Sequence record: NC_019399.1
Reading direction: 5' to 3' (one strand)
Source of the DNA: Escherichia phage vB_EcoM_ACG-C40
DNA: 64,000 nucleotides
Shown here: one piece after another, positions 1 to 64,000 of the stretch
How the letters are laid out: the number at the start of each line of letters is the position of its first letter
Position numbering within the stretch: position 1 is the first letter of the stretch
Notes under the pieces: generated by a model
What the model saw: the letters and a program-made list of their open reading frames with translations, nothing else
What the model was told of the DNA's origin: nothing
Databases searched by the model: none
Made by a program: the position numbers and the translations under genes

Positions 1-737
1 ACCTCCGCGCTGTTCACGGTATGGATGCTGATGCTGAACTGTCTGGCATTCTGGCTACAGAAATTATGTTGGAAATCAACCGCGAAGTTGTTGATTGGAT
101 TAACTACTCAGCTCAGGTTGGTAAATCTGGTATGACCCTGACTCCGGGTTCTAAAGCTGGTGTATTTGACTTCCAGGACCCAATCGATATTCGTGGTGCT
201 CGCTGGGCAGGTGAATCCTTTAAAGCTCTGTTGTTCCAGATTGACAAAGAAGCAGTTGAAATTGCTCGTCAGACTGGTCGCGGCGAAGGCAACTTCATTA
301 TCGCTTCCCGTAACGTAGTTAACGTTCTGGCTTCAGTTGATACCGGCATTTCTTATGCTGCACAGGGTCTGGCTACCGGCTTTAACACTGATACTACCAA
401 GTCAGTATTTGCCGGTGTTCTGGGCGGTAAATACCGTGTATATATCGACCAGTATGCTAAACAGGATTATTTCACTGTAGGTTATAAAGGTCCGAACGAA
501 ATGGATGCTGGTATTTACTATGCTCCATATGTAGCTCTGACTCCGCTGCGTGGTTCCGATCCGAAGAACTTCCAACCGGTAATGGGATTCAAAACTCGTT
601 ACGGTATCGGTATCAACCCATTTGCAGAATCCGCTGCTCAGGCTCCGGCTTCTCGCATCCAGAGCGGTATGCCTTCTATTCTGAATAGCCTTGGTAAAAA
701 CGCTTACTTCCGCCGTGTATATGTTAAAGGTATCTAA
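1..737 (+). CDS. 23: major capsid protein gp23, C-terminal part (5' end outside window)
   Basis: ORF open to window start; translation ends ...AYFRRVYVKGI, recognised as T4-type gp23 C-terminus. Confidence 0.9.
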   Translation, partial: LRAVHGMDADAELSGILATEIMLEINREVVDWINYSAQVGKSGMTLTPGSKAGVFDFQDPIDIRGARWAGESFKALLFQIDKEAVEIARQTGRGEGNFIIASRNVVNVLASVDTGISYAAQGLATGFNTDTTKSVFAGVLGGKYRVYIDQYAKQDYFTVGYKGPNEMDAGIYYAPYVALTPLRGSDPKNFQPVMGFKTRYGIGINPFAESAAQAPASRIQSGMPSILNSLGKNAYFRRVYVKGI

Positions 738-750
738 TCTTTGACGATTT

Positions 751-781
751 AAGGGACCTTCGGGTCCCTTTAGTTGTTTTT
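751..781 (+). terminator. rho-independent terminator after gene 23
   Basis: GC hairpin aagggacc-ttcg-ggtccctt followed by T-rich run. Confidence 0.7.
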
Positions 782-785
782 ATGG

Positions 786-793
786 TATAAATA
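786..793 (+). promoter_or_regulatory. T4-type late promoter (TATAAATA) for gene 24
   Basis: exact TATAAATA about 30 nt upstream of the gene 24 ATG. Confidence 0.7.
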
Positions 794-820
794 AATCATA
801 TAAACTGAAAGGAAAGCGCA

Positions 821-2104
821 ATGGCTAAAATCAACGAACTTCTGCGCGAATCAACCACAACGAATAGCAACTCAATCGGTCGCCCAAATCTCGTTGCTTT
901 GACTCGCGCTACCACTAAATTAATATATTCTGACATTGTAGCAACGCAAAGAACTAATCAACCTGTTGCTGCTTTTTATGGTATCAAATACCTTAACCCG
1001 GATAACGAATTTACATTTAAAACTGGTGCTACTTACGCTGGCGAAGCTGGGTATGTAGACCGAGAACAAATCACAGAATTAACAGAAGAGTCTAAATTAA
1101 CTCTCAATAAAGGCGATTTATTCAAATATAATAATATCGTTTATAAAGTATTAGAAGATACACCATTTGCTGATATTGAAGAAAGCGATTTAGAATTAGC
1201 TCTTCAGATTGCAATCGTTCTTTTAAAGGTTCGTCTATTTTCTGATGCTGCAGTAACAAGCAAATTTGAAAACTCTGATAGCGAAATTGCGGATGCTAGA
1301 TTCCAGATTAATAAATGGCAAACCGCAGTTAAATCTCGTAAACTTAAAACTGGCATCACAGTTGAATTAGCACAAGATTTAGAAGCAAACGGATTCGATG
1401 CTCCTAATTTCTTGGAAGATTTGCTTGCAACTGAAATGGCGGATGAAATCAATAAAGATATTCTGCAGTCTTTGATTACAGTATCAAAACGCTATAAAGT
1501 TACAGGAATTACTGATACTGGATTCATTGATTTGAGTTATGCATCTGCACCTGAAGCTGGTCGTTCATTATACCGAATGGTGTGTGAAATGGTTTCACAT
1601 ATCCAGAAAGAATCAACTTATACAGCAACGTTCTGTGTTGCTTCAGCTCGTGCCGCTGCGATTCTTGCTGCATCAGGTTGGTTAAAACATAAACCAGAAG
1701 ATGACAAATATCTTTCACAAAATGCCTACGGGTTCTTAGCTAATGGTTTACCGCTTTATTGCGATACCAACAGTCCATTAGATTATGTAATCGTTGGCGT
1801 AGTAGAAAATATTGGTGAAAAAGAAATTGTTGGATCAATTTTCTATGCTCCGTATACAGAAGGTCTTGACTTAGATGACCCTGAACATGTAGGTGCATTT
1901 AAAGTTGTTGTTGATCCAGAAAGCTTACAACCGTCTATCGGTTTATTAGTTAGATATGCTTTATCAGCAAATCCTTATACCGTAGCAAAAGATGAAAAAG
2001 AAGCAAGAGTAATTGATGGTGGAGATATGGATAAAATGGCGGGTCGTTCAGATTTGTCTGTTTTATTAGGTGTTAAGCTACCAAAAATTATCATTGATGA
2101 ATAA
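821..2104 (+). CDS. 24: head vertex protein gp24
   Basis: 427-aa ORF, gp23 paralog, position directly after gene 23. Confidence 0.9.
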   Translation: MAKINELLRESTTTNSNSIGRPNLVALTRATTKLIYSDIVATQRTNQPVAAFYGIKYLNPDNEFTFKTGATYAGEAGYVDREQITELTEESKLTLNKGDLFKYNNIVYKVLEDTPFADIEESDLELALQIAIVLLKVRLFSDAAVTSKFENSDSEIADARFQINKWQTAVKSRKLKTGITVELAQDLEANGFDAPNFLEDLLATEMADEINKDILQSLITVSKRYKVTGITDTGFIDLSYASAPEAGRSLYRMVCEMVSHIQKESTYTATFCVASARAAAILAASGWLKHKPEDDKYLSQNAYGFLANGLPLYCDTNSPLDYVIVGVVENIGEKEIVGSIFYAPYTEGLDLDDPEHVGAFKVVVDPESLQPSIGLLVRYALSANPYTVAKDEKEARVIDGGDMDKMAGRSDLSVLLGVKLPKIIIDE

Positions 2105-2107
2105 AAC

Positions 2108-2136
2108 AAAGGGACCGAAAGGTCCCTTTTTTATTT
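2108..2136. terminator. bidirectional hairpin terminator between gene 24 and rnlB
   Basis: aaagggacc-gaaa-ggtccctttttt, T/A-rich on both sides. Confidence 0.65.
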
Positions 2137-3139
2137 AACTTACCAATTCAATCCAAGCCGGACGAAGTACATCTTGTACCATTTTAACTAATTCCTTCTT
2201 AATCAAAGAAGGATTATCCGCTTGAGTTAGAGTAATACCTTCACGAGAAGTTTCTTCCAAAATATCTTGAACAGTTAGCCCCATCACCTTTCCAAAATCT
2301 TTTGGACCAATTTCACCAATTTTAGAAATAACGTTATTTACTCGGTTCAGTGTAACGTAGCAAGCTAAAATTCCCACCAATTTGTTATCAGCTTCTGATA
2401 GTTCAACTTTAGCTTTAATAGGCTTATCAGACTTTTTCTTTTCACTAAATTTGGAATTCTTGCATTTGATGGCTACACGATTTCCATTATGAAGTCAAGA
2501 AGGATAACAAGGTTTCAATACATATCCTTCAGCGGTAAATACTTCGCCTTTGGCTTCAGCTTTCCAAACACATTTGTTAGCGTCAACTAATCCAGCATGG
2601 TCTACTGTAAAATTATAATCTTGGACGACAGAATCTAAATCATTTGGCAATTTAATAAGCTCTTCAAATTTACCGCGACCTAAAAGTGGAGCCATTTTAA
2701 ATTTAAATGTATTACAAAATGATTCCATCATATAATCATCGACATAAGTCACATCACCACTTTCTGTAGTGACAATAATGTCAAATACATAAAAATCTTT
2801 ATCGCCATAATCGACATTCTTCTGAATGCCAGGTCCAGCGAATTCGCCAAAGACTTGATAAGATACAACCGCTGAGGTTTCCATAATATCTTGTACTGCT
2901 TTAATAGAATCTTCGTAATTCTTTAGAATAATTTCATACCCAAAGAAATCTTCAGCAGGAAGAATCGGTCCAGTACGTTTAGCGCAAGTTACTTTATCAC
3001 GCTCAATAATCAATGAGAAATTTGTGCCGTGAATCTTTTCACGAGCTACCCACTCCCCACCAGTCAATCCCAAGCTATAAAGTTTTTCAATAAATTTAGA
3101 GTTGTAATGATTTTCAAGACTGCTATACTTTTTAAACAT
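2135..3139 (-). pseudogene. rnlB: RNA ligase 2 (Rnl2) reading frame interrupted by in-frame TGA at codon 215 (2495..2497)
   Basis: N-terminal ORF 2495..3139 has ligase motif I EKIHGTN; frame continues in phase through *LHNGNRVAIKCKNSKF (motif V lysines) into ORF 2135..2380; total 334 codons plus stop. Confidence 0.8.
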
Positions 3140-3148
3140 AATTAATCC

Positions 3149-3427
3149 TCAAAATGTAATTTCTAACCAATCACCATCACGCTGATCACTATTGACTTTA
3201 AAGCTGAATCCTTCTTTTCTCAGCCAATCACCAATTTCTTCAGTAATCAATTTATCACGAGCAATACAATAATAACTAAAATGTGTTTTACCTTGTTCAG
3301 CTGCTTTATTAGCAAGTTCCGAAAAATCTTTAATAAAACACTCTAGCTTAAACTGTTTACTTTTAAGTGCTTTTTCGCGCAATTGATTAGCAAAAGATTC
3401 ATTTTCATAAAGATCATACTGTTCCAT
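3149..3427 (-). CDS. hypothetical protein (92 aa)
   Basis: ORF track; compact spacing downstream of rnlB. Confidence 0.55.
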   Translation of the reverse strand: MEQYDLYENESFANQLREKALKSKQFKLECFIKDFSELANKAAEQGKTHFSYYCIARDKLITEEIGDWLRKEGFSFKVNSDQRDGDWLEITF

Positions 3428-3629
3428 TTTTCACCTTTTTATTGATATGTCTTTTTCTATAGACGACTTTTTCTCGAGTTTCAAATTTATTTTTAGCAGT
3501 CATAGCTCGAGCCCATAATACAGCCACTTCTTTTGCCTGTAAGTTTAATTCACGAGCAATTTCAATGAATGACTTTCCAGACTCATGAAGAGTAAACACC
3601 ACAACCTCAGTTCTCATAATCAATCTCAT
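3414..3629 (-). CDS. hypothetical small protein with helix-turn-helix-like segment (71 aa)
   Basis: ORF track; segment ESGKSFIEIARELNLQAKEV resembles an HTH. Confidence 0.5.
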   Translation of the reverse strand: MRLIMRTEVVVFTLHESGKSFIEIARELNLQAKEVAVLWARAMTAKNKFETREKVVYRKRHINKKVKNGTV

Positions 3630-3689
3630 GTTATCGAGTTGATGCCATTATATACATCATTTTCTGAGTATGTTTTGTGTGCTTTCAAA

Positions 3690-3717
3690 ATGAAGAAAGG
3701 GGCCGAAGCCCCTTATG
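3690..3717 (-). terminator. hairpin terminator downstream of hoc
   Basis: ggggccgaagcccc stem, T-run on - strand. Confidence 0.6.
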
Positions 3718-3730
3718 ATTATGATTATGA

Positions 3731-4862
3731 TTATGGATAGGTGTAGATGATACCAGTTTCTAAAGCAGTTTTATGAATGATGTATCCATTGCGTGATTCT
3801 TGAACATCAACTTCTGGATAGTCTTTCATCATCTTCTGAAGAGTGTAACGATGCAGGTAGTATTTACTGTCTGGATCTTCAGTTTTCCAATCTTTACCTT
3901 CTTCGGTCATTTTTTGGATTTCATCCATAACCCACCAACCGCACCAGATATAAGCTGAAGTACGATGTGGAAGAGGATGAACATAAGGTAGTTCACCTTC
4001 TGGTTCTGGAGCAACTTTATCAGTTACCTGAACTTGACCTTCTGCTGTAATAGTTTTGCTATCATAATCAGTTGCAGTAACGACAGCAGTAACTTCAATA
4101 GTTTGACTTCCAACAGATGAGGTATCGACAGTATATACGTTAGTTGACCCTTCTACAGGAGAAGAATCTTTCTTCCATGAGTAAGTAATTTGTGCTTCTT
4201 CTGGAGCACCCGTAACATTAGCCGTAAATGTAGCCGAAGCATCTTGCTGAACATTAATAGAAGGAGGAGTCAATGTAACCTGTGGATTCATTGTCTTCTT
4301 ATTAACTGTCAATGATACTTCATTAGAAGTAACTTCCTTTTCATTGTAATTTTCAGCAGTTACTTGCGCTACACACTTGATTTTTTTTAACTCCACTTGT
4401 GTCAGGAGTGTAATTGAATGTAGCGTCAGTTGCTTTGTCTACAGGAGAACCGTCAACGTGCCATTGATACGTAGGGTTTGCACCTGATGGCTGTGAAGCT
4501 AAGGCAGCGGTAAATTCAATTGGAGTTCCAATCACTCCAGCATCAGGGCTACCAGGAGTTACAGCTAAAGTAGTTGTTTGTGTCTTATTTTGAACTGTGA
4601 TAGTTGTACTAATTTCTGCTGTTTCAGGTTCAGATTCTGCAACTTGATTGGTTGCAACTACTTTAATAGTCTTTTGACCGGCAGGTCCTTTTAGTACATA
4701 ACTAAAAGTTGCTGACGTTTCTTCCTGTGGAGCGTCGTCTACAGTCCAAGCATATGTAATAGATCCATCTCCAGTTTGACCACTGGGTGTAGCAGTAAAC
4801 TGCTGAGTCTGATCTATAACTCCAGTAGGTGTTTTAGGAGTTATATCAACTGTAAAAGTCAT
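3731..4862 (-). pseudogene. hoc: head outer capsid protein Hoc, disrupted by +1 frameshift in A8 run (4381..4388)
   Basis: two overlapping ORFs (4353..4862, 3731..4396) both with Ig-like Hoc sequence; span is 376 codons + stop + 1 nt. Confidence 0.8.
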
Positions 4863-4871
4863 AAGTTATCC

Positions 4872-5552
4872 TTATTTTAATGTTACGAAAGAAGAGTTGC
4901 GTGTTTCACGAATTAAAACTGATCCGTCACGGTTAATGTAATAAATTAAGCTAAATAAAGTTTGGTGTGCTGACGCATGTTCAAAACTAGTTGGGTGAGA
5001 TTTCCAATCAGGAGTTTCAGCAATCCATTGATAAATCCACCAAGGAACAGTACAGAATCCTGGATTTTTTCCAATCAACTGAAGATTCGGGCTAAAGTTT
5101 TCCGGAAGAGTAAATACAGACGGCTTTTCAGATTCAATAATCTCAGCTACAGCCTGTTCAAATTTTTCTTCAACAAATGGAGTATCTTCAATCAAAACAT
5201 CGGTATTTTCAGGAATTTTATCTGTTTCTACTACTTCAATTTTAATGTCAGATTTAACCGGAGAATCAATCAAAAGTGCTGCTTCTGGATTGACTTCTTC
5301 ATCGTCATATTTTAACCCCTCTGCAGCATCAGCAGCATCAATTAAGTCTTTAATAGATAACCCATCAGTCTCCGGCATAGGTTCACTAGCGAGCTTCTGG
5401 AGGGCTTCTTCAATATCAACAACGATATTATCAAAAGATTTATTCTTTTTGACCTTTATACCAAACTGTTCAGCATATTCAGCTAATTTAGCTTTAGCTT
5501 CTTTGTTATCATCAAGAGCCTTCAGCTCTGCAATATAATCTTTATCTATCAT
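4872..5552 (-). CDS. inh: inhibitor of prohead protease (Inh)
   Basis: 226-aa acidic ORF adjacent to hoc, as in T4. Confidence 0.7.
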   Translation of the reverse strand: MIDKDYIAELKALDDNKEAKAKLAEYAEQFGIKVKKNKSFDNIVVDIEEALQKLASEPMPETDGLSIKDLIDAADAAEGLKYDDEEVNPEAALLIDSPVKSDIKIEVVETDKIPENTDVLIEDTPFVEEKFEQAVAEIIESEKPSVFTLPENFSPNLQLIGKNPGFCTVPWWIYQWIAETPDWKSHPTSFEHASAHQTLFSLIYYINRDGSVLIRETRNSSFVTLK

Positions 5553-5566
5553 AATATTTCCTCAGT

Positions 5567-5574
5567 ATAAATAT
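5567..5574 (+). promoter_or_regulatory. late promoter TATAAATA upstream of seg-like gene
   Basis: exact TATAAATA 28 nt upstream of ATG at 5602. Confidence 0.6.
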
Positions 5575-5601
5575 AGATATATTTATTACTCGGAAAATAG
5601 T

Positions 5602-6219
5602 ATGTACCACTTTGTATATGAAACAACAAATCTAATAAATGGTAAAAAGTATATAGGAAAACACTCTACTGATGACTTGAATGATGGTTACCTTGGTTCC
5701 GGTAAGGCAATTCAGCAGGCTATAAAGAAATATGGTGAAAACAATTTCTCTAGAACAATACTAAAAGAGTTTAAAACTTCCGAAGAAGCGTACATGTATG
5801 AAGAAGAAATTATAACTCCTGAAATAATAAAAAGCAAAAATTATTATAATATGAAACCTGGCGGAATTGGTGGAATTGTTATGACTACAGAGGTTATAGC
5901 AAAGATGAAAGAATCTTCCGCTAAGAGATTTGAAAACTCACCGGGCACGGTATTAGGTACAACTTGTTACACTAATGGAACTAAAAATATTTTTATTAAG
6001 CCTGGAGAACTTGTTCCAGAAGGATTTGTAAAAGGGATGGTTCATCCTAATAGAAAGTCCAGAAAAGGATGTAAAGTCAAACCGACTACCACAGGAACTT
6101 TTTGGGTCAATAATGGTGCAATAAATAAATTAATACAACCAGACGGTATTATTCCCGACGGATTTATTAAAGGTCGTCTCATGAAAAGAGATTCTAAAGG
6201 CAAATTTAGTAAGGCATAA
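5602..6219 (+). CDS. GIY-YIG homing endonuclease, Seg-like (SegE-like by position)
   Basis: N-terminal GIY-YIG motifs (GKKYIGKHS ... GYLGSG); C-terminal repeated NG...IP.GF.KG DNA-binding modules; sits between inh and uvsW. Confidence 0.75.
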   Translation: MYHFVYETTNLINGKKYIGKHSTDDLNDGYLGSGKAIQQAIKKYGENNFSRTILKEFKTSEEAYMYEEEIITPEIIKSKNYYNMKPGGIGGIVMTTEVIAKMKESSAKRFENSPGTVLGTTCYTNGTKNIFIKPGELVPEGFVKGMVHPNRKSRKGCKVKPTTTGTFWVNNGAINKLIQPDGIIPDGFIKGRLMKRDSKGKFSKA

Positions 6220-6221
6220 TT

Positions 6222-7730
6222 ATGGATATTAAAGTACATTTTCACGACTTCAGTCATGTACGCATCGATTGTGAAGAGAGCACGTTCCACGAATTAAGAG
6301 ATTTCTTTTCGTTTGAGGCCGATGGATATAGATTTAACCCTCGCTTCAGATATGGCAACTGGGATGGACGAATTCGTCTTTTAGATTATAATCGCCTTCT
6401 TCCATTCGGTTTAGTCGGGCAAATTAAAAAGTTCTGCGATAACTTTGGCTATAAAGCCTGGATTGACCCACAGATTAACGAAAAAGAAGAATTATCAAGA
6501 AAAGATTTTGATGAATGGCTTTCTAAATTAGAAATCTATTCAGGAAATAAAAGAATTGAACCGCATTGGTATCAAAAAGATGCAGTGTTCGAAGGATTAG
6601 TTAATCGTCGTAGAATTCTTAATCTTCCAACATCCGCAGGTAAATCTTTAATTCAAGCTTTGCTTGCTCGGTATTATTTGGAAAATTATGAAGGCAAAAT
6701 TCTTATTATTGTTCCAACAACTGCTCTGACAACTCAGATGGCTGATGACTTTGTTGACTATCGTTTATTCAGTCATGCAATGATAAAGAAAATCGGTGGT
6801 GGAGCATCAAAAGATGATAAATATAAAAATGATGCACCGGTCGTTGTTGGTACATGGCAAACTGTAGTAAAACAACCGAAAGAATGGTTCTCACAGTTTG
6901 GAATGATGATGAATGATGAATGTCATCTTGCTACAGGAAAAAGTATTTCATCTATCATATCAGGTTTAAATAACTGCATGTTCAAATTCGGTTTGTCTGG
7001 TTCATTACGTGATGGCAAAGCCAATATCATGCAGTATGTTGGAATGTTCGGTGAAATATTTAAGCCAGTAACGACCTCTAAATTAATGGAAGATGGACAA
7101 GTAACTGAGTTAAAAATTAATAGTATTTTTCTTCGCTATCCCGATGAGTTCACTACTAAATTAAAGGGAAAAACTTATCAAGAAGAAATAAAAATTATTA
7201 CTGGGCTTAGTAAAAGAAATAAATGGATCGCTAAATTAGCTATTAAGCTTGCGCAAAAAGATGAAAACGCTTTTGTCATGTTTAAACATGTATCGCACGG
7301 TAAAGCTATTTTCGATTTAATTAAAAATGAATACGATAAAGTTTATTACGTATCAGGGGAAGTTGATACCGAAACCCGCAATATAATGAAAACCTTAGCT
7401 GAAAATGGTAAAGGAATAATTATAGTAGCGAGTTATGGTGTATTTTCTACTGGTATTTCAGTTAAAAATCTGCATCATGTTGTTTTAGCGCACGGTGTTA
7501 AATCTAAAATTATTGTATTGCAAACAATAGGTCGCGTATTACGTAAGCATGGTTCTAAGACAATAGCAACAGTCTGGGACCTCATAGATGACGCGGGCGT
7601 GGTTTCTAAATCAAAAACATCTTCTAAAAAATACTCGCATTTAAACTATCTTTTAAAACATGGACTTGATCGTATTCAGCGTTATGCTGATGAAAAGTTT
7701 AATTATGTGATGAAAGAGGTTAAACTTTGA
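6222..7730 (+). CDS. uvsW: UvsW DNA/RNA helicase
   Basis: 502-aa ORF with SF2 helicase motifs (GKS, DECH), start MDIKVHFHDFSHV. Confidence 0.9.
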   Translation: MDIKVHFHDFSHVRIDCEESTFHELRDFFSFEADGYRFNPRFRYGNWDGRIRLLDYNRLLPFGLVGQIKKFCDNFGYKAWIDPQINEKEELSRKDFDEWLSKLEIYSGNKRIEPHWYQKDAVFEGLVNRRRILNLPTSAGKSLIQALLARYYLENYEGKILIIVPTTALTTQMADDFVDYRLFSHAMIKKIGGGASKDDKYKNDAPVVVGTWQTVVKQPKEWFSQFGMMMNDECHLATGKSISSIISGLNNCMFKFGLSGSLRDGKANIMQYVGMFGEIFKPVTTSKLMEDGQVTELKINSIFLRYPDEFTTKLKGKTYQEEIKIITGLSKRNKWIAKLAIKLAQKDENAFVMFKHVSHGKAIFDLIKNEYDKVYYVSGEVDTETRNIMKTLAENGKGIIIVASYGVFSTGISVKNLHHVVLAHGVKSKIIVLQTIGRVLRKHGSKTIATVWDLIDDAGVVSKSKTSSKKYSHLNYLLKHGLDRIQRYADEKFNYVMKEVKL

Positions 7731-8419
7731 ATTATAAATTAATATATGATAATTTAATTAATAGAGCCCAGAATCGGGCTCGCCTTAATGGATACACTGA
7801 AACTCATCATATAATTCCTAGATGTATGGGTGGTACAGATGATAGGTGTAATTTAGTAGAACTAACAGCTGAAGAACATTTTATAGCCCATAAACTTTTA
7901 GCTAAAATTCATCCAAATCATTACGGTATAATTAAAGCCGTTATATGTATGGGAATGAACTCAAAGACTCATGAAAGACACGTTAATAAATCTTACGCAT
8001 GGGAACGTCGTAAAATGGCAGAACTTCAATCCGGTGAAGGTAATCCATTTTACGGAAAACACCATACGGAAGAACATAAACAATATATGTCAAAACTCAT
8101 GAAAAGTCGTCCAATTACATGGGGAAATAAAATTAGTAAAACTAAAAGAATGAACCCAACAAAATGGACCGAAGAAGCTAAAAGATTACATTCAATCAAT
8201 CAATCGGGTAAAAATAATGGCATGTATGGAAGGAAACATTCCGCTAAATCTATTCAGAAAATTAAAGATAACATGCCAGATAATTCAGGAGCTAATAACC
8301 CAGCTGCTAAACCTATAGAAGTAAATGGTGTTAAATATAAATGTATGAAAGACGCTTCTAAAGCTACTGGATTATCAATGTACAAACTAAGAATACTCAG
8401 AAAAACAGTTAATTTATAA
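7727..8419 (+). CDS. HNH homing-endonuclease-like protein (Mob-like) with NUMOD-like repeats and C-terminal HTH
   Basis: HHIIPRCMGGTDDRCNLVELTAEEHFIAH motif; repeated G(K/R)(H/K)HS/T modules; ATGA overlap with uvsW stop. Confidence 0.8.
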   Translation: MNYKLIYDNLINRAQNRARLNGYTETHHIIPRCMGGTDDRCNLVELTAEEHFIAHKLLAKIHPNHYGIIKAVICMGMNSKTHERHVNKSYAWERRKMAELQSGEGNPFYGKHHTEEHKQYMSKLMKSRPITWGNKISKTKRMNPTKWTEEAKRLHSINQSGKNNGMYGRKHSAKSIQKIKDNMPDNSGANNPAAKPIEVNGVKYKCMKDASKATGLSMYKLRILRKTVNL

Positions 8420-8436
8420 GGGCTTCGGCCCTTTGG
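8418..8436 (+). terminator. hairpin after HNH gene
   Basis: aagggcttcggcccttt stem; the T-run is short (ttt) before ggag. Confidence 0.4.
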
Positions 8437-8444
8437 AGAAAAAG

Positions 8445-8675
8445 ATGTTACTAGAATTTAAACAATTTCTTTATGAAGCTTCTATTGATGAATTTATGGG
8501 TAAAATTGCCTCTTGTCAAACATTAGAAGGTTTAGAAGAACTTGAAGCTTATTATAAGAAAAGAGTTAAAGAAACTGAATTAAAAGATACTGATGACATC
8601 TCAGTCAGAGATGCTTTGGCAGGAAAAAGAGCTGAATTAGAAGATTCAGACGATGAAGTAGAAGAAAGCTTTTAA
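8445..8675 (+). CDS. uvsW.1: UvsW.1 small acidic protein
   Basis: 76-aa product MLLEFKQFLYEASIDEF..., recognised as T4 UvsW.1; ORF track begins 4 codons earlier. Confidence 0.7.
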   Translation: MLLEFKQFLYEASIDEFMGKIASCQTLEGLEELEAYYKKRVKETELKDTDDISVRDALAGKRAELEDSDDEVEESF

Positions 8676-8730
8676 ATTAAAAAAGGCCCAACCAAAAAGG
8701 AAGGGCCAAAACTATAGACTAAAGGTCACA

Positions 8731-8898
8731 CTATAGCAAAAGTTGCGTTTCATTTAATTGTTCTTCCGAACTTTCTGAAACTGGTAGTTCTTTAATGTAA
8801 TTATAGCAAGGCCCAGGATGTACAGGACCTTTGTCTGTTTCAACAACCAATGCAGAATCGATTGGAGTTTTACAGACAACACAAATCTTATCTGACAT
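8731..8898 (-). CDS. small Cys-containing protein (55 aa), uvsY.-2 position
   Basis: hand-translated MSDKICVVCKTP...HPGPC...; GGAG SD upstream; below ORF-track length cutoff. Confidence 0.5.
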   Translation of the reverse strand: MSDKICVVCKTPIDSALVVETDKGPVHPGPCYNYIKELPVSESSEEQLNETQLLL

Positions 8899-8926
8899 GA
8901 TTGTCTCCTCTGAATTATATATCTAT

Positions 8927-9151
8927 TTATACAACTCTCATATGCATATCAATGCCCATATCTTTAGAATAAAAATATTCATCAAGATATCCGGCAAATT
9001 TTCCTTTAATATAAAGAACATCTTCACCGCACGGGTGGTCGGCCAGGATACGAATATCCTGACGCTTGAGATTATACTTTTTCATTAAGAATTGAATTTC
9101 CGTTTCGAATTCTTCTTCATAATTAAAAGCATCATCAATGCTATATTTCAT
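8927..9151 (-). CDS. hypothetical protein (74 aa), uvsY.-1 position
   Basis: ORF track; immediately downstream of uvsY. Confidence 0.55.
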   Translation of the reverse strand: MKYSIDDAFNYEEEFETEIQFLMKKYNLKRQDIRILADHPCGEDVLYIKGKFAGYLDEYFYSKDMGIDMHMRVV

Positions 9152-9564
9152 TATTTTCCAGCCTCAAATGCTCGCATGTCTTGAATATGCTTAATAGCAA
9201 ATCCGCGTGATTTAATAGCATCAAGAGCTCCGCTACAGAAATCCAATAAAATCCCCCAATACTGCAACGAGGTATCAACCTTTAAAACATCCTTATCAGC
9301 TGATAGAACTGTCTTCATTTCTGATTTCTCGTAACGATCCATACTAAATTCATCACCATCTCCTCGTCCCGAGTAGTAGTCTAATTTAGCTTTAAGAGCA
9401 ACTTTTTTCTGTGCATCAATTCTAAGCATTTCCTTTTTAATACTTGAATGCTTATTAAGCCATTTACTATATAACATCACATTATTAGCTGCTTCATACT
9501 GTAATTTAGTCGAATCTATAAACACATCTTTCTTCAATTCTTCTTGAAGATCTTCTAATCTCAT
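9151..9564 (-). CDS. uvsY: recombination mediator UvsY
   Basis: 137-aa ORF MRLEDLQEELKKDVFIDSTKLQYEAANN..., recognised. Confidence 0.9.
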   Translation of the reverse strand: MRLEDLQEELKKDVFIDSTKLQYEAANNVMLYSKWLNKHSSIKKEMLRIDAQKKVALKAKLDYYSGRGDGDEFSMDRYEKSEMKTVLSADKDVLKVDTSLQYWGILLDFCSGALDAIKSRGFAIKHIQDMRAFEAGK

Positions 9565-9599
9565 ATTGTTCTCTATTCAATTGTTATTGGATGGACTTA

Positions 9600-9632
9600 G
9601 ATTCATTATACCACGTTTATACGTGAAGCATT
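9600..9632 (-). promoter_or_regulatory. middle promoter for uvsY (MotA box TGCTTCA plus TATAAT); T4 oriF lies at this promoter
   Basis: - strand reads aaTGCTTCA-13nt-TATAAT about 35 nt upstream of uvsY ATG. Confidence 0.55.
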
Positions 9633-10029
9633 ATACTCTATTACTGGAAGCCAGTTGTAGTTTTATCTGCTCAATATCATCAGGGTTATCGATGACTGAA
9701 AAGCGTATTTCTACTATCAAAGTATAATCATCATAAACCGGTATTACATTAACTGCTAATTTATCAATACGTGGCTCATAGTTTCTTACTGCGCTTTCGA
9801 TATTACGCTCAACCGTGTCAGCAGTAAGAGGAGTCATATTCTCAAAAAGTTGGTCAGATAAATCGCATCCAAATTCAGGGTCAAACGGTCTTGAACCTTT
9901 TCTTGTTGTAATAATTCCTAAAAGACTATTTTTAATTGACCTTAATCCAAGTGATCTTGAAACGTCTTTGTTCCAATCCATTTTCATCTCTGGGTCAATA
10001 TCAGAATAAAGCTTATTAATATTTGCCAT
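9631..10029 (-). CDS. 25: baseplate wedge protein gp25
   Basis: 132-aa ORF, recognised gp25 sequence. Confidence 0.9.
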   Translation of the reverse strand: MANINKLYSDIDPEMKMDWNKDVSRSLGLRSIKNSLLGIITTRKGSRPFDPEFGCDLSDQLFENMTPLTADTVERNIESAVRNYEPRIDKLAVNVIPVYDDYTLIVEIRFSVIDNPDDIEQIKLQLASSNRV

Positions 10030-10655
10030 TACAATAGCTCAAAGAATTCTTTGAGTCCTCTTATTACATGAGCGTGAGTTTTTCCACACTCTGGACACTT
10101 AATTGGAACAGCCAAATAAACAGTAGGCTTTAAAAGCATATCTTTTATAGCTACAATATCTGACTCTGTGATGATAGAATATAAATCTTCTAGTTCCTTT
10201 TCATTTAAGTCTTCAACTGGAATGCTTTCCCCGTTAGCATGAATCGTTTCTATACATGATACTATCATGTGGGCTATATTTTTATCATCAAAAATTTTAG
10301 GGTATCGGAATTTAATTTTAATGTCACCCAGTGTATACCAAAGGTCTTCTGGTGCATCTATTTGTGTATGTAATAGATTTATATGGGTTGGTATTTCAGT
10401 TCCGCAGGTGCACTTCCAGGAGTTTTCGTGATTAACTTCTCCAAGAGAATGCGCCCATAAATGAATCAACAATAGTTCTGATTCTTGGCGATTTAAATCT
10501 TTTGCATTTGTACAGTCTTTGATTAGCTTTTTAACAATCTCTTCTACTGAACCATTCTTTTTAGCAGTAATAAGTTCTAGATATTCTTTAAGAGTAAATG
10601 CGCGACAGTTGATTATTTTAGAACCAACTCTCACATCAAATTTGTATTCATACAT
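10029..10655 (-). CDS. 26: baseplate hub protein gp26
   Basis: 208-aa ORF; gene order 25-26-51-27. Confidence 0.85.
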
Positions 10656-10680
10656 ATTTAGCTCCTTTATTTATCATATT

Positions 10681-10688
10681 TATAAATA
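10681..10688 (+). promoter_or_regulatory. late promoter TATAAATA for gene 51
   Basis: exact TATAAATA 18 nt upstream of ATG 10706. Confidence 0.65.
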
Positions 10689-10705
10689 GAATAAAAGGAG
10701 CATCT

Positions 10706-11458
10706 ATGGCAAACATTATTCGTTGTAAATTACCAGATGGTGTTCATCGTTTTAAACCATTTACGGTAGAAGATTATCGAGATTTTTTGTTAGTTCGAAA
10801 CGATATAGAACATCGGTCACCACAAGAACAAAAAGAAATAATTACTGATTTAATTGATGATTATTTTGGAGACTATCCGAAGACTTGGCAACCATTTATA
10901 TTTTTGCAGGCATTTGTAGGTTCAATAGGTAAAACTAAAGTACCAGTCACATTTGTATGTCCAAAATGTAAAAAAGAAAAGACAGTTCCATTTGAAATAT
11001 ATCAAAAAGAATTAAAGGAACCTATTTTTGATGTAGCTAATGTTAAAATTAAATTAAATTTTCCTTCTGAGTTTTATGAAAATAAAGCAAAGATGATTAC
11101 TGAAAATATTCATTCTGTTCAAGTAGATGAAATGTGGTATGATTGGAAGGAAATTAGTGAATCGAGTCAAATAGAACTTGTTGACGCCATCGAGATAGAA
11201 ACATTAGAAAAAATTCTCGATGCAATGAATCCTATTAATTTAACATTGCACATGTCGTGTTGTGATAAGTACATTAAAAAATACACTGATATAGTAGATG
11301 TGTTTAAGCTATTAGTTAATCCAGATGAGATATTTACTTTTTATCAAATTAATCACACGCTTGTAAAAAGTAATTATAGCTTAAATTCAATAATGAAAAT
11401 GATTCCTGCCGAGCGCGGATTCGTATTAAAACTGATTGAGAAGGATAAACATCAATGA
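10706..11458 (+). CDS. 51: baseplate hub assembly protein gp51
   Basis: 250-aa ORF in the conserved position. Confidence 0.85.
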
Positions 11459-12627
11459 GTATGTTACAACGTCCTGGATATCCAAATCTCAGCGTTAAAT
11501 TATTTGAGAGTTATGACGCTTGGAGTAATAATAGATTTGTTGAATTAGCTGCTACTATTACCACATTAACTATGCGTGACTCTCTTTATGGTCGAAATGA
11601 AGGAATGCTGCAGTTTTATGATTCTAAAAATATCCACACAAAAATGGATGGAAATGAAATAATTCAAATTTCTGTAGCTAATGCAAACGATATTAATAAT
11701 GTTAAAACACGAATTTATGGATGCAAGCATTTTTCCGTGTCAGTAGATTCAAAAGGCGATAACATCATTGCTATTGAATTGGGAACTATTCATTCTATAG
11801 AAAATCTTAAATTTGGTAGACCATTTTTCCCTGATGCAGGTGAATCTATAAAAGAAATGCTTGGTGTCATTTATCAAGACCGCACATTATTAACTCCAGC
11901 AATAAATGCTATAAATGCTTATGTTCCTGATATTCCATGGACTAGTACATTTGAAAATTATTTGTCCTATGTAAGAGAAGTTGCTCTAGCTGTAGGAAGT
12001 GACAAATTTGTATTTGTGTGGCAAGACATCATGGGAGTTAACATGATGGACTATGATATGATGATAAATCAAGAACCATATCCAATGATTGTAGGTGAGC
12101 CAACTTTAATAGGTCAATTCGTCCAAGAATTGAAATATCCATTAGCATATGATTTTGTTTGGTTGACTAAATCAAACCCGCATAAACGTGATCCAATGAA
12201 AAATGCTACTATCTATGCTCATTCGTTTTTAGATTCTTCACTGCCAATGATTACTACAGGAAAGGGTGAAAACTCTATTGTAGTGTCAAGGTCAGGTGCT
12301 TATTCTGAAATGACTTATAGGAATGGCTATGAAGAAGCTATTCGTCTTCAAACTATGGCGCAATATGATGGCTATGCTAAATGTTCTACTGTCGGTAATT
12401 TTAACTTGACTCCTGGTGTTAAAATTATTTTTAATGATAGTAAAAACCAATTTAAAACAGAATTTTACGTTGATGAAGTTATCCATGAATTATCAAATAA
12501 TAATTCAGTAACTCATCTATATATGTTCACTAATGCAACGAAACTGGAAACAATAGACCCAGTTAAGGTTAAAAATGAATTTAAATCTGATACTACCACT
12601 GAAGAAAGTAGTTCTTCCAATAAGTAA
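11455..12627 (+). CDS. 27: baseplate hub protein gp27
   Basis: 390-aa ORF; ATGA overlap with gene 51. Confidence 0.9.
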
Positions 12628-13108
12628 TAAAGAAGTTTCTATTCCTAAGATGGGTCTTAAACATTATAACATTTTAAAAGATGTTAAAGGTCCTGATGAA
12701 AATTTAAAACTTCTTATTGATTCTATTTGTCCGAATTTATCACCGGCAGAAGTTGATTTCGTTTCTATTCATTTATTGGAATTTAATGGAAAGATTAAAT
12801 CTCGTAAAGAAATAGATGGTTATACTTATGATATTAATGACGTTTATGTATGTCAAAGATTGGAATTTCAATACCAAGGAAATACATTTTATTTTAGACC
12901 TCCTGGAAAATTTGAACAATTTTTAACGGTGAGCGATATGTTATCTAAATGCTTGCTTAAGGTCAACGATGAAGTTAAAGAAATTAATTTTCTTGAGATG
13001 CCAGCATTCGTTTTAAAATGGGCAAATGATATTTTTACAACTTTAGCAATTCCTGGCCCTAATGGTCCAATAACTGGAATTGGCAATATTATTGGATTAT
13101 TTGAATGA
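12575..13108 (+). CDS. 28: baseplate hub distal protein gp28
   Basis: 177-aa ORF overlapping 3' end of gene 27. Confidence 0.85.
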
Positions 13109-14877
13109 AAAAGCCACAAGAAATGCAAACGATGCGTAGAAAAGTTATTTCAGATAATAAACCAGTTCAGGAAGCGGCTAAATCCGCTTCTAACACTTTA
13201 TCTGGGCTTAATGACATTTCTACAAAATTGGATGATGCTCAAGCTGCTTCTGAATTAATAGCTCAAACCGTTGAAGAAAAATCGAATGAAATAATTGGAG
13301 CAATTGACAATGTAGAAAGCGCAGTGAGTGATACTACTGCTGGTTCTGAGTTAATTGCTGAAACTGTAGAAATTGGCAACAATATTAATAAAGAAATCGG
13401 TGAATCACTCGGAAGTAAATTAGATAAATTAACGAGTTTACTAGAACAAAAAATTCAAACAGCTGGAATTCAACAGACAGGAACCAGCTTAGCTGTAGTC
13501 GAAAGTGCTATTCCCGTTAAAGTTGTTGAGGATGATACAGCTGAATTTGTTGGTCCATTATTACCAGCTCCTGAAGCAGTTAATAATGATCCTGACGCTG
13601 ATTTTTTCCCTGCCCCTCAACCAGTTGAACCTAAGCGAGAGTCACCGGAAGAAAAACAGAAAAAAGAAGCATTTAATTTAAAATTATCTCAAGCTTTAGA
13701 TAAATTAACAAAGACTGTTGATTTTGGATTTAAAAAATCCATTTCAATTACTGATAAAATATCAAGCATGCTATTTAAGTATACTGTCAGTGCTGCTATT
13801 GAAGCTGCTAAAATGGTTGCATTAATAATGGCTGTTGTTATTGGAATAGACCTACTGATGGTTCATTTTAAATATTGGTCAGATAAATTTTCAAAAGCCT
13901 GGGATTTGTTTAGCACTGATTTTAAAACTTTTTCAAGCGAAACCGGAACTTGGGGTCCTTTATTACAGAGCATCTTTGAATCTATTGATGAAATTAAAAA
14001 GTTCTGGGAAGCGGGAGATTGGGGCGGTTTGACGGTAGCTATTGTAGAAGGGCTTGGAAAGGTTCTTTATAATTTAGGAGAACTTATTCAGCTTGGAATG
14101 GCTAAATTATCAGCAGCAATTCTTCGAGTTATTCCTGGTATGAAAGATACTGCTGACGAAGTAGAAGGAAGAGCACTGGAAAATTTCCAAAATTCTACTG
14201 GAGCATCTCTCAATAAAGAAGACCAGGAAAAAGTTGCGAATTATCAAGATAAACGAATGAATGGAGACCTTGGTCCGATAGCAAAAGGATTAGACAAAAT
14301 TGCGAACTGGAAAACTCGTGCATCTAACTGGATTCGTGGTGTTGATAATAAAGAAGCATTGACAACTGATGAAGAACGCGCAGCAGAAGAAGAAAAATTA
14401 AAGCAGCTTTCACCAGAAGAAAGAAAAAATGCTTTAATGAAGGCTAATGAAGCCCGTGCCGCGATGATTCGTTTTGAAAAATATGCTGATTCAGCTGATA
14501 TGAGTAAAGACTCAACAGTTAAATCAATTGAAGCTGCTCATGAAGACCTTAAAAAACGAATGAATGATCCGGATTTAAATAATTCACCAGCAGTTAAAAA
14601 AGAACTTGCTTCTAGATTTGCTAAAATTGATGCCACTTATCAAGAGCTCAAGAAAAATCAACCTGAAGCAAAACCTGAAACTTCTGCTAAATCACCAGAA
14701 GCAAAACAGGTCCAGGTGATTGAAAAGAACAAAGCACAACAAGCTCCTGTTCAACAAGCATCTCCTTCAATCAATAATACTAATAATGTTATTAAGAAAA
14801 ATACTGTCGTTCATAATATGACACCTGTCACAAGCACAACTGCTCCTGGTGTATTTGGTGCGACGGGAGTTAATTAA
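13105..14877 (+). CDS. 29: tail tape-measure / baseplate hub protein gp29
   Basis: 590-aa ORF, coiled-coil rich. Confidence 0.9.
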   Translation: MKKPQEMQTMRRKVISDNKPVQEAAKSASNTLSGLNDISTKLDDAQAASELIAQTVEEKSNEIIGAIDNVESAVSDTTAGSELIAETVEIGNNINKEIGESLGSKLDKLTSLLEQKIQTAGIQQTGTSLAVVESAIPVKVVEDDTAEFVGPLLPAPEAVNNDPDADFFPAPQPVEPKRESPEEKQKKEAFNLKLSQALDKLTKTVDFGFKKSISITDKISSMLFKYTVSAAIEAAKMVALIMAVVIGIDLLMVHFKYWSDKFSKAWDLFSTDFKTFSSETGTWGPLLQSIFESIDEIKKFWEAGDWGGLTVAIVEGLGKVLYNLGELIQLGMAKLSAAILRVIPGMKDTADEVEGRALENFQNSTGASLNKEDQEKVANYQDKRMNGDLGPIAKGLDKIANWKTRASNWIRGVDNKEALTTDEERAAEEEKLKQLSPEERKNALMKANEARAAMIRFEKYADSADMSKDSTVKSIEAAHEDLKKRMNDPDLNNSPAVKKELASRFAKIDATYQELKKNQPEAKPETSAKSPEAKQVQVIEKNKAQQAPVQQASPSINNTNNVIKKNTVVHNMTPVTSTTAPGVFGATGVN

Positions 14878-14885
14878 GGAATAAT

Positions 14886-15980
14886 ATGGCAATTGTTAAA
14901 GAAATAACTGCTGATTTAATTAAAAAGTCCGGTGAAACAATTTCAGCCGGACAGAGTACTAAATCAGAAGTAGGAACTAAAACATACACAGCCCAGTTTC
15001 CAACTGGGCGTGCTAGTGGTAATGACACTACAGGGGACTTCCAGGTAACAGATCTATATAAGAATGGATTATTATTTACTGCATACAATATGTCATCTAG
15101 GGATTCTGGAAGTCTTAGAACGATGAGATCTAACTACTCTTCTTCATCTTCGAGTATTTTACGTACAGCCAGAAACACTATCAGTAATACAGTATCAAAA
15201 CTATCAAATGGACTAATATCAGATAATAATTCAGGAACAATAAGTAAAGTTCCTGTTGCAAATATTCTTTTACCTAGATCTAAATCTGACGTCGATACGT
15301 CATCACATAGATTTAATGATGTTCAAGATAGTCTTATTACAAAAGGTGGAGGTACTGCTACTGGTGTGCTAAGCAATATGGCTTCAACCGCAGTATTTGG
15401 AGCGCTGGAAAGTATAACACAAGGTATAATGGCTGATAATAATGAACAGATTTATACGACAGCCAGAAGCATGTACGGCGGTGCTGAAAATAGAACTAAA
15501 GTGTTCACTTGGGATTTGACTCCGCGCTCAACAGAAGATTTAATGGCTATTATTAATATCTATCAGTATTTTAACTATTTTTCTTACGGTGAAACTGGTA
15601 AATCTCAATATGCTGCTGAAATAAAAGGATATTTAGATGAGTGGTACCGTTCTACTTTTATTGAGCCGTTAACTCCAGAAGATGCAGTTAAAAATAAGAC
15701 GTTATTTGAGAAAATGACATCGAGTTTAACTAACGTTCTTGTAGTTTCAAACCCGACAATTTGGATGGTGAAAAACTTTGGTGCAACATCTAAGTTTGAT
15801 GGAAAAACGGAAATATTCGGTCCATGTCAAATCCAGAGTATCAGATTTGATAAAACACCTAATGGTAACTTTAACGGATTAGCTATTGCTCCAAATCTCC
15901 CTAGTACATTTACTCTCGAGATTACTATGAGAGAAATTATCACGTTAAACCGTGCTTCTTTATATGCGGGGACTTTTTAA
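14886..15980 (+). CDS. 48: baseplate-tail tube initiator gp48
   Basis: 364-aa ORF. Confidence 0.85.
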   Translation: MAIVKEITADLIKKSGETISAGQSTKSEVGTKTYTAQFPTGRASGNDTTGDFQVTDLYKNGLLFTAYNMSSRDSGSLRTMRSNYSSSSSSILRTARNTISNTVSKLSNGLISDNNSGTISKVPVANILLPRSKSDVDTSSHRFNDVQDSLITKGGGTATGVLSNMASTAVFGALESITQGIMADNNEQIYTTARSMYGGAENRTKVFTWDLTPRSTEDLMAIINIYQYFNYFSYGETGKSQYAAEIKGYLDEWYRSTFIEPLTPEDAVKNKTLFEKMTSSLTNVLVVSNPTIWMVKNFGATSKFDGKTEIFGPCQIQSIRFDKTPNGNFNGLAIAPNLPSTFTLEITMREIITLNRASLYAGTF

Positions 15981-16945
15981 TGTATTCTTTAGAGGAATTT
16001 AATAATCAAGCAATAAACGCAGATTTCCAACGTAATAATATGTTCAGCTGTGTTTTTGCTACAACTCCATCAACTAAAAGCTCTTCGTTGATAAGTTCAA
16101 TTAGCAACTTTTCTTATAATAACTTGGGCCTAAATTCAGATTGGTTAGGATTAACTCAAGGCGATATTAATCAGGGAATTACTACGCTAATTACAGCTGG
16201 CACACAAAAACTGATAAGAAAATCAGGGGTTAGTAAATATCTTATTGGTGCCATGAGTCAACGTACAGTTCAAAGTTTATTAGGCTCATTTACAGTTGGT
16301 ACATATTTAATTGACTTCTTTAACATGGCATATAACTCATCTGGATTGATGATATACTCTGTAAAAATGCCAGAGAATAGATTATCCTATGAAACTGACT
16401 GGAACTATAATTCTCCTAATATTCGTATAACTGGGAGAGAATTAGACCCTTTGGTTATTTCATTCAGAATGGATTCAGAAGCTTGTAACTATCGTGCAAT
16501 GCAAGACTGGGTTAACGCTGTTCAAGACCCAGTAACTGGATTGCGTGCTTTGCCGCAAGATGTCGAGGCAGATATTCAGGTTAATCTTCATTCTCGCAAT
16601 GGATTACCACATACTGCGGTGATGTTCACTGGATGCATTCCAGTGTCCGTAAGCGCTCCTGAGTTATCATATGATGGAGATAACCAAATAACTACATTTG
16701 ATGTTACTTTTGCGTATAGAGTGATGCAGGCTGGAGCAGTTGATAGACAAGCTGCCCTTGAATGGCTTGAATCTGCTACTATAAATGGTATTCAAAGCGT
16801 TCTCGGAAATAGTGGAGGTGTTACTGGACTATCTAATTCGCTTTCACGACTTAGTAGATTAGGGGGAACTGCAGGAAGCATTTCAAATATTAATACTATG
16901 ACAGGAATTGTCAATTCGCAGAGTAAAATATTAGGAGCAATATAA
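15980..16945 (+). CDS. 54: baseplate-tail tube initiator gp54
   Basis: 321-aa ORF. Confidence 0.85.
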   Translation: MYSLEEFNNQAINADFQRNNMFSCVFATTPSTKSSSLISSISNFSYNNLGLNSDWLGLTQGDINQGITTLITAGTQKLIRKSGVSKYLIGAMSQRTVQSLLGSFTVGTYLIDFFNMAYNSSGLMIYSVKMPENRLSYETDWNYNSPNIRITGRELDPLVISFRMDSEACNYRAMQDWVNAVQDPVTGLRALPQDVEADIQVNLHSRNGLPHTAVMFTGCIPVSVSAPELSYDGDNQITTFDVTFAYRVMQAGAVDRQAALEWLESATINGIQSVLGNSGGVTGLSNSLSRLSRLGGTAGSISNINTMTGIVNSQSKILGAI

Positions 16946-16947
16946 CA

Positions 16948-16980
16948 ATGGGGACCTTTCGGTCCCCATATTTTTATTTA
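16948..16980. terminator. bidirectional hairpin terminator after gene 54
   Basis: atggggacc-tttc-ggtccccat followed by tttttattt. Confidence 0.65.
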
Positions 16981-17264
16981 CGGAATGAAATGAAAGCAGA
17001 AACTGAAGCAACTAAACTGTCTTCAATATAAACTTCAATTTTTACCGGAGCTTCTGACTCAAATTTACCTGTTACTACACCTTGGAAAATACTTTCAGTC
17101 TGTTCTGGTTTTGAAAAATTTTCAGAAGGAAAAATTCCGAACTTTTTATCTGTTCCAAAAATTTTAATAAATTCATCGTAAACTGCTTCATTAAAAGCAT
17201 TATCAGCAGGAATAACGCCTTCAACGACGAGCTCTTGGCCTAAAAAGCGTAAAGAAGATTTCAT
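16974..17264 (-). CDS. hypothetical protein (96 aa)
   Basis: ORF track; preceded by repeated promoter/leader element and SD. Confidence 0.55.
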   Translation of the reverse strand: MKSSLRFLGQELVVEGVIPADNAFNEAVYDEFIKIFGTDKKFGIFPSENFSKPEQTESIFQGVVTGKFESEAPVKIEVYIEDSLVASVSAFISFRK

Positions 17265-17272
17265 TTTGTGTT

Positions 17273-17324
17273 CCTCATGTTATGTCAGTAAGACTACTGT
17301 AACACAACACGAGGGACTTGTAAA
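17273..17324. repeat. 52-bp perfect repeat, copy 1 (second copy at 30980..31031)
   Basis: identical string cctcatgttatgtcagtaagactactgtaacacaacacgagggacttgtaaac at both loci. Confidence 0.85.
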
Positions 17325-17685
17325 CTACATTTTGAACTTTTTAGTACGCGTAATAGGCATGCGTCGATTTTATACTGTTTCATTGTTTGAAGAGCAGTAT
17401 CAAAAACAGCATTAATGACACCAATTGGATTTCCACCCAAGTTTTTAAGCTTAACTAATGATAGTTTCTCATTAACACCTATCATTACGATATGCATCAT
17501 TTTGTCGCCTGGTTTAACGTTTTATCTGTATCACCGCCAGAGGTGTATGTACAAAATCTAAATCCAGGAAGCACGCTTTCTTCGCCGGCTTGAATAGCAA
17601 AAATTTGTGGTATTTTATGCTTAGGATTTAAGTTAACAACCGGCGCCGAAGCGCCGTCAAATAATTATGTAATAAGTTCCATGAT
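17294..17685 (-). pseudogene. degenerate tandem partial copy of the alt 5' region
   Basis: - strand reads MELIT*LFDGASAPVVNLNPKHKIPQIF...FRFCTYTSGGDT then MMHIV...MKQYKIDACLLRVLKS, paralogous to Alt residues 1-120 but with stop at codon 6 and frame breaks. Confidence 0.7.
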
Positions 17686-19734
17686 TTATCCTTGAACGAA
17701 CTTGTAAGGCATGTTTGCAATATCTATGCAAGACGCAATAATTCCAAGAGATGATTCTACTTTCTGTTTAACATTTGATGAAACAAATGATGCAAAGTCA
17801 ACTCTGTCTTCTATATCACCTGTCATTGTAACCAATTCACCAGTTTCCATTAAATGGTCTCCGTCATAGATTACCGATTCGGTGAGTTCTTCTGTGGTCA
17901 TAACTTCAGCTTGAATAAGCTTGTTGTTAGTTCTAACTGTTCCATCGTTGTAAGATGCATCGGTTATTTTATTAACTTTGACCATTAATCCACGTGGCAA
18001 AATGACTTCCATTTCATTTGAAGGCGCTAAACTTCCACCGGGTAAAACAACATTAACCTTATCAGCCCCAGTAATAACCCATCCAATTCCAACTAAATTA
18101 TCGCTAGAATTTACTAGTCCTTCATCAGTTTTATCAATAGAAACACTTAGACGCTTTTCGTCTGGTAAAACACCCACAGATGAATCAGTCATCCAAGTAC
18201 CAAAAATATTTGGATATAATGATGTTGACACAAAGTTTCTAAAATAAAAAACTCGATTTTTTACCATTGCTTCGTATATTGAAGGTAACATTCGTTGTGA
18301 ACGATACAAAGTAATACCTTTTGGTAATCGTTCACCATTTTTAAAGGCTGAATCTAAATTATCAATGGCTTGTTCTATTTCAGGTGCTGTTAAAATACTT
18401 GTACGCTCATCTGGATTATATAATCCCAAAAGAGCATTATTTATGTCTACATATCCTGAACCTACGTATTCACGAATTCCGCGTTTTTGTGCTGGTGTGT
18501 ATTTAGATGAATCTTTATTTTCGACTATAGGATGTAATGACCATCCAGCGGTAAGAGCATATCCACGTAATTCTCTTCGAATAATCTTTGTTTTTATTGC
18601 ATTCCAAGAATTTTGTACTAACTCATTTGCAGCATCTTGGTTTAAATGCGAATGTCTGTTAATATTTCTTTCAAACCAAGCACCTTTATATTTTTCTAAA
18701 GTATCATCGACGATAGAAGCAATAGTTTCTAAAGTTTTTATTGAAGTAATAGATTCTTTTCGTAATTTTTCTAAAGCTTTATTTTTTATTTCTGCATTAA
18801 TAATGGATTCTTTATCTTCAGGAATTATAGAAGCTTCTCTGAATGCCATCCCAGCTGTAACACTGCTAAGAGCATTCTCTAGTGCAAATCCTGAAGTAGA
18901 AATTACCGTTAATTCATTAGAATCAGAAATTAAAGGAGCGTCCGCTGGTTTATTTAATTCTGCCGCTGAAGCCTCAAATTTTTGAAACATCGGTGTTTCA
19001 AATCTAGAAGATTCCAACGACTGACTTTGTGCAATTGCTCTACGGGAAATTTTAACTTTAACGATTACAGCTTGATCAGAACGTTTATCATTTTCTTGTG
19101 CAATAGATGCTGCAATTGCCTCATTTTTAGTTACTTGAGCTCCAGTATCTTTATTGATATAAACATCACCGACCTTCGATTCAACTTTAGTAAAGAGCTC
19201 GGTACTAATTTCCGGAACCCCTGGAATGTCTTCTAGTGATACATTTTTGCGATGTATAAGAATATATGCATACTTTTTATCATAATCCCAGAGTTCCTTA
19301 AGAAGGACGTATCTGCCACCTGAACGACTACGGATAAGTCTATCAGCAATAACTTGAATTTGTCGAGCTTGACCAGCGGTTTTAGACTTAAGAATACGGA
19401 GCATACAGGCATCAATTTTATACTGACGCATCGTTTGCATTGCAACAGTAAAAACCGAATTGATATAATTAATTGGGCTTGGACCAAGACCTTTCAATTT
19501 AGCAATTGAACCTTTAGCGGTTAATGTAAAAGGAACAATATGCATCATTTTATCGCCCATCTTTAAATCACGATTAGTATCACCTCCAGATGTATAGGTA
19601 CATAAACGAAAGCCTGGTTGTTCAATTGCGTCATCAACATGAACTGAAAAAATTTGCGGTATTTTCTTCTTTGGATTTAAGTTTGTAATCGGAAGAGTAG
19701 TATCTTCGTCAAATAATTCTGTAATTAGTTCCAT
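17686..19734 (-). CDS. alt: ADP-ribosyltransferase Alt
   Basis: 682-aa product starting MELITELFDED (second Met of track ORF), recognised. Confidence 0.9.
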   Translation of the reverse strand: MELITELFDEDTTLPITNLNPKKKIPQIFSVHVDDAIEQPGFRLCTYTSGGDTNRDLKMGDKMMHIVPFTLTAKGSIAKLKGLGPSPINYINSVFTVAMQTMRQYKIDACMLRILKSKTAGQARQIQVIADRLIRSRSGGRYVLLKELWDYDKKYAYILIHRKNVSLEDIPGVPEISTELFTKVESKVGDVYINKDTGAQVTKNEAIAASIAQENDKRSDQAVIVKVKISRRAIAQSQSLESSRFETPMFQKFEASAAELNKPADAPLISDSNELTVISTSGFALENALSSVTAGMAFREASIIPEDKESIINAEIKNKALEKLRKESITSIKTLETIASIVDDTLEKYKGAWFERNINRHSHLNQDAANELVQNSWNAIKTKIIRRELRGYALTAGWSLHPIVENKDSSKYTPAQKRGIREYVGSGYVDINNALLGLYNPDERTSILTAPEIEQAIDNLDSAFKNGERLPKGITLYRSQRMLPSIYEAMVKNRVFYFRNFVSTSLYPNIFGTWMTDSSVGVLPDEKRLSVSIDKTDEGLVNSSDNLVGIGWVITGADKVNVVLPGGSLAPSNEMEVILPRGLMVKVNKITDASYNDGTVRTNNKLIQAEVMTTEELTESVIYDGDHLMETGELVTMTGDIEDRVDFASFVSSNVKQKVESSLGIIASCIDIANMPYKFVQG

Positions 19735-19757
19735 CATATCCTCTCTAGTGTTTATTC

Positions 19758-19765
19758 TATTTATA
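19758..19765 (-). promoter_or_regulatory. late promoter TATAAATA (read on - strand) upstream of alt
   Basis: + strand tatttata = TATAAATA on - strand, about 25 nt upstream of alt ATG. Confidence 0.6.
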
Positions 19766-19769
19766 AAAT

Positions 19770-19790
19770 TAAAGGCCCGAAGGCCTTTAG
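19770..19790 (-). terminator. hairpin terminator upstream of alt
   Basis: aaaggcc-cgaa-ggccttt. Confidence 0.55.
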
Positions 19791-19975
19791 TAATCTAGTG
19801 GTAAGAGAGTACGATATATTTCAAACTTTGGTCCTTTTTCATAGGCATCAAATGCTTCTGTGAATTTATTATAAGCGTATGCATCTACAAATTCGAGAAT
19901 GACTTGTGATACAGAAGTAGAAACATCTCCACCTTCTTTTTGAGCAATGACAATTGTTTCTAAGTAAGCTTTCAT
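19787..19975 (-). CDS. hypothetical protein (62 aa)
   Basis: ORF track, overlaps gene 30 stop. Confidence 0.5.
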   Translation of the reverse strand: MKAYLETIVIAQKEGGDVSTSVSQVILEFVDAYAYNKFTEAFDAYEKGPKFEIYRTLLPLDY

Positions 19976-21435
19976 AAACCAGTTACCTCATGAAAATCAC
20001 CAAATACATCTTCGAACGTATTAGCTTTAGTTTTATCTTCGCGTAAACGAATCGCAATCGGAAGAAATAATTTAACGTAATCAGTGCGGCCATCAGATTT
20101 TAACCAACCGTTGCATTCGCACTCTAGAATTTTTCCAATATAATAATTTTGGTTTTCCATAATGCGAGTACGGTCAAGTTCATGCGATTTTACACCGGCT
20201 TTATCTTTTAAGCCTGAACCAGCATTTACTTTAATTTTTCCACACTCTGACTCAAGAATAAATCCGCCTGCTTTAGTAGGGTCTTTACGGTGAGGATAAA
20301 TTCCTACAATTTTTAAATCAACATCAATTACTTCTTTAAATTTATAGAGATTTTTTGAACGGGCATTTTCCCATAACCCATCAACGTTTTTGAGAATAAT
20401 ACCTTCAAGACCTTGGTCAATATACTTTTTGTAAATTACCTTAGCTTCATCTAGGTTATTTACTACCTGGTTTTCAATTAAAATTACTTTATCACAGCCT
20501 GATGTCATTTGTTCTAGTTTAGAAAAACGTACATCATACTTTAAACGAAATGCAGGAAGACCATATATTTCTACTAATGGAACATAATCCCAGACCTGAA
20601 ACTTCATGCATTGAGCTTCTTTTTCTGAAATAGTTCCCTTTAAAGATTTATTAGCGATTCCATTAGAAGCAGTACGTGATTCAGCTACTTCGGCGAATTC
20701 TTTAGCTTTACTAATTTCAGGATAAGCATCAAAAAGAAAATCTAGGCCTTCTGGCTCCTTTTTAACTTGCTCATGGTATACCAATTCGCCATCAATTAAC
20801 ACGCCTTCTGGATGAATCTGGCGGGCTTCAGCGGTCATTTTGATTAATTCTTCCTTAAGAAGATCTAATCCTAGATATTCATTACCGGCTCGTGATAAAA
20901 GACGAACATCATCTAATTCATCACCTCTGACTTCGGCAAAGCACCGAGCCCCATCAGCTTTTAACTGGGCAAAGGCTGGAAATTTGATATTCTTATTAAT
21001 GCCTTTTTCATCATAAGAACTTGCAAGCATTTGAGGTTGTTCAGGAATTAAACCTGGCCAAACTTTGTTTGCAATAGATACTGAAGCACCACATTCAAGG
21101 TCTCGCATCATCACTCGACGCAAAACTTCAACATCATCTTTTTTACCGTCAGTAATATATCCAGTTAATTCCTCAATTGCTGCATTTCCAGTCAATTTCC
21201 GAGTAGCTAATGTGAATTCAATGAAGTCAAGCATATCGGTAAGAGTCAACATTCCAAAACTCTGGGTAGCAATACCAGGTTTAGGCCATTTCTTGATATA
21301 ATACTGCAGCCCACGAGAATAAGTCAGACGATATACTCGTTTAAGCAATTCATTATCTTTATTCTTTTCAAGAATTGCTTGCTTCTGCTTAGTTGAACCA
21401 ATAGATGCTATTTCGTTCAGAATTTTAAGAATCAT
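19972..21435 (-). CDS. 30: ATP-dependent DNA ligase gp30
   Basis: 487-aa ORF with ligase nucleotidyltransferase motif KADGAR. Confidence 0.9.
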   Translation of the reverse strand: MILKILNEIASIGSTKQKQAILEKNKDNELLKRVYRLTYSRGLQYYIKKWPKPGIATQSFGMLTLTDMLDFIEFTLATRKLTGNAAIEELTGYITDGKKDDVEVLRRVMMRDLECGASVSIANKVWPGLIPEQPQMLASSYDEKGINKNIKFPAFAQLKADGARCFAEVRGDELDDVRLLSRAGNEYLGLDLLKEELIKMTAEARQIHPEGVLIDGELVYHEQVKKEPEGLDFLFDAYPEISKAKEFAEVAESRTASNGIANKSLKGTISEKEAQCMKFQVWDYVPLVEIYGLPAFRLKYDVRFSKLEQMTSGCDKVILIENQVVNNLDEAKVIYKKYIDQGLEGIILKNVDGLWENARSKNLYKFKEVIDVDLKIVGIYPHRKDPTKAGGFILESECGKIKVNAGSGLKDKAGVKSHELDRTRIMENQNYYIGKILECECNGWLKSDGRTDYVKLFLPIAIRLREDKTKANTFEDVFGDFHEVTGL

Positions 21436-21701
21436 TGTTCATCCTTTAGAGTTTGGTTTACAGCTCTATTATAAATCAATTCATCATTAAGCTCAGTCAA
21501 AGACTTATGATATGTGGTTCTAACTTTATTTCCTTGCATCCAGTGCTTGACGTAAATGAAACCTTGCTCTACGCATTTTTTAAAAATTCGTTCGTCTTTT
21601 TGAGCTCGGAATTCTGGATTGCATCTAAAAAATTGATTTACGTGACCGTAATCACGTGTAGTATTACCTTCATTTTCATAAATAGTGTGAACAACAAACA
21701 T
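21432..21701 (-). CDS. hypothetical protein (89 aa)
   Basis: ORF track. Confidence 0.55.
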   Translation of the reverse strand: MFVVHTIYENEGNTTRDYGHVNQFFRCNPEFRAQKDERIFKKCVEQGFIYVKHWMQGNKVRTTYHKSLTELNDELIYNRAVNQTLKDEQ

Positions 21702-22537
21702 TAGAATGCTCCTTGGAAAATATTATCACCACAAGTAGGTCTATTATACAAATACTCTATGCCACCGGGTTTAATATAGTTCCATGTCTGAAACGGATGC
21801 GTCTGATATGGATGATATGGATTATAAGGATTAAATCCAGGAGTTCTCCAGGTAGTGTTCCAAGGAAAAGAATCGTTTTTAATCATCTTTTCAATTACAT
21901 CTTTTATAGCTTTTTCACTATCAAAACTTTCTTTATTTTCCTTCGGTGAAAAAAGCTTATTTTCTACATCATTCCATGTATAAACTCGCTGAGCAGTTTT
22001 TGGAATATTGTCACGCTCTCCTCGAGCCATCCAATAAACAGGAACATTTAATATTTCACTCGCATGATCGCAGTGGTGAGCGAGATCGTCAATATAACAA
22101 ATTACGTTATATTTCTCTTTTGCCTTTTTGAACAGCTCTTCTTTTGAAGAATCATGACCACACATCAGTACTTCTGAGAAGGCACCAGGAAAAAGAGCAT
22201 TCAAATTAAATTGACGATTCAGCAGAGCGTCAATAGAATCACCCAGCGCTGTAACAGCTACAAAATTATAATCTTCTTTTAATTTGTTAATTACACACAG
22301 AGCATCTTTATATGGAGACAAGTAACGAATAAAATCTGAACGATTGTATTTTTCAATTAACTTGACACCAAGTTCTTCATCACAATTAAAAAGTTTACCA
22401 GGAGAAATAAATTTTTCATCTTGGATCATTTTTAAAATATGTTCCAACGGAAGATTATATTTCTGAGCAAAATAAGGAAGGCCTGATTGCCAGCTTAAAC
22501 ATACTCCATCAATATCAGTTAAAATAGTAGGCTTCAT
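21701..22537 (-). CDS. HAD-superfamily phosphatase-like protein (278 aa)
   Basis: N-terminal DIDGV motif (HAD DxDx[T/V]); C-terminal NPYNPYHPY repeat. Confidence 0.6.
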   Translation of the reverse strand: MKPTILTDIDGVCLSWQSGLPYFAQKYNLPLEHILKMIQDEKFISPGKLFNCDEELGVKLIEKYNRSDFIRYLSPYKDALCVINKLKEDYNFVAVTALGDSIDALLNRQFNLNALFPGAFSEVLMCGHDSSKEELFKKAKEKYNVICYIDDLAHHCDHASEILNVPVYWMARGERDNIPKTAQRVYTWNDVENKLFSPKENKESFDSEKAIKDVIEKMIKNDSFPWNTTWRTPGFNPYNPYHPYQTHPFQTWNYIKPGGIEYLYNRPTCGDNIFQGAF

Positions 22538-22998
22538 AGAGAGTCTCTTAATAGGTTTAACACATCAATAAATTCAGCTTCGGTTAGTATTGTATCATCT
22601 TTTGTTAGACCACTAGCCATGCTGTGCTTCAAAACTTTTCCTTTCGAGGCTTGTAATGCATCGCGAAAGCCCTTGTTTTGAATCGCTGCTTCAAAATATG
22701 CATTTGTGTATAATTCTTTCCACGCCGGGGAGTATCTTGAAAACGGAACTCCAAGCCAGAAGAGGGTCCCACGGTCCTGAGCTCTAGCATAAGACCTTCC
22801 AGCTTGTTGAGCGGCAAGCCCGGATAACCCAAATATACGTTTTTGTTGTTCAACGTTTTTCACCTTGCATCCTTGGAGGAATCCTTCAAGACCTCCAAAT
22901 TGAATACCATCCATAACGAAAGGCCATTGGGCGAAATTACTTAATGCACATGATGGCCACCTAAAATTGCTTCTAATCTCTAACTCAGACATTTTCAA
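22534..22998 (-). CDS. hypothetical protein (154 aa)
   Basis: ORF track. Confidence 0.55.
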   Translation of the reverse strand: MKMSELEIRSNFRWPSCALSNFAQWPFVMDGIQFGGLEGFLQGCKVKNVEQQKRIFGLSGLAAQQAGRSYARAQDRGTLFWLGVPFSRYSPAWKELYTNAYFEAAIQNKGFRDALQASKGKVLKHSMASGLTKDDTILTEAEFIDVLNLLRDSL

Positions 22999-23191
22999 TG
23001 CTTATAATTTCAACATCAGCCCAATGACCATAGCAAGGAAGACGAAATTCAACTGGCCAGTTAGGGTCCTTTTCTAATATAATAGACTTAACTTGTGGTT
23101 CTTCATGTTCATCAGTATATGGATTTTTATCTGTTACTTTATATGTGACCTTAATGTACTGAATTCCAAAAATCTTATTAATTATATTCAT
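22985..23191 (-). CDS. hypothetical protein (68 aa)
   Basis: ORF track. Confidence 0.5.
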   Translation of the reverse strand: MNIINKIFGIQYIKVTYKVTDKNPYTDEHEEPQVKSIILEKDPNWPVEFRLPCYGHWADVEIISIENV

Positions 23192-23385
23192 ACTAGTTCC
23201 TTTAATCCGTAAATAGGAGATAATTCATCACCCATACGAAGGTCTTCATTTCCATCTACCCAGGAAACAATATAAGCCTCTTTTATTTGAACACCACTCC
23301 ATTTAAATGGAGGTAGAACCTTAGAAATTAATCCAGGTATACCAATTCCCTTTAATTCAACAGTTTGACCTAAAAAGAATTTCAT
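23188..23385 (-). CDS. hypothetical protein (65 aa)
   Basis: ORF track. Confidence 0.5.
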   Translation of the reverse strand: MKFFLGQTVELKGIGIPGLISKVLPPFKWSGVQIKEAYIVSWVDGNEDLRMGDELSPIYGLKELV

Positions 23386-23672
23386 TAGAACCTCATCTGA
23401 AAACCGTGCGATTTAACATTACCGCCGCCAATATCAGAGATATTAATTTCGCGCGCAATTGTAGGGTCAATGTCAATTTCACGATTGAGTTTAGTGATAG
23501 CTAAAGTATCGCGCCCATTTACAGTACGAAACTCTAAAGGACAAACCACATCAACGTAGTTTTTAATCGATTCACTGGTAGGCTGCAAATGAGCAGGAAG
23601 GTCTTTAGGCGCCTTTGAGAAAACCACTTCACAGAAATTTTTGCGGGTATCAAAATAAGTAGTCATAAACAT
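23385..23672 (-). CDS. hypothetical protein (95 aa)
   Basis: ORF track; SD GAGGAAAA upstream. Confidence 0.55.
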   Translation of the reverse strand: MFMTTYFDTRKNFCEVVFSKAPKDLPAHLQPTSESIKNYVDVVCPLEFRTVNGRDTLAITKLNREIDIDPTIAREINISDIGGGNVKSHGFQMRF

Positions 23673-23713
23673 AGTATTTTCCTCAGTAAGGGGCCGAAGC
23701 CCCTCATTTTATT

Positions 23714-24079
23714 TTAAATATCAAATTCGTTAAGAACTACATCAAAGATTGCTTCAAGATGCTCAGGTTTAGCTCTGTTACTCAGAATATGACGAATCCA
23801 AGTTTTAACCAGAAGCTTGCGATTAACGCCATTCCAGCAAGGATGAGTCCCTAAATCGCGTTGACGAAAATCATCATCCAAAGCAATTTTGAAGTTGGAA
23901 CCTTCCATTGTGATTGAAACCGTGATGCCATTTTCAAATCGCATATAAACGTAGTTAGGAGTCATATACTGTTCAATTTCGCATACTGATCCATTTTGAT
24001 GTTTCCAAAGGCAAATAGTATCAATAGAACCTGCAATACCATTAGAAACATATTTACGTTCAAAGTTGATGTAGTTCAT
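23714..24079 (-). CDS. hypothetical protein (121 aa)
   Basis: ORF track. Confidence 0.55.
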   Translation of the reverse strand: MNYINFERKYVSNGIAGSIDTICLWKHQNGSVCEIEQYMTPNYVYMRFENGITVSITMEGSNFKIALDDDFRQRDLGTHPCWNGVNRKLLVKTWIRHILSNRAKPEHLEAIFDVVLNEFDI

Positions 24080-24147
24080 TTTTATTCTCCGAGATGTTTA
24101 ATTGCGGTACAGGTATATAATATCATATCCTGTACCAAAGTAAACAA

Positions 24148-24480
24148 TTATTTTACTACTTTCCAGTGCTGCATGTCAAGTTTACCAACTTTTTTCATCT
24201 TCTCAATTAAGCGTTCGGCGCGTTGGCGAGCTGTAACATAATACCATTCACCTAATTCATTTTGTTCAATTTTTCCAACGATTACTGTGTTCAATTCATA
24301 AATCCAACCAGTAAAGAAATTATGAACTTGAATTGTAAAGGTGAAATCTGTTCCCATGCCTTCTGTTGTTTCTACTTCAATAATATCACCTTCAACTGCC
24401 ATTAAGAACCACATAGTTTCATCATATTTACCGTTGAAGCATTTAGTTTTAACTGCAGCGTTCAGATTAATCGTTTTCAT
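24148..24480 (-). CDS. hypothetical protein (110 aa)
   Basis: ORF track. Confidence 0.55.
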   Translation of the reverse strand: MKTINLNAAVKTKCFNGKYDETMWFLMAVEGDIIEVETTEGMGTDFTFTIQVHNFFTGWIYELNTVIVGKIEQNELGEWYYVTARQRAERLIEKMKKVGKLDMQHWKVVK

Positions 24481-24504
24481 TTTATTCTCCTTTGTTTGTG
24501 TAAG

Positions 24505-24540
24505 ATAATACTATCACAAAGGAACCATACTGTAAACAAC
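24505..24540 (-). promoter_or_regulatory. T4 early-type promoter (GTTTAC -35, TAGTAT -10)
   Basis: - strand GTTTACA-18nt-TAGTAT upstream of gene starting 24480. Confidence 0.5.
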
Positions 24541-24552
24541 TTTGTGCAATCT

Positions 24553-24590
24553 TTGGAAAATAAAAAAGGACTCCCGAAGGAGTCCTCAAC
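24553..24590 (-). terminator. rho-independent terminator downstream of small basic-protein gene
   Basis: - strand gaggactcc-ttcg-ggagtcc followed by TTTTTTATTTT. Confidence 0.65.
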
Positions 24591-24767
24591 TTATGCTTTC
24601 TGCTTACCAAAACGAGAAGCATCATCTCGAAGAACCGCACGTGCTCGGCGCATGATCTTCTCAACAGTTTGATTGATACGAGAGTTCGACCCACGCTTGT
24701 AGCCAGCGCGTTTAGAATCACCAACTTTCTTTTCAACTGCTTTCTTTGCTTTAGCTTGTTTTGCCAT
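24591..24767 (-). CDS. small highly basic protein (58 aa from MAKQAKAKK...)
   Basis: ORF track 24591..24809, start re-assigned to the Met preceded by an SD; Lys/Arg-rich; visibly GC-richer codons than neighbours. Confidence 0.55.
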   Translation of the reverse strand: MAKQAKAKKAVEKKVGDSKRAGYKRGSNSRINQTVEKIMRRARAVLRDDASRFGKQKA

Positions 24768-25164
24768 TATAAATTCTCTTTTAAATGAAAATGCAGGACT
24801 TATTGGCATTGCCTGCGAAAGCCCTCAAGGGGGTACTTAGGTTTTGAGTATTTACCGACAGGATAACCATAAACCCGTCATCATACCTTATAGCTCTTAT
24901 CTGTTGCACACCGTTAGCTTAAAGGTTCCGGGTTCGATTTCTCGAGGATAAGATATATACTGATGGATATATAGGCCTTGAGGCGTACTCCCGATTGGCC
25001 ATCACCTCGGGGTAGCATGCACTTGCCGCTATAAGAATAACATTCAAGAGGTACACCGTAAAACTGCCGGGGTCTTAAAACTATAATGATTCGCAAATCA
25101 TTAATCAGACAGTTCGACGGCTCCTCGATTTTAGCTCACACTAAGGCAGTGAATCTCCAATAAA
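24768..25164. other. GC-rich, ORF-free structured island (candidate structured RNA or regulatory region)
   Basis: about 350 bp without a credible ORF on either strand in a tightly packed genome; long-range complementary pair CCTCAAGG (24823..24830) / CCTTGAGG (24976..24983) and several local GC stems. Confidence 0.4.
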
Positions 25165-25413
25165 TTACTTCAGTGTTACCACAAAGTGACGAACTGCTTT
25201 TCGTGCAGCAGAAGCCAGAGGCTTAGCATATTTAAGTTCATCTTTTTCCTGAAGCTCAGCAGCTAATGCAGTTTGAGCAGGATTCAGATGTTTGAAATAA
25301 CGCAGGATTTCAAGAGCTTCGGCTTCAACATCAATAGATGCGCCATAGTTTTCGTGACCATTATTCCATGCGTTTCGTTGCAGTTCAAGAGCGTGTTGTA
25401 ATTGTTTAATCAT
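25165..25413 (-). CDS. rIII: lysis-inhibition accessory protein rIII
   Basis: 82-aa ORF MIKQLQHALELQRNAWNNGHENYG..., recognised. Confidence 0.85.
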   Translation of the reverse strand: MIKQLQHALELQRNAWNNGHENYGASIDVEAEALEILRYFKHLNPAQTALAAELQEKDELKYAKPLASAARKAVRHFVVTLK

Positions 25414-25560
25414 TTAAAAATTCTCGTTAGAGATTAAAACTCGGTAGTCACGTTCTTCTGAATTTCATCTTCTTTCGACAGATCTCTCAGTTGTAGACTA
25501 CCACATAGAATTGTTCGGTTAACTTATTATTCCGACACCCAATTCATATTATTATTTATA

Positions 25561-25896
25561 TCACTTATAAAGACACGGAATAGCTTTATAGTGACAGGTA
25601 ACGAATTTTTGTTTAATTTCTTTTGGCTGCTTAAGACCCAGAGCTACAAAAGGATGCGGAACATTTCGAATTTGACCAACTGGAAGAGAAGTCAAATCGC
25701 CAACTTCGCAGAAACCTTCAGGAACATCAGGACCGACAGAGTGAACTACACACAGTTCAGGAACTTCACCTTGAACACGTTTACCGATAATAAGTCCTGA
25801 TTCTGTAACTTCTTCATCACCGGCTTGTGCAGGTTCAGAAACTAAAATAACATATTCACCGACAGCACGAATTGGTAGCTGTTGTACTTCAGACAT
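25561..25896 (-). CDS. 31: co-chaperonin gp31 (GroES-like)
   Basis: 111-aa [25 protein letters not shown]..., recognised. Confidence 0.9.
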
Positions 25897-25952
25897 CGTT
25901 TTTCCTTTTTGTTAGCAGATGAATTAATAATAACAAATAATTCTTAAAGCAT

Positions 25953-26261
25953 TTATTTACCAATAAATTGAAGCAAATGCTCAACTTTCATACCATTAAC
26001 AGAAATCAATTTGTCAATAGAAAAACCTCGCCATGCACCAAGCTCAACATCAAATACTGGAATCATATCAGTAGATTCTTTCCGAGCAGATTCAGTCAAT
26101 TTACCAGTTTGCATGGTTGGCATAAAGTCTGCATCACGAGTACCTTTCATAACACGAATAGTACCGTCAGACTTTTCAAAAACTACGTTTGAAACACCCA
26201 TGGACAATTTAGTTTTCAAAATTTCACGAATTGCTACTTTTTGTTCAGTCGTCAGTTTCAT
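25953..26261 (-). CDS. hypothetical protein (102 aa)
   Basis: ORF track. Confidence 0.55.
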   Translation of the reverse strand: MKLTTEQKVAIREILKTKLSMGVSNVVFEKSDGTIRVMKGTRDADFMPTMQTGKLTESARKESTDMIPVFDVELGAWRGFSIDKLISVNGMKVEHLLQFIGK

Positions 26262-26498
26262 TTATTTACCTATTACAGTTTTAATATGAGTTGTTCCACG
26301 TTCTTTAAGAGTGGAAAGTAATTTTTGGCATTTTTCTAAATCAGATTTCCAACTATGTGGTCTATCAATACAAACCCATTCTGACTTATAATACTGTTTC
26401 CATTTAGAGAAAAAATACTTCTTATACTCTACAGCAAATGAAATGTTCTCGTTAGAATAAGAACTAATTGCTGTGAGCTGTACCAAACGAAATTTCAT
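26262..26498 (-). CDS. hypothetical protein (78 aa)
   Basis: ORF track. Confidence 0.5.
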   Translation of the reverse strand: MKFRLVQLTAISSYSNENISFAVEYKKYFFSKWKQYYKSEWVCIDRPHSWKSDLEKCQKLLSTLKERGTTHIKTVIGK

Positions 26499-27079
26499 TA
26501 TTCACCACAGAATTCGTTGATATTTTCCCAGTTTAACTTATTCAAGTTTTTCTTAGGAACATTAAACACTTCAATACCTGCATTTCGCAGAATATCATCC
26601 CAGCCAGGTTTATTCTTATCGTATGTTTCGCAATAAACCAGCTTTTTAATTCCAGATTGAGCTATCGCTTTTGCACAATCCGGACAAGGAGAAAGTGTTA
26701 CATACATAGTAGCACCTTCAATTGAAGAACCGTTTCGTGCAGCAAACAAAATAGCATTTAGTTCAGCATGAATTTCATTTTTAGACGACCATTCAGAGTG
26801 CGCGCTACGATGTTCTTTCGCCAATACAAAACGATCAGTTGAACCAAATGATACACATTCAGGCTTATGACCTTGAATGATAGTATGTTTAGGTTTATTC
26901 AGCAACCAACCTTGCTCAGCAGCATAATCACAACAGTTCACACCCCCTGCAGGTGAACCATTATACCCAGTAGAAATAATACGTCCATTCTTTTCAATTA
27001 CTGCTCCTACCTTCCAGGAGCAACATTTTGATTCTTGTGATACTAAATATGCAATTTGAAGTACTGTACTCGCTTTCAT
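26498..27079 (-). CDS. cd: dCMP deaminase
   Basis: 193-aa ORF with cytidine/deoxycytidylate deaminase zinc motifs HAELNAI ... PCPDCAKAI. Confidence 0.9.
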   Translation of the reverse strand: MKASTVLQIAYLVSQESKCCSWKVGAVIEKNGRIISTGYNGSPAGGVNCCDYAAEQGWLLNKPKHTIIQGHKPECVSFGSTDRFVLAKEHRSAHSEWSSKNEIHAELNAILFAARNGSSIEGATMYVTLSPCPDCAKAIAQSGIKKLVYCETYDKNKPGWDDILRNAGIEVFNVPKKNLNKLNWENINEFCGE

Positions 27080-27414
27080 TTCATAATCACCAGATAAGCA
27101 GATTTAGCAGTTTCAACACGATAAATTTCGTGACGAAGTTTAGTTATACTTTTAATAACAGAACTAATTATATTCTGCCCATCTTTAAAGCGGTTTTTCT
27201 TATCAATAAAAATTGCGCCAACCATCTTTTTGTGAAGCTCAACTGGATACTTCGTCACAATAATAGCATCATACACAGAAGGATGAATACTATTCACTAG
27301 AGTGTCATTCATTAAAGTTATTCTAATGAACTGTGCTGTTTCAGAGTCAAGCGCTCTATGATCGCCAGTATCATTTTCAAGACAATTATCAATTATATCA
27401 GTTAAATTCATCAT
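27076..27414 (-). CDS. hypothetical protein (112 aa)
   Basis: ORF track. Confidence 0.55.
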   Translation of the reverse strand: MMNLTDIIDNCLENDTGDHRALDSETAQFIRITLMNDTLVNSIHPSVYDAIIVTKYPVELHKKMVGAIFIDKKNRFKDGQNIISSVIKSITKLRHEIYRVETAKSAYLVIMK

Positions 27415-27647
27415 AGTACGCCATACACCCTTTGTGCTTCAACTAATCCATCAAAATCCAATTTGAGATGTGTTATTTGGTCACCATCACCTGGATTCAC
27501 AATTACTAATACTGAACGAGGAGTTTCGGTAATAACGCGAACCGATGTTTCCGGAAATCGTTCAGAAACCTTATTTACCAATTCCTGGGCAAATAGTTTA
27601 ACTTTTTCTTGGAATTCTTTAACAGTAATTGGTTTTTCACTTAGCAT
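27411..27647 (-). CDS. hypothetical protein (78 aa)
   Basis: ORF track. Confidence 0.55.
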   Translation of the reverse strand: MLSEKPITVKEFQEKVKLFAQELVNKVSERFPETSVRVITETPRSVLVIVNPGDGDQITHLKLDFDGLVEAQRVYGVL

Positions 27648-27669
27648 TTTGTTTTCCTCATTCGTTTTG

Positions 27670-27710
27670 GTAGAGCTATAATATCACAACTCTACCATAA
27701 AGTAAACTGT
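27670..27710 (-). promoter_or_regulatory. T4 early-type promoter (GTTTAC -35, TATTAT -10)
   Basis: - strand GTTTAC-18nt-TATTAT upstream of gene starting 27647. Confidence 0.5.
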
Positions 27711-27985
27711 TAAATTGCTTTGAATTCTGATGTCTGTGATTCAAAACGAATATCACCTTTGATGACTAGCTCAGCATCAAGACCGAATACGACAATGATA
27801 TGCGCGGAACCTGGATACAACGTAATGGCAATAGAATCCACCTGGTCTGGAAGCAAAGTATTCAATACATGAGTCACTTGAGCATGAATTCGAAGCTCGG
27901 CTGCGTTATCAAGCTTTTCAAACATATTATTAGCAATAATTTGGCTAAACACTACTTCTACGATTTTAGAATAAGTCGGAAACAT
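27710..27985 (-). CDS. hypothetical protein (91 aa)
   Basis: ORF track. Confidence 0.5.
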   Translation of the reverse strand: MFPTYSKIVEVVFSQIIANNMFEKLDNAAELRIHAQVTHVLNTLLPDQVDSIAITLYPGSAHIIVVFGLDAELVIKGDIRFESQTSEFKAI

Positions 27986-27987
27986 AT

Positions 27988-28180
27988 TTACCTCACATAA
28001 TTTTCTTCAAGCCAATCAATAACATCCAACGCATTATCAAAAGTTGAACCATCTACTTTGTCTTCTGTTTCATAATCAAGAACATCTAAGCCTACTCTTC
28101 CATCAACAATAGGCCATAAACAAAATAGATATTTCTTTTCTTTTTCAATTTTATCACAAAGACGATAAATCTTTTCTAGG

Positions 28181-28188
<8 letters not shown>
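27988..28188 (-). CDS. hypothetical protein (66 aa)
   Basis: ORF track. Confidence 0.5.
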
Positions 28189-29599
<1,411 letters not shown>

Positions 29600-29603
<4 letters not shown>

Positions 29604-29830
29604 TTATTTTTCTCAACCAATGATTGAATATAATCATGCAGGTCTTTAGATGCTTTACCCCACTTATTTTGATATTCATTTTTAAGATTAGCACGTGATT
29701 GAGCTAATAAAACATCATTAGTTGGAGGTAAAGATTCTAATCGCTGAATCTGGCGTCCATAAATCATTGCAGCCATCTCGGATTCATAAATCAATCCTTT
29801 GAGATGTTCAAATTGATGCCATGAAATCAT
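29600..29830 (-). CDS. hypothetical protein (76 aa)
   Basis: ORF track. Confidence 0.5.
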
Positions 29831-30126
29831 TTACATTTATCCTCTTTTAACTCTTGACGATAATAACATATCATAGTTTTCTGATCATGTACATATCGTT
29901 TTACATCATTAAGCCAAATACGAAATTCCTGGGAATCTTCGAATGGCATACCGACCCAAGCTTTACCATCAATAACTTTAACTTGCCAAGATAATTTAGC
30001 TTCGTCATATGACTTTATTTGTACAGGCCAATTAGGATGAACTGTTTCTTTCTTTACTTCTAGAGGCTTTGTCGAACAACCAACTAGAAGACCAATAGAT
30101 AATATTACTGCTGATAGTTTAATCAT
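29827..30126 (-). CDS. pseT.2: outer-membrane spanin (o-spanin) lipoprotein
   Basis: signal peptide with lipobox LLVGC; pairs with upstream i-spanin-like gene; T4 spanins are pseT.3/pseT.2. Confidence 0.6.
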   Translation of the reverse strand: MIKLSAVILSIGLLVGCSTKPLEVKKETVHPNWPVQIKSYDEAKLSWQVKVIDGKAWVGMPFEDSQEFRIWLNDVKRYVHDQKTMICYYRQELKEDKCK

Positions 30127-30476
30127 TTAGAAAGGTCCTGGATGTCTTCTGCGAACTTGTTGAAGGAGTTGTTGATTTGTTTTTCAACCAATCCTGGCTT
30201 ATGAGCCACCACATCCGCCTTCTTTGCGTCTTTGCGCAGTTTTTCATTTTCACGCTCAATAGCAGCAATTGCCTCACGATTTTTATTATTCATCGCATCA
30301 ATATAATTATACTGAATTCGCAAATTATTTAATGCTAAGGCGTTTTCATTGGCCGTTTTTGTAATTTCAGTAACTGATGTTTCTAATCTTTCTACCTTAT
30401 TTTTTAAAATAATAGATGTTCCGCCAAATGCTATTACAAGTAATAGCAATCCAGCTGTAAAATTACTTACATGCAT
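30123..30476 (-). CDS. pseT.3: inner-membrane spanin (i-spanin)
   Basis: N-terminal transmembrane segment followed by coiled-coil-rich periplasmic domain; overlaps o-spanin start. Confidence 0.6.
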   Translation of the reverse strand: MHVSNFTAGLLLLVIAFGGTSIILKNKVERLETSVTEITKTANENALALNNLRIQYNYIDAMNNKNREAIAAIERENEKLRKDAKKADVVAHKPGLVEKQINNSFNKFAEDIQDLSK

Positions 30477-30970
30477 AAAGTTTTAATAACCTCTATAATA
30501 TCGTCTTGAGAAAGACCGTTAATTAAAATATGATGTTCAGCCGGAGATTTAGAAATTTTAAAGCACGCCGCAACATCTTCTGCCATATCCGATGCGCTAC
30601 GATTTGGATTACTAATTCCAAGACGATGCTTTCCTGTCAAAGGATTAACGATGATATAGCATTTGCAGCTATTGATATGAACATTAGGTTGAGTCTGATT
30701 AATAAACACTTCACAATCATACTTAGCGAGTTGATTTTCTAAAAAGACTTTCATCTCCTCAACCGCATCAGGAAGCATATCACGGGCTTGCTCAAGACGA
30801 CGATTTCGATATTCTTTAATGGTTGTTTTCCGCTTTACTTGCTTAGCTAAATCTTTCTTAAGATCGGTGATATATCCAACTCGACGATTTCCTTTGAATA
30901 CAGAAATCCCATCTGTAGTATCACCGTATGCTTCAACGACCATTTCAGTAGTAATGAGCTGCAAATCCAT
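30467..30970 (-). CDS. alc: Alc, inhibitor of host transcription
   Basis: 167-aa product from MDLQLITTEMVVEAYGD; track ORF has a 5-codon extension that lies within the 52-bp repeat. Confidence 0.75.
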   Translation of the reverse strand: MDLQLITTEMVVEAYGDTTDGISVFKGNRRVGYITDLKKDLAKQVKRKTTIKEYRNRRLEQARDMLPDAVEEMKVFLENQLAKYDCEVFINQTQPNVHINSCKCYIIVNPLTGKHRLGISNPNRSASDMAEDVAACFKISKSPAEHHILINGLSQDDIIEVIKTLCM

Positions 30971-30979
30971 CATAAAGTC

Positions 30980-31031
30980 CCTCATGTTATGTCAGTAAGA
31001 CTACTGTAACACAACACGAGGGACTTGTAAA
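30980..31031. repeat. 52-bp perfect repeat, copy 2 (first copy at 17273..17324)
   Basis: identical 52-nt string; - strand reads GTTTACAAGTCCCTCGTGTTGTGTTACAGTAGTCTTACTGACATAACATGAGG. Confidence 0.85.
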
Positions 31032-31035
31032 CAAC

Positions 31036-32623
<1,588 letters not shown>

Positions 32624-32624
32624 A

Positions 32625-32650
32625 ATAAAATGGGCCTTGCGGCCCACTCC
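32625..32650 (-). terminator. hairpin between nrdB and denA
   Basis: tgggcc-ttgc-ggccca with T-rich run on - strand immediately before denA ATG. Confidence 0.5.
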
Positions 32651-33829
32651 TTAAAAGTATTTTTTAAAACTCATCATAACTTTATCATCAACATCATTAT
32701 CAATCTGTGCAACAAGATAAGATGACAGTTCTACTTCTTGTGGCGCTGATTGAACATTATCAGAATTAAGATATTCACGAATCCAAGGATATGGATGTTT
32801 AACCGGAGCATCGGTAATTGGGCATGGAAGACCACACTGTTTCATACGAGATACAGTTAAGTAATCAATAAAGCTCCACATGCTATTTGTATTTAATCCA
32901 GGAACATCGCCATCTTTAAATAAATGAACTGCCCAATCTTTTTCTTGGCGGTTAACTTCCATGAAAATATCAACTGCTTCTTGTTCACACTCTTGAGCAA
33001 TTTTAACCCATTGATCGCCATCAGTACCAGATTGAAGTTGACGAATAATATATTGGGTGCCTTTAAGGTGAAGCTGTTCATCGCGTGCAATGAACTTCAT
33101 AATCTTGGCATTACCTTCCATGATTTCCATGTTCTTATGGAAGTTAAAGGTACATGCAAAAGATACATAAAAACGAATAGCTTCCAATGCGTTGATTACA
33201 TGCAAACAGAGGTAAAGAGATTTCATTAGCTCACGCTTCCAATATGTCTCATGCTCAATAGCATCTTCAATAACGTCTTCGTCTGCGTTAATTTCTTTTT
33301 GGTATTCGATATCAGCTTTAGCGTTTTCCCAATAACGAGTTTTAATCAGAACATCATCATAATAACGTCCAATGGATTCAGCACGTTTCATAATAGCTTC
33401 ATCTAATACAATTTCATCAAATACCTTCGATGGATCAGTATAAAGATTTCGCATGATATGAGTATATGAACGACTGTGAATAGTTTCACTAAAAGTCCAT
33501 GTAGCAGCCCATGTATCAAGACTTGGGTCTGAAATTAATGACATAAGTACAGCAGACGGCGCACGACCCTGAATGCTATCTAAAAGTGATTGATACTTCA
33601 GGTTGTTAGTAAAAATATTTTGCTGGTACTGAGGAAGCTTATTAAACTGTGCAGCATCCATCATCAAGTTTACTTCTTCAGGACGCCAGAAAAATGATAA
33701 TTGCTTTTCGGTTAAATCTTCAAAAACTTTATGACGTTGAATATCATAACGCGCAATACCAAGACCTGAACCAAAAAACATAGGTTCTTTTAAAACATCA
33801 ACTGGATTTGTATTAAAAACTGTGCTCAT
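32651..33829 (-). CDS. nrdB: ribonucleotide reductase small subunit NrdB (uninterrupted, no intron)
   Basis: 392-aa continuous ORF with R2 features and conserved C-terminal tail. Confidence 0.9.
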   Translation of the reverse strand: MSTVFNTNPVDVLKEPMFFGSGLGIARYDIQRHKVFEDLTEKQLSFFWRPEEVNLMMDAAQFNKLPQYQQNIFTNNLKYQSLLDSIQGRAPSAVLMSLISDPSLDTWAATWTFSETIHSRSYTHIMRNLYTDPSKVFDEIVLDEAIMKRAESIGRYYDDVLIKTRYWENAKADIEYQKEINADEDVIEDAIEHETYWKRELMKSLYLCLHVINALEAIRFYVSFACTFNFHKNMEIMEGNAKIMKFIARDEQLHLKGTQYIIRQLQSGTDGDQWVKIAQECEQEAVDIFMEVNRQEKDWAVHLFKDGDVPGLNTNSMWSFIDYLTVSRMKQCGLPCPITDAPVKHPYPWIREYLNSDNVQSAPQEVELSSYLVAQIDNDVDDKVMMSFKKYF

Positions 33830-33880
33830 AAATTTTCCGCTTAGTTAATAGTTGGTGACTCGTCCGTGAGTCAAATTATA

Positions 33881-36145
33881 TCATAATTTACAGGATGAAC
33901 AATCTTCAGCTTTTGGAGTTTCTATTTCATAATCATCAGTACCAGAACCATCGCGGGTATTATGATAATAGAAATTTTTTCCGCCAAAATACCAAAAATA
34001 CAAAAGGTCATCAATCATTATTGACATTGGAACCTTTCCTTTTGGAAAAATCTGCGGGTCATAATATGTATTCGCTGAAGCTGATTGACATACCCATTTC
34101 AGCATAATAGCTACCTGCGTAAGATAAGGTTTATTACCTTTCTTAGCTAATTTCCATGTATAATCATATAGGTCTATGTTATGCTCAATATTGGGCACGA
34201 CTTGATTAAAGGAGCCCTCTTTTGATTCTTTAACAGAGACTGGTCCACGTGGAGGCTCGATACCGTTTGTACTGTTAGAAACTTGGGAAGATGACTCACA
34301 TGGCATAAGTGCTGATAATGTGCTATTACGGATGCCAAAGAGCTTAAGGTCTTCCCGCAGCGCCGACCAGTCACAAACGTATTTTGGAGCTGCGATTTGG
34401 TCAATCTTTTTATTGTACCAGTCGATAGGTAATTCGCCTCGAGACCAACGAGTGTCTGAATAATATTCGCAAGGTCCTTTTTCTTTGGCGAGCTTAATGG
34501 ATGCTTTAATGAGTCCATACTGTAATCTCTCAAATAGTTCATGTGTTAAATCATTAGCATCTTCATAAGAAGCAAAGTTACTTGCCAGCCAAGCTGCATA
34601 GTTGGTAACACCTACACCGAGGTTACGACGCTTTTTAGCTTTTTCTGCTTCAGGAACTGGATATCCTTGGTAATCCAACAGATTATCAAGAGCACGAACT
34701 TGAACTTCTGCCAATTCATTAATTTTATCTTGGTCTTGCCAGTCAAAATTATCTAGTACGAATGCAGAGAGAGTACACAATCCAATTTCAGCATCAGGAC
34801 TATTCACATCATTTGTTGGAATAGCAATTTCACAGCACAAGTTACTCTGACGAATAGGCGCCTTTTCACGAATAAACGGAGTATAGTTATTCGTATTATC
34901 AATGAACTGCACATAAATCCTTGCGGTTCCTGAACGTTCAGTCATGAGCAATTCAAATAGTTCACGGGCTTTAATACGCTTTTTACGAATATTAGGGTCT
35001 TTTTCTGCTGCTTCGTATAATTCACGGAAACGGTTTTGGTCTTTAAAATAAGAATAATAAAGTTCGCCACCCATTTCATGCGGACTGAACAAAGTAATGT
35101 AATCATTCTTTCCGAATCGTTCCATCATTAGGTCATTCAGTTGAACGCCATAATCCATATGACGGATACGGTTTTCTTCTACGCCTTTGTTATTTTTCAA
35201 AACGAGAAGATTTTCAACTTCCAAATGCCAAATAGGATAATAAGCAGTAGCAGCGCCGCCACGAATTCCACCCTGTGAGCATGATTTAACTGCAGTCTGA
35301 AAATGTTTCCAAAAAGGAATAACACCAGTATGGCGTACTTCACCCATGCCAATCTTAGAACCTTCAGCACGAATCATACCAACGTTAATACCAATTCCAG
35401 CGCGTTTAGAGATATATTCAACAATTGAAGCGGAAGCCTTGTTGATAGACTTTAATGAATCACCTGCCTCAATAACAACACATGAACTAAACTGTCGAGT
35501 CGGAGTACGACAACCAGCCATAATAGGAGTTGGTAATGAAATCTGTCGAGTAGATACTGCTTCATAAAAACGGATAACGTGTTTTAATCTATCAACAGGT
35601 TCATCTTGATGCAATGCCATTCCAATAGTCATAAATGCAAACTGTGGAGTTTCATAAATTTGACCAGTGGTTTTATCTTTAACTAGATATTTTTCTTTTA
35701 ATTGCATCGCCCCGGAATAAGTAAATTCCATATCCCGTTCGTGCTTAATTTTTGATTCTAAAAATGTAATTTCTTCTGCTGAATATTTTGACAACAGTTC
35801 AGGGTCGTATTTACCTTCATTTACACAGTAAGAAATATGGTCAATAAATGAACGCGGTTCATACTGCCCATAAACATGCTTACGAAGAGCGAACATTAGA
35901 CAACGTGCAGCTACATATTGATAATCAGGCTCTTCAACCGAAATAGAATTCGCAGCGGCCTTAATGACAATAGTCTGAATATCATCAGTTGTCATTCCAT
36001 CACGGAGATAAGATTTAATATTTTCATATAATTCATAAGGATCTACTGATGTTCCCTCAGCTGCCCAAGATAAAACTTTAATAATTTTTTGTGGGTCAAA
36101 GCTCTGAGAAACACCACTACTTTTGATAACATTAATTAATTGCAT
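33881..36145 (-). CDS. nrdA: ribonucleotide reductase large subunit NrdA
   Basis: 754-aa ORF with ATP-cone N-terminus and class I RNR catalytic core. Confidence 0.9.
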   Translation of the reverse strand: MQLINVIKSSGVSQSFDPQKIIKVLSWAAEGTSVDPYELYENIKSYLRDGMTTDDIQTIVIKAAANSISVEEPDYQYVAARCLMFALRKHVYGQYEPRSFIDHISYCVNEGKYDPELLSKYSAEEITFLESKIKHERDMEFTYSGAMQLKEKYLVKDKTTGQIYETPQFAFMTIGMALHQDEPVDRLKHVIRFYEAVSTRQISLPTPIMAGCRTPTRQFSSCVVIEAGDSLKSINKASASIVEYISKRAGIGINVGMIRAEGSKIGMGEVRHTGVIPFWKHFQTAVKSCSQGGIRGGAATAYYPIWHLEVENLLVLKNNKGVEENRIRHMDYGVQLNDLMMERFGKNDYITLFSPHEMGGELYYSYFKDQNRFRELYEAAEKDPNIRKKRIKARELFELLMTERSGTARIYVQFIDNTNNYTPFIREKAPIRQSNLCCEIAIPTNDVNSPDAEIGLCTLSAFVLDNFDWQDQDKINELAEVQVRALDNLLDYQGYPVPEAEKAKKRRNLGVGVTNYAAWLASNFASYEDANDLTHELFERLQYGLIKASIKLAKEKGPCEYYSDTRWSRGELPIDWYNKKIDQIAAPKYVCDWSALREDLKLFGIRNSTLSALMPCESSSQVSNSTNGIEPPRGPVSVKESKEGSFNQVVPNIEHNIDLYDYTWKLAKKGNKPYLTQVAIMLKWVCQSASANTYYDPQIFPKGKVPMSIMIDDLLYFWYFGGKNFYYHNTRDGSGTDDYEIETPKAEDCSSCKL

Positions 36146-36462
36146 AAGTCCTCAACTTGAAAATCGTCTTTAAACAATCGGTTAACTATATGAGCTATTA
36201 TATCACCATGACACGGCTTTGGTTTACATGTGCATCCTAGCCTCATTCCACGTAAAGGCTCTAAATGTGCTTTAGTTATTTCTCCGGATTTAATTCGACG
36301 TATAAAATCTTTTTTGAATAATTCAATGGCAGCCTCCCGGCTGCCAGCATCTTTACCGACGTAATTTCCCCAAAATGTACCACGGTGAATATTCACATCA
36401 AAGTCGGATTTGTATTTATTCACTACCCGACATAGACGGCCCGCGCGGTGATAATTCGGCAT
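36136..36462 (-). CDS. hypothetical protein (108 aa)
   Basis: ORF track; overlaps nrdA start. Confidence 0.55.
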
Positions 36463-36679
36463 ATTGTTTTTCCGTTAAAACAGTAATATCGTAGTAACAG
36501 TCAGAAGAAGTTTTAACTGTGGAAATTTTATTATCAAAATACTCACGAGTCATTTTATGAGTATAATATTTTTTGCCATAAATGATAATAGGCTGATTTG
36601 GTCCTGGAACTTCTAACTCACTTGGGTTAGGAAGTGTAAAAAGAACTACACCAGAAGTATCTTTAAATCGTAAAATCAT
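36416..36679 (-). CDS. hypothetical protein (87 aa)
   Basis: ORF track. Confidence 0.5.
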
Positions 36680-36702
36680 AAATCCTCACAATTAAATTAA
36701 AA

Positions 36703-37014
36703 TTACACCGCCATTTTTCCTTTCAAGACGCCGTGGGACTGATAATCTTTGAGAACGAAATCTTTAGGCCTGAGTTTAAGAATGTATTCCAATTGTTCTT
36801 TAGTAGAAAGATAGCGGAATTTATAAGGCAATCCGCCTATTACCAGTTCACAAAGCTCTTTAGGTTCACGACGCAAAATTTCTTTACATTGTTCTACGTG
36901 ATTCATATAGATATGAGTATTACCACCGGAAAATATCAAATCTCCCGGAATAAGATTACACATCTTAGCTACAATATGAACTAACGTAGCATATGATGCA
37001 ATATTAAATGGAAG
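36703..37014 (-). CDS. td: thymidylate synthase, exon 2 (residues 184-286)
   Basis: begins LPFNIASYATLVHIV immediately after intron 3' end ...ACATAATG. Confidence 0.9.
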   Translation of the reverse strand, partial: LPFNIASYATLVHIVAKMCNLIPGDLIFSGGNTHIYMNHVEQCKEILRREPKELCELVIGGLPYKFRYLSTKEQLEYILKLRPKDFVLKDYQSHGVLKGKMAV

Positions 37015-38030
37015 CATTATGTTCAGATAAGGTCGTTAATCTTACCCCGGAATTATATCCAGCTGCATGTCACCATGCAGATCAGACTATATCTCCAACT
37101 TGTTAAAGCAAGTTGTCTATCGTTTCGAGTCACTTGACCCTACTCCCCAAAGGGATAGTCGTTAGGCATTTATGTAGAACCAATTCCATTTATCAGATTT
37201 TACACGATAAGTAACTAATCCAGACGAAATTTTAAAATGTCTAGCTGCATCTGCTGCACAATCAAAAATAACCCCATCACATGAAATCTTTTTAATATTA
37301 CTAGGCTTTTTACCTTTCATCTTTTCTGATATTTTAGATTTAGTTATGTCTGAATGCTTATGATTAAAGAATGAATTATTTTCACCTGAACGATTTCTGC
37401 ATTTACTACAAGTATAAGCAGAAGTTTGTATGCGAACACCGCACTTACAAAACTTATGGGTTTCTGGATTCCAACGCCCGTTTTTACTTCCGGGTTTACT
37501 GTAAAGAGCTTTCCGACCATCAGGTCCAAGTTTAAGCATCTTAGCTTTAACAGTTTCAGAACGTTTCTTAATAATTTCTTCTTTTAATGGATGCGTAGAA
37601 CATGTATCACCAAACGTTGCGTCAGCAATATTGTATCCATTAATTTTAGAATTAAGCTCTTTAATCCAAAAATTTTCTCGTTCAATAATCAAATCTTTCT
37701 CATATGGAATTTCTTCCAAAATAGAACATTCAAACACATTACCATGTTTGTTAAAAGACCTCTGAAGCTTTATAGAAGAATGGCATCCTTTTTCTAAATC
37801 TTTAAAATGCCTCTTCCATCTCTTTTCAAAATCTTTAGCACTTCCTACATATACTTTATTGTTTAAAGTATTTTTAATCTGATAAATTCCGCTTTTCATA
37901 AATACCTCTTTAAATATAGAAGTATTTATTAAAGGGCAGTCCTACAATTTAGCACGGGATTGTCTACTAGAGAGGTTCCCCGTTTAGATAGATTACAAGT
38001 ATAAGTCACCTTATACTCAGGCCTCAATTA
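37015..38030 (-). mobile_element. td group I self-splicing intron (1016 nt) carrying I-TevI
   Basis: 5' end TAATTGAGGCCTGAGTATAAGGTGACTTATAC... directly after exon-1 ...TTGGGT; 3' end ...CTGAACATAATG; matches the T4 td intron as recalled. Confidence 0.9.
37162..37899 (-). CDS. GIY-YIG homing endonuclease I-TevI (intron-encoded)
   Basis: 245-aa ORF MKSGIYQIKNTLNNKVYVGSAKDFEKRW..., zinc finger CxxC...CxxC, C-terminal HTH. Confidence 0.95.
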   Translation of the reverse strand: MKSGIYQIKNTLNNKVYVGSAKDFEKRWKRHFKDLEKGCHSSIKLQRSFNKHGNVFECSILEEIPYEKDLIIERENFWIKELNSKINGYNIADATFGDTCSTHPLKEEIIKKRSETVKAKMLKLGPDGRKALYSKPGSKNGRWNPETHKFCKCGVRIQTSAYTCSKCRNRSGENNSFFNHKHSDITKSKISEKMKGKKPSNIKKISCDGVIFDCAADAARHFKISSGLVTYRVKSDKWNWFYINA

Positions 38031-38578
38031 ACCCAAGAAAACATCTACTGATCGTTGATACCACTGCAAATCCAAATAGCCATTACGCACATTAAACTGA
38101 TAGAACATATGACAAGGCGGTAATGCCATCTGCTTGAGTTCAGCTGGATTCCATGCTGAAACAATTTGACGCCTATCATTTGGCAGTTTTTTAATACGAT
38201 CAATAACTTCTATAATTTGGTCTACACCACCAAAATCACGCCACTGTTTTCCATAAATTGGACCAAGTTCACCGCTATGGTATCCTAAATCTTTTGCTTG
38301 ATTTTCGTAATTTTCATCCCAAACTGTTTTGCCTTGGATTAACGAATCATGTTGAATTAATCGCAAATCATTGACATTTGTGCTTCCCGATAAAAACCAA
38401 AGCAGCTCAGCAATGCAAGCTTTCCAGGCGAGCTTCTTAGTTGTTACTGCAGGAAAACCTTTAGTTAAATCCCAGCGTAATTTAGTACCGAACAAAGCAA
38501 TTGTTCCTGTGCCTGTTCGGTCATCGGTTTCGTAGCCATTTTCCAGGATATCTTTAATTAAAAATTGGTATTGTTTCA

Positions 38579-38579
<1 letters not shown>
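38031..38579 (-). CDS. td: thymidylate synthase, exon 1 (residues 1-183)
   Basis: starts MKQYQFLIKDILENGYETDDRTGTGT; ends ...QRSVDVFLG at the 5' splice site. Confidence 0.9.
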
Positions 38580-39608
<1,029 letters not shown>

Positions 39609-39618
39609 ATTATTTTCC

Positions 39619-39861
39619 TTAAACAGACTTTTTCACAATTTTCCAATCAGCTTTAAACTGCTCGACGTCAGAATGGTAAATCCAAAATCCTGCGCTTTCT
39701 CCGTCTTCATAAAGAGGACATCCATCACATTCATCTTCCCATCCCATGTCACGTAAAAGATGTTCAGCTTTTTCAACAAGTTCAGAATCTTTACCGATGA
39801 TATTAAAATACCATTTACCTCTAACTTCCGAATCTTTAATGCTCTGACGTTGTAATCTCAT
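39619..39861 (-). CDS. hypothetical protein (80 aa)
   Basis: ORF track. Confidence 0.55.
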   Translation of the reverse strand: MRLQRQSIKDSEVRGKWYFNIIGKDSELVEKAEHLLRDMGWEDECDGCPLYEDGESAGFWIYHSDVEQFKADWKIVKKSV

Positions 39862-39964
39862 TTTATTCTCCTTAGCAAGCTTTAATCAAAAGATATAAAC
39901 AAACCAACATAACTGCTGCCATAATATAAGGTGCTAACATTTTCTTTTCTCCATTAGTTTTGAT

Positions 39965-40005
39965 AGGGTAATAGTATCACACTACTACCCTGCTGTAAAC
40001 TACTT
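39965..40005 (-). promoter_or_regulatory. T4 early-type promoter (GTTTACA -35, TACTAT -10)
   Basis: - strand GTTTACAgcagggtagtagtgtgaTACTAT; member of a repeated family. Confidence 0.5.
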
Positions 40006-40401
40006 TTTGAAAGTTTTTCGCAAAAGTTCAATGATTTCATCTACATTGTTTTCGTCAACAATGCAGTGAATTTTTGTTACGCCAGAAACCTTGTCTTTGA
40101 CTTCATCTTCTTCAGAAGTTGGTTCTTTATATTCGCGGAAACAATAAAACTCTTCTTCACTAAGTTCAAAATAATCATCACCCATACCATCATCATTATA
40201 GATTTCACCATTAGCACAAATGATTTCGGTTACATAATCAAAGCCATCTAAACTTGATATTGATTTAACTTCAAACCAACCGCCATTTTCTTGAATGATG
40301 CCGACCATACTAGCATTTGATGAACTAATATCAATGAAAGATTTAATACGGTGTGGATTTAACTCGTATTTTTTGCCGATTTCCATTTTGATTTTCCTCA
40401 T
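40000..40401 (-). CDS. hypothetical acidic protein (133 aa)
   Basis: ORF track. Confidence 0.55.
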   Translation of the reverse strand: MRKIKMEIGKKYELNPHRIKSFIDISSSNASMVGIIQENGGWFEVKSISSLDGFDYVTEIICANGEIYNDDGMGDDYFELSEEEFYCFREYKEPTSEEDEVKDKVSGVTKIHCIVDENNVDEIIELLRKTFKK

Positions 40402-40431
40402 TTTAATAGGGGCTTAATAGCCCCTTGATAA

Positions 40432-40659
40432 TTATTGTTCAATCATTCCCATGTAAAATTCTGTGTCTTCAGCATCCATACCATCACAATATTCATTAGC
40501 CATAAAGCGGGTGAGGTCTTCAAGAGGACCTTCAATAACGATTTGAATACTCCAAAACTTAGAATCTTGCACGCTTGTGATACTAAGTTCAGGATAACGA
40601 TTACGAATAATTTCTTCAATATATTCAAAATCAACGATGTCAATATCAACTTTAGCCAT
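40432..40659 (-). CDS. hypothetical protein (75 aa from MAKVDIDIV...)
   Basis: track ORF 40432..40785 trimmed to the Met downstream of the promoter. Confidence 0.5.
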
Positions 40660-40697
40660 ATTATTTTCCTCTTTAATTATCAGCAGTATTGCCGATA

Positions 40698-40735
40698 GTT
40701 GTATAGTACCATGGAAGGACAAGGATGTAAACAGT
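40698..40735 (-). promoter_or_regulatory. T4 early-type promoter (GTTTACA -35, TACTAT -10)
   Basis: same gatag...gtaaac repeat family as 39965, 58268, 61406, 61922. Confidence 0.5.
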
Positions 40736-40754
40736 TTTGTGAAAAAATTTTTGA

Positions 40755-40787
40755 AATAAAAAAAAGGGACCTCTAGGGTCCCCAATT
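40755..40787 (-). terminator. rho-independent terminator downstream of gene 32
   Basis: - strand ggggaccc-taga-gggtcccc followed by TTTTTTTT. Confidence 0.7.
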
Positions 40788-40805
40788 AATTAGTAATATA
40801 ATCTG

Positions 40806-41711
40806 TTAAAGGTCATTCAAAAGGTCATCTAGGTCCGTGTCATCAGCACTAGATGAACTGCCAGAGCTTGAGCTCATAAAATCATCTTCAGTTTTTGTTT
40901 TGAAGTCATCAACATTGAATGCATCCAAATCATCAGCAACTTTATCAGCTTTCTTAGCGGCAGTTGCAGCGGCACCACCCATTGCAGCAGTTCCCATAAC
41001 TTGACTGAACTTAGTGCTCAGTTCTTCAAATGATTTGAATTTATCTTTAGAAGTCATTTCAGAAAGGTCAACCATTTGTTCGAACAGTTCTTTCTGGAAA
41101 GATTCATCGTCAATGTTTGGAATCGCAGATTGATTCAGGAATTTAGATTCGTCGTAGTTACTAAATCCAGAAACCTGTTTAACTTTCAGTACAAAGTTAG
41201 CACCTTCCCACGGACAAGTTACATCAACCGGAGTTTCACCCATTTCAACATCAACTGCAATCATTGCATTGATTTTATCCCAGATTTTCTTACCGAAACG
41301 ATATTTAAATACTTTACCTTCGTTTTCTGGAGCAGCTGGGTCTTTTACAACAAGAATATTAGCCCAGTAAGAAGTTTTACGTTTAACAAGACTGTACTCT
41401 TTATTGTCAGTGTTGTACAGATCATTTTTACTGATGTACTGACATACTGGACAAGAATCGTAATCACCATGGGTAGATGAACATGTTTCAATATACCATT
41501 TACCATTTTTCTTGAAACCGTGATTTACAAGAATTGCGAATGGTGCTTGTTCATCATTTTTAGACGGAAGAAAACGAATTACTGCTTGACCGTTACCCGC
41601 ATTATCGAGTTTCAGTTTCCACTCGCCTTTATCTTCAGAAGAAAAACCTTTATTGCCATTCAGTTTAGCCATTTGTGCAGCAAGTTCAGCAGTAGATTTA
41701 CGTTTAAACAT
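40806..41711 (-). CDS. 32: single-stranded DNA-binding protein gp32
   Basis: 301-aa [22 protein letters not shown]..., zinc site and acidic C-terminus, recognised. Confidence 0.95.
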
Positions 41712-41770
41712 TTTATTTCCTTTTTAATTTAATTTAATTTAATTAACAGTTGGTGCTATGACACTTTACC
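41712..41770 (-). promoter_or_regulatory. gene 32 translational operator (autoregulatory 5' leader)
   Basis: - strand leader GTGTCATAGCACCAACTGTTAATTAAATTAAATTAAATTAAAAAGGAAATAAA-ATG: pseudoknot-forming segment followed by repeated UUAAA tract. Confidence 0.7.
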
Positions 41771-42403
41771 TCATAGCTGGCATAATTCGCAATACTCTGG
41801 GTCTTCGAGAGGTATCCAACCTGAGTTGAAATACTTTACCATCGATTTAGCAGTTGTATCAGTTATATTTATATTACCTTTAACTCTTCGCCATCCGGGA
41901 GTTTTACCGTACAGATTAGAGGATAATAATAACACATAATTCTCGTAAGCAATATGAGATAATTTCCAAGACTCTATATTAGCTCGTGATGTTTTCCAAG
42001 GTCTAAAATCGTCACGGTTCATATAATTAGCCAATCTCATATGCTCTCTAACTTCCGGGTCTTTGGCTGGATGAGTTTCACCACTCACACCAAATCCACC
42101 ACCAGCATATACCAGATTAAAATAGTCTGGATTATCTCTGGCATTTACTTCAAGTTGGTATTTTCGTTCTGCTTCAATAACATCCAAGTCATCATCAATT
42201 TGAATTATTTTAACGCTCGGTTTTTGAAGCATTAGCGCATTCAAAAATCTTTTTTGTTTACATGAGCTCCAGTATTCCTTTCCGGAAGAGTCATATATTA
42301 TTCCGTTCTCAAATGAGCAATTTAATTTACTACCGATATAGTAGTATGGCGGAGTCTTATTTTTGACACGGTCTTCAAATGTAAACCAATATACTATATT
42401 CAT
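41771..42403 (-). CDS. segG: GIY-YIG homing endonuclease, SegG-like
   Basis: 210-aa ORF with IVYWFT...YYIGSK motif, located between genes 32 and 59. Confidence 0.65.
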   Translation of the reverse strand: MNIVYWFTFEDRVKNKTPPYYYIGSKLNCSFENGIIYDSSGKEYWSSCKQKRFLNALMLQKPSVKIIQIDDDLDVIEAERKYQLEVNARDNPDYFNLVYAGGGFGVSGETHPAKDPEVREHMRLANYMNRDDFRPWKTSRANIESWKLSHIAYENYVLLLSSNLYGKTPGWRRVKGNINITDTTAKSMVKYFNSGWIPLEDPEYCELCQL

Positions 42404-42404
42404 A

Positions 42405-43058
42405 TCAATACTTACAAGATTTCACAGTTTCAATGAAAACATTTTTAGCTTTCTGTGAATCAATATTTAAAATTTTTCTATAAGCCTTTAACTTTATAGA
42501 ATAATTATTCCAGACTAAATTATCAGTCTGTTCATCGTGTTTATCAATTATATTTAAAAACGAATCAAGCAAGATAAACGTTTCAAACGAAATTATATTC
42601 GATTGAAGTAGTTTAAAAATATAACTTGATTGAACTTTTGGATTATACTCAAAGATTTCTTTAAAAGCAGAAACTCCAACTTTCTTACTAAAATAATAAA
42701 TGTTGCGAATATCTTCTTCAAACTTAAATTTAATTTGCTTTAAGCGTCCGATATATTCACGATAAAACACAAGTGCATCAGCGTCAGAGATGTCGCCAAT
42801 CCAAGCATCCTGGTTAGCAACAAGATTGCTTATAAAGATTAAAGCAAGTTCCTTTAATTTATATTTTTCTGATAACTTCTGGAAAAAATACTTATCCCTT
42901 CGCTTTTGATAAGCGGCATCAGACACCCGCATGCACCAATTATACTTAATAACATCATACTTTCCATTCATATGTTGTTTTATCATTAAGTATAATTTAT
43001 AAACTGATTTACCATCAATGTATCTTTCACCACCAGCAGGCATGCGGAGTTTAATCAT
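42405..43058 (-). CDS. 59: helicase loader gp59
   Basis: 217-aa ORF MIKLRMPAGGERYIDGKSVYKLY..., recognised. Confidence 0.9.
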   Translation of the reverse strand: MIKLRMPAGGERYIDGKSVYKLYLMIKQHMNGKYDVIKYNWCMRVSDAAYQKRRDKYFFQKLSEKYKLKELALIFISNLVANQDAWIGDISDADALVFYREYIGRLKQIKFKFEEDIRNIYYFSKKVGVSAFKEIFEYNPKVQSSYIFKLLQSNIISFETFILLDSFLNIIDKHDEQTDNLVWNNYSIKLKAYRKILNIDSQKAKNVFIETVKSCKY

Positions 43059-43393
43059 AGTAGAAAATCTAATGTATTAGTTTTTTCACAACGAACAACA
43101 GAAGGACGTAAAAGATTTTCGTCAATGGCTTCTGACTGAATTTTTTCAATTATACCCGAAGGAATAAATTTAGCAAATTGAGTTTCAGGAATAGAGTTTT
43201 CTTCTAAGAATGCTGTTGTAGCTTCAAGATAACTCATTCCAAACTCTTCTACCATTTTTTCAATAATAAATCCATTTTCTTGACGATCAAGAAGCTTTGC
43301 TATTTCATCCTTTTCTTTCTTGATTGAAAGTTCTTTTTCTGAAAGACCGGTCTCATCGACCGGACGAATGTCATTTAGAGAAAACTGTGTCAT
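43055..43393 (-). CDS. 33: late transcription co-activator gp33
   Basis: 112-aa product from MTQFSLNDIRPVDETGL. Confidence 0.85.
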   Translation of the reverse strand: MTQFSLNDIRPVDETGLSEKELSIKKEKDEIAKLLDRQENGFIIEKMVEEFGMSYLEATTAFLEENSIPETQFAKFIPSGIIEKIQSEAIDENLLRPSVVRCEKTNTLDFLL

Positions 43394-43640
43394 AAAGTTC
43401 AACTACCTCTTCAGTTTCAGCTTCAAACACATCACGGTTATCTTTATGATACAAAGCTAATAGACGATTAAACATCTTACCATCAACGCCAAGTTCATCT
43501 TTGGCACGAATTCGAATATCTTTAATCAGTTCATTATAACCGGAAATTTTCAGTTTATGGTCAGATGCTTCTTTAATAAATTTAGCCAAGTCTTCGCCAT
43601 GGATAGCTTCATCAAATTCAACCATTTCTTTTTTAGCCAT
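43371..43640 (-). CDS. dsbA: double-stranded DNA-binding protein DsbA
   Basis: 89-aa ORF in the conserved position between rnh and 33. Confidence 0.75.
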   Translation of the reverse strand: MAKKEMVEFDEAIHGEDLAKFIKEASDHKLKISGYNELIKDIRIRAKDELGVDGKMFNRLLALYHKDNRDVFEAETEEVVELYDTVFSK

Positions 43641-43648
43641 TATTCACC

Positions 43649-44566
43649 TCAAAATTCATTAATGCTATTAGTTAATTTAGAAAGACCCGCTTTTACAAAA
43701 TATGAATAAATTTTGCCACGCGGTGGTAATTTATATGAATTATAGTAATTCACAATGTTTGAAGCAATATTATCAGGAATATAATCAAAATCAATTAGAA
43801 CTAAATTTTCTTTATAACGATTATACTCAGATTCTGAGAGAAGCACCTTAGCTTGCTCACGATCATTAGCAATAGCTTCAACGATTGAAGTTTTCATTGA
43901 AGGAGTCCGTTCACCTTCAACTCTGGTAAACCAAAAGTCAGAACGTACTTTAACTGAAGCAACGTTATCCTTTTTGTCACCCTTAAGAATTTTAGTCATA
44001 CAATCAATTTCAGCAGAACCGCTTTTAATTTTAACCCATTTCTTGTGCATCGGTGACCATTGCTTAACATTTGGATATTTGTGAAGTTGAGTAAAGTCAC
44101 CGTCCGATGAAATGATTAAAATCTTATGTCCTTCTAAAGAGAACTTTTTAACAAGAACAGCAATGTGGTCATCTGCTTCATACTTATCAATATCCATAAC
44201 AATGTATGGCATATAAGCTTTCAATTCATCTATAACTTTATGACTGGATTCAAAATAACCTTCCCAGTCCCAAGTAGATTCTTCTCGTGCTTTTCCACGG
44301 TTTTTCTTATAATAATAAGCGAAATCACGACGCCAGTATCCAGATTTCGCGTTATCAATACACAGTACAATTTTAGTGTATCCAAGCGTTTTTGCTTTTT
44401 TGACATTAAACTTAATTGAGTTCAATATCAAATGACGAACCATTGATAAATTAATTTTTTCTTTATCTGGGAAGTTTACCAGAGCAGTTGAAAGAGCAAT
44501 TTGACTAAAGTCAATAAAGCAAATTCCTTCTTTGTAATCTTCATCCAGCATCATTTCTAAATCCAT
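43649..44566 (-). CDS. rnh: RNase H (5'-3' exonuclease, FEN family)
   Basis: 305-aa product from MDLEMMLDEDYKEG. Confidence 0.9.
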   Translation of the reverse strand: MDLEMMLDEDYKEGICFIDFSQIALSTALVNFPDKEKINLSMVRHLILNSIKFNVKKAKTLGYTKIVLCIDNAKSGYWRRDFAYYYKKNRGKAREESTWDWEGYFESSHKVIDELKAYMPYIVMDIDKYEADDHIAVLVKKFSLEGHKILIISSDGDFTQLHKYPNVKQWSPMHKKWVKIKSGSAEIDCMTKILKGDKKDNVASVKVRSDFWFTRVEGERTPSMKTSIVEAIANDREQAKVLLSESEYNRYKENLVLIDFDYIPDNIASNIVNYYNSYKLPPRGKIYSYFVKAGLSKLTNSINEF

Positions 44567-44628
44567 ATGAACCTCGTTCAATTAGTGAGATTTCTATTAT
44601 ATACTATCTAAATCTTAAAGTAAACAGG

Positions 44629-44636
44629 TATAAATA
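44629..44636 (+). promoter_or_regulatory. late promoter TATAAATA for gene 34 (T4 oriG is placed near here)
   Basis: exact TATAAATA 35 nt upstream of gene 34 ATG. Confidence 0.65.
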
Positions 44637-44670
44637 CTTATTATTGAAAACACAATAGGAGCCCGGGAGA

Positions 44671-47600
44671 ATGGCCGAGATTAAAAGAAAGTTCAGAGCA
44701 GAAGATGGTCTGGACGCAGGTGGCGATAAAATAATCAACGTAGCTTTAGCTGATCGTACCGTAGGAACTGACGGTGTTAACGTTGATTACTTAATTCAAG
44801 AAAACACAGTTCAGCAATATGATCCAACTCGTGGATATTTAAAAGATTTTGTAATCATTTATAATAATCGTTTTTGGGCAGCAACGGATAATATTCCAAA
44901 ACCTGCTGGAAATTTTAATAGAATTCGTTGGAAAGCATTACGTACTGATGCCGTATATACAACCGTATCATCTGGACCATATCAATTAAAATCCGGAGAA
45001 GCAATTTCAGTAGATACATCAGTTGGCAATGACATTGAGTTTACTTTACCATCTTCTCCGCTTAATGGAGAAACCGTAATAATTCAAGATATCGGTGGAA
45101 AACCTGGCATAAATCAGGTTAAAATAAATTCTTCAAATCAGAGTATTGTCAATTTTAGAGGTGAACAGGTACGTTCAGTTTTAATGACTCATCCAAAGTC
45201 ACAGATGGTATTCATTTTTAATAATCGTTTGTGGCAAATGTATATTGCTGATTATAGCAGAGAAGCTGCGATTGTTACTCCATCGACTGCGTATCAAGCA
45301 CAATCTAATGATTTTATCGTACGTAGATTTACTTCTGCTGCACCAATTAATGTTAAACTTCCGAGATTTGCTAATCATGGCGATATTATTAATTTCGTTG
45401 ATTTAGATAAACTGAATCCACTTTATCATACAATTGTTACTACATACGATGAAACGACTTCAGTACAAGAAGTTGGAACTCATTCCATTGAAGGCCGTAC
45501 ATCGATTAACGGTTTCTTGATGTTTGACGATAATGAGAAATTGTGGAGATTGTTTGACGGGGATAGTAAAGCACGTTTACGCATTATAACAACTAATTCA
45601 AATATTCGTCCAAATGAAGAAGTCATGGTATTTGGCGCGAATAATAGAACAACCCAAACAATTGAACTTCAGCTTCCGACTGATATTTCTGTTGGTGATA
45701 CTGTTAAAATTTCCATGAATTACATGAGAAAAGGACAAACAGTTAAAATCAAAGCTGCTGGTGAAGATAAAATTGCTTCTTCAGTTCAATTGCTGCAATT
45801 CCCAAAACGTTCAGAATATCCGCCTGAAGCTGAATGGGTAACAGTTCAAGAATTAGTTTTTAACGGTGAAACTAATTATGTTCCAGTTTTACAACTTGCT
45901 TATATAGAAGATTCTGATGGAAAATACTGGGTTGTACAGCAAAACGTTCCAACTGTAGAAAGAGTAGACTCTTTAAATGCTTCTACTAGAGCAAGATTAG
46001 GCGTAATTGCTTTAGCTACGCAAGCTCAAGCAAATGCTGATTTAGAAAATTCTCCGCAAAAAGAATTGGCAATTACTCCAGAAACGTTAGCTAATCGTAC
46101 TGCTACAGAAACTCGCAGAGGTATCGCAAGAATAGCAACTACTGCTCAAGTAAATCAGAACACTACATTCTCTTTTGCTGATGACCTTATCATCACTCCT
46201 AAAAAGCTGAATGAAAGAACTGCTACAGAAACTCGCAGAGGTGTTGCTGAAATTGCTACGCAGCAGGAAACTAATACAGGTATCGATGATACTACAATCA
46301 TCACTCCTAAAAAGCTTCAAGCTCGTCAAGGTTCTGAATCATTATCTGGTATTGTAACTTTTGTATCTACCGCAGGAGCTACTCCAGCTTCTAGTCGTGA
46401 ATTAAATGGTACGAATGTTTATAATAAAAACACTAATAATTTAGTTGTTTCACCTAAAGCTTTGGATCAGTATAAAGCTACTCCAACGCAACAAGGCGCA
46501 GTAATTTTAGCAGTTGAAAGTGAAGTAATTGCTGGACAAAGCCAAGAAGGATGGGCAAATGCGGTTGTAACGCCAGAAACGTTACATAAAAAGACATCAA
46601 CTGATGGAAGAATTGGTTTAATTGAAATTGCTACGCAAAGTGAAGTTAATACAGGAACTGACTATACTCGTGCAGTCACTCCTAAAACTTTAAATGACCG
46701 TAGAGCAACTGAAAGTTTAAGTGGTATAGCTGAAATTGCTACGCAAGTTGAATTCGACGCAGGCGTCGACGATACTCGTATCTCTACACCATTAAAAATT
46801 AAAACCAGATTTAATAGTACTGATCGTACTTCTGTTGTTGCTCTATCTGGATTAGTTGAATCAGGAACTCTCTGGGACCATTATACCCTTAATATTCTTG
46901 AAGCAAATGAGACACAGCGTGGTACACTTCGTGTAGCTACACAAGTTGAAGCTGCTGCAGGAACATTAGATAATGTTTTAATAACTCCTAAAAAGCTTTT
47001 AGGTACTAAATCTACCGAATCGCAAGAAGGTGTTATTAAAGTTGCAACTCAGTCTGAAACTGTGACTGGAACGTCAGCAAATACTGCTGTATCTCCAAAA
47101 AATTTAAAATGGATTGTGCAGAGTGAACCTACTTGGGCAGCTACTACTGCGATAAGAGGTTTTGTTAAAACTTCATCTGGTTCAATTACATTCGTTGGTA
47201 ATGATACAGTCGGTTCTACACAAGATTTAGAACTGTATGAGAAAAATAGCTATGCAGTATCACCATATGAATTAAACCGTGTATTAGCAAATTATCTGCC
47301 GTTAAAAGCAAAAGCTGTAGATAGTAATTTATTGGATGGTCTAGATTCATCTCAGTTCATTCGTAGGGATATTGCACAGACGGTTAATGGTTCACTAACC
47401 TTAACCCAACAAACGAATCTGAGTGCCCCTCTTGTATCATCTAGTACTGCTACGTTTGGTGGTTCAGTTTCGGCAAATAGTGTACTAACTATTTCTAATA
47501 CTGGAACAGAAACTCATCTGATTTTTGAGAAAGGACCTCAAACTGGAACTAACCAAGCACAGACGGTGACTATTAGAGTGTGGGGTAATCAATTTAGTGG

Positions 47601-48540
47601 GGAATCAGATACAACACGTTCTACTGTATTTGAAGTTGGTGATGAAACGTCTAATCACTTTTATTCTCAGCGCAATAAAGCTGGAAATATAACATTTAAT
47701 ATCAACGGTACAGTAACACCTATAAATGTTAATGCTTCAGGAACATTGAATGCAAATGGTGTAGCAACATTTGGTAATTCAGTCACTGCAACTGGTGAAA
47801 TTATTTCTCGAAGCGCAAATGCTTTCCGTTCTATTAACGGAAATTATGGTTTCATTGTTCGCAATGATGGATCAGTAACGAATTTTATGCTTACTGCATC
47901 GGGTGATCAGACTGGCGGATTTAATGGATTGCGTCCTTTAGCTATTAATAATGCATCTGGCCAAGTAACGATTGGTGAAAGCTTAATCATTGTCAAAGGT
48001 GCTACTATAACTTCAGGTGGTTTAACTGTTAACTCGAGAATTCGTTCTCAGGGTACTAAAACATCTGACTTATATACCCGTGCGCCAACATCTGATACTG
48101 TAGGATTCTGGTCAATCGATATTAACGATTCAGCCACTTATAACCAGTTCCCGGGTTATTTTAAAATGGTTGAAAAAACTAATGAAGTGACTGGACTTCC
48201 ATACTTAGAACGTGGCGAAGAAGTTAAATCTCCTGGTACATTGACTCAGTTTGGTAATACACTTGATTCGCTTTACCAAGATTGGATTACTTATCCAACG
48301 ACCCCAGAAGCGCGCACCACTCGCTGGACACGTACATGGCAGAAAACCAAAAACTATTGGTCAAGTTTTGTTCAGGTATTTGACGGAGGTAACCCTCCTC
48401 AACCATCTGACATCGGTGCTTTACCATCTGATAATGCTATAATGGGTAATCTTACTATTCGCGATTTCTTACGAATTGGTAATGTTCGCATTATTCCTGA
48501 CCCAGTGAATAAAACTGTTAAATTTGAATGGGTTGAATAA
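44671..48540 (+). CDS. 34: long tail fibre proximal subunit gp34
   Basis: 1289-aa ORF. Confidence 0.9.
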   Translation: MAEIKRKFRAEDGLDAGGDKIINVALADRTVGTDGVNVDYLIQENTVQQYDPTRGYLKDFVIIYNNRFWAATDNIPKPAGNFNRIRWKALRTDAVYTTVSSGPYQLKSGEAISVDTSVGNDIEFTLPSSPLNGETVIIQDIGGKPGINQVKINSSNQSIVNFRGEQVRSVLMTHPKSQMVFIFNNRLWQMYIADYSREAAIVTPSTAYQAQSNDFIVRRFTSAAPINVKLPRFANHGDIINFVDLDKLNPLYHTIVTTYDETTSVQEVGTHSIEGRTSINGFLMFDDNEKLWRLFDGDSKARLRIITTNSNIRPNEEVMVFGANNRTTQTIELQLPTDISVGDTVKISMNYMRKGQTVKIKAAGEDKIASSVQLLQFPKRSEYPPEAEWVTVQELVFNGETNYVPVLQLAYIEDSDGKYWVVQQNVPTVERVDSLNASTRARLGVIALATQAQANADLENSPQKELAITPETLANRTATETRRGIARIATTAQVNQNTTFSFADDLIITPKKLNERTATETRRGVAEIATQQETNTGIDDTTIITPKKLQARQGSESLSGIVTFVSTAGATPASSRELNGTNVYNKNTNNLVVSPKALDQYKATPTQQGAVILAVESEVIAGQSQEGWANAVVTPETLHKKTSTDGRIGLIEIATQSEVNTGTDYTRAVTPKTLNDRRATESLSGIAEIATQVEFDAGVDDTRISTPLKIKTRFNSTDRTSVVALSGLVESGTLWDHYTLNILEANETQRGTLRVATQVEAAAGTLDNVLITPKKLLGTKSTESQEGVIKVATQSETVTGTSANTAVSPKNLKWIVQSEPTWAATTAIRGFVKTSSGSITFVGNDTVGSTQDLELYEKNSYAVSPYELNRVLANYLPLKAKAVDSNLLDGLDSSQFIRRDIAQTVNGSLTLTQQTNLSAPLVSSSTATFGGSVSANSVLTISNTGTETHLIFEKGPQTGTNQAQTVTIRVWGNQFSGESDTTRSTVFEVGDETSNHFYSQRNKAGNITFNINGTVTPINVNASGTLNANGVATFGNSVTATGEIISRSANAFRSINGNYGFIVRNDGSVTNFMLTASGDQTGGFNGLRPLAINNASGQVTIGESLIIVKGATITSGGLTVNSRIRSQGTKTSDLYTRAPTSDTVGFWSIDINDSATYNQFPGYFKMVEKTNEVTGLPYLERGEEVKSPGTLTQFGNTLDSLYQDWITYPTTPEARTTRWTRTWQKTKNYWSSFVQVFDGGNPPQPSDIGALPSDNAIMGNLTIRDFLRIGNVRIIPDPVNKTVKFEWVE

Positions 48541-48548
48541 GAGGTATT

Positions 48549-49664
48549 ATGGAAAAATTTATGGCAGAGTTTGGACAAGGATATGTCCAAACGCCATTTT
48601 TATCGGAAAGTAATTCAGTAAGATACAAAATAAGTATAGCGGGTTCTTGCCCGCTTTCTACTGCAGGACCATACGTTAAATTTCAGGATAATCCTGTAGG
48701 AAGTCAAACATTTAGCGCAGGCCTTCATTTAAGAGTTTTTGACCCTTCTACGGGAGCATTAGTTGATAGTAAGTCATATGCTTTTTCTGCTTCAAACAAT
48801 ACAACATCTGCCGCTTTTGTCAGTTTCATGAATTCTTTGTCAAACAATAGACTTGTTGCTATATTAACTAGCGGAAAGGTTAATTTTCCTCCTGAAGTGG
48901 TATCTTGGTTAAGGGGAGCAGGAACTTCAGTTTTTCCATCAGATTCAGTATTGTCAAGATTTGACGTGTCATATGCTGCTTTTTATACTTCTTCTAAAAG
49001 AGCTATTGCATTAGAGCATGTTAAACTAAGTAATAGAAAAAGCACAGATGATTATCAAACTATTTTAGATGTTGTATTTGATAGTTTAGAAGACGTCGGA
49101 GCTACAGGATTTCCTAAAAGAACATACGAAAGCGTTGAGCAATTTATGTCTGCGGTTGGAGGAACTAATAATGAAATTGCGCGATTGCCAACTTCAGCTG
49201 CTATAAGTAAACTTTCTGACTATAATTTAATTCCTGGTGATGTTCTTTATCTTAAAGCACAACTATATGCTGATGCTGATTTACTTGATCTTGGAACTAC
49301 AAATATATCTATTCGTTTTTATGATGCATCAAATGGATATATTTCCTCGACCCAAGCTGAGTTTACTGGGCAAGCTGGGTCTTGGGAATTAAAAGAAGAT
49401 TATGTAGTTGTTCCTGAAAATGCAGTAGGATTTACGATATATGCACAAAGAACTGCTCAAGCAGGTCAAGGCGGCATGAGAAATTTAAGTTTTTCTGAAG
49501 TATCAAGAAATGGCGGCATTTCAAAACCTGCCGAATTTGGCGTCAACGGTATTCGCGTTAATTATGTCTGTGAATCGGCTTCACCTCCAGATATAATGGT
49601 ACTTCCTACACAAGCCTCTTCTAAAACTGGCAAAGTGTTTGGACAGGAATTTAGAGAAGTTTAA
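48549..49664 (+). CDS. 35: long tail fibre hinge protein gp35
   Basis: 371-aa ORF. Confidence 0.85.
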   Translation: MEKFMAEFGQGYVQTPFLSESNSVRYKISIAGSCPLSTAGPYVKFQDNPVGSQTFSAGLHLRVFDPSTGALVDSKSYAFSASNNTTSAAFVSFMNSLSNNRLVAILTSGKVNFPPEVVSWLRGAGTSVFPSDSVLSRFDVSYAAFYTSSKRAIALEHVKLSNRKSTDDYQTILDVVFDSLEDVGATGFPKRTYESVEQFMSAVGGTNNEIARLPTSAAISKLSDYNLIPGDVLYLKAQLYADADLLDLGTTNISIRFYDASNGYISSTQAEFTGQAGSWELKEDYVVVPENAVGFTIYAQRTAQAGQGGMRNLSFSEVSRNGGISKPAEFGVNGIRVNYVCESASPPDIMVLPTQASSKTGKVFGQEFREV

Positions 49665-49667
49665 ACT

Positions 49668-49693
49668 GAGGGAGCCTTCGGGTTCCCTTTTTC
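49668..49693 (+). terminator. hairpin terminator after gene 35
   Basis: gagggagcc-ttcg-ggttccc + TTTTTC. Confidence 0.6.
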
Positions 49694-49695
49694 TT

Positions 49696-49703
49696 TATAA
49701 ATA
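49696..49703 (+). promoter_or_regulatory. late promoter TATAAATA for gene 36
   Basis: exact TATAAATA upstream of ATG 49727. Confidence 0.65.
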
Positions 49704-49726
49704 ATATTAAAATAAAGGGGCATATA

Positions 49727-50377
49727 ATGGCTGATTTAAAAGTAGGTTCAACTGTGGGTGGATCTGTCATTTGGCATCAAGGAAATTTTCCATTGAATTC
49801 AGCCGGTGACGATGTACTCTACAAATCATTTAAAATATATTCAGAATATAATAAACCGCAGGCAGCTGATAACGATTTCGTTTCTAAAGCTAATGGTGGT
49901 ACTTACGCCGGTCCAATTACTATTAATTACGGGGTAAATAGTTATCTTCAATTAAGTAATAATGAAACCCCTATCCGAATTCGTTCTGGTGGCGGCACTG
50001 GTAATACTCTTGTAGTTGGTGGCTCTTCTGGCGGTATTAGTTTTAGACCAGCAGGTAGTGAAATCACTACTGGACAAATTACTATTACGCCAGAAGGTTT
50101 GACAACATTTACCAAAGCTGTAACGGCTCCATCTGTAACTGTTACATCTACTCCTTCCGCAGCATCTGATGTTACTCGTAAAGATTATGTTGATGGAGCA
50201 ATAAATACTGTTACAGCAAATGCAAACTCTAGGGTATTACGCTCTGGAGACACTATGACAGGAAATTTAACTGCGCCAAACCTTTTTTCACAGAATCCTG
50301 CATCTCAACCTTCACACGTTCCACGATTTGACCAAATCGTAATTAAGGATTCTGTTCAAGATTTCGGCTATTATTAA
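49727..50377 (+). CDS. 36: long tail fibre distal connector gp36
   Basis: 216-aa ORF. Confidence 0.85.
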
Positions 50378-50385
50378 GAGGACTT

Positions 50386-53300
50386 ATGGCTACTTTAAAA
50401 CAAATACAATTTAAAAGAAGCAAAACTGCAGGTCAACGTCCTGCTGCTTCAGTATTAGCCGAAGGTGAATTGGCTATAAACTTAAAAGATAAAACAATTT
50501 TCACAAAAGATGACTCAGGTAGTGTTATAGAATTAGGTTTAAAATATGGAGGAACTATAAATGGGTCTTTAGAGGTTACAGAAAATATAACTGGAACTTT
50601 AATTGGAAATTCTAGCACAGCTACTAAATTGCAAACACCTAGGAAAATTAATGGTATATCTTTTGATGGGTCAAAGGACATTACCTTAACTCCATCTGAC
50701 ATAAATGTCAATAGCACAACATTTATAAAAAATAATGGCGAATTACCTACTGATGCTAATTTAGATACGTATGGGCCCATTGAAGAATATCTTGGTGTTT
50801 GGTCGAAATCTACTTCAACAAATGCGCAACCAGCAAATAAATTCCCAGAAGAAAATGCCGTAGGTGTACTAGAAGTATTTGTGGCCGGCCAATTTGCTGG
50901 CACTCAGCGTTATACTGTAAGATCTGGTAACGTCTATATTCGTTCCTTATCTGCTAAATGGAATGGCGTCGATGGTCCATGGGGTGTGTGGCGTAATGTT
51001 CAAGCGTCAACTCGTCCACTTTCACAAACGATTGACCTTGATAGCTTGGGAGAATTAGAACATTGTGGCTTATGGAGAAACAGTTCAAGCGCAATCGCAT
51101 CATTTGATCGCCATTATCCAGAAGAAGGATCAGCCGCACAAGGATTTTTAGAAATATTTGAAGGTGGTTTATACACAAGAACGCAGCGTTATACTACCCG
51201 CATGGGTATGGTTTATACTCGTTGTCTCGCTGCTGCATGGGATGCTAGTGCACCTAAGTGGGAGGAATGGAAGCAGGTTGGTCATGGCACACCAGCGACT
51301 TTCTATGATGGAGATCTGAATGATTTTAAAACTCCTGGGTTATATAACATTTTAGGCACTGATGCCGTTATTAACTGTCCTACTGGTGAAGGTTTACCAG
51401 CCGTTATTGTTGGTTTGCTGGAAGTTAAACAGCGTGCTTCTGGTGGTGCTATTTTCCAAAAATTTACTACTGCCGGAACGGGTGCAACTACTCGCGATCG
51501 TATTTTTGAGCGTGCATATACTGGTGGTGCGTGGGGTGCATGGAACGAAGTATATACATCTTATTCTCTTCCAATTACTTTGGGTATGGGTGGTATTAAA
51601 GCTCAATTAGCGGAGTTAGATTGGCAAACCTTTGATTTTGTTCCTGGTAGTATGTTTAGCGTTCCTTTGAACAAAATAAAGAACATGCCAGCAAATATGG
51701 ATTGGGGGACGATTGACGGAAACCTGGTTATGTTTTCCGTTGGTCCTAGTGAACACACTAGCACAGGGCGTACTGTTCAGGTTTGGCGCGGTACTGTATC
51801 CCAGACAAACTACCGTTATTTTGTCGTTCGTGTGTTCGGTAATTCTGGAAATAGAACTTGCACAGTCCGCCGTGTTGTTCTTGAAGATGGTCGCCACACA
51901 TGGACAGATCAACAAGATTTTAATGGTGCTGTTAACTTCGGTGCTCCTACCAATTTTAACTCTACTGTTAACCTTAATAACACTACCACATTTAAAACAG
52001 AAGTTAAATTCCGCTCATCTAATGCATTCCGTATGTATAGCGGAAAATTTGGTACAATTTTCCGTAATGATGGAGAGAGTCTTTATATTCTTTCCACCGA
52101 CGAAAATGATCAAGATGGAAACTTTAATACAAATAGACCTTTCCGTTATGAATTAAGAACTGGTGATGTTACTTTGGGTGGTACTAGTGGTGCTAACGTT
52201 TTAAAATTAAAACGCGATTCTCTCACCGCATTTTTTGGTGGTGATATTAATATAAAAGGCTTGATGACTTTTGATGCCGGACGTTTAGGATCACGAGATT
52301 ATTTTAAATTTAACCATTGGGGTGATAGTAATAATGCGCGCGATAACATTATTCAGTTAGAAGACAGCAAAGGCGTTCATTTTTCCACTGAACGTACTTT
52401 AGCGACTGGTGCAATTAAAACTCGTTTCTTTGGCGAAACATTCACTGATGGTACATTATACCTAAATCAGATGAATAATAGCTCTGAACGATTCCATATC
52501 AATAATTGGGGAAATTCAGAAGTTGGTCGCGCGGCAGTGATGGAAATCGGTGATTCCAAAGGTTATCACTTCTATACTGAACGCAGGACAGATAACAGTT
52601 TGGCGTTTGATGTTGCTGGCGCTTTTACTGTGCATGGACCTAACGGAATAACCATCAAAAACTCAGCGGGTGCACGCCATATCTGGTTTAAAGATGATAG
52701 CGATACAGAAAAGGCTGTTATTTGGGCGACCGATGATGGCATGTTACATATACGAAATAATAACGAGGGTTCATTTAGTCATCACTTCCAGGGCGCAATG
52801 ATTAGACTGGAAGGGCGTGTTCCTTATGGTGCAGCAAAGGGGCTTCTCCGTGGTGAAGTTGATGGTGGTGCATATGTTGCATGGAGAGACCGCCCTGCTG
52901 GTTTGTTGGTTGACTGCCAGAAAAGTATTGACAGTGCTCATGCTGTTTGGAAAGCGGTTGATTGGGGGCGTCAATATATCGCTGCGATGGACGTTCATTG
53001 TCCGGGTGATGGTAATAATACCGCAGCCGCTGTTCTTCATGTTCAGGCTGCTGATTATCAATTCCACGCAAGCGGAGAATTTCATGCCACTGGTAACGGA
53101 AACTTTAACGATGTGTATATTCGTTCTGATCGTCGTCTTAAAGACAATATAGAAGATTATACCGGAAATGCGTTAAGTTTGATTGGTAAGCTGAAAGTGA
53201 AAACTTACGATAAAGTTAAATCTCTTAAGGACCGTGAAATTATCGGTCATGAGATTGGCATTATCGCACAGGATTTACAAGAAATATTACCGGAAGCTGT

Positions 53301-53478
53301 GAAATCTTCAAAAGTTGGCAATCTTGATAATCCAGACGATGTTCTGACAATTTCTAACTCGGCAGTGAATGCTCTTTTAATTAAGGCTATTCAGGAAATG
53401 AGTGAAGAAATTAAAGAATTGAAAACTCCTTTCTTTACTAAAATTGCTCGCAAAATTAGTAAATATTTTAAATTCTAA
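50386..53478 (+). CDS. 37: long tail fibre distal subunit gp37 with C-terminal chaperone-like domain
   Basis: 1030-aa ORF; C-terminus ...[12 protein letters not shown]...IAQDLQEIL... resembles intramolecular chaperone/autoprocessing domains. Confidence 0.85.
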
Positions 53479-53482
53479 CAAC

Positions 53483-53502
53483 AAGGGGGAAATGCCCCCT
53501 TT
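53483..53502 (+). terminator. hairpin after gene 37
   Basis: aaggggg-aaat-gcccccttt. Confidence 0.5.
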
Positions 53503-53514
53503 GGAGTATAAATT

Positions 53515-54315
53515 ATGGCAGTAGTTGGTGTTCCTGGTTGGATTGGAAGTTCAGCCGCAAATGAAACAGGACAGCGCTGGATGAGTCAAGCGGCTGGTCA
53601 ATTAAGATTGGGTGTTCCTTGCTGGATGAGTCAATTTGCAGGTCGCTCACGAGAAATTATTCACACGCTTGGAGCAGACCATAACTTCAATGGTCAATGG
53701 TTCCGAGATAGATGTTTTGAGGCAGGTAGTGCACCTATAGTATTTAATATTACAGGTGATTTAGTATCATATTCTAAAGATGTACCGCTTTTCTTTATGT
53801 ATGGTGACACTCCTAACGAATACGTTGTCCTTAATATTCATGGTGGTGTCCATATGTGGGGTCGAGGTGGTAATGGTGGATACACTCACTCAGGTGGAGA
53901 TGGTAACGGTACACAAGGCGGTCATGTTATTCAAAATGATATCGGTGGACGGCTTCGTATTTGGAACTACGGTGTTATAGCTGCTGGCGGTGGTGGCGGT
54001 GGTGGTATTGCATATCGTCCACACTCAGGGGCAAACTGGCAAGATATCGGTGGCGGTGGCGGTCGACCTTTCGGTGGTGCAGGTGGTGGTGGTTATTCCG
54101 GTGGCGCTGCTTCTTATGAAGGTCCGGGTGGTGGTTATGACTATGGTAACGCACACTCCGGCGCAGGTGGTAATGCTGGTGCTGCTGGTCAGAATGCATG
54201 GTCTGACGGCGGTAAAGTTCTTAAAGTTGGTGTTGGTGGTGCGTCTGGTCATGCAGTGTTTGGGTCTTCTCCAACTTGGGGTGCTGTTGGAACAATTTAC
54301 GGACCAAGAGTATAA
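53515..54315 (+). CDS. 38: tail fibre adhesin gp38, T2/T6-type with glycine-rich motifs
   Basis: 266-aa ORF with multiple poly-Gly islands ([21 protein letters not shown]) separated by variable segments. Confidence 0.8.
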
Positions 54316-54345
54316 TTTGAATAAATATCCTTAAAAGGAGGGTCT

Positions 54346-55002
54346 ATGGCAGCACCTAGAATATCATTTTCGCCCTCTGATATTCTATTTGGTGTTCTAG
54401 ATCGCTTGTTCAAAGATAATGCTACCGGGAAAGTTCTTGCTTCCCGGGTAGCTGTTGTAATTCTTTTGTTTATAATGGCGATTGTTTGGTATAGGGGAGA
54501 TAGTTTCTTTGAGTACTATAAGCAATCAAAGTATGAAACATACAGCGAAATTATTGAAAAGGAAAGAAATGCACGCTTTGAATCTGTCGCCCTGGAACAA
54601 CTCCAGATAGTTCATATATCATCTGAGGCAGACTTTAGTGCGGTATATTCTTTCCGCCCTAAAAACTTAAACTATTTTGTTGATATTATAGCATACGAAG
54701 GAAAATTACCTTCAACAATAAGCGAAAAATCACTTGGAGGATATCCTGTTGATAAAACTATGGATGAATATGCAGTTCATTTAAATGGACGTCATTATTA
54801 TTCCGACTCAAAATTTGCTTTTTTACCAACTAAAAAGCCTACTCCCGAAATAAACTACATGTACAGTTGTCCATATTTTAATTTGGATAATATCTATGCT
54901 GGAACGATAACCATGTACTGGTATAGAAATGATCATATAAGTAATGACCGCCTTGAATCAATATGTGCTCAGGCGGCCAGAATATTAGGAAGGGCTAAAT
55001 AA
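54346..55002 (+). CDS. t: holin T
   Basis: 218-aa ORF, one N-proximal TMD and large periplasmic domain. Confidence 0.9.
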   Translation: MAAPRISFSPSDILFGVLDRLFKDNATGKVLASRVAVVILLFIMAIVWYRGDSFFEYYKQSKYETYSEIIEKERNARFESVALEQLQIVHISSEADFSAVYSFRPKNLNYFVDIIAYEGKLPSTISEKSLGGYPVDKTMDEYAVHLNGRHYYSDSKFAFLPTKKPTPEINYMYSCPYFNLDNIYAGTITMYWYRNDHISNDRLESICAQAARILGRAK

Positions 55003-55275
55003 TTATTTGTTCGTATACATTTCTAGATATCGATATACACCCTCAAAACCCTCGTTGAATTCATCGATGAGGGTTTTCTTATCTTCTTGAGTTAATTCAG
55101 AAACAATTTTACGAAATGAATTCTGATTTAACTTTCTACCTTCATGCGTTACTCCAATCTCATTAAGAAATGCAATAAAATTAGCACGATTCTCAACAAT
55201 ATCTTCTCTGGAAAATTTAATCAAAATAGATGCAACAGTAATAATTTCACGAACTGTATCAATGTTTTTATTCAT
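55003..55275 (-). CDS. asiA: anti-sigma-70 factor AsiA
   Basis: 90-aa ORF MNKNIDTVREIITVASILIKFSREDIVENRANF..., recognised. Confidence 0.9.
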   Translation of the reverse strand: MNKNIDTVREIITVASILIKFSREDIVENRANFIAFLNEIGVTHEGRKLNQNSFRKIVSELTQEDKKTLIDEFNEGFEGVYRYLEMYTNK

Positions 55276-55299
55276 TAACTATACCACTCAATTAGTTGA

Positions 55300-55340
55300 C
55301 TTTGTTATAATATCATCAGACGCTTGATTTGTAAACTGGT
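55300..55340 (-). promoter_or_regulatory. T4 early-type promoter upstream of asiA
   Basis: - strand GTTTAC-17nt-TATTAT. Confidence 0.5.
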
Positions 55341-55436
55341 CTGTGTTATTTTCTTCAAAAATTTTTTCTACGAATTCCTTGAACGACTCGCGTTCCTGAG
55401 CTACATTATGCTCGATTACCATTTCAAGATTATGAC

Positions 55437-55715
55437 TCATTCGAAATAATCTTCAATTTCGTAATCATGGACATAAATCATTATAGTTTTTAATACATCA
55501 TCAATACTTTTTCCTGGAGCTGGAATTACGTAAAAATATCCTGCTTTTGAGAGGTCTTTATAAGTTCCAATCAAGAAATCATTATTCTCAAGATGTAACT
55601 CTTCAACTAATTCATTGACAATTGAATGGTATAGGTTTGGTAGAAACTTATATAGCTTTTCTAGAATATCAATTTTGATTGTGTATTGAACCACGGACTG
55701 AGAATCAATAATCAT
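55437..55715 (-). CDS. arn: acidic 92-aa protein, possibly Arn
   Basis: size and neighbourhood (upstream of asiA) match T4 arn; sequence identity not verified. Confidence 0.4.
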   Translation of the reverse strand: MIIDSQSVVQYTIKIDILEKLYKFLPNLYHSIVNELVEELHLENNDFLIGTYKDLSKAGYFYVIPAPGKSIDDVLKTIMIYVHDYEIEDYFE

Positions 55716-55798
55716 AGACCTTCCCCTTATGTTTCTGTTTGCGATTAGATTCTTTAAACGCTTTCTTCTTATCCTTATGAACAGAAGCTTTATTAAAA

Positions 55799-56017
55799 TT
55801 ATGTTTTGCGACTAAATTGTTCATAGTGCTGAATTACCTCTCTTAAACATTTGCATGTGAATGAAAACTTTTTAGCTACACCACATTCAAATATATGTTC
55901 TCTTAAATCACGTGTATCAGTATATCCCATCTCAACAATAAAATGCCTTATTAGATTTTTATCTTTATCATTGAGAGAATTAAAATAATCAGATTTTGAA
56001 TTAATTTCCCTGGCCAA
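55799..56017 (-). CDS. hypothetical protein (72 aa)
   Basis: ORF track. Confidence 0.5.
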   Translation of the reverse strand: MAREINSKSDYFNSLNDKDKNLIRHFIVEMGYTDTRDLREHIFECGVAKKFSFTCKCLREVIQHYEQFSRKT

Positions 56018-56297
56018 ATTGAATCACCTTCAGTTGACGTTTTAGTTCTTTTATCATTTCTTCGTTCATCGCAATATAAAGATCGCGTAAAGCAGGTTTT
56101 AACATTCCATTTACTGGAGAACTAAATGGACATACATAATCTTTTCCTACGAGCTTTTTGGTGAATTCCATATCACAGAACTGAAATGCCGGTTCATTGG
56201 CATAAATTCCCCAATTAGTTGACATCATTTTATTGGCATATTCCAACGCCTGGATTTGATTCTTAATTCCATCAATTTGAAACTTTTTAATATTCAT
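56001..56297 (-). CDS. hypothetical protein (98 aa)
   Basis: ORF track. Confidence 0.5.
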   Translation of the reverse strand: MNIKKFQIDGIKNQIQALEYANKMMSTNWGIYANEPAFQFCDMEFTKKLVGKDYVCPFSSPVNGMLKPALRDLYIAMNEEMIKELKRQLKVIQFGQGN

Positions 56298-56764
56298 TAG
56301 TAAAGGTCCTCAGAGTAAAGTTCTTTTTCACTACCACCACGTTCAATACGCACTTGTCCAGCGTAAGTTGCAATAATCATTGCTTCTTCACGTGTCCAGT
56401 AATTGCTATACTGGTCAATAAATCCTTGGTCTTCACCACAAACATGGTCTGATACAAGTTTATCACTTACCTGGTCAAGAACTTCAGCCATATCTTTAGA
56501 ATAATGACGAGCACCAGGAATAACCAGAGTCCCACCATCTTTTAACTTAAAGCGGTTGGCTGCACACACAATTCGACGTTGATATTTTTCATTATTGTTC
56601 CAATGAGCTACTTGCCAACAGATTTCAGGAACCTCTTCTAAAACATCCTCTTCCGTATATTCGGTGTAGTCGCCATAGGCCTGTAATTTAGCTGCTAGAC
56701 TTTCTGGAGTTTCACGTAATAAAGCCAGGTCTAATAATTCAAGACGCTCTTTGAAGGTTTTCAT
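56297..56764 (-). CDS. hypothetical protein (155 aa)
   Basis: ORF track; ATGA-type coupling with downstream ORF. Confidence 0.55.
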
Positions 56765-56912
56765 TTGGTTTCCTCAACACTTTTAATTTTTATAGCTTGT
56801 TTAGAACTTTCAAAGCATTGACAATATACTCTTACCGCATCAAACTGGTTGGCCGCTTTAAGATGGACTACACCTTCGCCGTTATAAAATTCTACGACAA
56901 TTTTAAATGTTT

Positions 56913-57119
56913 TCATTTAAACCATCCTTTAATACGTTGCCATAAAGTTTTCTGTTGAGCTTTGTTAACACCAATTGAACGAATAACTGGTTGAGATTCC
57001 TGAAATTCTTTATAATCAGCAAGGTAAATTTCGTAAGCTGCATCCGTAAATGAACTTATAGCTGCCATGAAATTATTGCGAATACCTACTGGAGCATCTT
57101 TACTTTCACGAATAATCAT
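56913..57119 (-). CDS. hypothetical protein (68 aa)
   Basis: ORF track. Confidence 0.5.
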   Translation of the reverse strand: MIIRESKDAPVGIRNNFMAAISSFTDAAYEIYLADYKEFQESQPVIRSIGVNKAQQKTLWQRIKGWFK

Positions 57120-57252
57120 ATATTTACCAGTCTTAATCTTTACAATAGTTCAAAGATAAGCTCCATGGTACCAAATATCCCAACCCTCTTGAGTAGGTTC
57201 TGCACAACGACGAAGTTCATTAACAATTTCTAACTTGTTCATTATTTATTCC

Positions 57253-57888
57253 TCACAGTTCAGATGCTACAGTGATTACAGCTTCAATGTTTTCTGCCGA
57301 GCGTTTAATGTCAAGATACACATTACCGTTTTTAGCGATTTTACATGACATTCCGATGTCAGTAAATTTCTGAATATGATGTTCCATCATTTTGTATCCA
57401 AAAATTCGCATATTTCCATTGTTGTTAATTTCAAAATTACGAATTCCGTGAGTGCGTTTTTCTAAAATAGCGAGATAGTTACTGCGGTAAGTTTCAACCT
57501 TTTTAAGAACAAATCCATTTTCATCTAAAAGTTTTAACATGAAGTCTTTATCTTCTTCCATATCAGAAGTAATCTCACGAGCTTTACGAGTTGCTCGTTT
57601 TTTCAGCAGTTCCGGAGCGTTTTCCTGTGCGTATAAAGTTGCTGCATTTGAAATAATATCCTGAGCTTCACCTGTAATGATTAATCCATCACCAGATTTC
57701 TCCACCAGGCCTTTTTTAATCAATACCCCAATATTACTATTAACTACTGCGTTACCTAAATCTGGATGCACCTCACGAACTTCTGCAGCTGTAATGAAAT
57801 CTTTCTTAGCAATGGTAATTAAAATCGCAGCAGTTTTTTCATTCAGAACATCGTTAGAAGCTTTGATGATGTAAGTTACTTTAGACAT
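57253..57888 (-). CDS. motA: middle-transcription activator MotA
   Basis: 211-aa ORF MSKVTYIIKASNDVLNEKTAAILITIAKKDF..., recognised. Confidence 0.9.
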   Translation of the reverse strand: MSKVTYIIKASNDVLNEKTAAILITIAKKDFITAAEVREVHPDLGNAVVNSNIGVLIKKGLVEKSGDGLIITGEAQDIISNAATLYAQENAPELLKKRATRKAREITSDMEEDKDFMLKLLDENGFVLKKVETYRSNYLAILEKRTHGIRNFEINNNGNMRIFGYKMMEHHIQKFTDIGMSCKIAKNGNVYLDIKRSAENIEAVITVASEL

Positions 57889-57919
57889 TTTAATCTCCGT
57901 TTCAGTTCATTTATTTGAT

Positions 57920-57960
57920 AGGTCTATAGTATCATGTTTAAAGCAGAAGTAAACACTTTT
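57920..57960 (-). promoter_or_regulatory. T4 early-type promoter upstream of motA
   Basis: - strand GTTTAC-17nt-TACTAT. Confidence 0.5.
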
Positions 57961-57993
57961 TTGCACTCTTTTTCAAGAGCTCTAATAAAGTAC

Positions 57994-58221
57994 TTACTTA
58001 ATGTTCAGATTACGAACTTCGATTTCGTCTTCATGGGCAAAATCAAACTGTTTGAATTCTGTGTCACCTTTAAATTTAAAAATCATTGTGAAGAAAGTCA
58101 GAACACCAGGTTTTTCTTCACGAACTCCACAGATATCATATTCAATACCATCTACAACCAGTTTGTTAGCAGTCAGAGCATTTTTAGCTTTAACGATTTC
58201 GTTTTCGATTTTAAATTTCAT
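57994..58221 (-). CDS. hypothetical protein (75 aa)
   Basis: ORF track. Confidence 0.5.
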   Translation of the reverse strand: MKFKIENEIVKAKNALTANKLVVDGIEYDICGVREEKPGVLTFFTMIFKFKGDTEFKQFDFAHEDEIEVRNLNIK

Positions 58222-58267
58222 TTTTTGTATCTCCGGGTTGTTTGTTTCAGTTCATTTATTTGATAGT

Positions 58268-58302
58268 TGTATAGTACCACAGTATGCTTTGGTTGTAAAC
58301 CG
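58268..58302 (-). promoter_or_regulatory. T4 early-type promoter
   Basis: - strand GTTTACA-18nt-TACTAT upstream of ORF starting 58221. Confidence 0.5.
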
Positions 58303-58325
58303 TTTTGTGAAAAAATTTTTGAAAT

Positions 58326-58351
58326 AAAAAAGGGAGAGCCGAGGCTCTCCC
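58326..58351 (-). terminator. rho-independent terminator
   Basis: - strand agggagagcc-tcg-gctctccc + TTTTTTATTTC. Confidence 0.65.
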
Positions 58352-58356
58352 TAAAA

Positions 58357-58506
58357 TTACTGCATGACTGTGATAACTGTCATGATAACACGTTGAATTC
58401 CGAACGCAAGAAGACCTCCTGCTACGGCAGGAACAACACCTAAACCCGCCAGTAAAATGCCACCAGATACTAATGCAGCGCTTGTGATACCAATGAATGG
58501 ACTCAT
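58357..58506 (-). CDS. small hydrophobic membrane protein (49 aa)
   Basis: hand-translated MSPFIGITSAALVSGGILLAGLGVVPAVAGGLLAFGIQRVIMTVITVMQ; ATGA overlap with gene 52 stop. Confidence 0.5.
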   Translation of the reverse strand: MSPFIGITSAALVSGGILLAGLGVVPAVAGGLLAFGIQRVIMTVITVMQ

Positions 58507-59831
58507 TTGATTTCCTCTAAATCTTTGGTGTATTCTGTAACTACATCAGTAGTTTTCCAATATTCGTTTTCTTCTTTTTTGGCTTTAGCTTCTTCAGCAA
58601 GTTTCTTTGCTTCGTCGGAAGTCATATGAAAAATGTTCATTCCAACTAGTTTATCAACATAAGAAGAATACATATCAATTTTAAAAAGTTCTTCGGTCAG
58701 TTCTTTGCGAGTTTTACCTTGTACAACAATTTCACCTGAAATTACTTTCTTAATGAAATGTGCCTTGGCAAAAGCTAAACGAAATGCTGATTCAGTTTCT
58801 TTGATTTTGTTATCAATTCGTTTTTGGACATAAGTTTTACGAACTTCAACGAAGTCTTTGATTAAATCAACTACGTTATCGTAAACTTGCAGCTTTCCTT
58901 TCTCATTAATGACTGTAATATTCTGAGAACGACGCTCAATCAGTCCGAAGTCTTTCATAATTTTTGCATGGCGTTCTTCTTCATTATCGCTCAAAGAGTA
59001 TTCTTTTCGGAATTTAACTTTGAAGCCAAAGCCATGCTCACCACAAGCATCATCCCATGTAATGAAGCCTTTATCTTCAAGTGGGTCTAAGATTTTACTC
59101 ACGTAAGTTTCACGATCATACTTATATGGAATCTCAGTGATATGCATTTGAGTTCGTGAAGTAAACTTATATGTTCCACGAATTTCATATTGCCCATCAA
59201 TTTCAACGACTTCACCACGAAATTCTGGGAATTCTACCTTCGGTTTAGTTACTTTCTTTCCTTGAAGAGCTTGCAGTACAGCTTTCTTGACAGAAGAAAC
59301 ACTATGAGGAAGAATGTAAGTTGCATAACCAGTTGCAATACCGGAAACGCCATTAAGAAGAACAGTAGGAATAACAGGCAAATAGAAAGCAGGCGGAATG
59401 TGTTCTTTATCTTGATGTACCGGAGCATATTCAGTATCTTTATATACGTTATAGAAATTTTTACTTACACGAGCAAAAATATAACGACTTGCTGCTGCCT
59501 TTTGGACAGTACGAGAACCGAAGTTTCCTTGACCGTCTAACAGAGGAAAGTTATTATTCCAAGTGTTAGCCATCAAAGCACCTGCGTCTTGCGCAGAGTT
59601 TTCACCATGATGATATCCAAGGTCCGCTACACCGCCTGCGATAGAAGCGAGTTTGTGAAACTTATCTTTATTTCCTCGTGCCAAATCAAGAGCTCGAGCA
59701 ATAACAAATCGTTGAACTGGCTTAAATCCGTCAATCATATTTGGAATGGCACGATTTTCAACCGTGTACATAGCATAAGCCAATGCTTCATTATCAATGA
59801 TACTTTTTAAATCACGATTATTCAGTTGCAT
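58503..59831 (-). CDS. 52: DNA topoisomerase II medium subunit gp52
   Basis: 442-aa ORF with GyrA-like N-terminal region. Confidence 0.9.
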   Translation of the reverse strand: MQLNNRDLKSIIDNEALAYAMYTVENRAIPNMIDGFKPVQRFVIARALDLARGNKDKFHKLASIAGGVADLGYHHGENSAQDAGALMANTWNNNFPLLDGQGNFGSRTVQKAAASRYIFARVSKNFYNVYKDTEYAPVHQDKEHIPPAFYLPVIPTVLLNGVSGIATGYATYILPHSVSSVKKAVLQALQGKKVTKPKVEFPEFRGEVVEIDGQYEIRGTYKFTSRTQMHITEIPYKYDRETYVSKILDPLEDKGFITWDDACGEHGFGFKVKFRKEYSLSDNEEERHAKIMKDFGLIERRSQNITVINEKGKLQVYDNVVDLIKDFVEVRKTYVQKRIDNKIKETESAFRLAFAKAHFIKKVISGEIVVQGKTRKELTEELFKIDMYSSYVDKLVGMNIFHMTSDEAKKLAEEAKAKKEENEYWKTTDVVTEYTKDLEEIK

Positions 59832-59835
59832 AAAT

Positions 59836-59976
59836 TTACCATACTAGTGAATGTAGTGCCATAATAACATCAGAAATGAAAAGCACGACTTGAATTAATC
59901 CGAACATTATTCCGTAATATAATGCTATCAATAAAATAGCAAGGGCTAATGAATAGCCCAAGATTTTCTTAATCAT
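59836..59976 (-). CDS. small hydrophobic membrane protein (46 aa)
   Basis: hand-translated MIKKILGYSLALAILLIALYYGIMFGLIQVVLFISDVIMALHSLVW. Confidence 0.45.
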   Translation of the reverse strand: MIKKILGYSLALAILLIALYYGIMFGLIQVVLFISDVIMALHSLVW

Positions 59977-60127
59977 TAGTAGATAACAACACAAATGTTA
60001 AATATGCACACATACCCTGGGCTAAAGCTTGTGAAAACACACTGCTAGCATCGATACAGATAGTTAAAACACATGCTACTATCCAACAAATAAATGAAAT
60101 AACTCCTAATAATTTTGCGATATTCAT
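59969..60127 (-). CDS. ac: small membrane protein (52 aa), possibly Ac
   Basis: hand-translated MNIAKLLGVISFICWIVACVLTICIDASSVFSQALAQGMCAYLTFVLLSTND; size and position next to stp fit T4 ac. Confidence 0.4.
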   Translation of the reverse strand: MNIAKLLGVISFICWIVACVLTICIDASSVFSQALAQGMCAYLTFVLLSTND

Positions 60128-60134
60128 ATTTTCC

Positions 60135-60215
60135 TCACTGGCGTCCGAAGACGCCTTTAGTTTTAAGATTATTACGATAGAACTGCATCACGTGTTCGTT
60201 GTGGAAATTACTCAT
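60135..60215 (-). CDS. stp: Stp peptide (26 aa), PrrC anticodon-nuclease activator
   Basis: hand-translated [26 protein letters not shown], recognised as T4 Stp; start overlaps ndd stop (TAATG). Confidence 0.7.
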
Positions 60216-60673
60216 TAATATGCCTGCAAAACGAATTTAAAATTATCAGCCAACATACGGTTCATTTCTTCAAGTGTTTGATACTCAGAATGATGATTAC
60301 GAGTAAACGCTAAAGCTAACTGTCCTTTTCCAAATCCCGTCGTCAGAGGTTTCATCTTAGAAGCAGGCAGATAAAATACTGCGTATGGAACATTGTTATT
60401 TGCAATAGTACGTGCAAGCTGAGACCGACGTTGACGAATATGACTTAGAACTGCACTGAATCCTTGCTTAGAACGCTGATTACCTACATAAAATCGTGCA
60501 GACACACATGGATTACTAAATGGACGACCATCTAATTTACTTACTAAAAAATAAAATCCAGGTTTAGATAAAATATCTTTATGCGGAGTTCCCAAAAACC
60601 ACTCACCACCCTTGATTGTACCAATAACAGTAGCGCCTGCATTATTCAAATCAGTAACAGTCATGTATTTCAT
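60215..60673 (-). CDS. ndd: nucleoid disruption protein Ndd
   Basis: 151-aa product from [28 protein letters not shown] upstream. Confidence 0.85.
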
Positions 60674-60731
60674 ATTAATTTCCTCTAAATTATTTTCTAC
60701 TCCAAGGCCGCATGAATACGCGGCCATTAAA

Positions 60732-60947
60732 TTAATCGTCGCAGTCGACGCTCAATTCCCAAAACTCTTCTACGGTATAAGTTTCAGTATCATTTTCAAT
60801 ACAGAAACGTTCATTACTGTTATTTGCTAAAGTAGCATTAACTGTCGGTTTCTCGCTAGTGCTCTTAAGAGGTGAAATACGAATTAACTGATCACCGTTA
60901 TCTAAACAGAAAATTTCACCAACTTTTACATCTTTAAAGATTTTCAT
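60732..60947 (-). CDS. hypothetical protein (71 aa)
   Basis: ORF track. Confidence 0.5.
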
Positions 60948-61062
60948 AATTCACCTCAAGGAATATAAAATCCGAATGCAGTTGTTGACCATCCCATCCA
61001 ATATGGGAAATTTGCACCAATGTAAAACATGAGAATATAAAACCAACCGCTCAGCAAATTCA

Positions 61063-61281
61063 TCATTTTACACCATTCCAAATTGTTTCAACTACGGATT
61101 TTAAACCATTTTGATGAATATCAATTCCGACTACTGTCATCAAATAGATTCCAACTACAACTGAACCTAAGGCAAAAATCAGCATGAAAATGAATAAAGC
61201 CGGAAAAATATTATCGAAAAACCATTCAATAAATGTAAAAGCATTGCGTTTACGTTTCATATTTTCCTCACATAAATCCAA
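61063..61281 (-). CDS. hypothetical membrane protein (72 aa)
   Basis: ORF track; hydrophobic segment. Confidence 0.5.
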   Translation of the reverse strand: MDLCEENMKRKRNAFTFIEWFFDNIFPALFIFMLIFALGSVVVGIYLMTVVGIDIHQNGLKSVVETIWNGVK

Positions 61282-61381
61282 AGTAAACGTTTAATACATC
61301 AATCATTAAAACGATTGGGAATATACTCAAAACTATTAGTATTATAACTACATTCCATATAGCTTTAATAATCTTTTTCAT
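61268..61381 (-). CDS. small membrane peptide (37 aa from MKKIIKAIWNVV...)
   Basis: track ORF trimmed to Met preceded by SD GGAGGAA and early promoter. Confidence 0.45.
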   Translation of the reverse strand: MKKIIKAIWNVVIILIVLSIFPIVLMIDVLNVYFGFM

Positions 61382-61405
61382 TTTCTGTTCCTCCGTAGTT
61401 GATAG

Positions 61406-61441
61406 GGTAATAGTACCACGGAAGAACAGTCTTGTAAACAA
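61406..61441 (-). promoter_or_regulatory. T4 early-type promoter
   Basis: - strand GTTTACA-18nt-TACTAT. Confidence 0.5.
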
Positions 61442-61624
61442 CTTTTTTAAAAATATTCGTAATAAATGTGAATACCAACTACTACCGCTGAAACCTGTGC
61501 AACCCACCACGCACAAGCAATAAGTACAGAATTCAAAATTTTCATAATAACCTCATCACAAAAGTAAATGTTAAACAAATTACTGGAATACTAATTAACC
61601 AAACAAAACACCACCATAATGAAC

Positions 61625-61987
61625 TCATAGTTCAATCTCAACGATTTTCATTTCATTACTATTAATAGCCTCTTTAAGACTATCTGAAAGAATTACATTC
61701 CAGTGGTCATTCATATGACCATTAACTAAGCGTGTAATTTCTTCAGGAGTTGAAAAATAAGGCTGATCGGACTCCCAATGCGATAATCCTAAGCGAGTAT
61801 AAATCATGCCTTCATCATCGCTAGAATATTCAACTGACACAAACTCATCAGTTATTTTATGCTTAGCATAATAAAATTTAAATTTCATTTTACTCTCCAA
61901 ATCCGTATCAGTTGATAGTTGTATAGTACCACGGTCCTTGTGGTATGTAAACCATTTTGTGAAATTTTTTAAATGGAAAGATACCAT
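61625..61987 (-). CDS. hypothetical protein (track ORF 120 aa; likely true start at internal Met, about 87 aa)
   Basis: ORF track; 5' portion of track ORF overlaps a promoter element. Confidence 0.5.
   Translation of the reverse strand: MVSFHLKNFTKWFTYHKDRGTIQLSTDTDLESKMKFKFYYAKHKITDEFVSVEYSSDDEGMIYTRLGLSHWESDQPYFSTPEEITRLVNGHMNDHWNVILSDSLKEAINSNEMKIVEIEL
61922..61955 (-). promoter_or_regulatory. T4 early-type promoter
   Basis: - strand TTTACA-18nt-TACTAT, same repeat family. Confidence 0.45.
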
Positions 61988-62526
61988 CCGCTGTAGTTGC
62001 TTTTTCTTACAACCTTACGAAGGTCTTCTCTATCACCGATGAACTTCGGAGTGTATTGGATGACACCTGGATGAATTTCTTTAGTGTTGAATATAATTAT
62101 ACAGTCAGCGACTTGATGATTTAGAATGGGCCCTAGATTTATTCCAGAACCGTATGGATACTCTCCGCTGCATCCTGTTGTTACAGAAATCCAACGTGAG
62201 CCAGTTTGATGTGTCTTAACTTCTACACGAAGCCCACAGTATTTTGGATGTGCTAAAACATCCCACGCGTATGTATATGGATCATCGACATCTTCTTGAC
62301 CTTTATTAACATACCCGCTTAGCCAATCTGCTACAAAAAACTCTGCGTACACAGCGATACGGCATCTTTCGATAACTTCTGCCTTATCCTGATTTGGGTT
62401 TTGTTTTAAAGAGTATCTTGCAGTATCAGCAATTTTGACCTTCATTTCGCTAGTCAAGTCACTGTTCGATAGGGTAAATGTCGGAATCTGAAATAGTCTC
62501 TGTAAACCCGGATTCGTTTTCTGCAT
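61969..62526 (-). CDS. denB: endonuclease IV
   Basis: 185-aa ORF MQKTNPGLQRLFQIPTFTLSN..., recognised. Confidence 0.85.
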   Translation of the reverse strand: MQKTNPGLQRLFQIPTFTLSNSDLTSEMKVKIADTARYSLKQNPNQDKAEVIERCRIAVYAEFFVADWLSGYVNKGQEDVDDPYTYAWDVLAHPKYCGLRVEVKTHQTGSRWISVTTGCSGEYPYGSGINLGPILNHQVADCIIIFNTKEIHPGVIQYTPKFIGDREDLRKVVRKSNYSGWYLSI

Positions 62527-62788
62527 TTAGACTTTCCTTTTTACCACTGAGATAAGCGTTATATACTTTAAGAGTGCCGTAATAAATTCGGTCATTTTCA
62601 TCTAAAGACTCGCGGTCAAGTTCATCGAGCTCCTTTTTATCCATGACTATAACATCATTACAGTAAAGAAACCCAAGTTTTTCGTGACCAAACTCAAATT
62701 TATTACAGTACACAATATTAGCGTGATGATTTCCGTGCAGTTTAATCTCTTTTATGTCGGAATCACCGATATTCATACAATAAATCAT
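62459..62788 (-). CDS. hypothetical protein (109 aa)
   Basis: ORF track; overlaps denB start. Confidence 0.5.
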   Translation of the reverse strand: MIYCMNIGDSDIKEIKLHGNHHANIVYCNKFEFGHEKLGFLYCNDVIVMDKKELDELDRESLDENDRIYYGTLKVYNAYLSGKKESLNAENESGFTETISDSDIYPIEQ

Positions 62789-62805
62789 AATTTTTCCTTA
62801 AAAAC

Positions 62806-62830
62806 AAAAGGGCCGAAGCCCTTTATTTTA
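62806..62830. terminator. bidirectional hairpin terminator
   Basis: aaaagggcc-gaag-ccctttatttt. Confidence 0.55.
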
Positions 62831-63022
62831 CTTGAATTGTGCAATTCTTTTCTCTAGACATTCAGCATAAGATTTCATTGAGATAAACTGCGAAAGTAAC
62901 AGTTCTTGCTCAACTGCATTAACTGTTAGAAACTTTGCGCTTTCTAAAAATTTGCTCAGTGCATTAATTTTGAGCATTAATTGATCGTATTCTTCTTTTA
63001 CTCGTGCTTGATAACCTAACAT
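62828..63022 (-). CDS. hypothetical protein (64 aa)
   Basis: ORF track. Confidence 0.5.
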   Translation of the reverse strand: MLGYQARVKEEYDQLMLKINALSKFLESAKFLTVNAVEQELLLSQFISMKSYAECLEKRIAQFK

Positions 63023-63050
63023 AATTTTCCTTAGTTAAGGGCCGAAGCCC

Positions 63051-63989
63051 TTATTTAAATTGTTCAGTAACGTCTTCAACTACTTCGTATTGGCAGGTAC
63101 GCATTTTAGCATCGTTGTAATCAATCGGAATTGATACTACATCACGCGGATGTACTTTAACTTTTACAACTCGACTAGTTGAACTGCCAAAGTGACGAAT
63201 ATAAGATTTAGAACACACATGCAGACCACGAGAACAAGTTTGTGTATCATCGTCATTCACACGAGTACGTGGCATTTTAACTACTTTACCCGGACTGTTA
63301 TCAAAGGTGTTTGAGTGACAGTCAAAGTAGTTGTCACGAACTACTTTCCAAGCATAGAAGTAACCATCTTCTGTAATTTCAATATCATTTGCTACCAAGA
63401 AATCAAAGAGTCGAGATACCGCTTTTTGGCTTGGGTTTTCCAGCAGATTTTCCAAGAACGGAAAATAAAATTCAAAGTTTTCACCTTTTTCCATCGAATC
63501 GAGAATACGATCAACCAGACCAGACCGTAATTCGATATTTTGATAGAACAAGCTTCCGCCTTCAATTCGAACATCACCAGAAATATATTTTTCAACAGCG
63601 CGACGAACATTAATTTTTTGTGCCGCTTCTTCCAACTTATCCGCTACAAGCAGATTAAGAATTTCCTGGAAGTTTGAATGAGTATTAGGAGTTGCGTTAT
63701 AAGTTACACCGTCAACAGTAATTGAAATGAATTTTTTAGATGCATTCCAAATAATGTCAGATTTAGCAACTGGAGCAATAGCTACATCGCTATTAACTTT
63801 AACTGTAATATCACCGCTAATAGTAACTTTAGAGCGTTTAGCTTCTTCAGCATTTTTCAAAACACGACGGATTGTGTCAACCGATACACCTTGCCAATCA
63901 GCCAATTCCTGTTGGGTGTAATTACCACTTGAATACAGCTTAACAATTTCAGCTTGTTCGTTTTTGGTCAGGCATTTAATATTGTACAT
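63051..63989 (-). CDS. rIIB: rIIB protein
   Basis: 312-aa ORF MYNIKCLTKNEQAEIVKLYSSGNYTQQELADW..., recognised. Confidence 0.9.
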   Translation of the reverse strand: MYNIKCLTKNEQAEIVKLYSSGNYTQQELADWQGVSVDTIRRVLKNAEEAKRSKVTISGDITVKVNSDVAIAPVAKSDIIWNASKKFISITVDGVTYNATPNTHSNFQEILNLLVADKLEEAAQKINVRRAVEKYISGDVRIEGGSLFYQNIELRSGLVDRILDSMEKGENFEFYFPFLENLLENPSQKAVSRLFDFLVANDIEITEDGYFYAWKVVRDNYFDCHSNTFDNSPGKVVKMPRTRVNDDDTQTCSRGLHVCSKSYIRHFGSSTSRVVKVKVHPRDVVSIPIDYNDAKMRTCQYEVVEDVTEQFK

Positions 63990-64000
63990 AATTTTCCTTA

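What the first reader, a model, noticed from the sequence alone, without database searches (positions are those of the whole stretch)
2495..2497. In-frame opal (TGA) codon at position 215 of RNA ligase 2
The rnlB frame runs 334 codons in one phase but is interrupted by TGA at codon 215, between motif I (K35 in EKIHGTN) with E204, and the motif V lysines (AIKCKN = K225/K227) plus the C-terminal domain. From memory the T4 residue here is Trp (TGG), so this looks like a single G-to-A nonsense change. A truncated 214-aa product would lack motif V and should be inactive unless the opal codon is read through.
Basis: partly seen in the sequence, partly recalled or inferred. Interest (0 to 1): 0.5.

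Follow-up and report, generated by a model that had tools for sequence, protein, structure and literature searches.

The report
Nonsense mutation in phage RNA ligase 2
One base change has put a stop codon in the middle of the dispensable RNA ligase 2 gene of the T4-like coliphage vB_EcoM_ACG-C40; it is an ordinary gene knockout already visible in the published annotation, not a recoding signal.

Summary
rnlB lies on the minus strand (2135..3139). The + strand TCA at 2495-2497 reads TGA at codon 215 of a 334-codon frame.

T4 and the four nearest relatives have TGG (Trp) there, so this is a single G>A change on the coding strand. The window is the last 64 kb of Escherichia phage vB_EcoM_ACG-C40. 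Its GenBank record and the paper's Table S1 already list the gene as two "RNA ligase 2 RnlB" ORFs.

The allele is private. None of 460 phage records matches the site exactly, and the TGA pattern is absent from the viral, metagenome and genome collections.

All 33 intact orthologs read through this position (Phe or Trp in 29), and motif V downstream is invariant. The 214-aa product lacks K225/K227 and the C-terminal domain, so it should be inactive.

I found no recoding signal:
- there is no stable RNA structure after the stop;
- 32 of 94 genes in the window use TGA as their terminator.

Other viable relatives (DalCa, T2, AV120 and two IMG/VR contigs) carry independent rnlB lesions, so the gene is dispensable.

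The most likely reading is a recent, tolerated nonsense mutation. Low-level Trp-tRNA readthrough could remake wild-type protein. Interest is low.

The parts
2135..3139 (-). Whole rnlB (RNA ligase 2, T4 gene 24.1 ortholog): 334 codons plus TAA, interrupted at codon 215
   Evidence: Translation. Full-length match to T4 Rnl2 PDB 2HVQ, E = 6e-225, with 3 substitutions plus the stop. Lies between gene 24 and 24.2 as in T4.
2495..2497 (-). Premature opal codon TGA (codon 215), followed by C on the mRNA. TGG (Trp) in T4 and the nearest relatives.
   Evidence: Private allele.
2498..3139 (-). N-terminal 214-codon ORF. It equals GenBank AFH20137.1/YP_006986729.1 and the authors' orf173. It holds motif I (K35 at 3035-3037) through motif IV (E204).
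   Evidence: Exact-sequence look-up. Table S1 of PMC3347319. Pfam RNA_ligase PF09414 matched over profile positions 2-158 of 171, so the domain is cut short.
2456..2473 (-). Motif V (AIKCKN, K225 and K227), now downstream of the stop
   Evidence: Invariant in 33 of 33 intact orthologs. Role in adenylylation: PMC3149579.
2138..2494 (-). 119 in-frame codons after the stop: motif V plus the Rnl2 C-terminal domain. The authors' orf172 is the 80-codon tail, 2135..2377.
   Evidence: Pfam T4_Rnl2_C PF18043, E = 8e-25. Only R217H differs from T4 in protein, and 13 differences are synonymous. orf172.
2108..2129 (.). Bidirectional terminator hairpin between gene 24 and rnlB. rnlB is the last gene of its unit, so the stop cannot be polar on other genes.
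   Evidence: Terminator scan. The same feature is annotated in phage DalCa.

Best explanation
This is a recent spontaneous transition (TGG to TGA on the coding strand, C to T on the + strand) in rnlB of phage vB_EcoM_ACG-C40. It ends translation after residue 214.

The product keeps the motif I lysine but lacks the end of the nucleotidyltransferase domain (motif V, K225/K227) and the whole C-terminal nick-binding domain. It should be unable to adenylylate itself or to seal RNA nicks.

The phage tolerates the loss because Rnl2 is dispensable for plaque formation. The RNA ligase 1 (rnlA) and polynucleotide kinase (pseT) homologs are intact in the window.

A small fraction of ribosomes may read UGA with near-cognate Trp-tRNA(Trp). 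That would put back the ancestral Trp and give wild-type Rnl2, so the allele may be a strong hypomorph rather than a strict null.

Shown: the base change, its privacy, the conservation of the downstream part, and independent disruptions in relatives.

Inferred: loss of activity, tolerance, and any readthrough.
For: - Single private substitution. The window has T at 2495 where four relatives have C. T4 has TGG. Among 460 phage records none matches the 111 bases around the site exactly, and 47 match at 110 of the 111 bases. The five of those records read here (L001-L003, L005, L040) have TGG and differ only at 2495.
- The TGA pattern is absent from the viral, metagenome and genome collections. 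The TGG control pattern is found.
- The exact 214-aa protein is on record from one contig only, that of ACG-C40.
- The genome was sequenced by 454 at 195-930x (PMC3347319), and the authors kept the stop in their annotation.
- Orthologs: 33 of 35 IMG/VR loci are intact. Position 215 is Phe in 16 and Trp in 13. RVAIKCKNSKFSEK is invariant or nearly so.
- Domain loss is shown by Pfam and supported by the literature.
- Dispensability: DalCa has G283>TGA. T2 and AV120 have frameshifts. L035 and L039 have frameshifts. SV76 RnlB is 200 aa. Shuman's group writes that the biological role of Rnl2 in infection is unknown (PMC3884662).
- Leakiness of UGA: about 2-4% readthrough in E. coli K-12 through competition between Trp-tRNA(Trp) and RF2 (PMC10570021), and 1e-2 to 1e-3 in older work (PMC4989110).
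- rnlA and pseT homologs are intact in the window.
Against: - No reads are available, so an error in the consensus cannot be excluded.
- There are no further private changes downstream of the stop. That fits a very recent event but equally fits an error or continued selection through readthrough.
- Loss of activity is inferred from mutational and structural literature on T4 Rnl2. It was not measured for a 1-214 fragment.
- The readthrough figures come from K-12 reporters, not from the uropathogenic host or from this sequence context.
Confidence: 0.8

Rival explanations
1. Consensus or editing error: the real phage has TGG and an intact rnlB.
For: The allele is seen in one record only. The same 454 assembly has an extra base in an 8-base homopolymer in hoc that no relative shares, a typical 454 artefact. 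The gene is otherwise undamaged.
Against: 454 errors are mainly homopolymer length errors, not substitutions (general knowledge). Turning GCC into GTC needs an undercall and an insertion together. Coverage was 195-930x. The authors proof-read the record and annotated two ORFs. A second private substitution to TGA exists in arn.4, so substitutions of this kind are not unique to this site.
Confidence: 0.12
2. Functional recoding: the UGA is efficiently decoded through programmed readthrough, a phage or host opal-suppressor tRNA, or selenocysteine, so full-length Rnl2 is made on purpose.
For: There are two private in-frame TGA codons in the window: rnlB W215 and arn.4 G31. The rnlB stop is followed by C, a weak terminator context (from memory: Poole, Brown and Tate 1995). 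Only 1 of 32 natural TGA stops in the window is followed by C. The phage has 10 tRNA genes outside the window that I could not read.
Against: No relative has a stop here, so nothing is conserved. The 91 nt around and after the stop fold no better than shuffles (z = -0.86), so there is no SECIS-like or stimulatory structure. TGA ends 32 of 94 genes in the window. The closest relative also has 10 tRNAs (Arg, Asn, Tyr, Met, Thr, Ser, Pro, Gly, Leu, Gln), with none annotated as Trp or as a suppressor. The window itself holds no tRNA gene.
Confidence: 0.03
3. Split gene: the 214-aa N-terminal fragment and a separately initiated C-terminal fragment (the authors' orf172, 80 aa) are both made and act together or have new roles.
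For: The authors annotated both pieces. In T4 Rnl2 the adenylyltransferase domain and the C-terminal domain are separable modules (PMC3884662).
Against: The break is inside the catalytic domain, not at the domain boundary near residue 249. Motif V (codons 223-228) would be in neither piece, because orf172 starts near codon 254. The arrangement is not conserved in any relative. I saw no obvious Shine-Dalgarno sequence before the GTG/TTG start on direct reading.
Confidence: 0.03

Closest known systems
T4 RNA ligase 2 (Rnl2, gp24.1, rnlB; PDB 2HVQ/2HVR/2HVS, 1S68)
   Same: Ortholog. The protein is 334 aa with the same gene neighbours. It is identical to the crystallised T4 protein except A76E, N193K, R217H and the stop.
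   Different: Codon 215 is TGA instead of TGG, so the primary product stops before motif V and the C-terminal domain.
Rnl2 truncated (residues 1-249), the laboratory enzyme
   Same: Both are C-terminally shortened forms of Rnl2.
   Different: Rnl2(1-249) keeps the whole adenylyltransferase domain, including K225/K227, and still carries out steps 1 and 3. The ACG-C40 product ends 35 residues earlier, inside that domain.
Independent rnlB lesions in other Tequatroviruses (DalCa G283>TGA; T2 and AV120 frameshifts; SV76 200-aa RnlB)
   Same: Each is a single disabling lesion in an otherwise conserved rnlB of a viable, plaque-forming phage. DalCa's is also an opal codon made by one base change.
   Different: The positions differ. 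Where located (DalCa, and the 3' frameshifts of T2 and AV120), the other lesions hit the C-terminal domain or the extreme C-terminus. The ACG-C40 lesion also removes part of the catalytic domain.
Leaky UGA read by Trp-tRNA(Trp) in E. coli (for example the coliphage Q-beta A1 readthrough protein, cited from memory)
   Same: The same near-cognate decoding could act here. Because the lost residue was Trp, it would restore the exact wild-type protein (mechanism: PMC10570021).
   Different: In Q-beta the UGA is conserved and the extension is functional. Here the UGA is private to one isolate and nothing suggests selection for it.

Membership tests
Rnl2-family ATP-dependent RNA ligase (T4 gp24.1 orthologs) | Nucleotidyltransferase domain with the motif I lysine (KxxG) | tested here: met
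   K35 in EKIHGTN. Pfam PF09414, E = 2.5e-22.
Rnl2-family ATP-dependent RNA ligase (T4 gp24.1 orthologs) | Motif V lysines (K225, K227) on the same polypeptide as motif I | tested here: not met
   The stop at codon 215 separates them. Motif V is encoded in frame downstream and is invariant in orthologs. The gene belongs to the family; the primary product is not a complete ligase.
Rnl2-family ATP-dependent RNA ligase (T4 gp24.1 orthologs) | Rnl2-specific C-terminal domain | tested here: inconclusive
   PF18043 is encoded intact after the stop, E = 8e-25. It is translated only if the stop is read through or translation restarts.
Rnl2-family ATP-dependent RNA ligase (T4 gp24.1 orthologs) | Conserved position between gene 24 and 24.2 | tested here: met
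Rnl2-family ATP-dependent RNA ligase (T4 gp24.1 orthologs) | Ligase-AMP formation and nick sealing | not testable with these tools
   Needs biochemistry.
Programmed stop-codon recoding (readthrough, selenocysteine, code reassignment) | The in-frame stop is conserved among relatives | tested here: not met
   No relative has it. The allele is absent from all collections searched.
Programmed stop-codon recoding (readthrough, selenocysteine, code reassignment) | Stimulatory RNA structure just downstream (SECIS-like hairpin or pseudoknot) | tested here: not met
   Minimum free energy -12.9 kcal/mol, z = -0.86 against shuffles.
Programmed stop-codon recoding (readthrough, selenocysteine, code reassignment) | TGA not used as a normal terminator in the genome | tested here: not met
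   32 of 94 mapped genes in the window end in TGA.
Programmed stop-codon recoding (readthrough, selenocysteine, code reassignment) | A cognate suppressor tRNA | not testable with these tools
   The ACG-C40 tRNA cluster lies outside the window and the record is not in the collections. The nearest relative's 10 tRNAs are ordinary by annotation.
Nonsense allele of a dispensable accessory gene | One private disabling change in an otherwise conserved gene, with independent disabling changes in viable relatives | tested here: met
   for the private change. for the other lesions.

The most novel reading that the evidence does not exclude
ACG-C40, or the uropathogenic host it was grown on, suppresses opal codons appreciably, for example through a mutant phage tRNA with a UCA anticodon. 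That would explain why two private in-frame TGA codons (rnlB W215 and arn.4 G31) sit in otherwise perfectly conserved genes, and both genes would still give full-length protein.
Probability: 0.03. Interest if true: 0.55.

Novelty: already known. Interest (0 to 1): 0.1.

Why it matters
It matters little. It is one more natural knockout showing that Rnl2 is dispensable for growth of T4-like phages under laboratory conditions. That agrees with the still unknown biological role of this widely used enzyme.

ACG-C40, DalCa and T2 could serve as ready-made rnlB-defective phages. Comparing them with intact relatives on hosts that carry RNA-damaging defence systems might reveal that role.

For annotation, the two "RNA ligase 2" entries of ACG-C40 are better described as one gene with a premature stop.

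Tried and rejected
- Fetching the ACG-C40 record (NC_019399, JN986846) to read its tRNA cluster: not in the collections. The exact-protein contig look-up also found nothing.
- Counting window-private substitutions against three relatives (PYps10T, 232Ecol030PP, T4), to judge whether nonsense changes are over-represented. It gave 456 "singletons", far too many to be truly private in these mosaic genomes, so I dropped the analysis as uninformative.
- An apparent frameshift in a 430-aa gene at about 22556. T4 has the same sequence and annotates two genes there, 30.3 and 30.2, so it is not a defect of this genome.
- Selenocysteine or structured readthrough: rejected for lack of structure and of conservation.
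- Code reassignment: rejected because TGA is a common terminator in the window.
- Reading Engelberg-Kulka 1981 and Poole et al. 1995 for the context effect on UGA: not held. The statement that UGA-C is a weak terminator rests on memory and on their citation.

Full report
**What is in the sequence**

The gene is on the minus strand. The + strand bases 2495-2497 read TCA, which is TGA on the coding strand. Translating 2135..3139 on the minus strand gives one frame of 334 codons ending in TAA, with a single internal stop at codon 215.

The mechanical ORF list shows the 214-codon N-terminal ORF (2495..3139) and a short downstream ORF in the same frame.

**What the codon was**

With Trp restored at 215, the protein matches T4 RNA ligase 2 (PDB 2HVQ) over its full length. 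It differs only by A76E, N193K and R217H, and the T4 residue at 215 is Trp.

In the T4 reference genome, rnlB codon 215 is TGG. Of the other 38 nucleotide differences between the window and that gene, 32 are synonymous. Six fall in four replaced codons: A76E, C112G, N193K and R217H.

An alignment with the four nearest phage records shows that position 2495 is the only place in rnlB where the window differs from all four, with T against C on the + strand.

**Where the window comes from**

The exact 214-aa product is GenBank AFH20137.1 / YP_006986729.1, "RNA ligase 2" of Escherichia phage vB_EcoM_ACG-C40, and it is on record from one contig of 167,396 bp.

The describing paper is Chibeu et al. 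2012 (PMC3347319). It reports 454 pyrosequencing at 195-930x coverage and manual proof-reading.

Its supplementary table lists orf172 (105531..105773) and orf173 (105891..106535), both named "RNA ligase 2 RnlB". These coordinates place the window at genome 103,397-167,396. The split is thus already in the public annotation, although the paper's text does not mention it.

**How unusual the allele is**

A 111-base query centred on the stop found 460 phage records. None was identical, and 47 matched at 110 of the 111 bases. The five of those records whose sequence was read here (L001-L003, L005, L040) carry TGG and differ only at 2495.

A 26-base pattern carrying the TGA is absent from the viral, metagenome and genome collections. 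The same pattern with TGG is found.

Of 35 related loci from IMG/VR, 33 have an intact gene of 328-336 codons. Position 215 is Phe in 16 and Trp in 13. The downstream stretch RVAIKCKNSKFSEK is invariant or nearly so. No ortholog ends at 214.

**What the stop does to the protein**

The N-terminal piece matches Pfam RNA_ligase over profile positions 2-158 of 171, so the catalytic domain is cut short. The piece after the stop matches the Rnl2 C-terminal domain family.

The literature gives the roles of the missing parts:
- AMP is bound to K35.
- K225 and K227 of motif V contact the AMP phosphate and, with R55, are key for ligase adenylylation (PMC3149579).

A 1-214 fragment lacks both motif V and the C-terminal domain. 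I infer that it is inactive. This was not measured.

**Why the phage tolerates it**

rnlB is the last gene before a bidirectional terminator hairpin at 2108-2129 (annotated as such in phage DalCa). The stop therefore cannot affect downstream genes.

Other viable relatives carry independent lesions in the same gene:
- DalCa has GGA>TGA at codon 283.
- T2 and AV120 have frameshifts near the 3' end, and T2 also has one near the 5' end.
- Two IMG/VR contigs have frameshifts.
- SV76 has a 200-aa RnlB.

In an evenly spaced sample of 60 of the 684 matching records, three showed a lesion that I verified (DalCa, T2, AV120), which is roughly 5%. This is similar to 2 of 35 in IMG/VR.

The group that characterised the enzyme states that its biological role during infection is unknown. 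The RNA ligase 1 (rnlA) and polynucleotide kinase (pseT) homologs are intact in the window.

**Is it read through?**

I found nothing pointing to programmed recoding:
- The stop is not conserved.
- The 91 nt around and after it fold no better than shuffled sequence (z = -0.86).
- TGA ends 32 of 94 mapped genes in the window.
- The window has no tRNA gene.
- The nearest relative also has ten tRNAs, all annotated with ordinary amino-acid identities and none as Trp or a suppressor.

Ordinary leakiness is still likely. UGA is the leakiest stop in E. coli, at 1e-3 to 1e-2 (PMC4989110), or about 2-4% in a K-12 reporter. The level is set by competition between Trp-tRNA(Trp) and RF2 (PMC10570021).

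The stop here is followed by C. From memory (Poole, Brown and Tate 1995), that is the weakest context, and only 1 of the 32 natural TGA stops in the window has it.

Because the near-cognate tRNA inserts Trp, any readthrough product would be wild-type Rnl2. The allele may therefore be a strong hypomorph rather than a null. The level in the natural host is unknown.

**Could it be an error?**

This cannot be excluded without reads. A substitution at 195-930x is not the typical 454 error, and the authors kept it after proof-reading. I put this rival at about 0.12.

The same assembly does contain one probable 454-type problem, an extra base in an 8-base run that splits hoc and that no other record shares.

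**Other things seen**

- A second private in-frame TGA lies in arn.4 (GGA>TGA at codon 31, window 57150-57152). The product is otherwise identical to that of phage T6. T4 itself lacks the upstream ATG and annotates only a 68-aa Arn.4 from an internal Met, so this change is of little consequence.
- A small arn.1-like ORF ends two codons early.
- An apparent frameshift at about 22556 is the normal T4 30.3/30.2 arrangement.
- Two private opal codons in one window leave a small opening for opal suppression. I rate that reading at about 3%.

**Verdict**

This is a private nonsense mutation in a dispensable accessory gene of a published phage, it is already visible in that phage's annotation, and it has several independent parallels in relatives. 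It is ordinary, and interest is low.

Noticed in passing
window 57150-57152 (minus strand), in arn.4 at 56913..57242: A second private in-frame opal codon: GGA (Gly31) has become TGA in arn.4. The product is otherwise 100% identical to T6 Arn.4. The best of 229 phage records differs from the window only at this base. T4 lacks the upstream ATG and annotates only the 68-aa form starting at internal Met42, which would still be available here.
   Followed up: yes
window 4381-4388 (T8 on the + strand, A8 in the hoc mRNA); hoc ORFs 4353..4862 and 3731..4396, minus strand: hoc is split by one extra A in a homopolymer: A8 here against A7 in PYps10T, while T4 has an interrupted run. In the twelve best-matching records listed for this stretch, the matched span is one base shorter than the query. 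The authors proposed translational frameshifting. A 454 homopolymer overcall or a real knockout of the dispensable Hoc are the rivals.
   Followed up: partly
window 55799-55801 (minus strand), small arn.1-like ORF at 55793..55930: CAA has become TAA at codon 44 of a 45-codon ORF, shortening it by two residues relative to PYps10T. I did not check whether the change is private.
   Followed up: no
window about 22546-22561 (minus strand); L040 24305..25597; L047 23475..24766: T4 genes 30.3 and 30.2 (also separate in this window) form a single 430-aa ORF in Yersinia phage PYps10T, which has CCC where T4 and the window have CC. The two T4 genes may be halves of one ancestral gene, or PYps10T may carry a fusion or an error.
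   Followed up: partly
L004 (DalCa) 535..1539; L049 (T2); L050 (AV120); L035 and L039 (IMG/VR): Independent disruptions of rnlB in other viable T4-like phages. DalCa has GGA>TGA at codon 283. T2 has frameshifts near both ends. AV120 has a 1-nt deletion near codon 316. Two IMG/VR contigs have frameshifts. This is roughly 5% of the genomes sampled.
   Followed up: yes
whole window, 94 mapped genes: Stop codon usage is TAA 60, TGA 32, TAG 2. Only 1 of the 32 natural TGA stops is followed by C, whereas the premature TGA in rnlB is followed by C.
   Followed up: partly
L047 (T4 NC_000866) rnlB codon 112, compared with PDB 2HVQ: The T4 reference genome encodes Cys112 (TGT) in Rnl2. The crystallised T4 Rnl2 and this window have Gly112. 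This is a discrepancy between the T4 reference genome and the cloned enzyme.
   Followed up: no
window 17336-17685 (minus strand), downstream of alt (17689..19737): There are weak partial matches to the N-terminus of Alt, including one with a stop. They resemble the alt.-1/alt.-2 remnants that the T4 annotation describes as an old partial duplication of alt.
   Followed up: no

What the first reader, a model, noticed from the sequence alone, without database searches (positions are those of the whole stretch)
4353..4396. hoc is split by a +1 frameshift inside an A8 homopolymer
Both halves of Hoc are present and recognisable, but the frame shifts at the run AAAAAAAA (coding strand; + strand T8 at 4381..4388), where GVKK-IKCVAQ needs A7. 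The locus is exactly one nucleotide longer than 376 codons plus stop. This is either a real hoc-null allele (Hoc is dispensable), a homopolymer sequencing error, or a slippery site giving low-level full-length Hoc.
Basis: partly seen in the sequence, partly recalled or inferred. Interest (0 to 1): 0.5.

Follow-up and report, generated by a model that had tools for sequence, protein, structure and literature searches.

The report
One-base frameshift in phage hoc gene
The capsid-decoration gene hoc of coliphage ACG-C40 is broken by one extra A in a run of A's, a split already published in 2012 that may be a real mutation or a 454 sequencing error, and the same run turns out to be broken in many other T4-like phages, including T2 and T6.

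Summary
The window is the last 64 kb of Escherichia phage vB_EcoM_ACG-C40 (JN986846). Its hoc locus (3731..4862, minus strand) is 1132 nt, which is 377 codons plus one base. An A8 run at 4381..4388 splits it into a 169-aa and a 216-aa reading frame. Removing one A restores a 376-aa protein collinear with T4 Hoc.

The split is already annotated as two CDS. Chibeu et al. 2012 discussed it and suggested translational frameshifting. I found no support for programmed recoding: relatives read straight through with A7 or non-homopolymer codons, and there is no downstream RNA structure.

Real mutation and 454 homopolymer overcall cannot be separated from sequence alone, and I rate them about even.

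The added result is that this tract is a recurrent ±1 hotspot:
- A8 occurs in four other independent phages or assemblies, including Illumina-sequenced FN, whose near-isogenic sibling F1 has A7.
- A6 occurs in T2, UPWr_E2, CE1, 101117BS1 and two assemblies.
- T6 carries a +1 lesion in the same stretch.
- Each of the eleven single-lesion loci checked (T2 was not tested) is repaired by a one-base correction.
- This is the only coding A-run of 7 or more in 54 kb of genes that otherwise avoid such runs (0 observed, 19 expected).

The finding itself is ordinary and known. The hotspot is modestly interesting.

The parts
3731..4862 (-). Whole hoc locus (1132 nt = 376 codons + stop + 1 nt), flanked by inh (4872..5552) and 24.3 (3414..3629)
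   Evidence: The repaired product matches T4 Hoc over residues 1-376. The position between inh and 24.3 is the same as in PYPS2T, teqhad and T6.
4353..4862 (-). N-terminal reading frame, 169 aa: 160 native residues (Ig-like domain 1 and most of domain 2) plus 9 aberrant residues NQVCSASNC. This is ACG-C40 orf177 / AFH20141.1.
   Evidence: ORF; exact match to AFH20141.1; Table S1 coordinates 107749..108258; PKD hit over residues 100-171.
4381..4388 (-). A8 homopolymer (T8 on the + strand), the site of the extra base. In intact relatives it is A7, encoding Lys159-Lys160 and the first base of Ile161.
   Evidence: Relatives with A7: teqhad, PYPS2T, HAYD20, and 96 INPHARED records with the exact 36-nt A7 allele.
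4353..4355 (-). Premature TGA stop reached in the upstream frame, 9 codons after the tract
3731..4381 (-). Rest of hoc in the +1 frame (Ile161-Pro376 plus stop): the end of Ig domain 2, Ig domain 3 and the C-terminal capsid-binding domain. It carries no further lesion.
   Evidence: A single-base repair restores 376 aa ending ...GIIYTYP.
3731..4291 (-). C-terminal CDS as annotated in the record (orf176 / AFH20140.1, 186 aa, from Met191)
   Evidence: exact match; 107127..107687. No convincing ribosome-binding site lies upstream (read), so expression is unproven.
4391..4394 (-). GGAG, a Shine-Dalgarno-like tetramer 2 nt upstream of the run. It is simply the Gly157-Val158 codons (GGA GTT) found in nearly all relatives. 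It could incidentally favour a +1 slip, but there is no evidence that it does.
   Evidence: It is present in relatives that need no frameshift.

Best explanation
The split is an unprogrammed one-base expansion (A7 to A8) of the poly-A tract that encodes Lys159-Lys160 of Hoc. It arose by strand slippage during phage DNA replication and became fixed in the sequenced ACG-C40 stock.

As written, translation ends 9 codons after the tract. The product is a 169-aa fragment lacking Ig domain 3 and the C-terminal capsid-binding domain, so the phage would carry no capsid-bound Hoc (a hoc-off allele). Hoc is dispensable, so this costs nothing in the laboratory. Any full-length Hoc would come only from rare adventitious slippage on the A8 run.

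What is shown:
- the lesion itself;
- the tract is a recurrent natural +/-1 hotspot in T-even phages;
- every single-lesion off-allele tested (eleven loci; T2 was not tested) is one base away from an intact gene.

What is inferred:
- that ACG-C40's extra A was in the phage DNA rather than added by 454 base calling, which I rate only about even (0.48 against 0.47 for the artefact);
- that the truncated product does not bind capsids. This rests on published mapping of the capsid-binding site to the Hoc C-terminus, recalled from memory and not tested here.
For: 1. The lesion and its consequences are read directly from the sequence.

2. Real A8 alleles exist at the homologous tract in data that are not 454.
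- vB_EcoM_FN (Illumina MiSeq) has A8 and a split hoc. Its sibling vB_EcoM_F1 (Illumina, 125x) has A7 and an intact hoc.
- The two records differ in length by 1 nt. Their 3,358-bp hoc region is identical except for that A. The next 50 kb differ by only 2 SNPs, both in tail-fibre genes.
- A8 also occurs in Logan ERR3531242, in Logan SRR8865578 (the same allele as ENA ERZ28496081), and in Logan SRR34396944.

3. A6 alleles occur in UPWr_E2, CE1, 101117BS1 (PM107 and PM108 by alignment span), Logan SRR29423813, ENA ERZ15186015, and T2 in three separate records.

4. T6 carries a +1 lesion in the same 13-nt stretch in two independent sequencing projects.

5. The alleles sit on backgrounds 85-99% identical to the window. 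Within a single ~99% N-terminal haplotype group, A6, A7 and A8 all occur, so the events are independent.

6. In all 11 complete loci tested, one base restores a full ORF of 376, 470 or 472 aa. T2 was not included in that test.

7. hoc is also knocked out by other routes: a nonsense codon at W306 in ECML-134 and G4 to G5 in Bas39. Loss of hoc in isolates is therefore real.

8. All 88 other CDS segments in the window are intact, including 57 coding 6-mers and the only other coding 7-mer. The assembly is therefore not riddled with homopolymer errors.

9. Illumina read analysis shows +/-1 variants at homopolymers of 6 or more in T2, T4 and T6 at about 3e-4 per read (Gomez et al., bioRxiv 10.1101/2025.10.21.683753).
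Against: - The genome was determined by 454 pyrosequencing only (195-930x). That chemistry miscalls long homopolymers, which is established knowledge. This is one of only three runs of 7 or more in the window.
- No independent copy of the ACG-C40 allele exists. The 169-aa fragment is a singleton among about 15 billion proteins.
- Among roughly 160 INPHARED records with this tract type, I saw no other A8 with the TCAAGTG flanks.
- Window-private 1-nt changes in runs of 4 or more are all 'longer' (7 to 0), which is what an overcall bias would produce. However, two of the seven are shared with independent genomes.
- The downstream part of hoc carries no degenerative change. That fits a very recent mutation and an artefact equally well.
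Confidence: 0.48

Rival explanations
1. 454 homopolymer overcall. The phage really has A7 and an intact 376-aa hoc, and the extra A was introduced when the flow signal of a 7-base run was rounded to 8 in the consensus. The two 'Hoc' CDS in GenBank/RefSeq would then be an annotation of a sequencing error.
For: - 454 was the only platform used.
- The lesion is a single base in the longest class of homopolymer in the genome.
- Removing it gives a perfect, undamaged Hoc.
- The allele is unique to this record.
- Window-private homopolymer length changes are all in the 'longer' direction.
- The other A8 in the window, in the gene 32 terminator, is also private to this record: relatives have A7G4 or A6G4.
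Against: - At coverage of 195x or more, flow-space consensus normally-mers correctly (general knowledge).
- The only other coding 7-mer and all 57 coding 6-mers are in frame.
- The terminator difference is length-neutral (A8G3 against A7G4). That is a substitution, not an overcall.
- Two of the 'private longer' runs recur in independent genomes.
- The same A7 to A8 change is certainly real elsewhere, in the F1/FN pair, both sequenced by Illumina.
- The authors inspected the locus and kept it as sequenced.
Confidence: 0.47
2. Programmed recoding, the reading suggested in the 2012 paper. Under this view the A8 run is a designed +1 ribosomal frameshift or transcriptional slippage site, and the phage deliberately makes both a short and a full-length Hoc.
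For: - Homopolymeric A runs permit tRNA-Lys re-pairing in the +1 frame and RNA polymerase slippage (review PMC5009743).
- A GGAG lies 2 nt upstream of the run.
- The authors raised the idea.
Against: - The site is not conserved. Intact relatives have A7, AAAACAA, AAAAGAA or AAACGT and need no shift.
- The zero-frame extension is only 9 codons, and its length differs between A8 alleles: 1 (FN, SRR34396944), 9 (ACG-C40) or 12 codons (ERR3531242, SRR8865578).
- There is no downstream RNA structure (MFE -13.5 kcal/mol against a shuffle mean of -13.6, z=0.03).
- The A-site codon AAU is not rare, and no stop codon is adjacent.
- The review quoted describes bacterial transcriptional slippage for runs of 9 A or T; 8 is shorter than that.
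- A6 alleles, which would need the opposite shift, are equally common.
Confidence: 0.03
3. An overlay rather than an exclusive rival. The tract is maintained by selection as a reversible ON/OFF switch (a contingency locus) for capsid decoration, so ACG-C40 was simply caught in the OFF phase.
For: - It is the only coding A-run of 7 or more in the window. Among 32 Lys-Lys pairs flanked by an A, AAA-AAA is used 0 times against 19 expected (p about 3e-13).
- The tract is common: 96 exact copies in INPHARED.
- Both +1 and -1 alleles recur, and all eleven single-lesion alleles tested are one step from ON.
- The gene encodes a surface-exposed, dispensable protein that binds mucus (PMC11150434).
- Homopolymer contingency loci have been proposed for T2 and T4 agt and rIIA.
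Against: - Relaxed constraint on a dispensable gene explains tolerance of the run without any benefit from switching.
- Many lineages, including T4 itself, lack the run.
- T2 has accumulated two further lesions, which is decay rather than switching.
- No reversion or fitness data exist.
Confidence: 0.2

Closest known systems
vB_EcoM_F1 (MT682712) and vB_EcoM_FN (MZ170041) sibling pair
   Same: The tract and the event are identical. F1 has GGAGTT-A7-TTAAATG and an intact 376-aa hoc. FN has A8, and its hoc is split into a 161-aa fragment and a C-terminal CDS. A single A is the only difference in 3.36 kb.
   Different: Both were sequenced by Illumina, so the change there is real or at least platform-independent. 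Their hoc N-terminal region is only about 86% identical to ACG-C40's. In FN the zero frame stops after one codon (…GVKKN*).
hoc of the classical phages T6 and T2
   Same: Both are broken in the same 13-nt stretch. T6 reads GGAGTTAAAAAGAATTAAATGC, a +1 lesion giving 161 aa plus a 221-aa frame, in AP018814 and MH550421. T2 has A6, a -1 lesion, in NC_054931, AP018813 and PV648364.
   Different: The T6 run is interrupted by a G, so it is no longer a pure homopolymer. T2 has two additional frameshifts and is a decayed pseudogene. ACG-C40 has a single lesion.
Phage homopolymer 'contingency loci' (Gomez, Barrick and Waters 2025 preprint: agt A9 in T2, rIIA in T4)
   Same: A-runs of 6 or more in T-even coding sequence undergo +/-1 slippage at frequencies far above the base rate. 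This switches a non-essential gene off and on.
   Different: For agt and rIIA, reversion and a selective benefit against host defence systems (TgvAB and McrA/BC for agt, RexAB for rIIA) were measured. For hoc nothing has been measured. The preprint's tables list only 6-mers in hoc of T2, T4 and T6, not this tract.
Streisinger slippage frameshift hotspots at A-runs in T4 rII and e (established knowledge)
   Same: The same mechanism, polymerase and genus: misaligned pairing in a run of A:T pairs adds or removes one base.
   Different: Those hotspots were defined by genetic selection in the laboratory. The hoc case is seen as fixed alleles in deposited genomes and assemblies.
Programmed +1 frameshifting (E. 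coli prfB) and transcriptional slippage (dnaX in Thermus, IS elements)
   Same: A shift-prone sequence, an upstream SD-like element (GGAG), and two possible products from one locus.
   Different: The hoc site is not conserved, has no slow A-site codon or stop, has no stimulatory structure, and its run is shorter than the 9 A/T described for bacterial transcriptional slippage in the review read. It does not work like these systems.

Membership tests
hoc (T4 highly immunogenic outer capsid protein gene) | End-to-end sequence homology to T4 Hoc | tested here: met
   After removing one A, residues 1-376 align to 1-376 of PDB 5vf3_Z without gaps, E=1.9e-209.
hoc (T4 highly immunogenic outer capsid protein gene) | Ig-like / PKD domain architecture | tested here: met
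   Pfam PKD over residues 100-171 and I-set over 193-277, both at or above the gathering score.
hoc (T4 highly immunogenic outer capsid protein gene) | Conserved position between inh and 24.3 on the same strand | tested here: met
   The order is the same in teqhad, T6, PYPS2T and ESh30.
hoc (T4 highly immunogenic outer capsid protein gene) | One uninterrupted reading frame that includes the C-terminal capsid-binding domain | tested here: not met
   The frame changes at 4381..4388 and a stop follows at 4353..4355. As deposited, the locus is a disrupted hoc.
Programmed ribosomal frameshift / transcriptional slippage site | The shift site is conserved among relatives that also require the shift | tested here: not met
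   Relatives have A7 or non-homopolymer codons and one continuous ORF. A8 gave 0 hits in IMG/VR.
Programmed ribosomal frameshift / transcriptional slippage site | A stimulatory element: downstream structure, or a slow codon or stop in the A site | tested here: not met
   Folding of the 111 nt spanning and downstream of the tract gives z=0.03. The A-site codon is AAU. The upstream GGAG is merely the conserved Gly-Val codons.
Programmed ribosomal frameshift / transcriptional slippage site | A trans-frame product is detected | not testable with these tools
   This needs mass spectrometry or RNA sequencing.
Homopolymer contingency (phase-variable) locus | A homopolymer of 6 or more inside the coding sequence of a dispensable, surface-related gene | tested here: met
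   A7/A8 lies at codons 159-161 of hoc. Dispensability and mucus binding come from the literature.
Homopolymer contingency (phase-variable) locus | Independent +1 and -1 length alleles at the same tract in related genomes | tested here: met
   A8 in 5 backgrounds and A6 in at least 6 backgrounds, verified at DNA level.
Homopolymer contingency (phase-variable) locus | OFF alleles are one step from ON, with no secondary decay | tested here: met
   All 11 complete loci tested are restored by a one-base change. T2, which was not in that test, is the exception with three lesions.
Homopolymer contingency (phase-variable) locus | Measured high-rate reversible switching and a fitness benefit of switching | not testable with these tools
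   This needs fluctuation or deep-amplicon assays and competition experiments.
454 homopolymer sequencing artefact | Pyrosequencing-only assembly and a 1-nt indel inside a long homopolymer | tested here: met
   454 at 195-930x. The A8 run is one of 3 runs of 7 or more in 64 kb.
454 homopolymer sequencing artefact | Other homopolymer frameshifts in the same assembly | tested here: not met
   88 other CDS segments (54 kb) are in frame. The authors may have hand-corrected them, so this is weak evidence.
454 homopolymer sequencing artefact | Raw reads or an orthogonal method give a different run length | not testable with these tools
   No reads or re-sequencing are available, and the allele is a singleton.

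The most novel reading that the evidence does not exclude
The Lys159-Lys160 poly-A tract of hoc may be a bona fide phase-variable switch. T4-like phages would then toggle their Ig-like capsid decoration on and off by +/-1 slippage, which changes mucus adherence and immunogenicity. ACG-C40, FN, T6, T2 and the others would be OFF-phase snapshots. This would be a contingency locus in a virion surface protein rather than in an anti-defence gene.
Probability: 0.2. Interest if true: 0.6.

Novelty: already known. Interest (0 to 1): 0.33.

Why it matters
For ACG-C40 itself the matter is small. The record either describes a Hoc-less phage or contains a one-base error, and the RefSeq annotation of two 'Hoc-like' CDS should be read with that in mind. 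It matters in practice because ACG-C40 was proposed for therapy against uropathogenic E. coli biofilms, and Hoc affects mucus adherence and immunogenicity.

The wider point is that one short A-run accounts for a large share of broken hoc genes across T-even phages, including the laboratory strains T2 and T6. It changes between near-isogenic stocks (F1 and FN).

Anyone using hoc as a display or insertion site, or comparing mucus or immune phenotypes between T4-like phages, should check this tract. It also offers a concrete, easily tested candidate for phase variation of a virion surface protein.

Tried and rejected
1. Exact-pattern scans of IMG/VR for the A8 and A7 alleles gave 0 and 4 hits. 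A degenerate pattern with a variable gap, run on IMG/VR, JGI metagenomes and GTDB genomes, returned mostly chance matches in unrelated DNA. Only 6 were hoc loci, and all had A7. These collections hold too few T4-like phages to estimate allele frequencies.

2. The Hoc-based locus search in IMG/VR gave 20 loci. One was split, elsewhere in the gene (L031), so it was not informative for the tract.

3. I used the window's other A8 run (the gene 32 terminator, 40758..40765) as a control for 454 calling. Relatives have A7G4 or A6G4, so the difference is a length-neutral substitution and says nothing about overcalling.

4. A three-way test of private indels against PYPS2T and ESh30 showed all 7 window-private changes in runs of 4 or more to be 'longer'. 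Two of them recur in independent genomes. I judged the test inconclusive.

5. The apparent second frameshift at 22554 (30.2/30.3) is the normal two-gene state, also seen in ESh30. PYPS2T is the odd one out.

6. Literature searches for T6 or T2 Hoc status, hoc frameshifts, or hoc phase variation found nothing relevant in the held library. My recollection that 1970s work showed T2 capsids lack Hoc could not be verified and is not used.

FN was reached through tblastn instead.

8. Structure prediction, fold search and Rfam were not run, because nothing in the question depends on them.

Full report
**Identity of the window.** The 169-aa N-terminal ORF is an exact match to AFH20141.1, and only to it. 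The 186-aa C-terminal ORF matches AFH20140.1. Both are 'head outer capsid protein' of Escherichia phage vB_EcoM_ACG-C40, on a contig of 167,396 bp. Table S1 of the describing paper lists orf176 at 107127..107687 and orf177 at 107749..108258. That places the window at genome positions 103,397..167,396, the last 64 kb. The record itself is absent from the phage collection searched. The nearest records are about 97.6% identical (PYPS2T and its siblings, ESh30).

**The observation.** It is confirmed in every particular.
- The minus strand reads GGA GTT AAA AAA AAT CAA GTG TGT AGC GCA AGT AAC TGC TGA, with the A8 at 4381..4388.
- The upstream frame (4353..4862) gives 160 native residues plus NQVCSASNC.
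- The downstream frame is open from 4396 to 3731 and carries Ile161-Pro376.
- The locus is 1132 nt, which is 377 codons plus one base.
- Deleting one A gives a protein collinear with T4 Hoc over all 376 residues (E=1.9e-209), with PKD and Ig hits in the expected places.
- The tract lies in Ig-like domain 2, which spans Q91-P193 in a related Hoc (PMC11150434).
- The run is exceptional for this genome. Two runs of 8 are seen against 34 expected from shuffles, and there are only three runs of 7 or more in 64 kb.

**Prior knowledge.** Chibeu et al. 2012 (PMC3347319) sequenced the phage by 454 pyrosequencing only, at 195-930x. [quoted passage not shown] The finding is therefore already published and annotated. 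What remained open was which of the explanations holds.

**Programmed recoding is not supported.**
- Close relatives read straight through the site with A7 (teqhad, PYPS2T, ESh30, HAYD20). Others use non-homopolymer codons: AAAACAA in GiZh-type phages, AAAAGAA, and Lys-Arg (VKR) at this position in T4.
- 96 INPHARED records carry the exact 36-nt A7 allele. In IMG/VR the A7 pattern has 4 hits and the A8 pattern has none.
- The RNA spanning and downstream of the tract folds no better than shuffles (z=0.03).
- Restoring the frame needs a +1 or -2 ribosomal shift, or A7/A10 transcripts. There is no slow A-site codon, and the run is shorter than the 9 A/T described for bacterial transcriptional slippage in the review read (PMC5009743).
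- The upstream GGAG is just the conserved Gly-Val codons.
- A trickle of adventitious rescue on an A8 run is plausible, but that is inference only.

**Is the assembly error-prone?** Proteins of PYPS2T were mapped onto the window by tblastn. All other genes are in one frame, apart from two known natural states.
- 30.2 and 30.3 are separate genes, as they are in ESh30.
- An alt paralogue survives only as a remnant.

The 88 other CDS segments contain 57 coding 6-mers and one coding 7-mer, all in frame. The authors 'proof-read' the sequence, so errors in essential genes may have been fixed by hand. The private-indel test and the second A8 run were inconclusive.

**The tract is a recurrent hotspot.** Searching the 169-aa fragment against 5.8 billion proteins returned a series of Hoc N-fragments that end at exactly this point. 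I verified them at DNA level.

| Allele | Where found |
|---|---|
| A8 (+1) | ACG-C40; Logan ERR3531242; Logan SRR8865578 (same allele as ENA ERZ28496081); Logan SRR34396944; vB_EcoM_FN |
| A6 (-1) | UPWr_E2; CE1; 101117BS1 (PM107 and PM108 by alignment span); Logan SRR29423813; ENA ERZ15186015 (coverage about 1, so weak); T2 in three records |
| Other +1 in the same 13 nt | T6, reading AAAAAGAA, in two independent projects |
| Nearby lesion | Bas39, G4 to G5 just upstream of the homologous tract in a duplicated domain, annotated 'Hoc part 1/2' |

These alleles lie on backgrounds from 85% to 99% identical to the window. Within one ~99% haplotype group all three lengths occur, so the events are independent.

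In all 11 complete loci tested, a one-base correction restores a full ORF of 376, 470 or 472 aa ending …GIIYTYP. T2 was not in that test; it has two further frameshifts.

**The F1/FN pair is the cleanest case.** Both were sequenced on Illumina MiSeq by the same laboratory.
- The records are 168,410 and 168,411 bp long.
- The 3,358-bp hoc region differs only by the extra A.
- The next 50 kb differ by two SNPs, in gp34 and gp37.

An A7 to A8 change at this tract therefore does occur between near-isogenic stocks, independently of 454 chemistry.

**Why here?** In the other 54 kb of coding sequence, AAA makes up 77% of Lys codons.
- Lys-Lys is written AAA-AAA only 22 times, against 61 expected.
- Among the 32 Lys-Lys pairs flanked by an A, where AAA-AAA would create a run of 7 or more, it is used 0 times against 19 expected (p about 3e-13).

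The genome thus purges long A-runs from its genes, and hoc is the single exception in this window. That fits relaxed constraint on a dispensable gene. It is also what a selected contingency locus would look like, of the kind recently proposed for agt and rIIA in T2 and T4 (Gomez et al.). Nothing here distinguishes the two readings. hoc is also lost by other routes, such as the nonsense codon at W306 in ECML-134.

**Real allele or artefact in ACG-C40?**
- Roughly 4-5% of isolates with this tract type carry a +/-1 allele. That is about 7 independent phages among roughly 160 records. About a third to a half of them are +1.
- From general experience, not measured here, a 454 consensus miscalls a given 7-mer at a rate of a few percent.

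The two probabilities are of the same order. I put a real hoc-off allele at 0.48, a 454 overcall at 0.47, and designed recoding at 0.03. Only reads or re-sequencing of the stock, or a look at the virion proteins, can settle it.

**Verdict.** The feature is an ordinary homopolymer frameshift in a dispensable gene and has been described before. The recurrence of the same lesion across T-even phages, including T2, T6 and the F1/FN pair, is the only part that goes beyond what was known. It gives a cheap, testable candidate for phase-variable capsid decoration.

Noticed in passing
L090 (MZ170041) and L091 (MT682712), both 1..3358; L092 and L093 (50 kb each): vB_EcoM_FN and vB_EcoM_F1 are near-isogenic. 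Across 53 kb they differ by the hoc A7/A8 change plus two SNPs, in tail-fibre genes gp34 and gp37. FN looks like a host-adapted derivative of F1 that also lost hoc.
   Followed up: partly
L089 (T2, NC_054931 105000-106700): T2 hoc is a multi-hit pseudogene. It has A6 at the same tract plus frameshifts near codons 56-58 and about 331. RefSeq annotates two fragments of 426 and 354 nt as 'Hoc-like head decoration'.
   Followed up: partly
L003 (ECML-134, JX128259) 539..1672: hoc is interrupted by an in-frame stop at Trp306 (…SAYI*CGWW…). This is a nonsense allele, not a frameshift.
   Followed up: yes
L086 (Bas39 FriedrichMiescher, MZ501066) 1815..1835: A five-domain Hoc is split by G4 to G5 (AGTGGGGGTTAAAAG), immediately upstream of the homologous tract in the duplicated Ig domain. 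The first copy keeps A7.
   Followed up: yes
window 3699..3733 (- strand): A hexanucleotide repeat (TCATAA)n lies between the hoc stop codon and the terminator hairpin GGGGCTTCGGCCCC, and its copy number varies. The window has two more units than teqhad and T6 and one more than HAYD20. It is a second slippage-prone repeat at the same gene.
   Followed up: no
window 40758..40765 (T8 on the - strand): This is the U-tract of the gene 32 terminator. The window has A8G3 where G29 has A7G4 and G4498 has A6G4. The closing G-C pair of the stem therefore becomes G-U in the window, and the tract length is polymorphic among relatives.
   Followed up: partly
window 22546..22561: The window and ESh30 have GG here and two ORFs, corresponding to T4 30.3 and 30.2. 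PYPS2T has GGG and a fused 430-aa ORF. This is a natural one-base gene fusion or split polymorphism.
   Followed up: partly
window 17336..17682 (- strand): A remnant of a second alt (ADP-ribosyltransferase) paralogue: the first ~116 codons survive in two frames (T4 in the window against T5 in PYPS2T at 17524). PYPS2T keeps two full-length alt genes, whereas the window keeps one (17689..19734).
   Followed up: no
window, all CDS (54 kb): There is strong codon-level avoidance of long A-runs. AAA-AAA is used for 22 of 102 Lys-Lys pairs (61 expected) and for 0 of 32 pairs flanked by an A (19 expected).
   Followed up: yes
window 2127..2132: The intergenic T-run between gene 24 and rnlB is T6 in the window. 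It is T5 in 66 near-identical records and T6 in only one (Ec_YwIITB1). The same T5 to T6 change is listed for a T2 laboratory stock in the Gomez et al. supplement. This is another hypervariable run.
   Followed up: partly
L031 (IMGVR_UViG_2700989062_000001) 1486..2623: A more distant T4-like phage (62% Hoc identity) also has hoc split, at a different place in domain 2 (…EGQTS* then AKTITV…).
   Followed up: no

What the first reader, a model, noticed from the sequence alone, without database searches (positions are those of the whole stretch)
7727..8419. HNH endonuclease gene inserted between uvsW and uvsW.1
A 230-aa ORF with a canonical HNH motif (HHIIPRCMGGTDDRCNLVELTAEEHFIAH), repeated NUMOD-like modules and a C-terminal HTH sits exactly between uvsW and uvsW.1, coupled to uvsW by an ATGA overlap. 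As I recall T4, uvsW and uvsW.1 are directly adjacent, so this looks like a free-standing homing endonuclease that has invaded the junction.
Basis: partly seen in the sequence, partly recalled or inferred. Interest (0 to 1): 0.5.

Follow-up and report, generated by a model that had tools for sequence, protein, structure and literature searches.

The report
Mob-type HNH homing endonuclease at uvsW
A selfish "homing endonuclease" gene of a well-known phage type sits in the last codons of the uvsW helicase gene of this T4-like phage; it is real, intact and absent from T4, but the same gene is already annotated in phage T6 and about 45 other public genomes, so it is an ordinary finding.

Summary
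The 230-aa ORF at 7727-8419 (+) is real. It encodes an intact T4 Mob-type HNH endonuclease: an N-terminal H28/N42/H51 nuclease domain, two NUMOD3 modules and an I-TevI-like C-terminal helix-turn-helix.

T4, T2, RB32 and about 450 other Tequatrovirus records lack exactly 689 bp here. Forty-seven records carry the gene at 97-100% identity, including T6, Yersinia phage PST and UFV-AREG1.

Orthologues of 53-69% identity occupy the same uvsW|uvsW.1 junction in all six other lineages examined.

- The start codon is TTG, so the overlap is TTGA, not ATGA.
- The insert (7716-8404) lies inside the last four uvsW codons. It supplies a replacement UvsW C-terminus (EVKL*) and a Shine-Dalgarno sequence. The endonuclease ORF ends on the displaced native uvsW codons (TVNL*).

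All 30 fixed differences between carriers and non-carriers fall in the 115 bp just upstream (7595-7709). This looks like a co-conversion tract or immunity allele.

pN/pS of 0.04-0.09 shows the protein is under selection.

Cleavage and homing are inferred, not shown.

The element is a known kind and already annotated in public records, but I found no paper that characterises it. Interest is low to moderate.

The parts
5566..5573 (+). TATAAATA match to the T4 late-promoter consensus. It is a candidate promoter for a segE-uvsW-HNH-uvsW.1 late transcript.
   Evidence: This is the only + strand match in 5000-9200. It is a pattern match only. The sigma-70-type scan found no promoter-like site directly upstream of the endonuclease start; one 9/12 match (7880-7908) lies inside the ORF.
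5602..6219 (+). segE, a GIY-YIG free-standing homing endonuclease gene that flanks uvsW on the 5' side.
   Evidence: Pfam SegE_GIY-YIG E=3e-9. Annotated segE in T4, T6 and PST.
6222..7730 (+). uvsW helicase, 502 aa. It is the host and probable target gene.
   Evidence: Pfam UvsW_N E=8e-44, ResIII, DEAD and Helicase_C.
7595..7715 (+). Endonuclease-linked variant 3' end of uvsW. It encodes ...DDAGVVSKSKTSSKKYSH...GL...MK, compared with DDCGVKPKSANTKKKYVH...GI...MK in non-carriers. It is a candidate co-conversion tract and/or cleavage-immunity allele.
   Evidence: All 30 fixed differences between 6 carrier and 7 non-carrier Tequatroviruses lie at 7595-7709, and none lies elsewhere in uvsW or downstream. 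The 151-bp block is >=98% identical only in the 47 carrier records.
7716..8404 (+). The 689-bp insert relative to T4, T2 and RB32. The boundaries are ambiguous by a 3-nt AAA microhomology.
   Evidence: BLAST junctions place the left homology end at 7715 and the right homology start at 8402, with a 3-nt overlap. Non-carrier records span 1004 bp instead of 1693 bp.
7716..7730 (+). Replacement uvsW terminus brought by the insert: GAGGTTAAACTTTGA = E-V-K-L-stop. It contains the GAGG Shine-Dalgarno sequence (7716-7719) for the endonuclease.
   Evidence: Sequence. Compare T4/T2 ACAGTTAATTTATAA = T-V-N-L-stop. A KEVKL-type terminus is native to Proteus phage PM2.
7727..8419 (+). HNH homing endonuclease ORF, 230 aa. 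The TTG start overlaps the uvsW stop (TTGA).
7727..7954 (+). HNH (beta-beta-alpha-metal) nuclease domain, residues 1-76. The catalytic residues are H28, N42 and H51, plus H27 and H55.
   Evidence: These columns are invariant in 40 homologues. The AlphaFold model shows beta25-28, beta43-46 and helix 48-61 with pLDDT >90. Profile hits include the EcoKMcrA HNH (E=2.3e-4), a group II intron maturase and Cas8-HNH.
7764..7781 (+). RNA hairpin GAGCCC-AGAAUC-GGGCUC, 37 nt into the ORF. This is the position homologous to the internal terminator of T4 mobE. There is no U-tract here.
   Evidence: Fold, z=-2.8 for 7700-7800. The T4 mobE hairpin lies at the same offset. The mobE terminator is described in PMC2790892. 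Function here is untested.
8006..8092 (+). First NUMOD3 module, residues 94-122.
   Evidence: Pfam PF07460, best stretch 94-122.
8195..8410 (+). Second NUMOD3 module plus the C-terminal helix-turn-helix, about residues 157-228. It is homologous to the I-TevI DNA-binding domain but has no zinc finger.
   Evidence: phmmer to 1i3j E=0.006. Profile E=1.1e-5. Foldseek to 1i3j prob 0.99, TM(target) 0.47. The only Cys residues are at 33, 41, 74 and 206.
8402..8419 (+). Native Tequatrovirus uvsW terminus (AAAACAGTTAATTTATAA = K-T-V-N-L-stop), now read as the last codons and stop of the endonuclease.
   Evidence: It is identical to the uvsW end of T2, RB32, PYps55T and others.
8420..8444 (+). Native intergenic spacer: a GGGCUUCGGCCC hairpin and the GGAG Shine-Dalgarno sequence of uvsW.1. 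It is unchanged by the insertion.
   Evidence: It is identical in carrier and non-carrier phages.
8445..8675 (+). uvsW.1, 76 aa.
   Evidence: Pfam UvsW-1 E=1.7e-30. Start as annotated in PST, T6 and RB32.

Best explanation
This is a free-standing, Mob-type HNH homing endonuclease gene that has invaded the 3' end of uvsW in a subset of T4-like phages.

**Shown**
- The cassette (7716-8404) replaces the last four uvsW codons with its own EVKL-stop.
- It carries a GAGG ribosome-binding site.
- It starts at a TTG that overlaps the uvsW stop.
- It ends by reading into the displaced native uvsW codons (TVNL-stop).
- uvsW, the endonuclease and uvsW.1 all remain intact ORFs.

**Inferred**
- The gene has no promoter of its own. 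It is made in small amounts late in infection from the segE-uvsW transcript, by termination-reinitiation at the weak TTG start.
- In a mixed infection, the protein binds the uvsW 3' region of a phage that lacks the gene, using its NUMOD3 and helix-turn-helix modules.
- It then nicks or cuts that region with the HNH site.
- Recombinational repair copies the gene, plus about 115 bp of linked variant uvsW sequence, into the cut genome.
- Carriers are protected because their own copy of the target is altered, either by the variant block (7595-7709) or by the insertion itself.
For: **Intact protein of the right family**
- PHROG 655 E=2e-60. NUMOD3 x2.
- 41% identity to T4 MobE, E=7e-34.
- H28, N42 and H51 are invariant.
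- The predicted beta-beta-alpha fold has pLDDT >90.
- An I-TevI-type DNA-binding domain matches at E=1.1e-5.

**Purifying selection**
- pN/pS is 0.04-0.09.

**Presence/absence polymorphism at one site**
- Forty-seven records carry the gene at >=95% identity.
- About 450 Tequatrovirus records lack exactly 689 bp. T4, T2 and RB32 are among them.

**Same junction across lineages**
- All seven lineages of the orthogroup (53-98% identity) have the gene at the same junction with the same NTGA overlap.
- They are this Tequatrovirus, Klebsiella phage Roth21, Gaprivervirus DK-13, Bragavirus PM2, Morganella phage Rgz1 and two metagenomic contigs.

**Linked foreign tract**
- Thirty of 30 fixed carrier/non-carrier differences lie within 7595-7709. 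None lies in the other roughly 1.4 kb of uvsW or in the 330 bp downstream.
- A similar rise in divergence towards the insert appears in Roth21 vs KPV15 and in DK-13 vs VR25.

**Expression design matches T4 mob genes**
- T4 mob genes are described as promoterless, with a start that overlaps the upstream stop and an internal 5' hairpin (PMC2988022, PMC2790892).
Against: - No experiment shows cleavage, nicking or biased inheritance for this protein. I found no paper on it.
- The target site is not identified.
- Four non-carrier phages (LH2 and OES_C-1, -2, -3) carry the variant 7595-7637 segment without the gene. That segment is therefore not strictly tied to the endonuclease and may simply be a circulating uvsW allele.
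- No Pfam HNH model matches.
- The TTG start is inferred from conservation of the N-terminus and of the NTGA overlap. It has not been measured.
- The late promoter is a bare consensus match.
Confidence: 0.8

Rival explanations
1. The gene is a retained HNH protein that no longer homes. Either it serves the phage, for example by cutting competing phage genomes (marker exclusion) or by acting as a DNA-binding regulator, or it is kept because deleting it would damage uvsW or uvsW.1 expression.
For: - Strong purifying selection (pN/pS 0.04-0.09) would also fit a function useful to the phage.
- The cassette supplies the uvsW stop codon and its C-terminal residues, so imprecise loss would damage uvsW.
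- For MobE, Wilson and Edgell note that a role other than homing could not be excluded (PMC2790892).
Against: - Only about 10% of Tequatrovirus records carry it, so it is dispensable.
- It occupies the same site in seven lineages, with foreign flanking sequence. That is the signature of site-specific mobility, not vertical retention.
- Competition and homing are not mutually exclusive.
Confidence: 0.1
2. It is an inactive relic, like I-TevIII in T4. It persists by linkage or by trans-mobilisation from the nearby segE endonuclease, which cuts uvsW.
For: - segE lies 1.5 kb upstream (5602-6219) and targets uvsW (Table 1 of PMC2988022).
- Co-conversion tracts in T4 can reach 2 kb (PMC2790892).
Against: - The ORF is full length in all six copies examined, with the catalytic residues intact and pN/pS of 0.04-0.09.
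- At least 10 carrier records lack segE, for example UFV-AREG1 and G8.
- The other genera with the orthologue show no segE beside it.
Confidence: 0.05
3. The gene is ancestral at this junction. T4 and most relatives lost it by deletion, so it is not an insertion in this lineage.
For: - It is present at the same junction in several genera.
- In DK-13 and PM2 the gene is flanked by 17-21 nt direct repeats that could mediate precise deletion.
Against: - In Tequatrovirus the left repeat copy and the adjoining 115 bp are foreign: 30 fixed differences, and a KEVKL terminus as in PM2. The right copy is the native sequence. This is what an incoming cassette would leave, not a deletion.
- Non-carrier junctions are uniform in each of three genera. 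In Jiaodavirus and Gaprivervirus they keep the native uvsW/uvsW.1 stop-start overlap.
- The orthologues are only 53-69% identical, and the genera that carry them also have non-carrier members.
- Cycles of gain and loss are nevertheless likely.
Confidence: 0.05

Closest known systems
T4 MobE (free-standing HNH homing endonuclease between nrdA and nrdB; Wilson & Edgell 2009, PMC2790892)
   Same: - 41% identity over 181 aa, E=7e-34. The first 60 residues are about 75% identical, including the HHIIPRCMGG...NLVELTA.EHFIAH motif.
- Both contain NUMOD3 repeats.
- Both are free-standing.
- In both, the start codon overlaps the stop of the upstream gene.
- Both have an RNA hairpin at the same offset (37 nt) inside the 5' coding region.
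- Both appear to depend on upstream promoters.
   Different: - The genomic site and presumed target differ: the uvsW 3' end rather than nrdB.
- The C-terminal third is unrelated. Here it is an I-TevI-like helix-turn-helix, whereas MobE ends in a Cys-containing tail.
- The start is TTG rather than ATG.
- The hairpin lacks the U-tract that makes the mobE hairpin a terminator.
- Nicking and homing are shown for MobE and untested here.
The same gene as already annotated in public genomes: T6 ORF179 (MH550421; 'homing endonuclease' in AP018814/NC_054907), Yersinia phage PST 'mobD' (KF208315), UFV-AREG1, HY03, G28 and others
   Same: - 97-99.9% nucleotide identity.
- Identical position, length (693 bp) and junctions.
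   Different: - Nothing of substance differs. The window differs from the closest copy (UFV-AREG1) by one nucleotide.
- Annotation is inconsistent: hypothetical protein, mobD, MobE, group I intron endonuclease, NUMOD3 motif protein.
- The label 'mobD' is a misnomer. T4 mobD lies at nrdC.11/mobD.1.
I-TevI DNA-binding domain (PDB 1i3j / 1t2t)
   Same: - The C-terminal 75-80 residues align to the I-TevI minor-groove helix (NUMOD3) and helix-turn-helix subdomains.
- Profile E=1.1e-5, Foldseek prob 0.99, 24-27% identity.
   Different: - The catalytic domain is HNH, not GIY-YIG.
- There is no zinc finger.
- The gene is not intron-encoded.
I-HmuI (intron-encoded HNH nicking endonuclease of Bacillus phage SPO1, PDB 1u3e)
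   Same: - The general plan is the same: an N-terminal HNH domain followed by extended DNA-binding modules and a C-terminal helix-turn-helix.
   Different: - There is no detectable sequence match.
- The gene is not in an intron.
- The structural match is too weak to count as evidence.

Membership tests
HNH (beta-beta-alpha-metal) nuclease superfamily | General-base His, structural Asn and metal-binding His in an H-N-H arrangement | tested here: met
   H28, N42 and H51 (and H55) are invariant in a 40-sequence alignment. H27 is >=90% conserved.
HNH (beta-beta-alpha-metal) nuclease superfamily | Beta-hairpin followed by an alpha-helix carrying the motif | tested here: met
   The AlphaFold2 model shows beta25-28, beta43-46 and helix 48-61. 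Block pLDDT is 92-96 for residues 1-70.
HNH (beta-beta-alpha-metal) nuclease superfamily | Significant sequence match to curated or solved HNH domains | tested here: inconclusive
   - Profile vs PDB: EcoKMcrA HNH E=2.3e-4, group II intron maturase E=0.013, Cas8-HNH E=0.058.
- No Pfam HNH model matches at E<0.01.
- NCBIfam gives only IscB at E=0.013, below its cut-off.
T4 Mob-type free-standing HNH homing endonucleases (MobA-E) | Sequence homology to Mob proteins | tested here: met
   BLASTP to T4 MobE gives 41% identity, E=7e-34. PHROG 655 'homing endonuclease' matches at E=2e-60.
T4 Mob-type free-standing HNH homing endonucleases (MobA-E) | Free-standing: between genes, not inside an intron or intein | tested here: met
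   The ORF lies between intact uvsW and uvsW.1 ORFs. No Rfam family, including group I or II introns, is found in the window.
T4 Mob-type free-standing HNH homing endonucleases (MobA-E) | Promoterless cassette whose start overlaps the upstream ORF | tested here: met
   - There is a TTGA start/stop overlap.
- The overlap is conserved as NTGA in six other lineages.
- No sigma-70-type match lies directly upstream of the start, and no TATAAATA lies between 5566 and the ORF.
- Transcription itself was not measured.
T4 Mob-type free-standing HNH homing endonucleases (MobA-E) | Orthology to a named T4 mob gene (same locus) | tested here: not met
   T4 has no gene at this site. T4 mobA-E lie at other loci (Table 1 of PMC2988022). 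This is a separate orthogroup: 54-98% identity within it, then a drop to <=43%.
Homing endonuclease gene (functional definition) | Presence/absence polymorphism at a fixed site among close relatives | tested here: met
   Forty-seven carrier records versus about 450 records that lack exactly 689 bp.
Homing endonuclease gene (functional definition) | Same insertion site in diverged genomes | tested here: met
   All seven lineages examined have it at uvsW|uvsW.1.
Homing endonuclease gene (functional definition) | Linked co-converted flanking sequence | tested here: met
   All 30 fixed differences are confined to the 115 bp next to the insert. Four recombinants break the linkage at 7637/7643.
Homing endonuclease gene (functional definition) | Site-specific cleavage or nicking of the allele that lacks the gene | not testable with these tools
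   This needs in-vitro or in-vivo cleavage mapping.
Homing endonuclease gene (functional definition) | Super-Mendelian inheritance in mixed infection, dependent on the catalytic motif | not testable with these tools
   This needs phage crosses.
I-HmuI-type intron-encoded HNH endonucleases | [quoted passage not shown] | tested here: not met
   There is no intron. The flanking ORFs are complete and abut the gene.
I-HmuI-type intron-encoded HNH endonucleases | Structural similarity to 1u3e | tested here: inconclusive
I-TevI-type DNA-binding domain | NUMOD3 minor-groove helix plus helix-turn-helix | tested here: met
I-TevI-type DNA-binding domain | Zinc finger | tested here: not met
   The only Cys residues are C33, C41, C74 and C206. 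There is no CxxC cluster in the C-terminal half.

The most novel reading that the evidence does not exclude
The cassette may be a self-contained 'terminal-codon swap' element. It inserts at a conserved Lys codon four codons before the uvsW stop. It brings its own replacement helicase C-terminus, stop codon and ribosome-binding site, and it finishes its own ORF on the displaced host codons. This has happened in at least three lineages (Tequatrovirus, DK-13, PM2).

The unusual UvsW tail linked to it (GVVSKSKTSS instead of the cross-genus conserved GVKPKSAN) may be a cleavage-immunity allele. That allele can also circulate without the endonuclease, as in LH2 and the OES_C phages. If so, there would be a three-allele cycle in natural T-even populations: sensitive, immune without the gene, and immune with the gene.
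Probability: 0.3. Interest if true: 0.4.

Novelty: already known. Interest (0 to 1): 0.25.

Why it matters
**Limited general importance**
- Free-standing HNH homing endonucleases are a textbook feature of T-even phages.
- This exact gene is already deposited, and mostly annotated as a homing endonuclease, in T6 and dozens of relatives.

**What is useful**
- It corrects inconsistent annotation (hypothetical protein, mobD, MobE, group I intron endonuclease) and fixes the TTG start.
- It defines the cassette to the nucleotide. The cassette rewrites the C-terminus of an important recombination helicase.
- It narrows the likely target or immunity region to 115 bp of uvsW, which gives a ready-made T6 x T2 cross experiment.
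- In this phage uvsW is bracketed by two unrelated homing endonuclease genes (segE and this one). That makes it a good natural case for studying how such genes drive mosaicism of a core replication and repair gene.

Tried and rejected
- **Pfam and NCBIfam for an HNH model.** No significant hit. I relied instead on invariant residues, the model and profile-vs-PDB matches.
- **Donor search for the foreign 115-bp uvsW block.** Nothing outside the carrier set exceeds 90% identity. The donor lineage is not in the phage collection.
- **Hairpin at 7764-7781 as an intrinsic terminator.** Rejected as a confident call. There is no U-tract, and the + strand terminator scan did not report it.
- **TATAAATT at 7733 as a late promoter.** It is 7 of 8 only and lies downstream of the start codon. 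Not pursued.
- **Frameshift or readthrough fusion of UvsW with the endonuclease.** Rejected. There is no slippery site, and ATG, GTG or TTG is conserved at the NTGA overlap in all lineages.
- **A terminal direct repeat as a universal feature.** Rejected. It is near-perfect in DK-13 and PM2, diverged in the window, and absent in Roth21, L021, L022 and Rgz1.
- **Rfam scan of the whole window.** No family at gathering threshold.
- **Literature searches for a description of this gene.** None found. One search and one look-up failed on a term that was too short.
- **Base composition.** The insert is unremarkable at 32.7% G+C, against 34.7% for uvsW.
Full report
**1. What is there**

The window is a Tequatrovirus (T4-like) genome segment. 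Region 5500-9200 is 98.5% identical to Shigella phage ESh30 and Yersinia phages PYPS2T and PYps11T, and 97.9-98.0% identical to T6.

ORF 7727-8419 (+) encodes 230 aa. It is flanked by these genes:
- uvsW, 6222-7730 (Pfam UvsW_N E=8e-44, ResIII, Helicase_C).
- uvsW.1, 8445-8675 (Pfam UvsW-1 E=1.7e-30).
- segE, 5602-6219, just upstream of uvsW (GIY-YIG).

One detail is wrong. The sequence reads ...AAACTTTGAATT..., so the start is TTG (7727) overlapping the uvsW stop TGA (7728-7730). The overlap is TTGA, not ATGA. A GAGG Shine-Dalgarno sequence lies 7 nt upstream, at 7716-7719.

**2. What the protein is**

Sequence families:
- Pfam detects only two NUMOD3 stretches (E=7.5e-14) and no HNH model.
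- PHROG 655 'homing endonuclease' matches at E=2e-60 over residues 1-217.
- T4 MobE is the closest T4 paralogue: 41% identity over 181 aa, E=7e-34, with a nearly identical HNH core.

Nuclease domain:
- In a 40-sequence alignment, E25, H28, P31, C33, G36, N42, E50, H51 and H55 are invariant.
- The AlphaFold2 model has mean pLDDT 84, and above 90 over residues 1-70. It places H28 at the end of beta25-28, N42 before beta43-46 and H51 in helix 48-61. This is the beta-beta-alpha-metal arrangement.
- A profile of the family hits the EcoKMcrA HNH domain (E=2.3e-4).

DNA-binding domain:
- The same profile hits the I-TevI DNA-binding domain over residues 147-222 (E=1.1e-5).
- Foldseek's top hit is also 1i3j (prob 0.99).
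- There is no zinc finger.

Among six Tequatrovirus copies there are three haplotypes with 32 variable nucleotides but only 7 variable residues. pN/pS is 0.04-0.09. The protein is therefore under purifying selection.

**3. It is an insertion, and where exactly**

T4 (NC_000866) has uvsW and uvsW.1 adjacent. They are annotated as one 587-aa ORF because of the known reference error (PMC1524935; PMC6486255).

BLAST of the window against six carrier and seven non-carrier Tequatroviruses gives these junctions:
- Left homology ends at 7715.
- Right homology resumes at 8402.
- The two overlap by a 3-nt AAA.

The insert is therefore 689 bp (7716-8404). Non-carrier records span 1004 bp instead of 1693 bp.

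The ancestral uvsW end is ATG AAA ACA GTT AAT TTA TAA (M-K-T-V-N-L-stop). In the window:
- uvsW now ends ATG AAA GAG GTT AAA CTT TGA (M-K-E-V-K-L-stop).
- The endonuclease ends AGA AAA ACA GTT AAT TTA TAA (R-K-T-V-N-L-stop), followed by the unchanged intergenic hairpin and uvsW.1.

So the cassette sits inside the last four codons of uvsW. It supplies a replacement C-terminus, stop codon and ribosome-binding site, and it borrows the displaced codons and stop for its own end.

**4. Distribution**

- The gene is present at >=95% identity, full length, in 47 phage records, all at this site. They include T6 x3, PST, PYPS2T, UFV-AREG1, HY03, G28, EC121 and KFS-EC3.
- About 450 other records with >=90% identical flanks lack it.
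- Annotations vary: 'homing endonuclease', 'mobD/MobE', 'group I intron endonuclease', 'NUMOD3 motif protein' and 'hypothetical protein'.
- In the 5.8-billion-protein search the orthogroup is sharply bounded. P0001-P0013 have 54-98% identity and 224-233 aa. The next hits drop to <=43%.
- Every orthologue whose context I examined lies between uvsW and uvsW.1, with its start overlapping the uvsW stop:
  - Klebsiella phage Roth21 (ATG).
  - Gaprivervirus DK-13 (TTG).
  - Bragavirus PM2 (GTG).
  - Morganella phage Rgz1.
  - Two metagenomic contigs.
- In non-carrier relatives from those genera (KPV15, VR25), the uvsW stop overlaps the uvsW.1 start. In carrier genomes such as Roth21, DK-13 and PM2, that coupling junction is recreated on both sides of the gene.
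- In DK-13 and PM2 the gene is flanked by 17-21 nt near-perfect direct repeats of the uvsW terminus, so UvsW and the endonuclease end in the same residues (IKQVEI and KEVKL).
- This repeat is diverged in the window and absent in four other lineages.

**5. Evidence for mobility**

An alignment of the whole uvsW-to-uvsW.1 region (6 carriers, 7 non-carriers) shows 30 fixed differences. All lie at 7595-7709, the 115 bp next to the insertion point.
- None lies in the remaining roughly 1.4 kb of uvsW, where polymorphisms are mosaic and shared between the classes.
- None lies in the 330 bp downstream.

The 151-bp block is >=98% identical only in the 47 carrier records.

The left repeat copy (KEVKL) is of the type found in PM2, not in Tequatrovirus. 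The simplest reading is as follows:
- A foreign donor cassette entered by recombination.
- The left crossover was near 7595.
- The right junction formed at a Lys-codon microhomology in the uvsW terminus.
- The cassette then spread within the genus by homing.

Divergence also rises towards the insert in Roth21 vs KPV15 and in DK-13 vs VR25. These are single pairs only.

Four non-carrier phages (LH2 and OES_C-1, -2, -3) are recombinants. They have the carrier state at the 21 fixed sites 7595-7637, the non-carrier state at the nine sites 7643-7709, and no insert.

The variant segment changes a UvsW tail motif, GVKPKSANxKKKYVH, to GVVSKSKTSSKKYSH. The original motif is conserved in T4, T2, Roth21, DK-13 and PM2. 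This makes the segment a candidate target or immunity region, but the data do not prove it. The insertion junction itself is the alternative target.

**6. Expression (inferred)**

- No promoter-like element lies directly upstream of the gene.
- The only + strand TATAAATA in 5000-9200 is at 5566, before segE.
- T4 uvsW is a late gene (general knowledge).
- The weak TTG start overlapping the uvsW stop suggests low-level coupled translation. This matches the down-regulation theme described for T4 mob genes (PMC2988022).
- A 6-bp G+C-rich hairpin at 7764-7781 lies at the same offset (37 nt) as the internal terminator of T4 mobE. It lacks a U-tract. Its role is unknown.

**7. Comparison with the known, and novelty**

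The element works like, and belongs with, the T4 Mob-type free-standing HNH homing endonucleases. It is not an orthologue of any named T4 mob gene. It is not intron-encoded, unlike I-HmuI and I-TevIII.

The gene is already in public records and is mostly labelled a homing endonuclease. T6's tally of 'mob-like' HNH genes in Petrov et al. 2010 (PMC2993671) presumably includes it.

I found no paper that characterises it or describes its junction anatomy.

**Verdict:** The element is a known kind and already annotated. The modest new points are the exact boundaries, the codon-swap anatomy, the 115-bp linked tract and the recombinant alleles.

Noticed in passing
window 5602-6219 (+): - segE (GIY-YIG homing endonuclease) abuts the uvsW start, so uvsW is bracketed by two unrelated homing endonuclease genes.
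- At least 10 records that carry the HNH gene lack segE (for example UFV-AREG1), so the two assort independently.
- The first 200 bp of uvsW next to segE are the most polymorphic part of the gene: 48 mosaic sites in 6222-6421.
   Followed up: partly
window 36703-38591 (-): - An I-TevI ORF (37162-37899, 245 aa) contains a stretch identical to the I-TevI DNA-binding domain of PDB 1i3j.
- It lies between two thymidylate synthase (td) ORF pieces (38028-38591 and 36703-37017), which is the td group I intron arrangement.
- The Rfam gathering scan nevertheless reported no intron family.
   Followed up: partly
window 1-64000: tblastn with the HNH protein finds no second Mob-type HNH domain anywhere in the 64 kb. 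The window includes the td region, next to which T4 carries mobE (by general knowledge of the T4 map), so this phage appears to lack mobE. The nrdA/nrdB junction itself was not inspected.
   Followed up: no
L003 (T4 NC_000866) 3676-3692: The T4 reference reads TTTA-ATAAGC where all other Tequatroviruses read TTTATAAGGGC. This creates the annotated 587-aa UvsW/UvsW.1 fusion, which is the known reference-sequence error.
   Followed up: yes
L002 (T6 MH550421) 2223-3730: In this T6 record uvsW is annotated as two CDS (2223-3320 and 3386-3730). This implies a frameshift or sequencing error. The window's uvsW is an intact 502-aa ORF.
   Followed up: no
L015 (Proteus phage PM2) 745-1620: PM2 uvsW is additionally split into two 'DNA helicase' CDS by an extra 291-aa ORF. 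This may be a second mobile insertion within uvsW.
   Followed up: no
L017 (LH2) and L018 (OES_C-1), equivalent to window 7595-7715: These phages lack the endonuclease gene but carry a recombinant uvsW 3' end. They have the carrier-type sequence up to 7637 and the T2-type sequence from 7643. They may represent an immune allele without the gene, or a partial conversion product.
   Followed up: partly
window 7727-7915 vs T4 mobE (L016 1500-1690): - The first roughly 190 nt of the gene, including the hairpin segment, match Tequatrovirus mobE at 72-74% DNA identity.
- The DNA match to the Klebsiella orthologue (Roth21) only starts at nt 64.
- This hints at recombination between paralogous HNH 5' ends within Tequatrovirus genomes.
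   Followed up: no
window 8420-8431: A GGGCUUCGGCCC hairpin (UUCG tetraloop) lies immediately before the uvsW.1 Shine-Dalgarno sequence. It is native to all Tequatroviruses whether or not they carry the insert.
   Followed up: no

Follow-up and report, generated by a model that had tools for sequence, protein, structure and literature searches.

A second Alt-like ADP-ribosyltransferase gene, probably reduced to a pseudogene by a 1699-bp deletion between 9-bp direct repeats, downstream of alt in Escherichia phage vB_EcoM_ACG-C40

The interval immediately downstream of the ADP-ribosyltransferase gene alt of Escherichia phage vB_EcoM_ACG-C40 (17294-17685 in the 64,000-nucleotide stretch of NC_019399.1 analysed here, 'the window') is very probably a pseudogene: it holds the remains of a second, full-length alt-like gene that suffered one 1699-bp deletion between 9-bp repeats and then accumulated lineage-specific lesions. 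Throughout, we refer to this second Alt-like ADP-ribosyltransferase (ART) gene as alt2, the name given to it in this analysis, and to its remains as the relic. An intact ortholog is present at the same locus in relatives, and the copy in the window carries three kinds of disabling lesion: the deletion, a 1-nt loss and a nonsense codon.

The source phage is of the T4 type (Tequatrovirus), and the 2.9-kb region around the relic is 98.9% identical to vB_EcoM_PTE-Eco15 and 97.5% identical to T4. The gene order is the same as in T4: on the - strand DNA ligase (19972-21435), a 62-aa ORF (19787-19975), alt, the relic and a DUF5498 ORF, and then gp54 on the + strand. Of these, the 62-aa ORF matches the Pfam family 'Phage blade protein' (PF24647, E=5e-29); its counterpart is labelled 'Alt.1' in one T4-derived record (MZ375356). 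Gene alt itself (17686..19737, - strand; annotated Alt in T4) is intact and encodes 683 aa, with an ADPrib_exo_Tox domain (PF03496) at residues 375-615 (E=1.4e-34). The alt start is preceded, at a distance of about 20 nt and directly past a terminator-like hairpin, by TATAAATA (19758-19765, - strand), the T4 late-promoter consensus, and from this site the intact alt2 of relatives would be co-transcribed. The DUF5498 ORF, alt.-3 by its T4 name (16974..17264, - strand; 96 aa; PF17602, E=5e-64), is likewise intact; annotated in every relative examined, it sets the 3' boundary of the locus. Between the convergent alt.-3 and gp54 there is a bidirectional terminator-like hairpin with a 9-bp stem (16948-16969, both strands), which has a terminator annotation in the fPS-2 and KAW1E185 records.

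As the first-pass annotation had described, the - strand starts anew just past the alt stop codon (the ORF ends at 17686): three spacer nucleotides, ATC, are followed by ATGGAACTTATTACATAA at 17682-17665, which reads MELIT followed by a stop, and downstream of it Alt-like coding sequence goes on in two frames. Aligned with the alt 5' region, the interval displays similarity far above chance. Searched by blastn against the whole window, 17294-17685 matched alt at 19535-19737 (70% identity over 203 nt, E=7e-21) and, in a second segment, at 19406-19464, while blastx resolved it into two frame-shifted pieces corresponding to Alt residues 1-63 and 57-118 (E=2e-36). Once the codon-6 stop is mended and one A restored, the repaired translation is 129 aa long and 62% identical to Alt residues 2-118 (E=8e-49), in agreement with the earlier description of homology to the Alt N-terminus broken by an early stop and frame shifts. 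The relic is paralogous to the N-terminal ~118 residues of T4 gpAlt, the virion-packaged NAD+:arginine ADP-ribosyltransferase, and is devoid of its catalytic region.

Two T4 reading frames have equivalents here. The alt.-1 equivalent (17497..17682, - strand), placed by T4 annotation and alignments, is stopped at codon 6, and the alt.-2 equivalent is the 68-aa ORF (67 aa in T4) that the ORF list and the alignment locate at 17294..17500 on the - strand. The 68-aa ORF has no Pfam match, hence no catalytic ART domain. Nor is it the intact piece it had been taken for: its first 55 codons correspond to ancestral Alt2 residues 62-116, and the last 13 are out of frame or formerly intergenic.

Shigella phage SfPhi01 and phage RB27 have an intact alt2 gene (2058 nt, 685 aa) that starts 3 nt past the alt stop, ends ~60 nt before alt.-3 and encodes a PF03496 ART domain at residues 416-620. 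Of the 496 matching phage records, 402, T2 among them, contain at least 80% of alt2; two ART annotations meet at the alt/alt2 junction in T6 and many other records, and SHFML-11 and others are further carriers of the intact gene. Compared with the orthologous locus of T2, T6, RB27, SfPhi01 and SHFML-11, the window is without 1699 bp and has a frameshift and a nonsense codon besides. An intact second ART gene at this position, which the first-pass annotation had proposed looking for in T4 and other relatives, is therefore found in most relatives but not in T4, which has the same relic.

At the DNA level (blastn), the relic matches the 5' end of alt2 (~350 nt) with 97% identity in SfPhi01 and 96% in RB27, and in these two phages it matches the 3' end of the gene plus the downstream spacer with 95-97% identity; against alt of its own genome the figure is only 67-70%. 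The relic is therefore a remnant of alt2 and not a copy of the alt 5' region. The Alt and Alt2 proteins are 42% identical over their full length, and since a full-length gene occupies the same site, this divergence indicates that the duplication was itself full-length and old. As judged by these sequence comparisons, alt2 is an old, diverged tandem paralog of alt, and alt is the relic's paralog, not its direct source. The earlier suggestion of a decaying alt paralog or tandem-duplication relic thus holds, with the intact paralog at the same site (96-97% identity) as its counterpart. A pair of paralogous Alt-like proteins with 43% identity is noted for a Tequatrovirus in a 2026 paper (PMC13600099); our literature search found no paper characterising the Alt2 enzyme.

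Base-by-base alignment to intact alt2 places the deletion junction at 17336..17344 (- strand), at the sole remaining copy of a 9-bp direct repeat, CTAAAAAGT. The 7.6-kb SfPhi01 locus has exactly two copies of it, at 3964-3972 and 5663-5671, 1699 bp apart; the window and T4 each have one copy, and the intervening 1699 bp are absent. The deleted segment amounts to codons ~117-681 and includes the entire catalytic domain (PF03496, Alt2 residues 416-620). What is left of alt2 (17325..17682, - strand) is its first 348 nt, of which 347 nt survive here; at the 9-bp repeat they run directly into the 11 nt that closed the gene, stop codon included. The deletion length, 1699, is not divisible by 3, so these 11 nt past the junction are out of frame, and with them now the ancestral alt2 stop TAG (17325..17327, - strand), which aligns with the end of the SfPhi01 CDS (5682 in its locus). 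Homology to alt stops at the junction: the 11 nt at 17325-17335 are the final codons and stop of the ancestral gene, and 17294-17324 is former intergenic promoter sequence. The alt-derived extent originally assigned, 17294-17685, consequently stands up to the junction at 17336-17344 and fails for 17294-17324.

A 201-nt probe centred on the junction gave a contiguous match in 89 of 497 records; elsewhere the match is split at the 9-bp repeat. All 11 deletion alleles read have an identical junction (the AV119 relic, known by annotation alone, was left out of the allele reading), and a scan of IMG/VR with the exact 31-nt junction returned two contigs, both T4-like (GAA at codon 6 and an A-run of four, see below). 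We infer that replication slippage or illegitimate recombination produced the deletion. Given the identical junction we assume that it originated once, the alternative being recurrence at the same 9-bp repeat.

Two later lesions disrupt the remaining frame in the window. The first is a 1-nt loss in an A-run (17520..17523, - strand; A4 here, A5 in intact alt2), which, as the alignment shows, splits the frame into alt.-1 and alt.-2. The second is a GAA-to-TAA nonsense change at codon 6 (17665..17667, - strand); T4 and the intact alt2 genes have GAA. With a 60-nt probe over codon 6, 43 of 488 records matched the window without a difference and 441 showed 1-2 mismatches. The two sites occur in three combinations: TAA with A4 in the window, PD112 and pSe_SNUABM_01; TAA with A5 in PTE-Eco15, fPS-2 and SG1; and GAA with A4 in two T4 records and the two IMG/VR contigs. 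Furthermore, an extra 1-nt deletion cuts alt.-2 of PD112 to 39 aa, and a T-to-C change at 17299 turns the T4 alt.-2 stop into CAG, adding one codon and yielding the 68 aa seen here. While the alt.-2 ORF, with its MMHIV start, is open in 10 of the 11 alleles read, every one of the 11 has at least one disabling lesion beyond the 1699-bp deletion, and no reading frame is conserved across them. Variable lesions together with the lack of a conserved frame are pseudogene-like behaviour, and the variation speaks against constraint on the remaining coding sequence.

The three combinations of codon 6 and A-run imply that the A-run slipped more than once or that alleles recombined. Recombination is favoured by the middle of the PTE-Eco15 and fPS-2 relics, where a patch of substitutions is typical of RB27-type intact alt2. 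Differing sites among the relic alleles are few, too few for dN/dS, and many look like recombination with intact alt2 alleles.

The history that we propose is as follows. In the ancestor, as in most Tequatrovirus phages today, alt2 would have started 3 nt past the alt stop and ended shortly before the early promoter of alt.-3. One deletion of 1699 bp between the two repeat copies would have removed the catalytic domain and joined 348 nt, out of frame, to the final 11 nt. Thereafter the stump would have gained lesions differing by lineage: in the window, the A-run loss, common to T4, and the codon-6 TAA, which T4 does not have. Lying downstream of alt, it would be transcribed passively; it probably encodes nothing useful, and its sequence would drift neutrally. 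The 3' end of the stump would owe its survival to the promoter, leader and ribosome-binding site that it provides for alt.-3. These elements form an early-promoter-like cassette of 53 nt (17273..17325, - strand), organised as GTTTAC-N18-TACAGT ... GAGG, with the leader and Shine-Dalgarno sequence for alt.-3. The cassette begins at the G of the old alt2 stop codon and is matched by the promoter scan at 17324..17296. It is also found downstream of the intact alt2 stop in relatives and was left untouched by the deletion.

The opposite end of the relic is strongly conserved. Over the 60 nt at 17638-17697, which take in the alt stop plus the opening 45 nt of the relic or alt2, 484 of 488 records are at least 95% identical, the codon-6 G/T being the sole difference in most of them; whole alt2 genes are less alike, mostly at 90-95% identity. 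The segment includes a hairpin, CGGCGC-UUCG-GCGCCG, with a 6-bp G+C stem and a UUCG loop (17641-17656, - strand; ~25 nt past the alt stop; centroid -12.8 kcal/mol), that is kept in the intact alt2 genes too. Both features could be accommodated if the first ~60 nt, comprising the ribosome-binding site, the 5-codon mini-ORF and the hairpin, were a cis-acting 3' element of the alt mRNA serving its stability or ribosome release. This reading is compatible with a pseudogene and, if true, would explain why the 5' segment is unchanged in the deletion allele while the remainder decays. We nevertheless consider it improbable: the fold of the 81-nt 5' region does not differ significantly from shuffled sequences (z=-1.5), the hairpin is without a T-run, the terminator scan made no - strand call within the relic, and an Rfam scan of 16900-19900 (E<=1) yielded two sub-threshold chance matches outside the relic and none in it. 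The conservation, moreover, may equally be due to the intact alt2 that most genomes possess, through its ribosome-binding site and N-terminal peptide. The - strand terminator calls that were made concern a C(UUCG)G hairpin upstream of alt, the terminator past alt.-3 and a weak site inside alt. The first of these, at 19770-19789, has a T-run and is similar to the hairpin of the relic.

In T4, alt.-1 and alt.-2 (AF158101; UniProt P39495 and P39494) occupy the same slot between alt and alt.-3. Over 511 nt the T4 locus is 98.0% identical in DNA to the window, and it shares the deletion junction and the A4 frameshift. It differs in that T4 alt.-1 is open (61 aa, GAA at codon 6) whereas alt.-1 of the window is stopped by TAA, and in that T4 alt.-2 has 67 aa instead of 68, its stop being changed to CAG here. 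In published time-resolved T4 omics data (PMC9697503, Table S2), alt.-1 and alt.-2 have the transcript class 'middle' and the protein class NA, i.e. neither protein was detected, although proteomics readily overlooks small proteins; the same table classes alt.-3 and alc as early in both RNA and protein. The expression pattern of alt.-1 and alt.-2 fits passive transcription of a dead stump.

Could alt.-1 and/or alt.-2 nonetheless be functional small genes, encoding, for example, N-terminal fragments that contact the prohead core or Alt? The two ORFs are annotated and transcribed in T4, which has kept alt.-1 at 61 aa; the alt.-2 frame is open in all but one of the alleles read; and the ancestral ribosome-binding site and ATG persist 3 nt past the alt stop. 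Yet alt.-1 ends at codon 6 in the window and 43 records, the frame relation of the two ORFs varies between phages, and alt.-2 of PD112 is only 39 aa; neither product appears in T4 proteomics, neither has a Pfam domain, and ~80% of relatives carry the full gene instead. On balance, a function for these ORFs seems to us very improbable.

The feature as such is already known, and what is added here is a refinement, namely its exact history: a full-length paralog, a 1699-bp deletion and lineage-specific decay. A note in the T4 GenBank record AF158101 states that alt.-1 and alt.-2 together seem 'a duplication of the first part of gene alt', with a stop codon introduced into it; Nolan et al. 2006 list them among paralogous duplications of alt (PMC1524935); and the fPS-2 record describes its copy as 'similar to N-terminal of ... 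Alt; putative pseudogene'. In the literature searched we found no prior statement of the sequence of events from full-length paralog through 1699-bp deletion to decay. The partial tandem duplication of just the first ~350 nt of the phage's own alt, later degraded, which the first-pass annotation had put forward in much the same words as AF158101 and Nolan et al., would account for homology limited to Alt residues 1-118 but is most unlikely, as the relic resembles the full-length alt2 at its own site far more than alt (96-97% vs 67-70%), retains the last 11 nt, stop codon and downstream promoter of alt2, and breaks at a 9-bp repeat found twice in the full-length gene.

The alt2 pseudogene carries little weight for biology and some for annotation. 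Hundreds of T4-like records list alt.-1 and alt.-2 as 'hypothetical protein' or 'ADP-ribosyltransferase'; they would be better described as fragments of one pseudogene. T4, the model phage for ADP-ribosylation studies, represents the minority state at this locus: ~80% of its sequenced relatives, T2 and T6 included, encode an intact second Alt-like enzyme, which cannot be studied in T4.

Phage vB_EcoM_KAW1E185 shows a third arrangement of the locus, with a single intact ART gene of 2058 nt (1564-3621 in its locus) between the 62-aa ORF and alt.-3. Over its 5' 815 nt this gene resembles alt (95%) and over its 3' 360 nt alt2 (88%); the middle is close to neither. Its composition suggests that it may be a fusion, or a replacement, brought about by recombination between the tandem paralogs.

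Finally, the 53-nt promoter cassette recurs in the window: the identical 53-mer GTTTACAAGTCCCTCGTGTTGTGTTACAGTAGTCTTACTGACATAACATGAGG is present at 17273-17325 and at 30980-31032, both on the - strand. The second copy precedes a 172-aa ORF (30467-30985) that lies downstream of an RNA-ligase-like ORF; the matching position in T4 presumably holds alc, going by our reading of the map. This copy is flanked by an inverted repeat, AAGTCCCTC...GAGGGACTT, and resembles a promoter-stem-loop cassette. The -10 element is TACAGT in both window copies, whereas the T4 alt.-3 copy has TATAGT.
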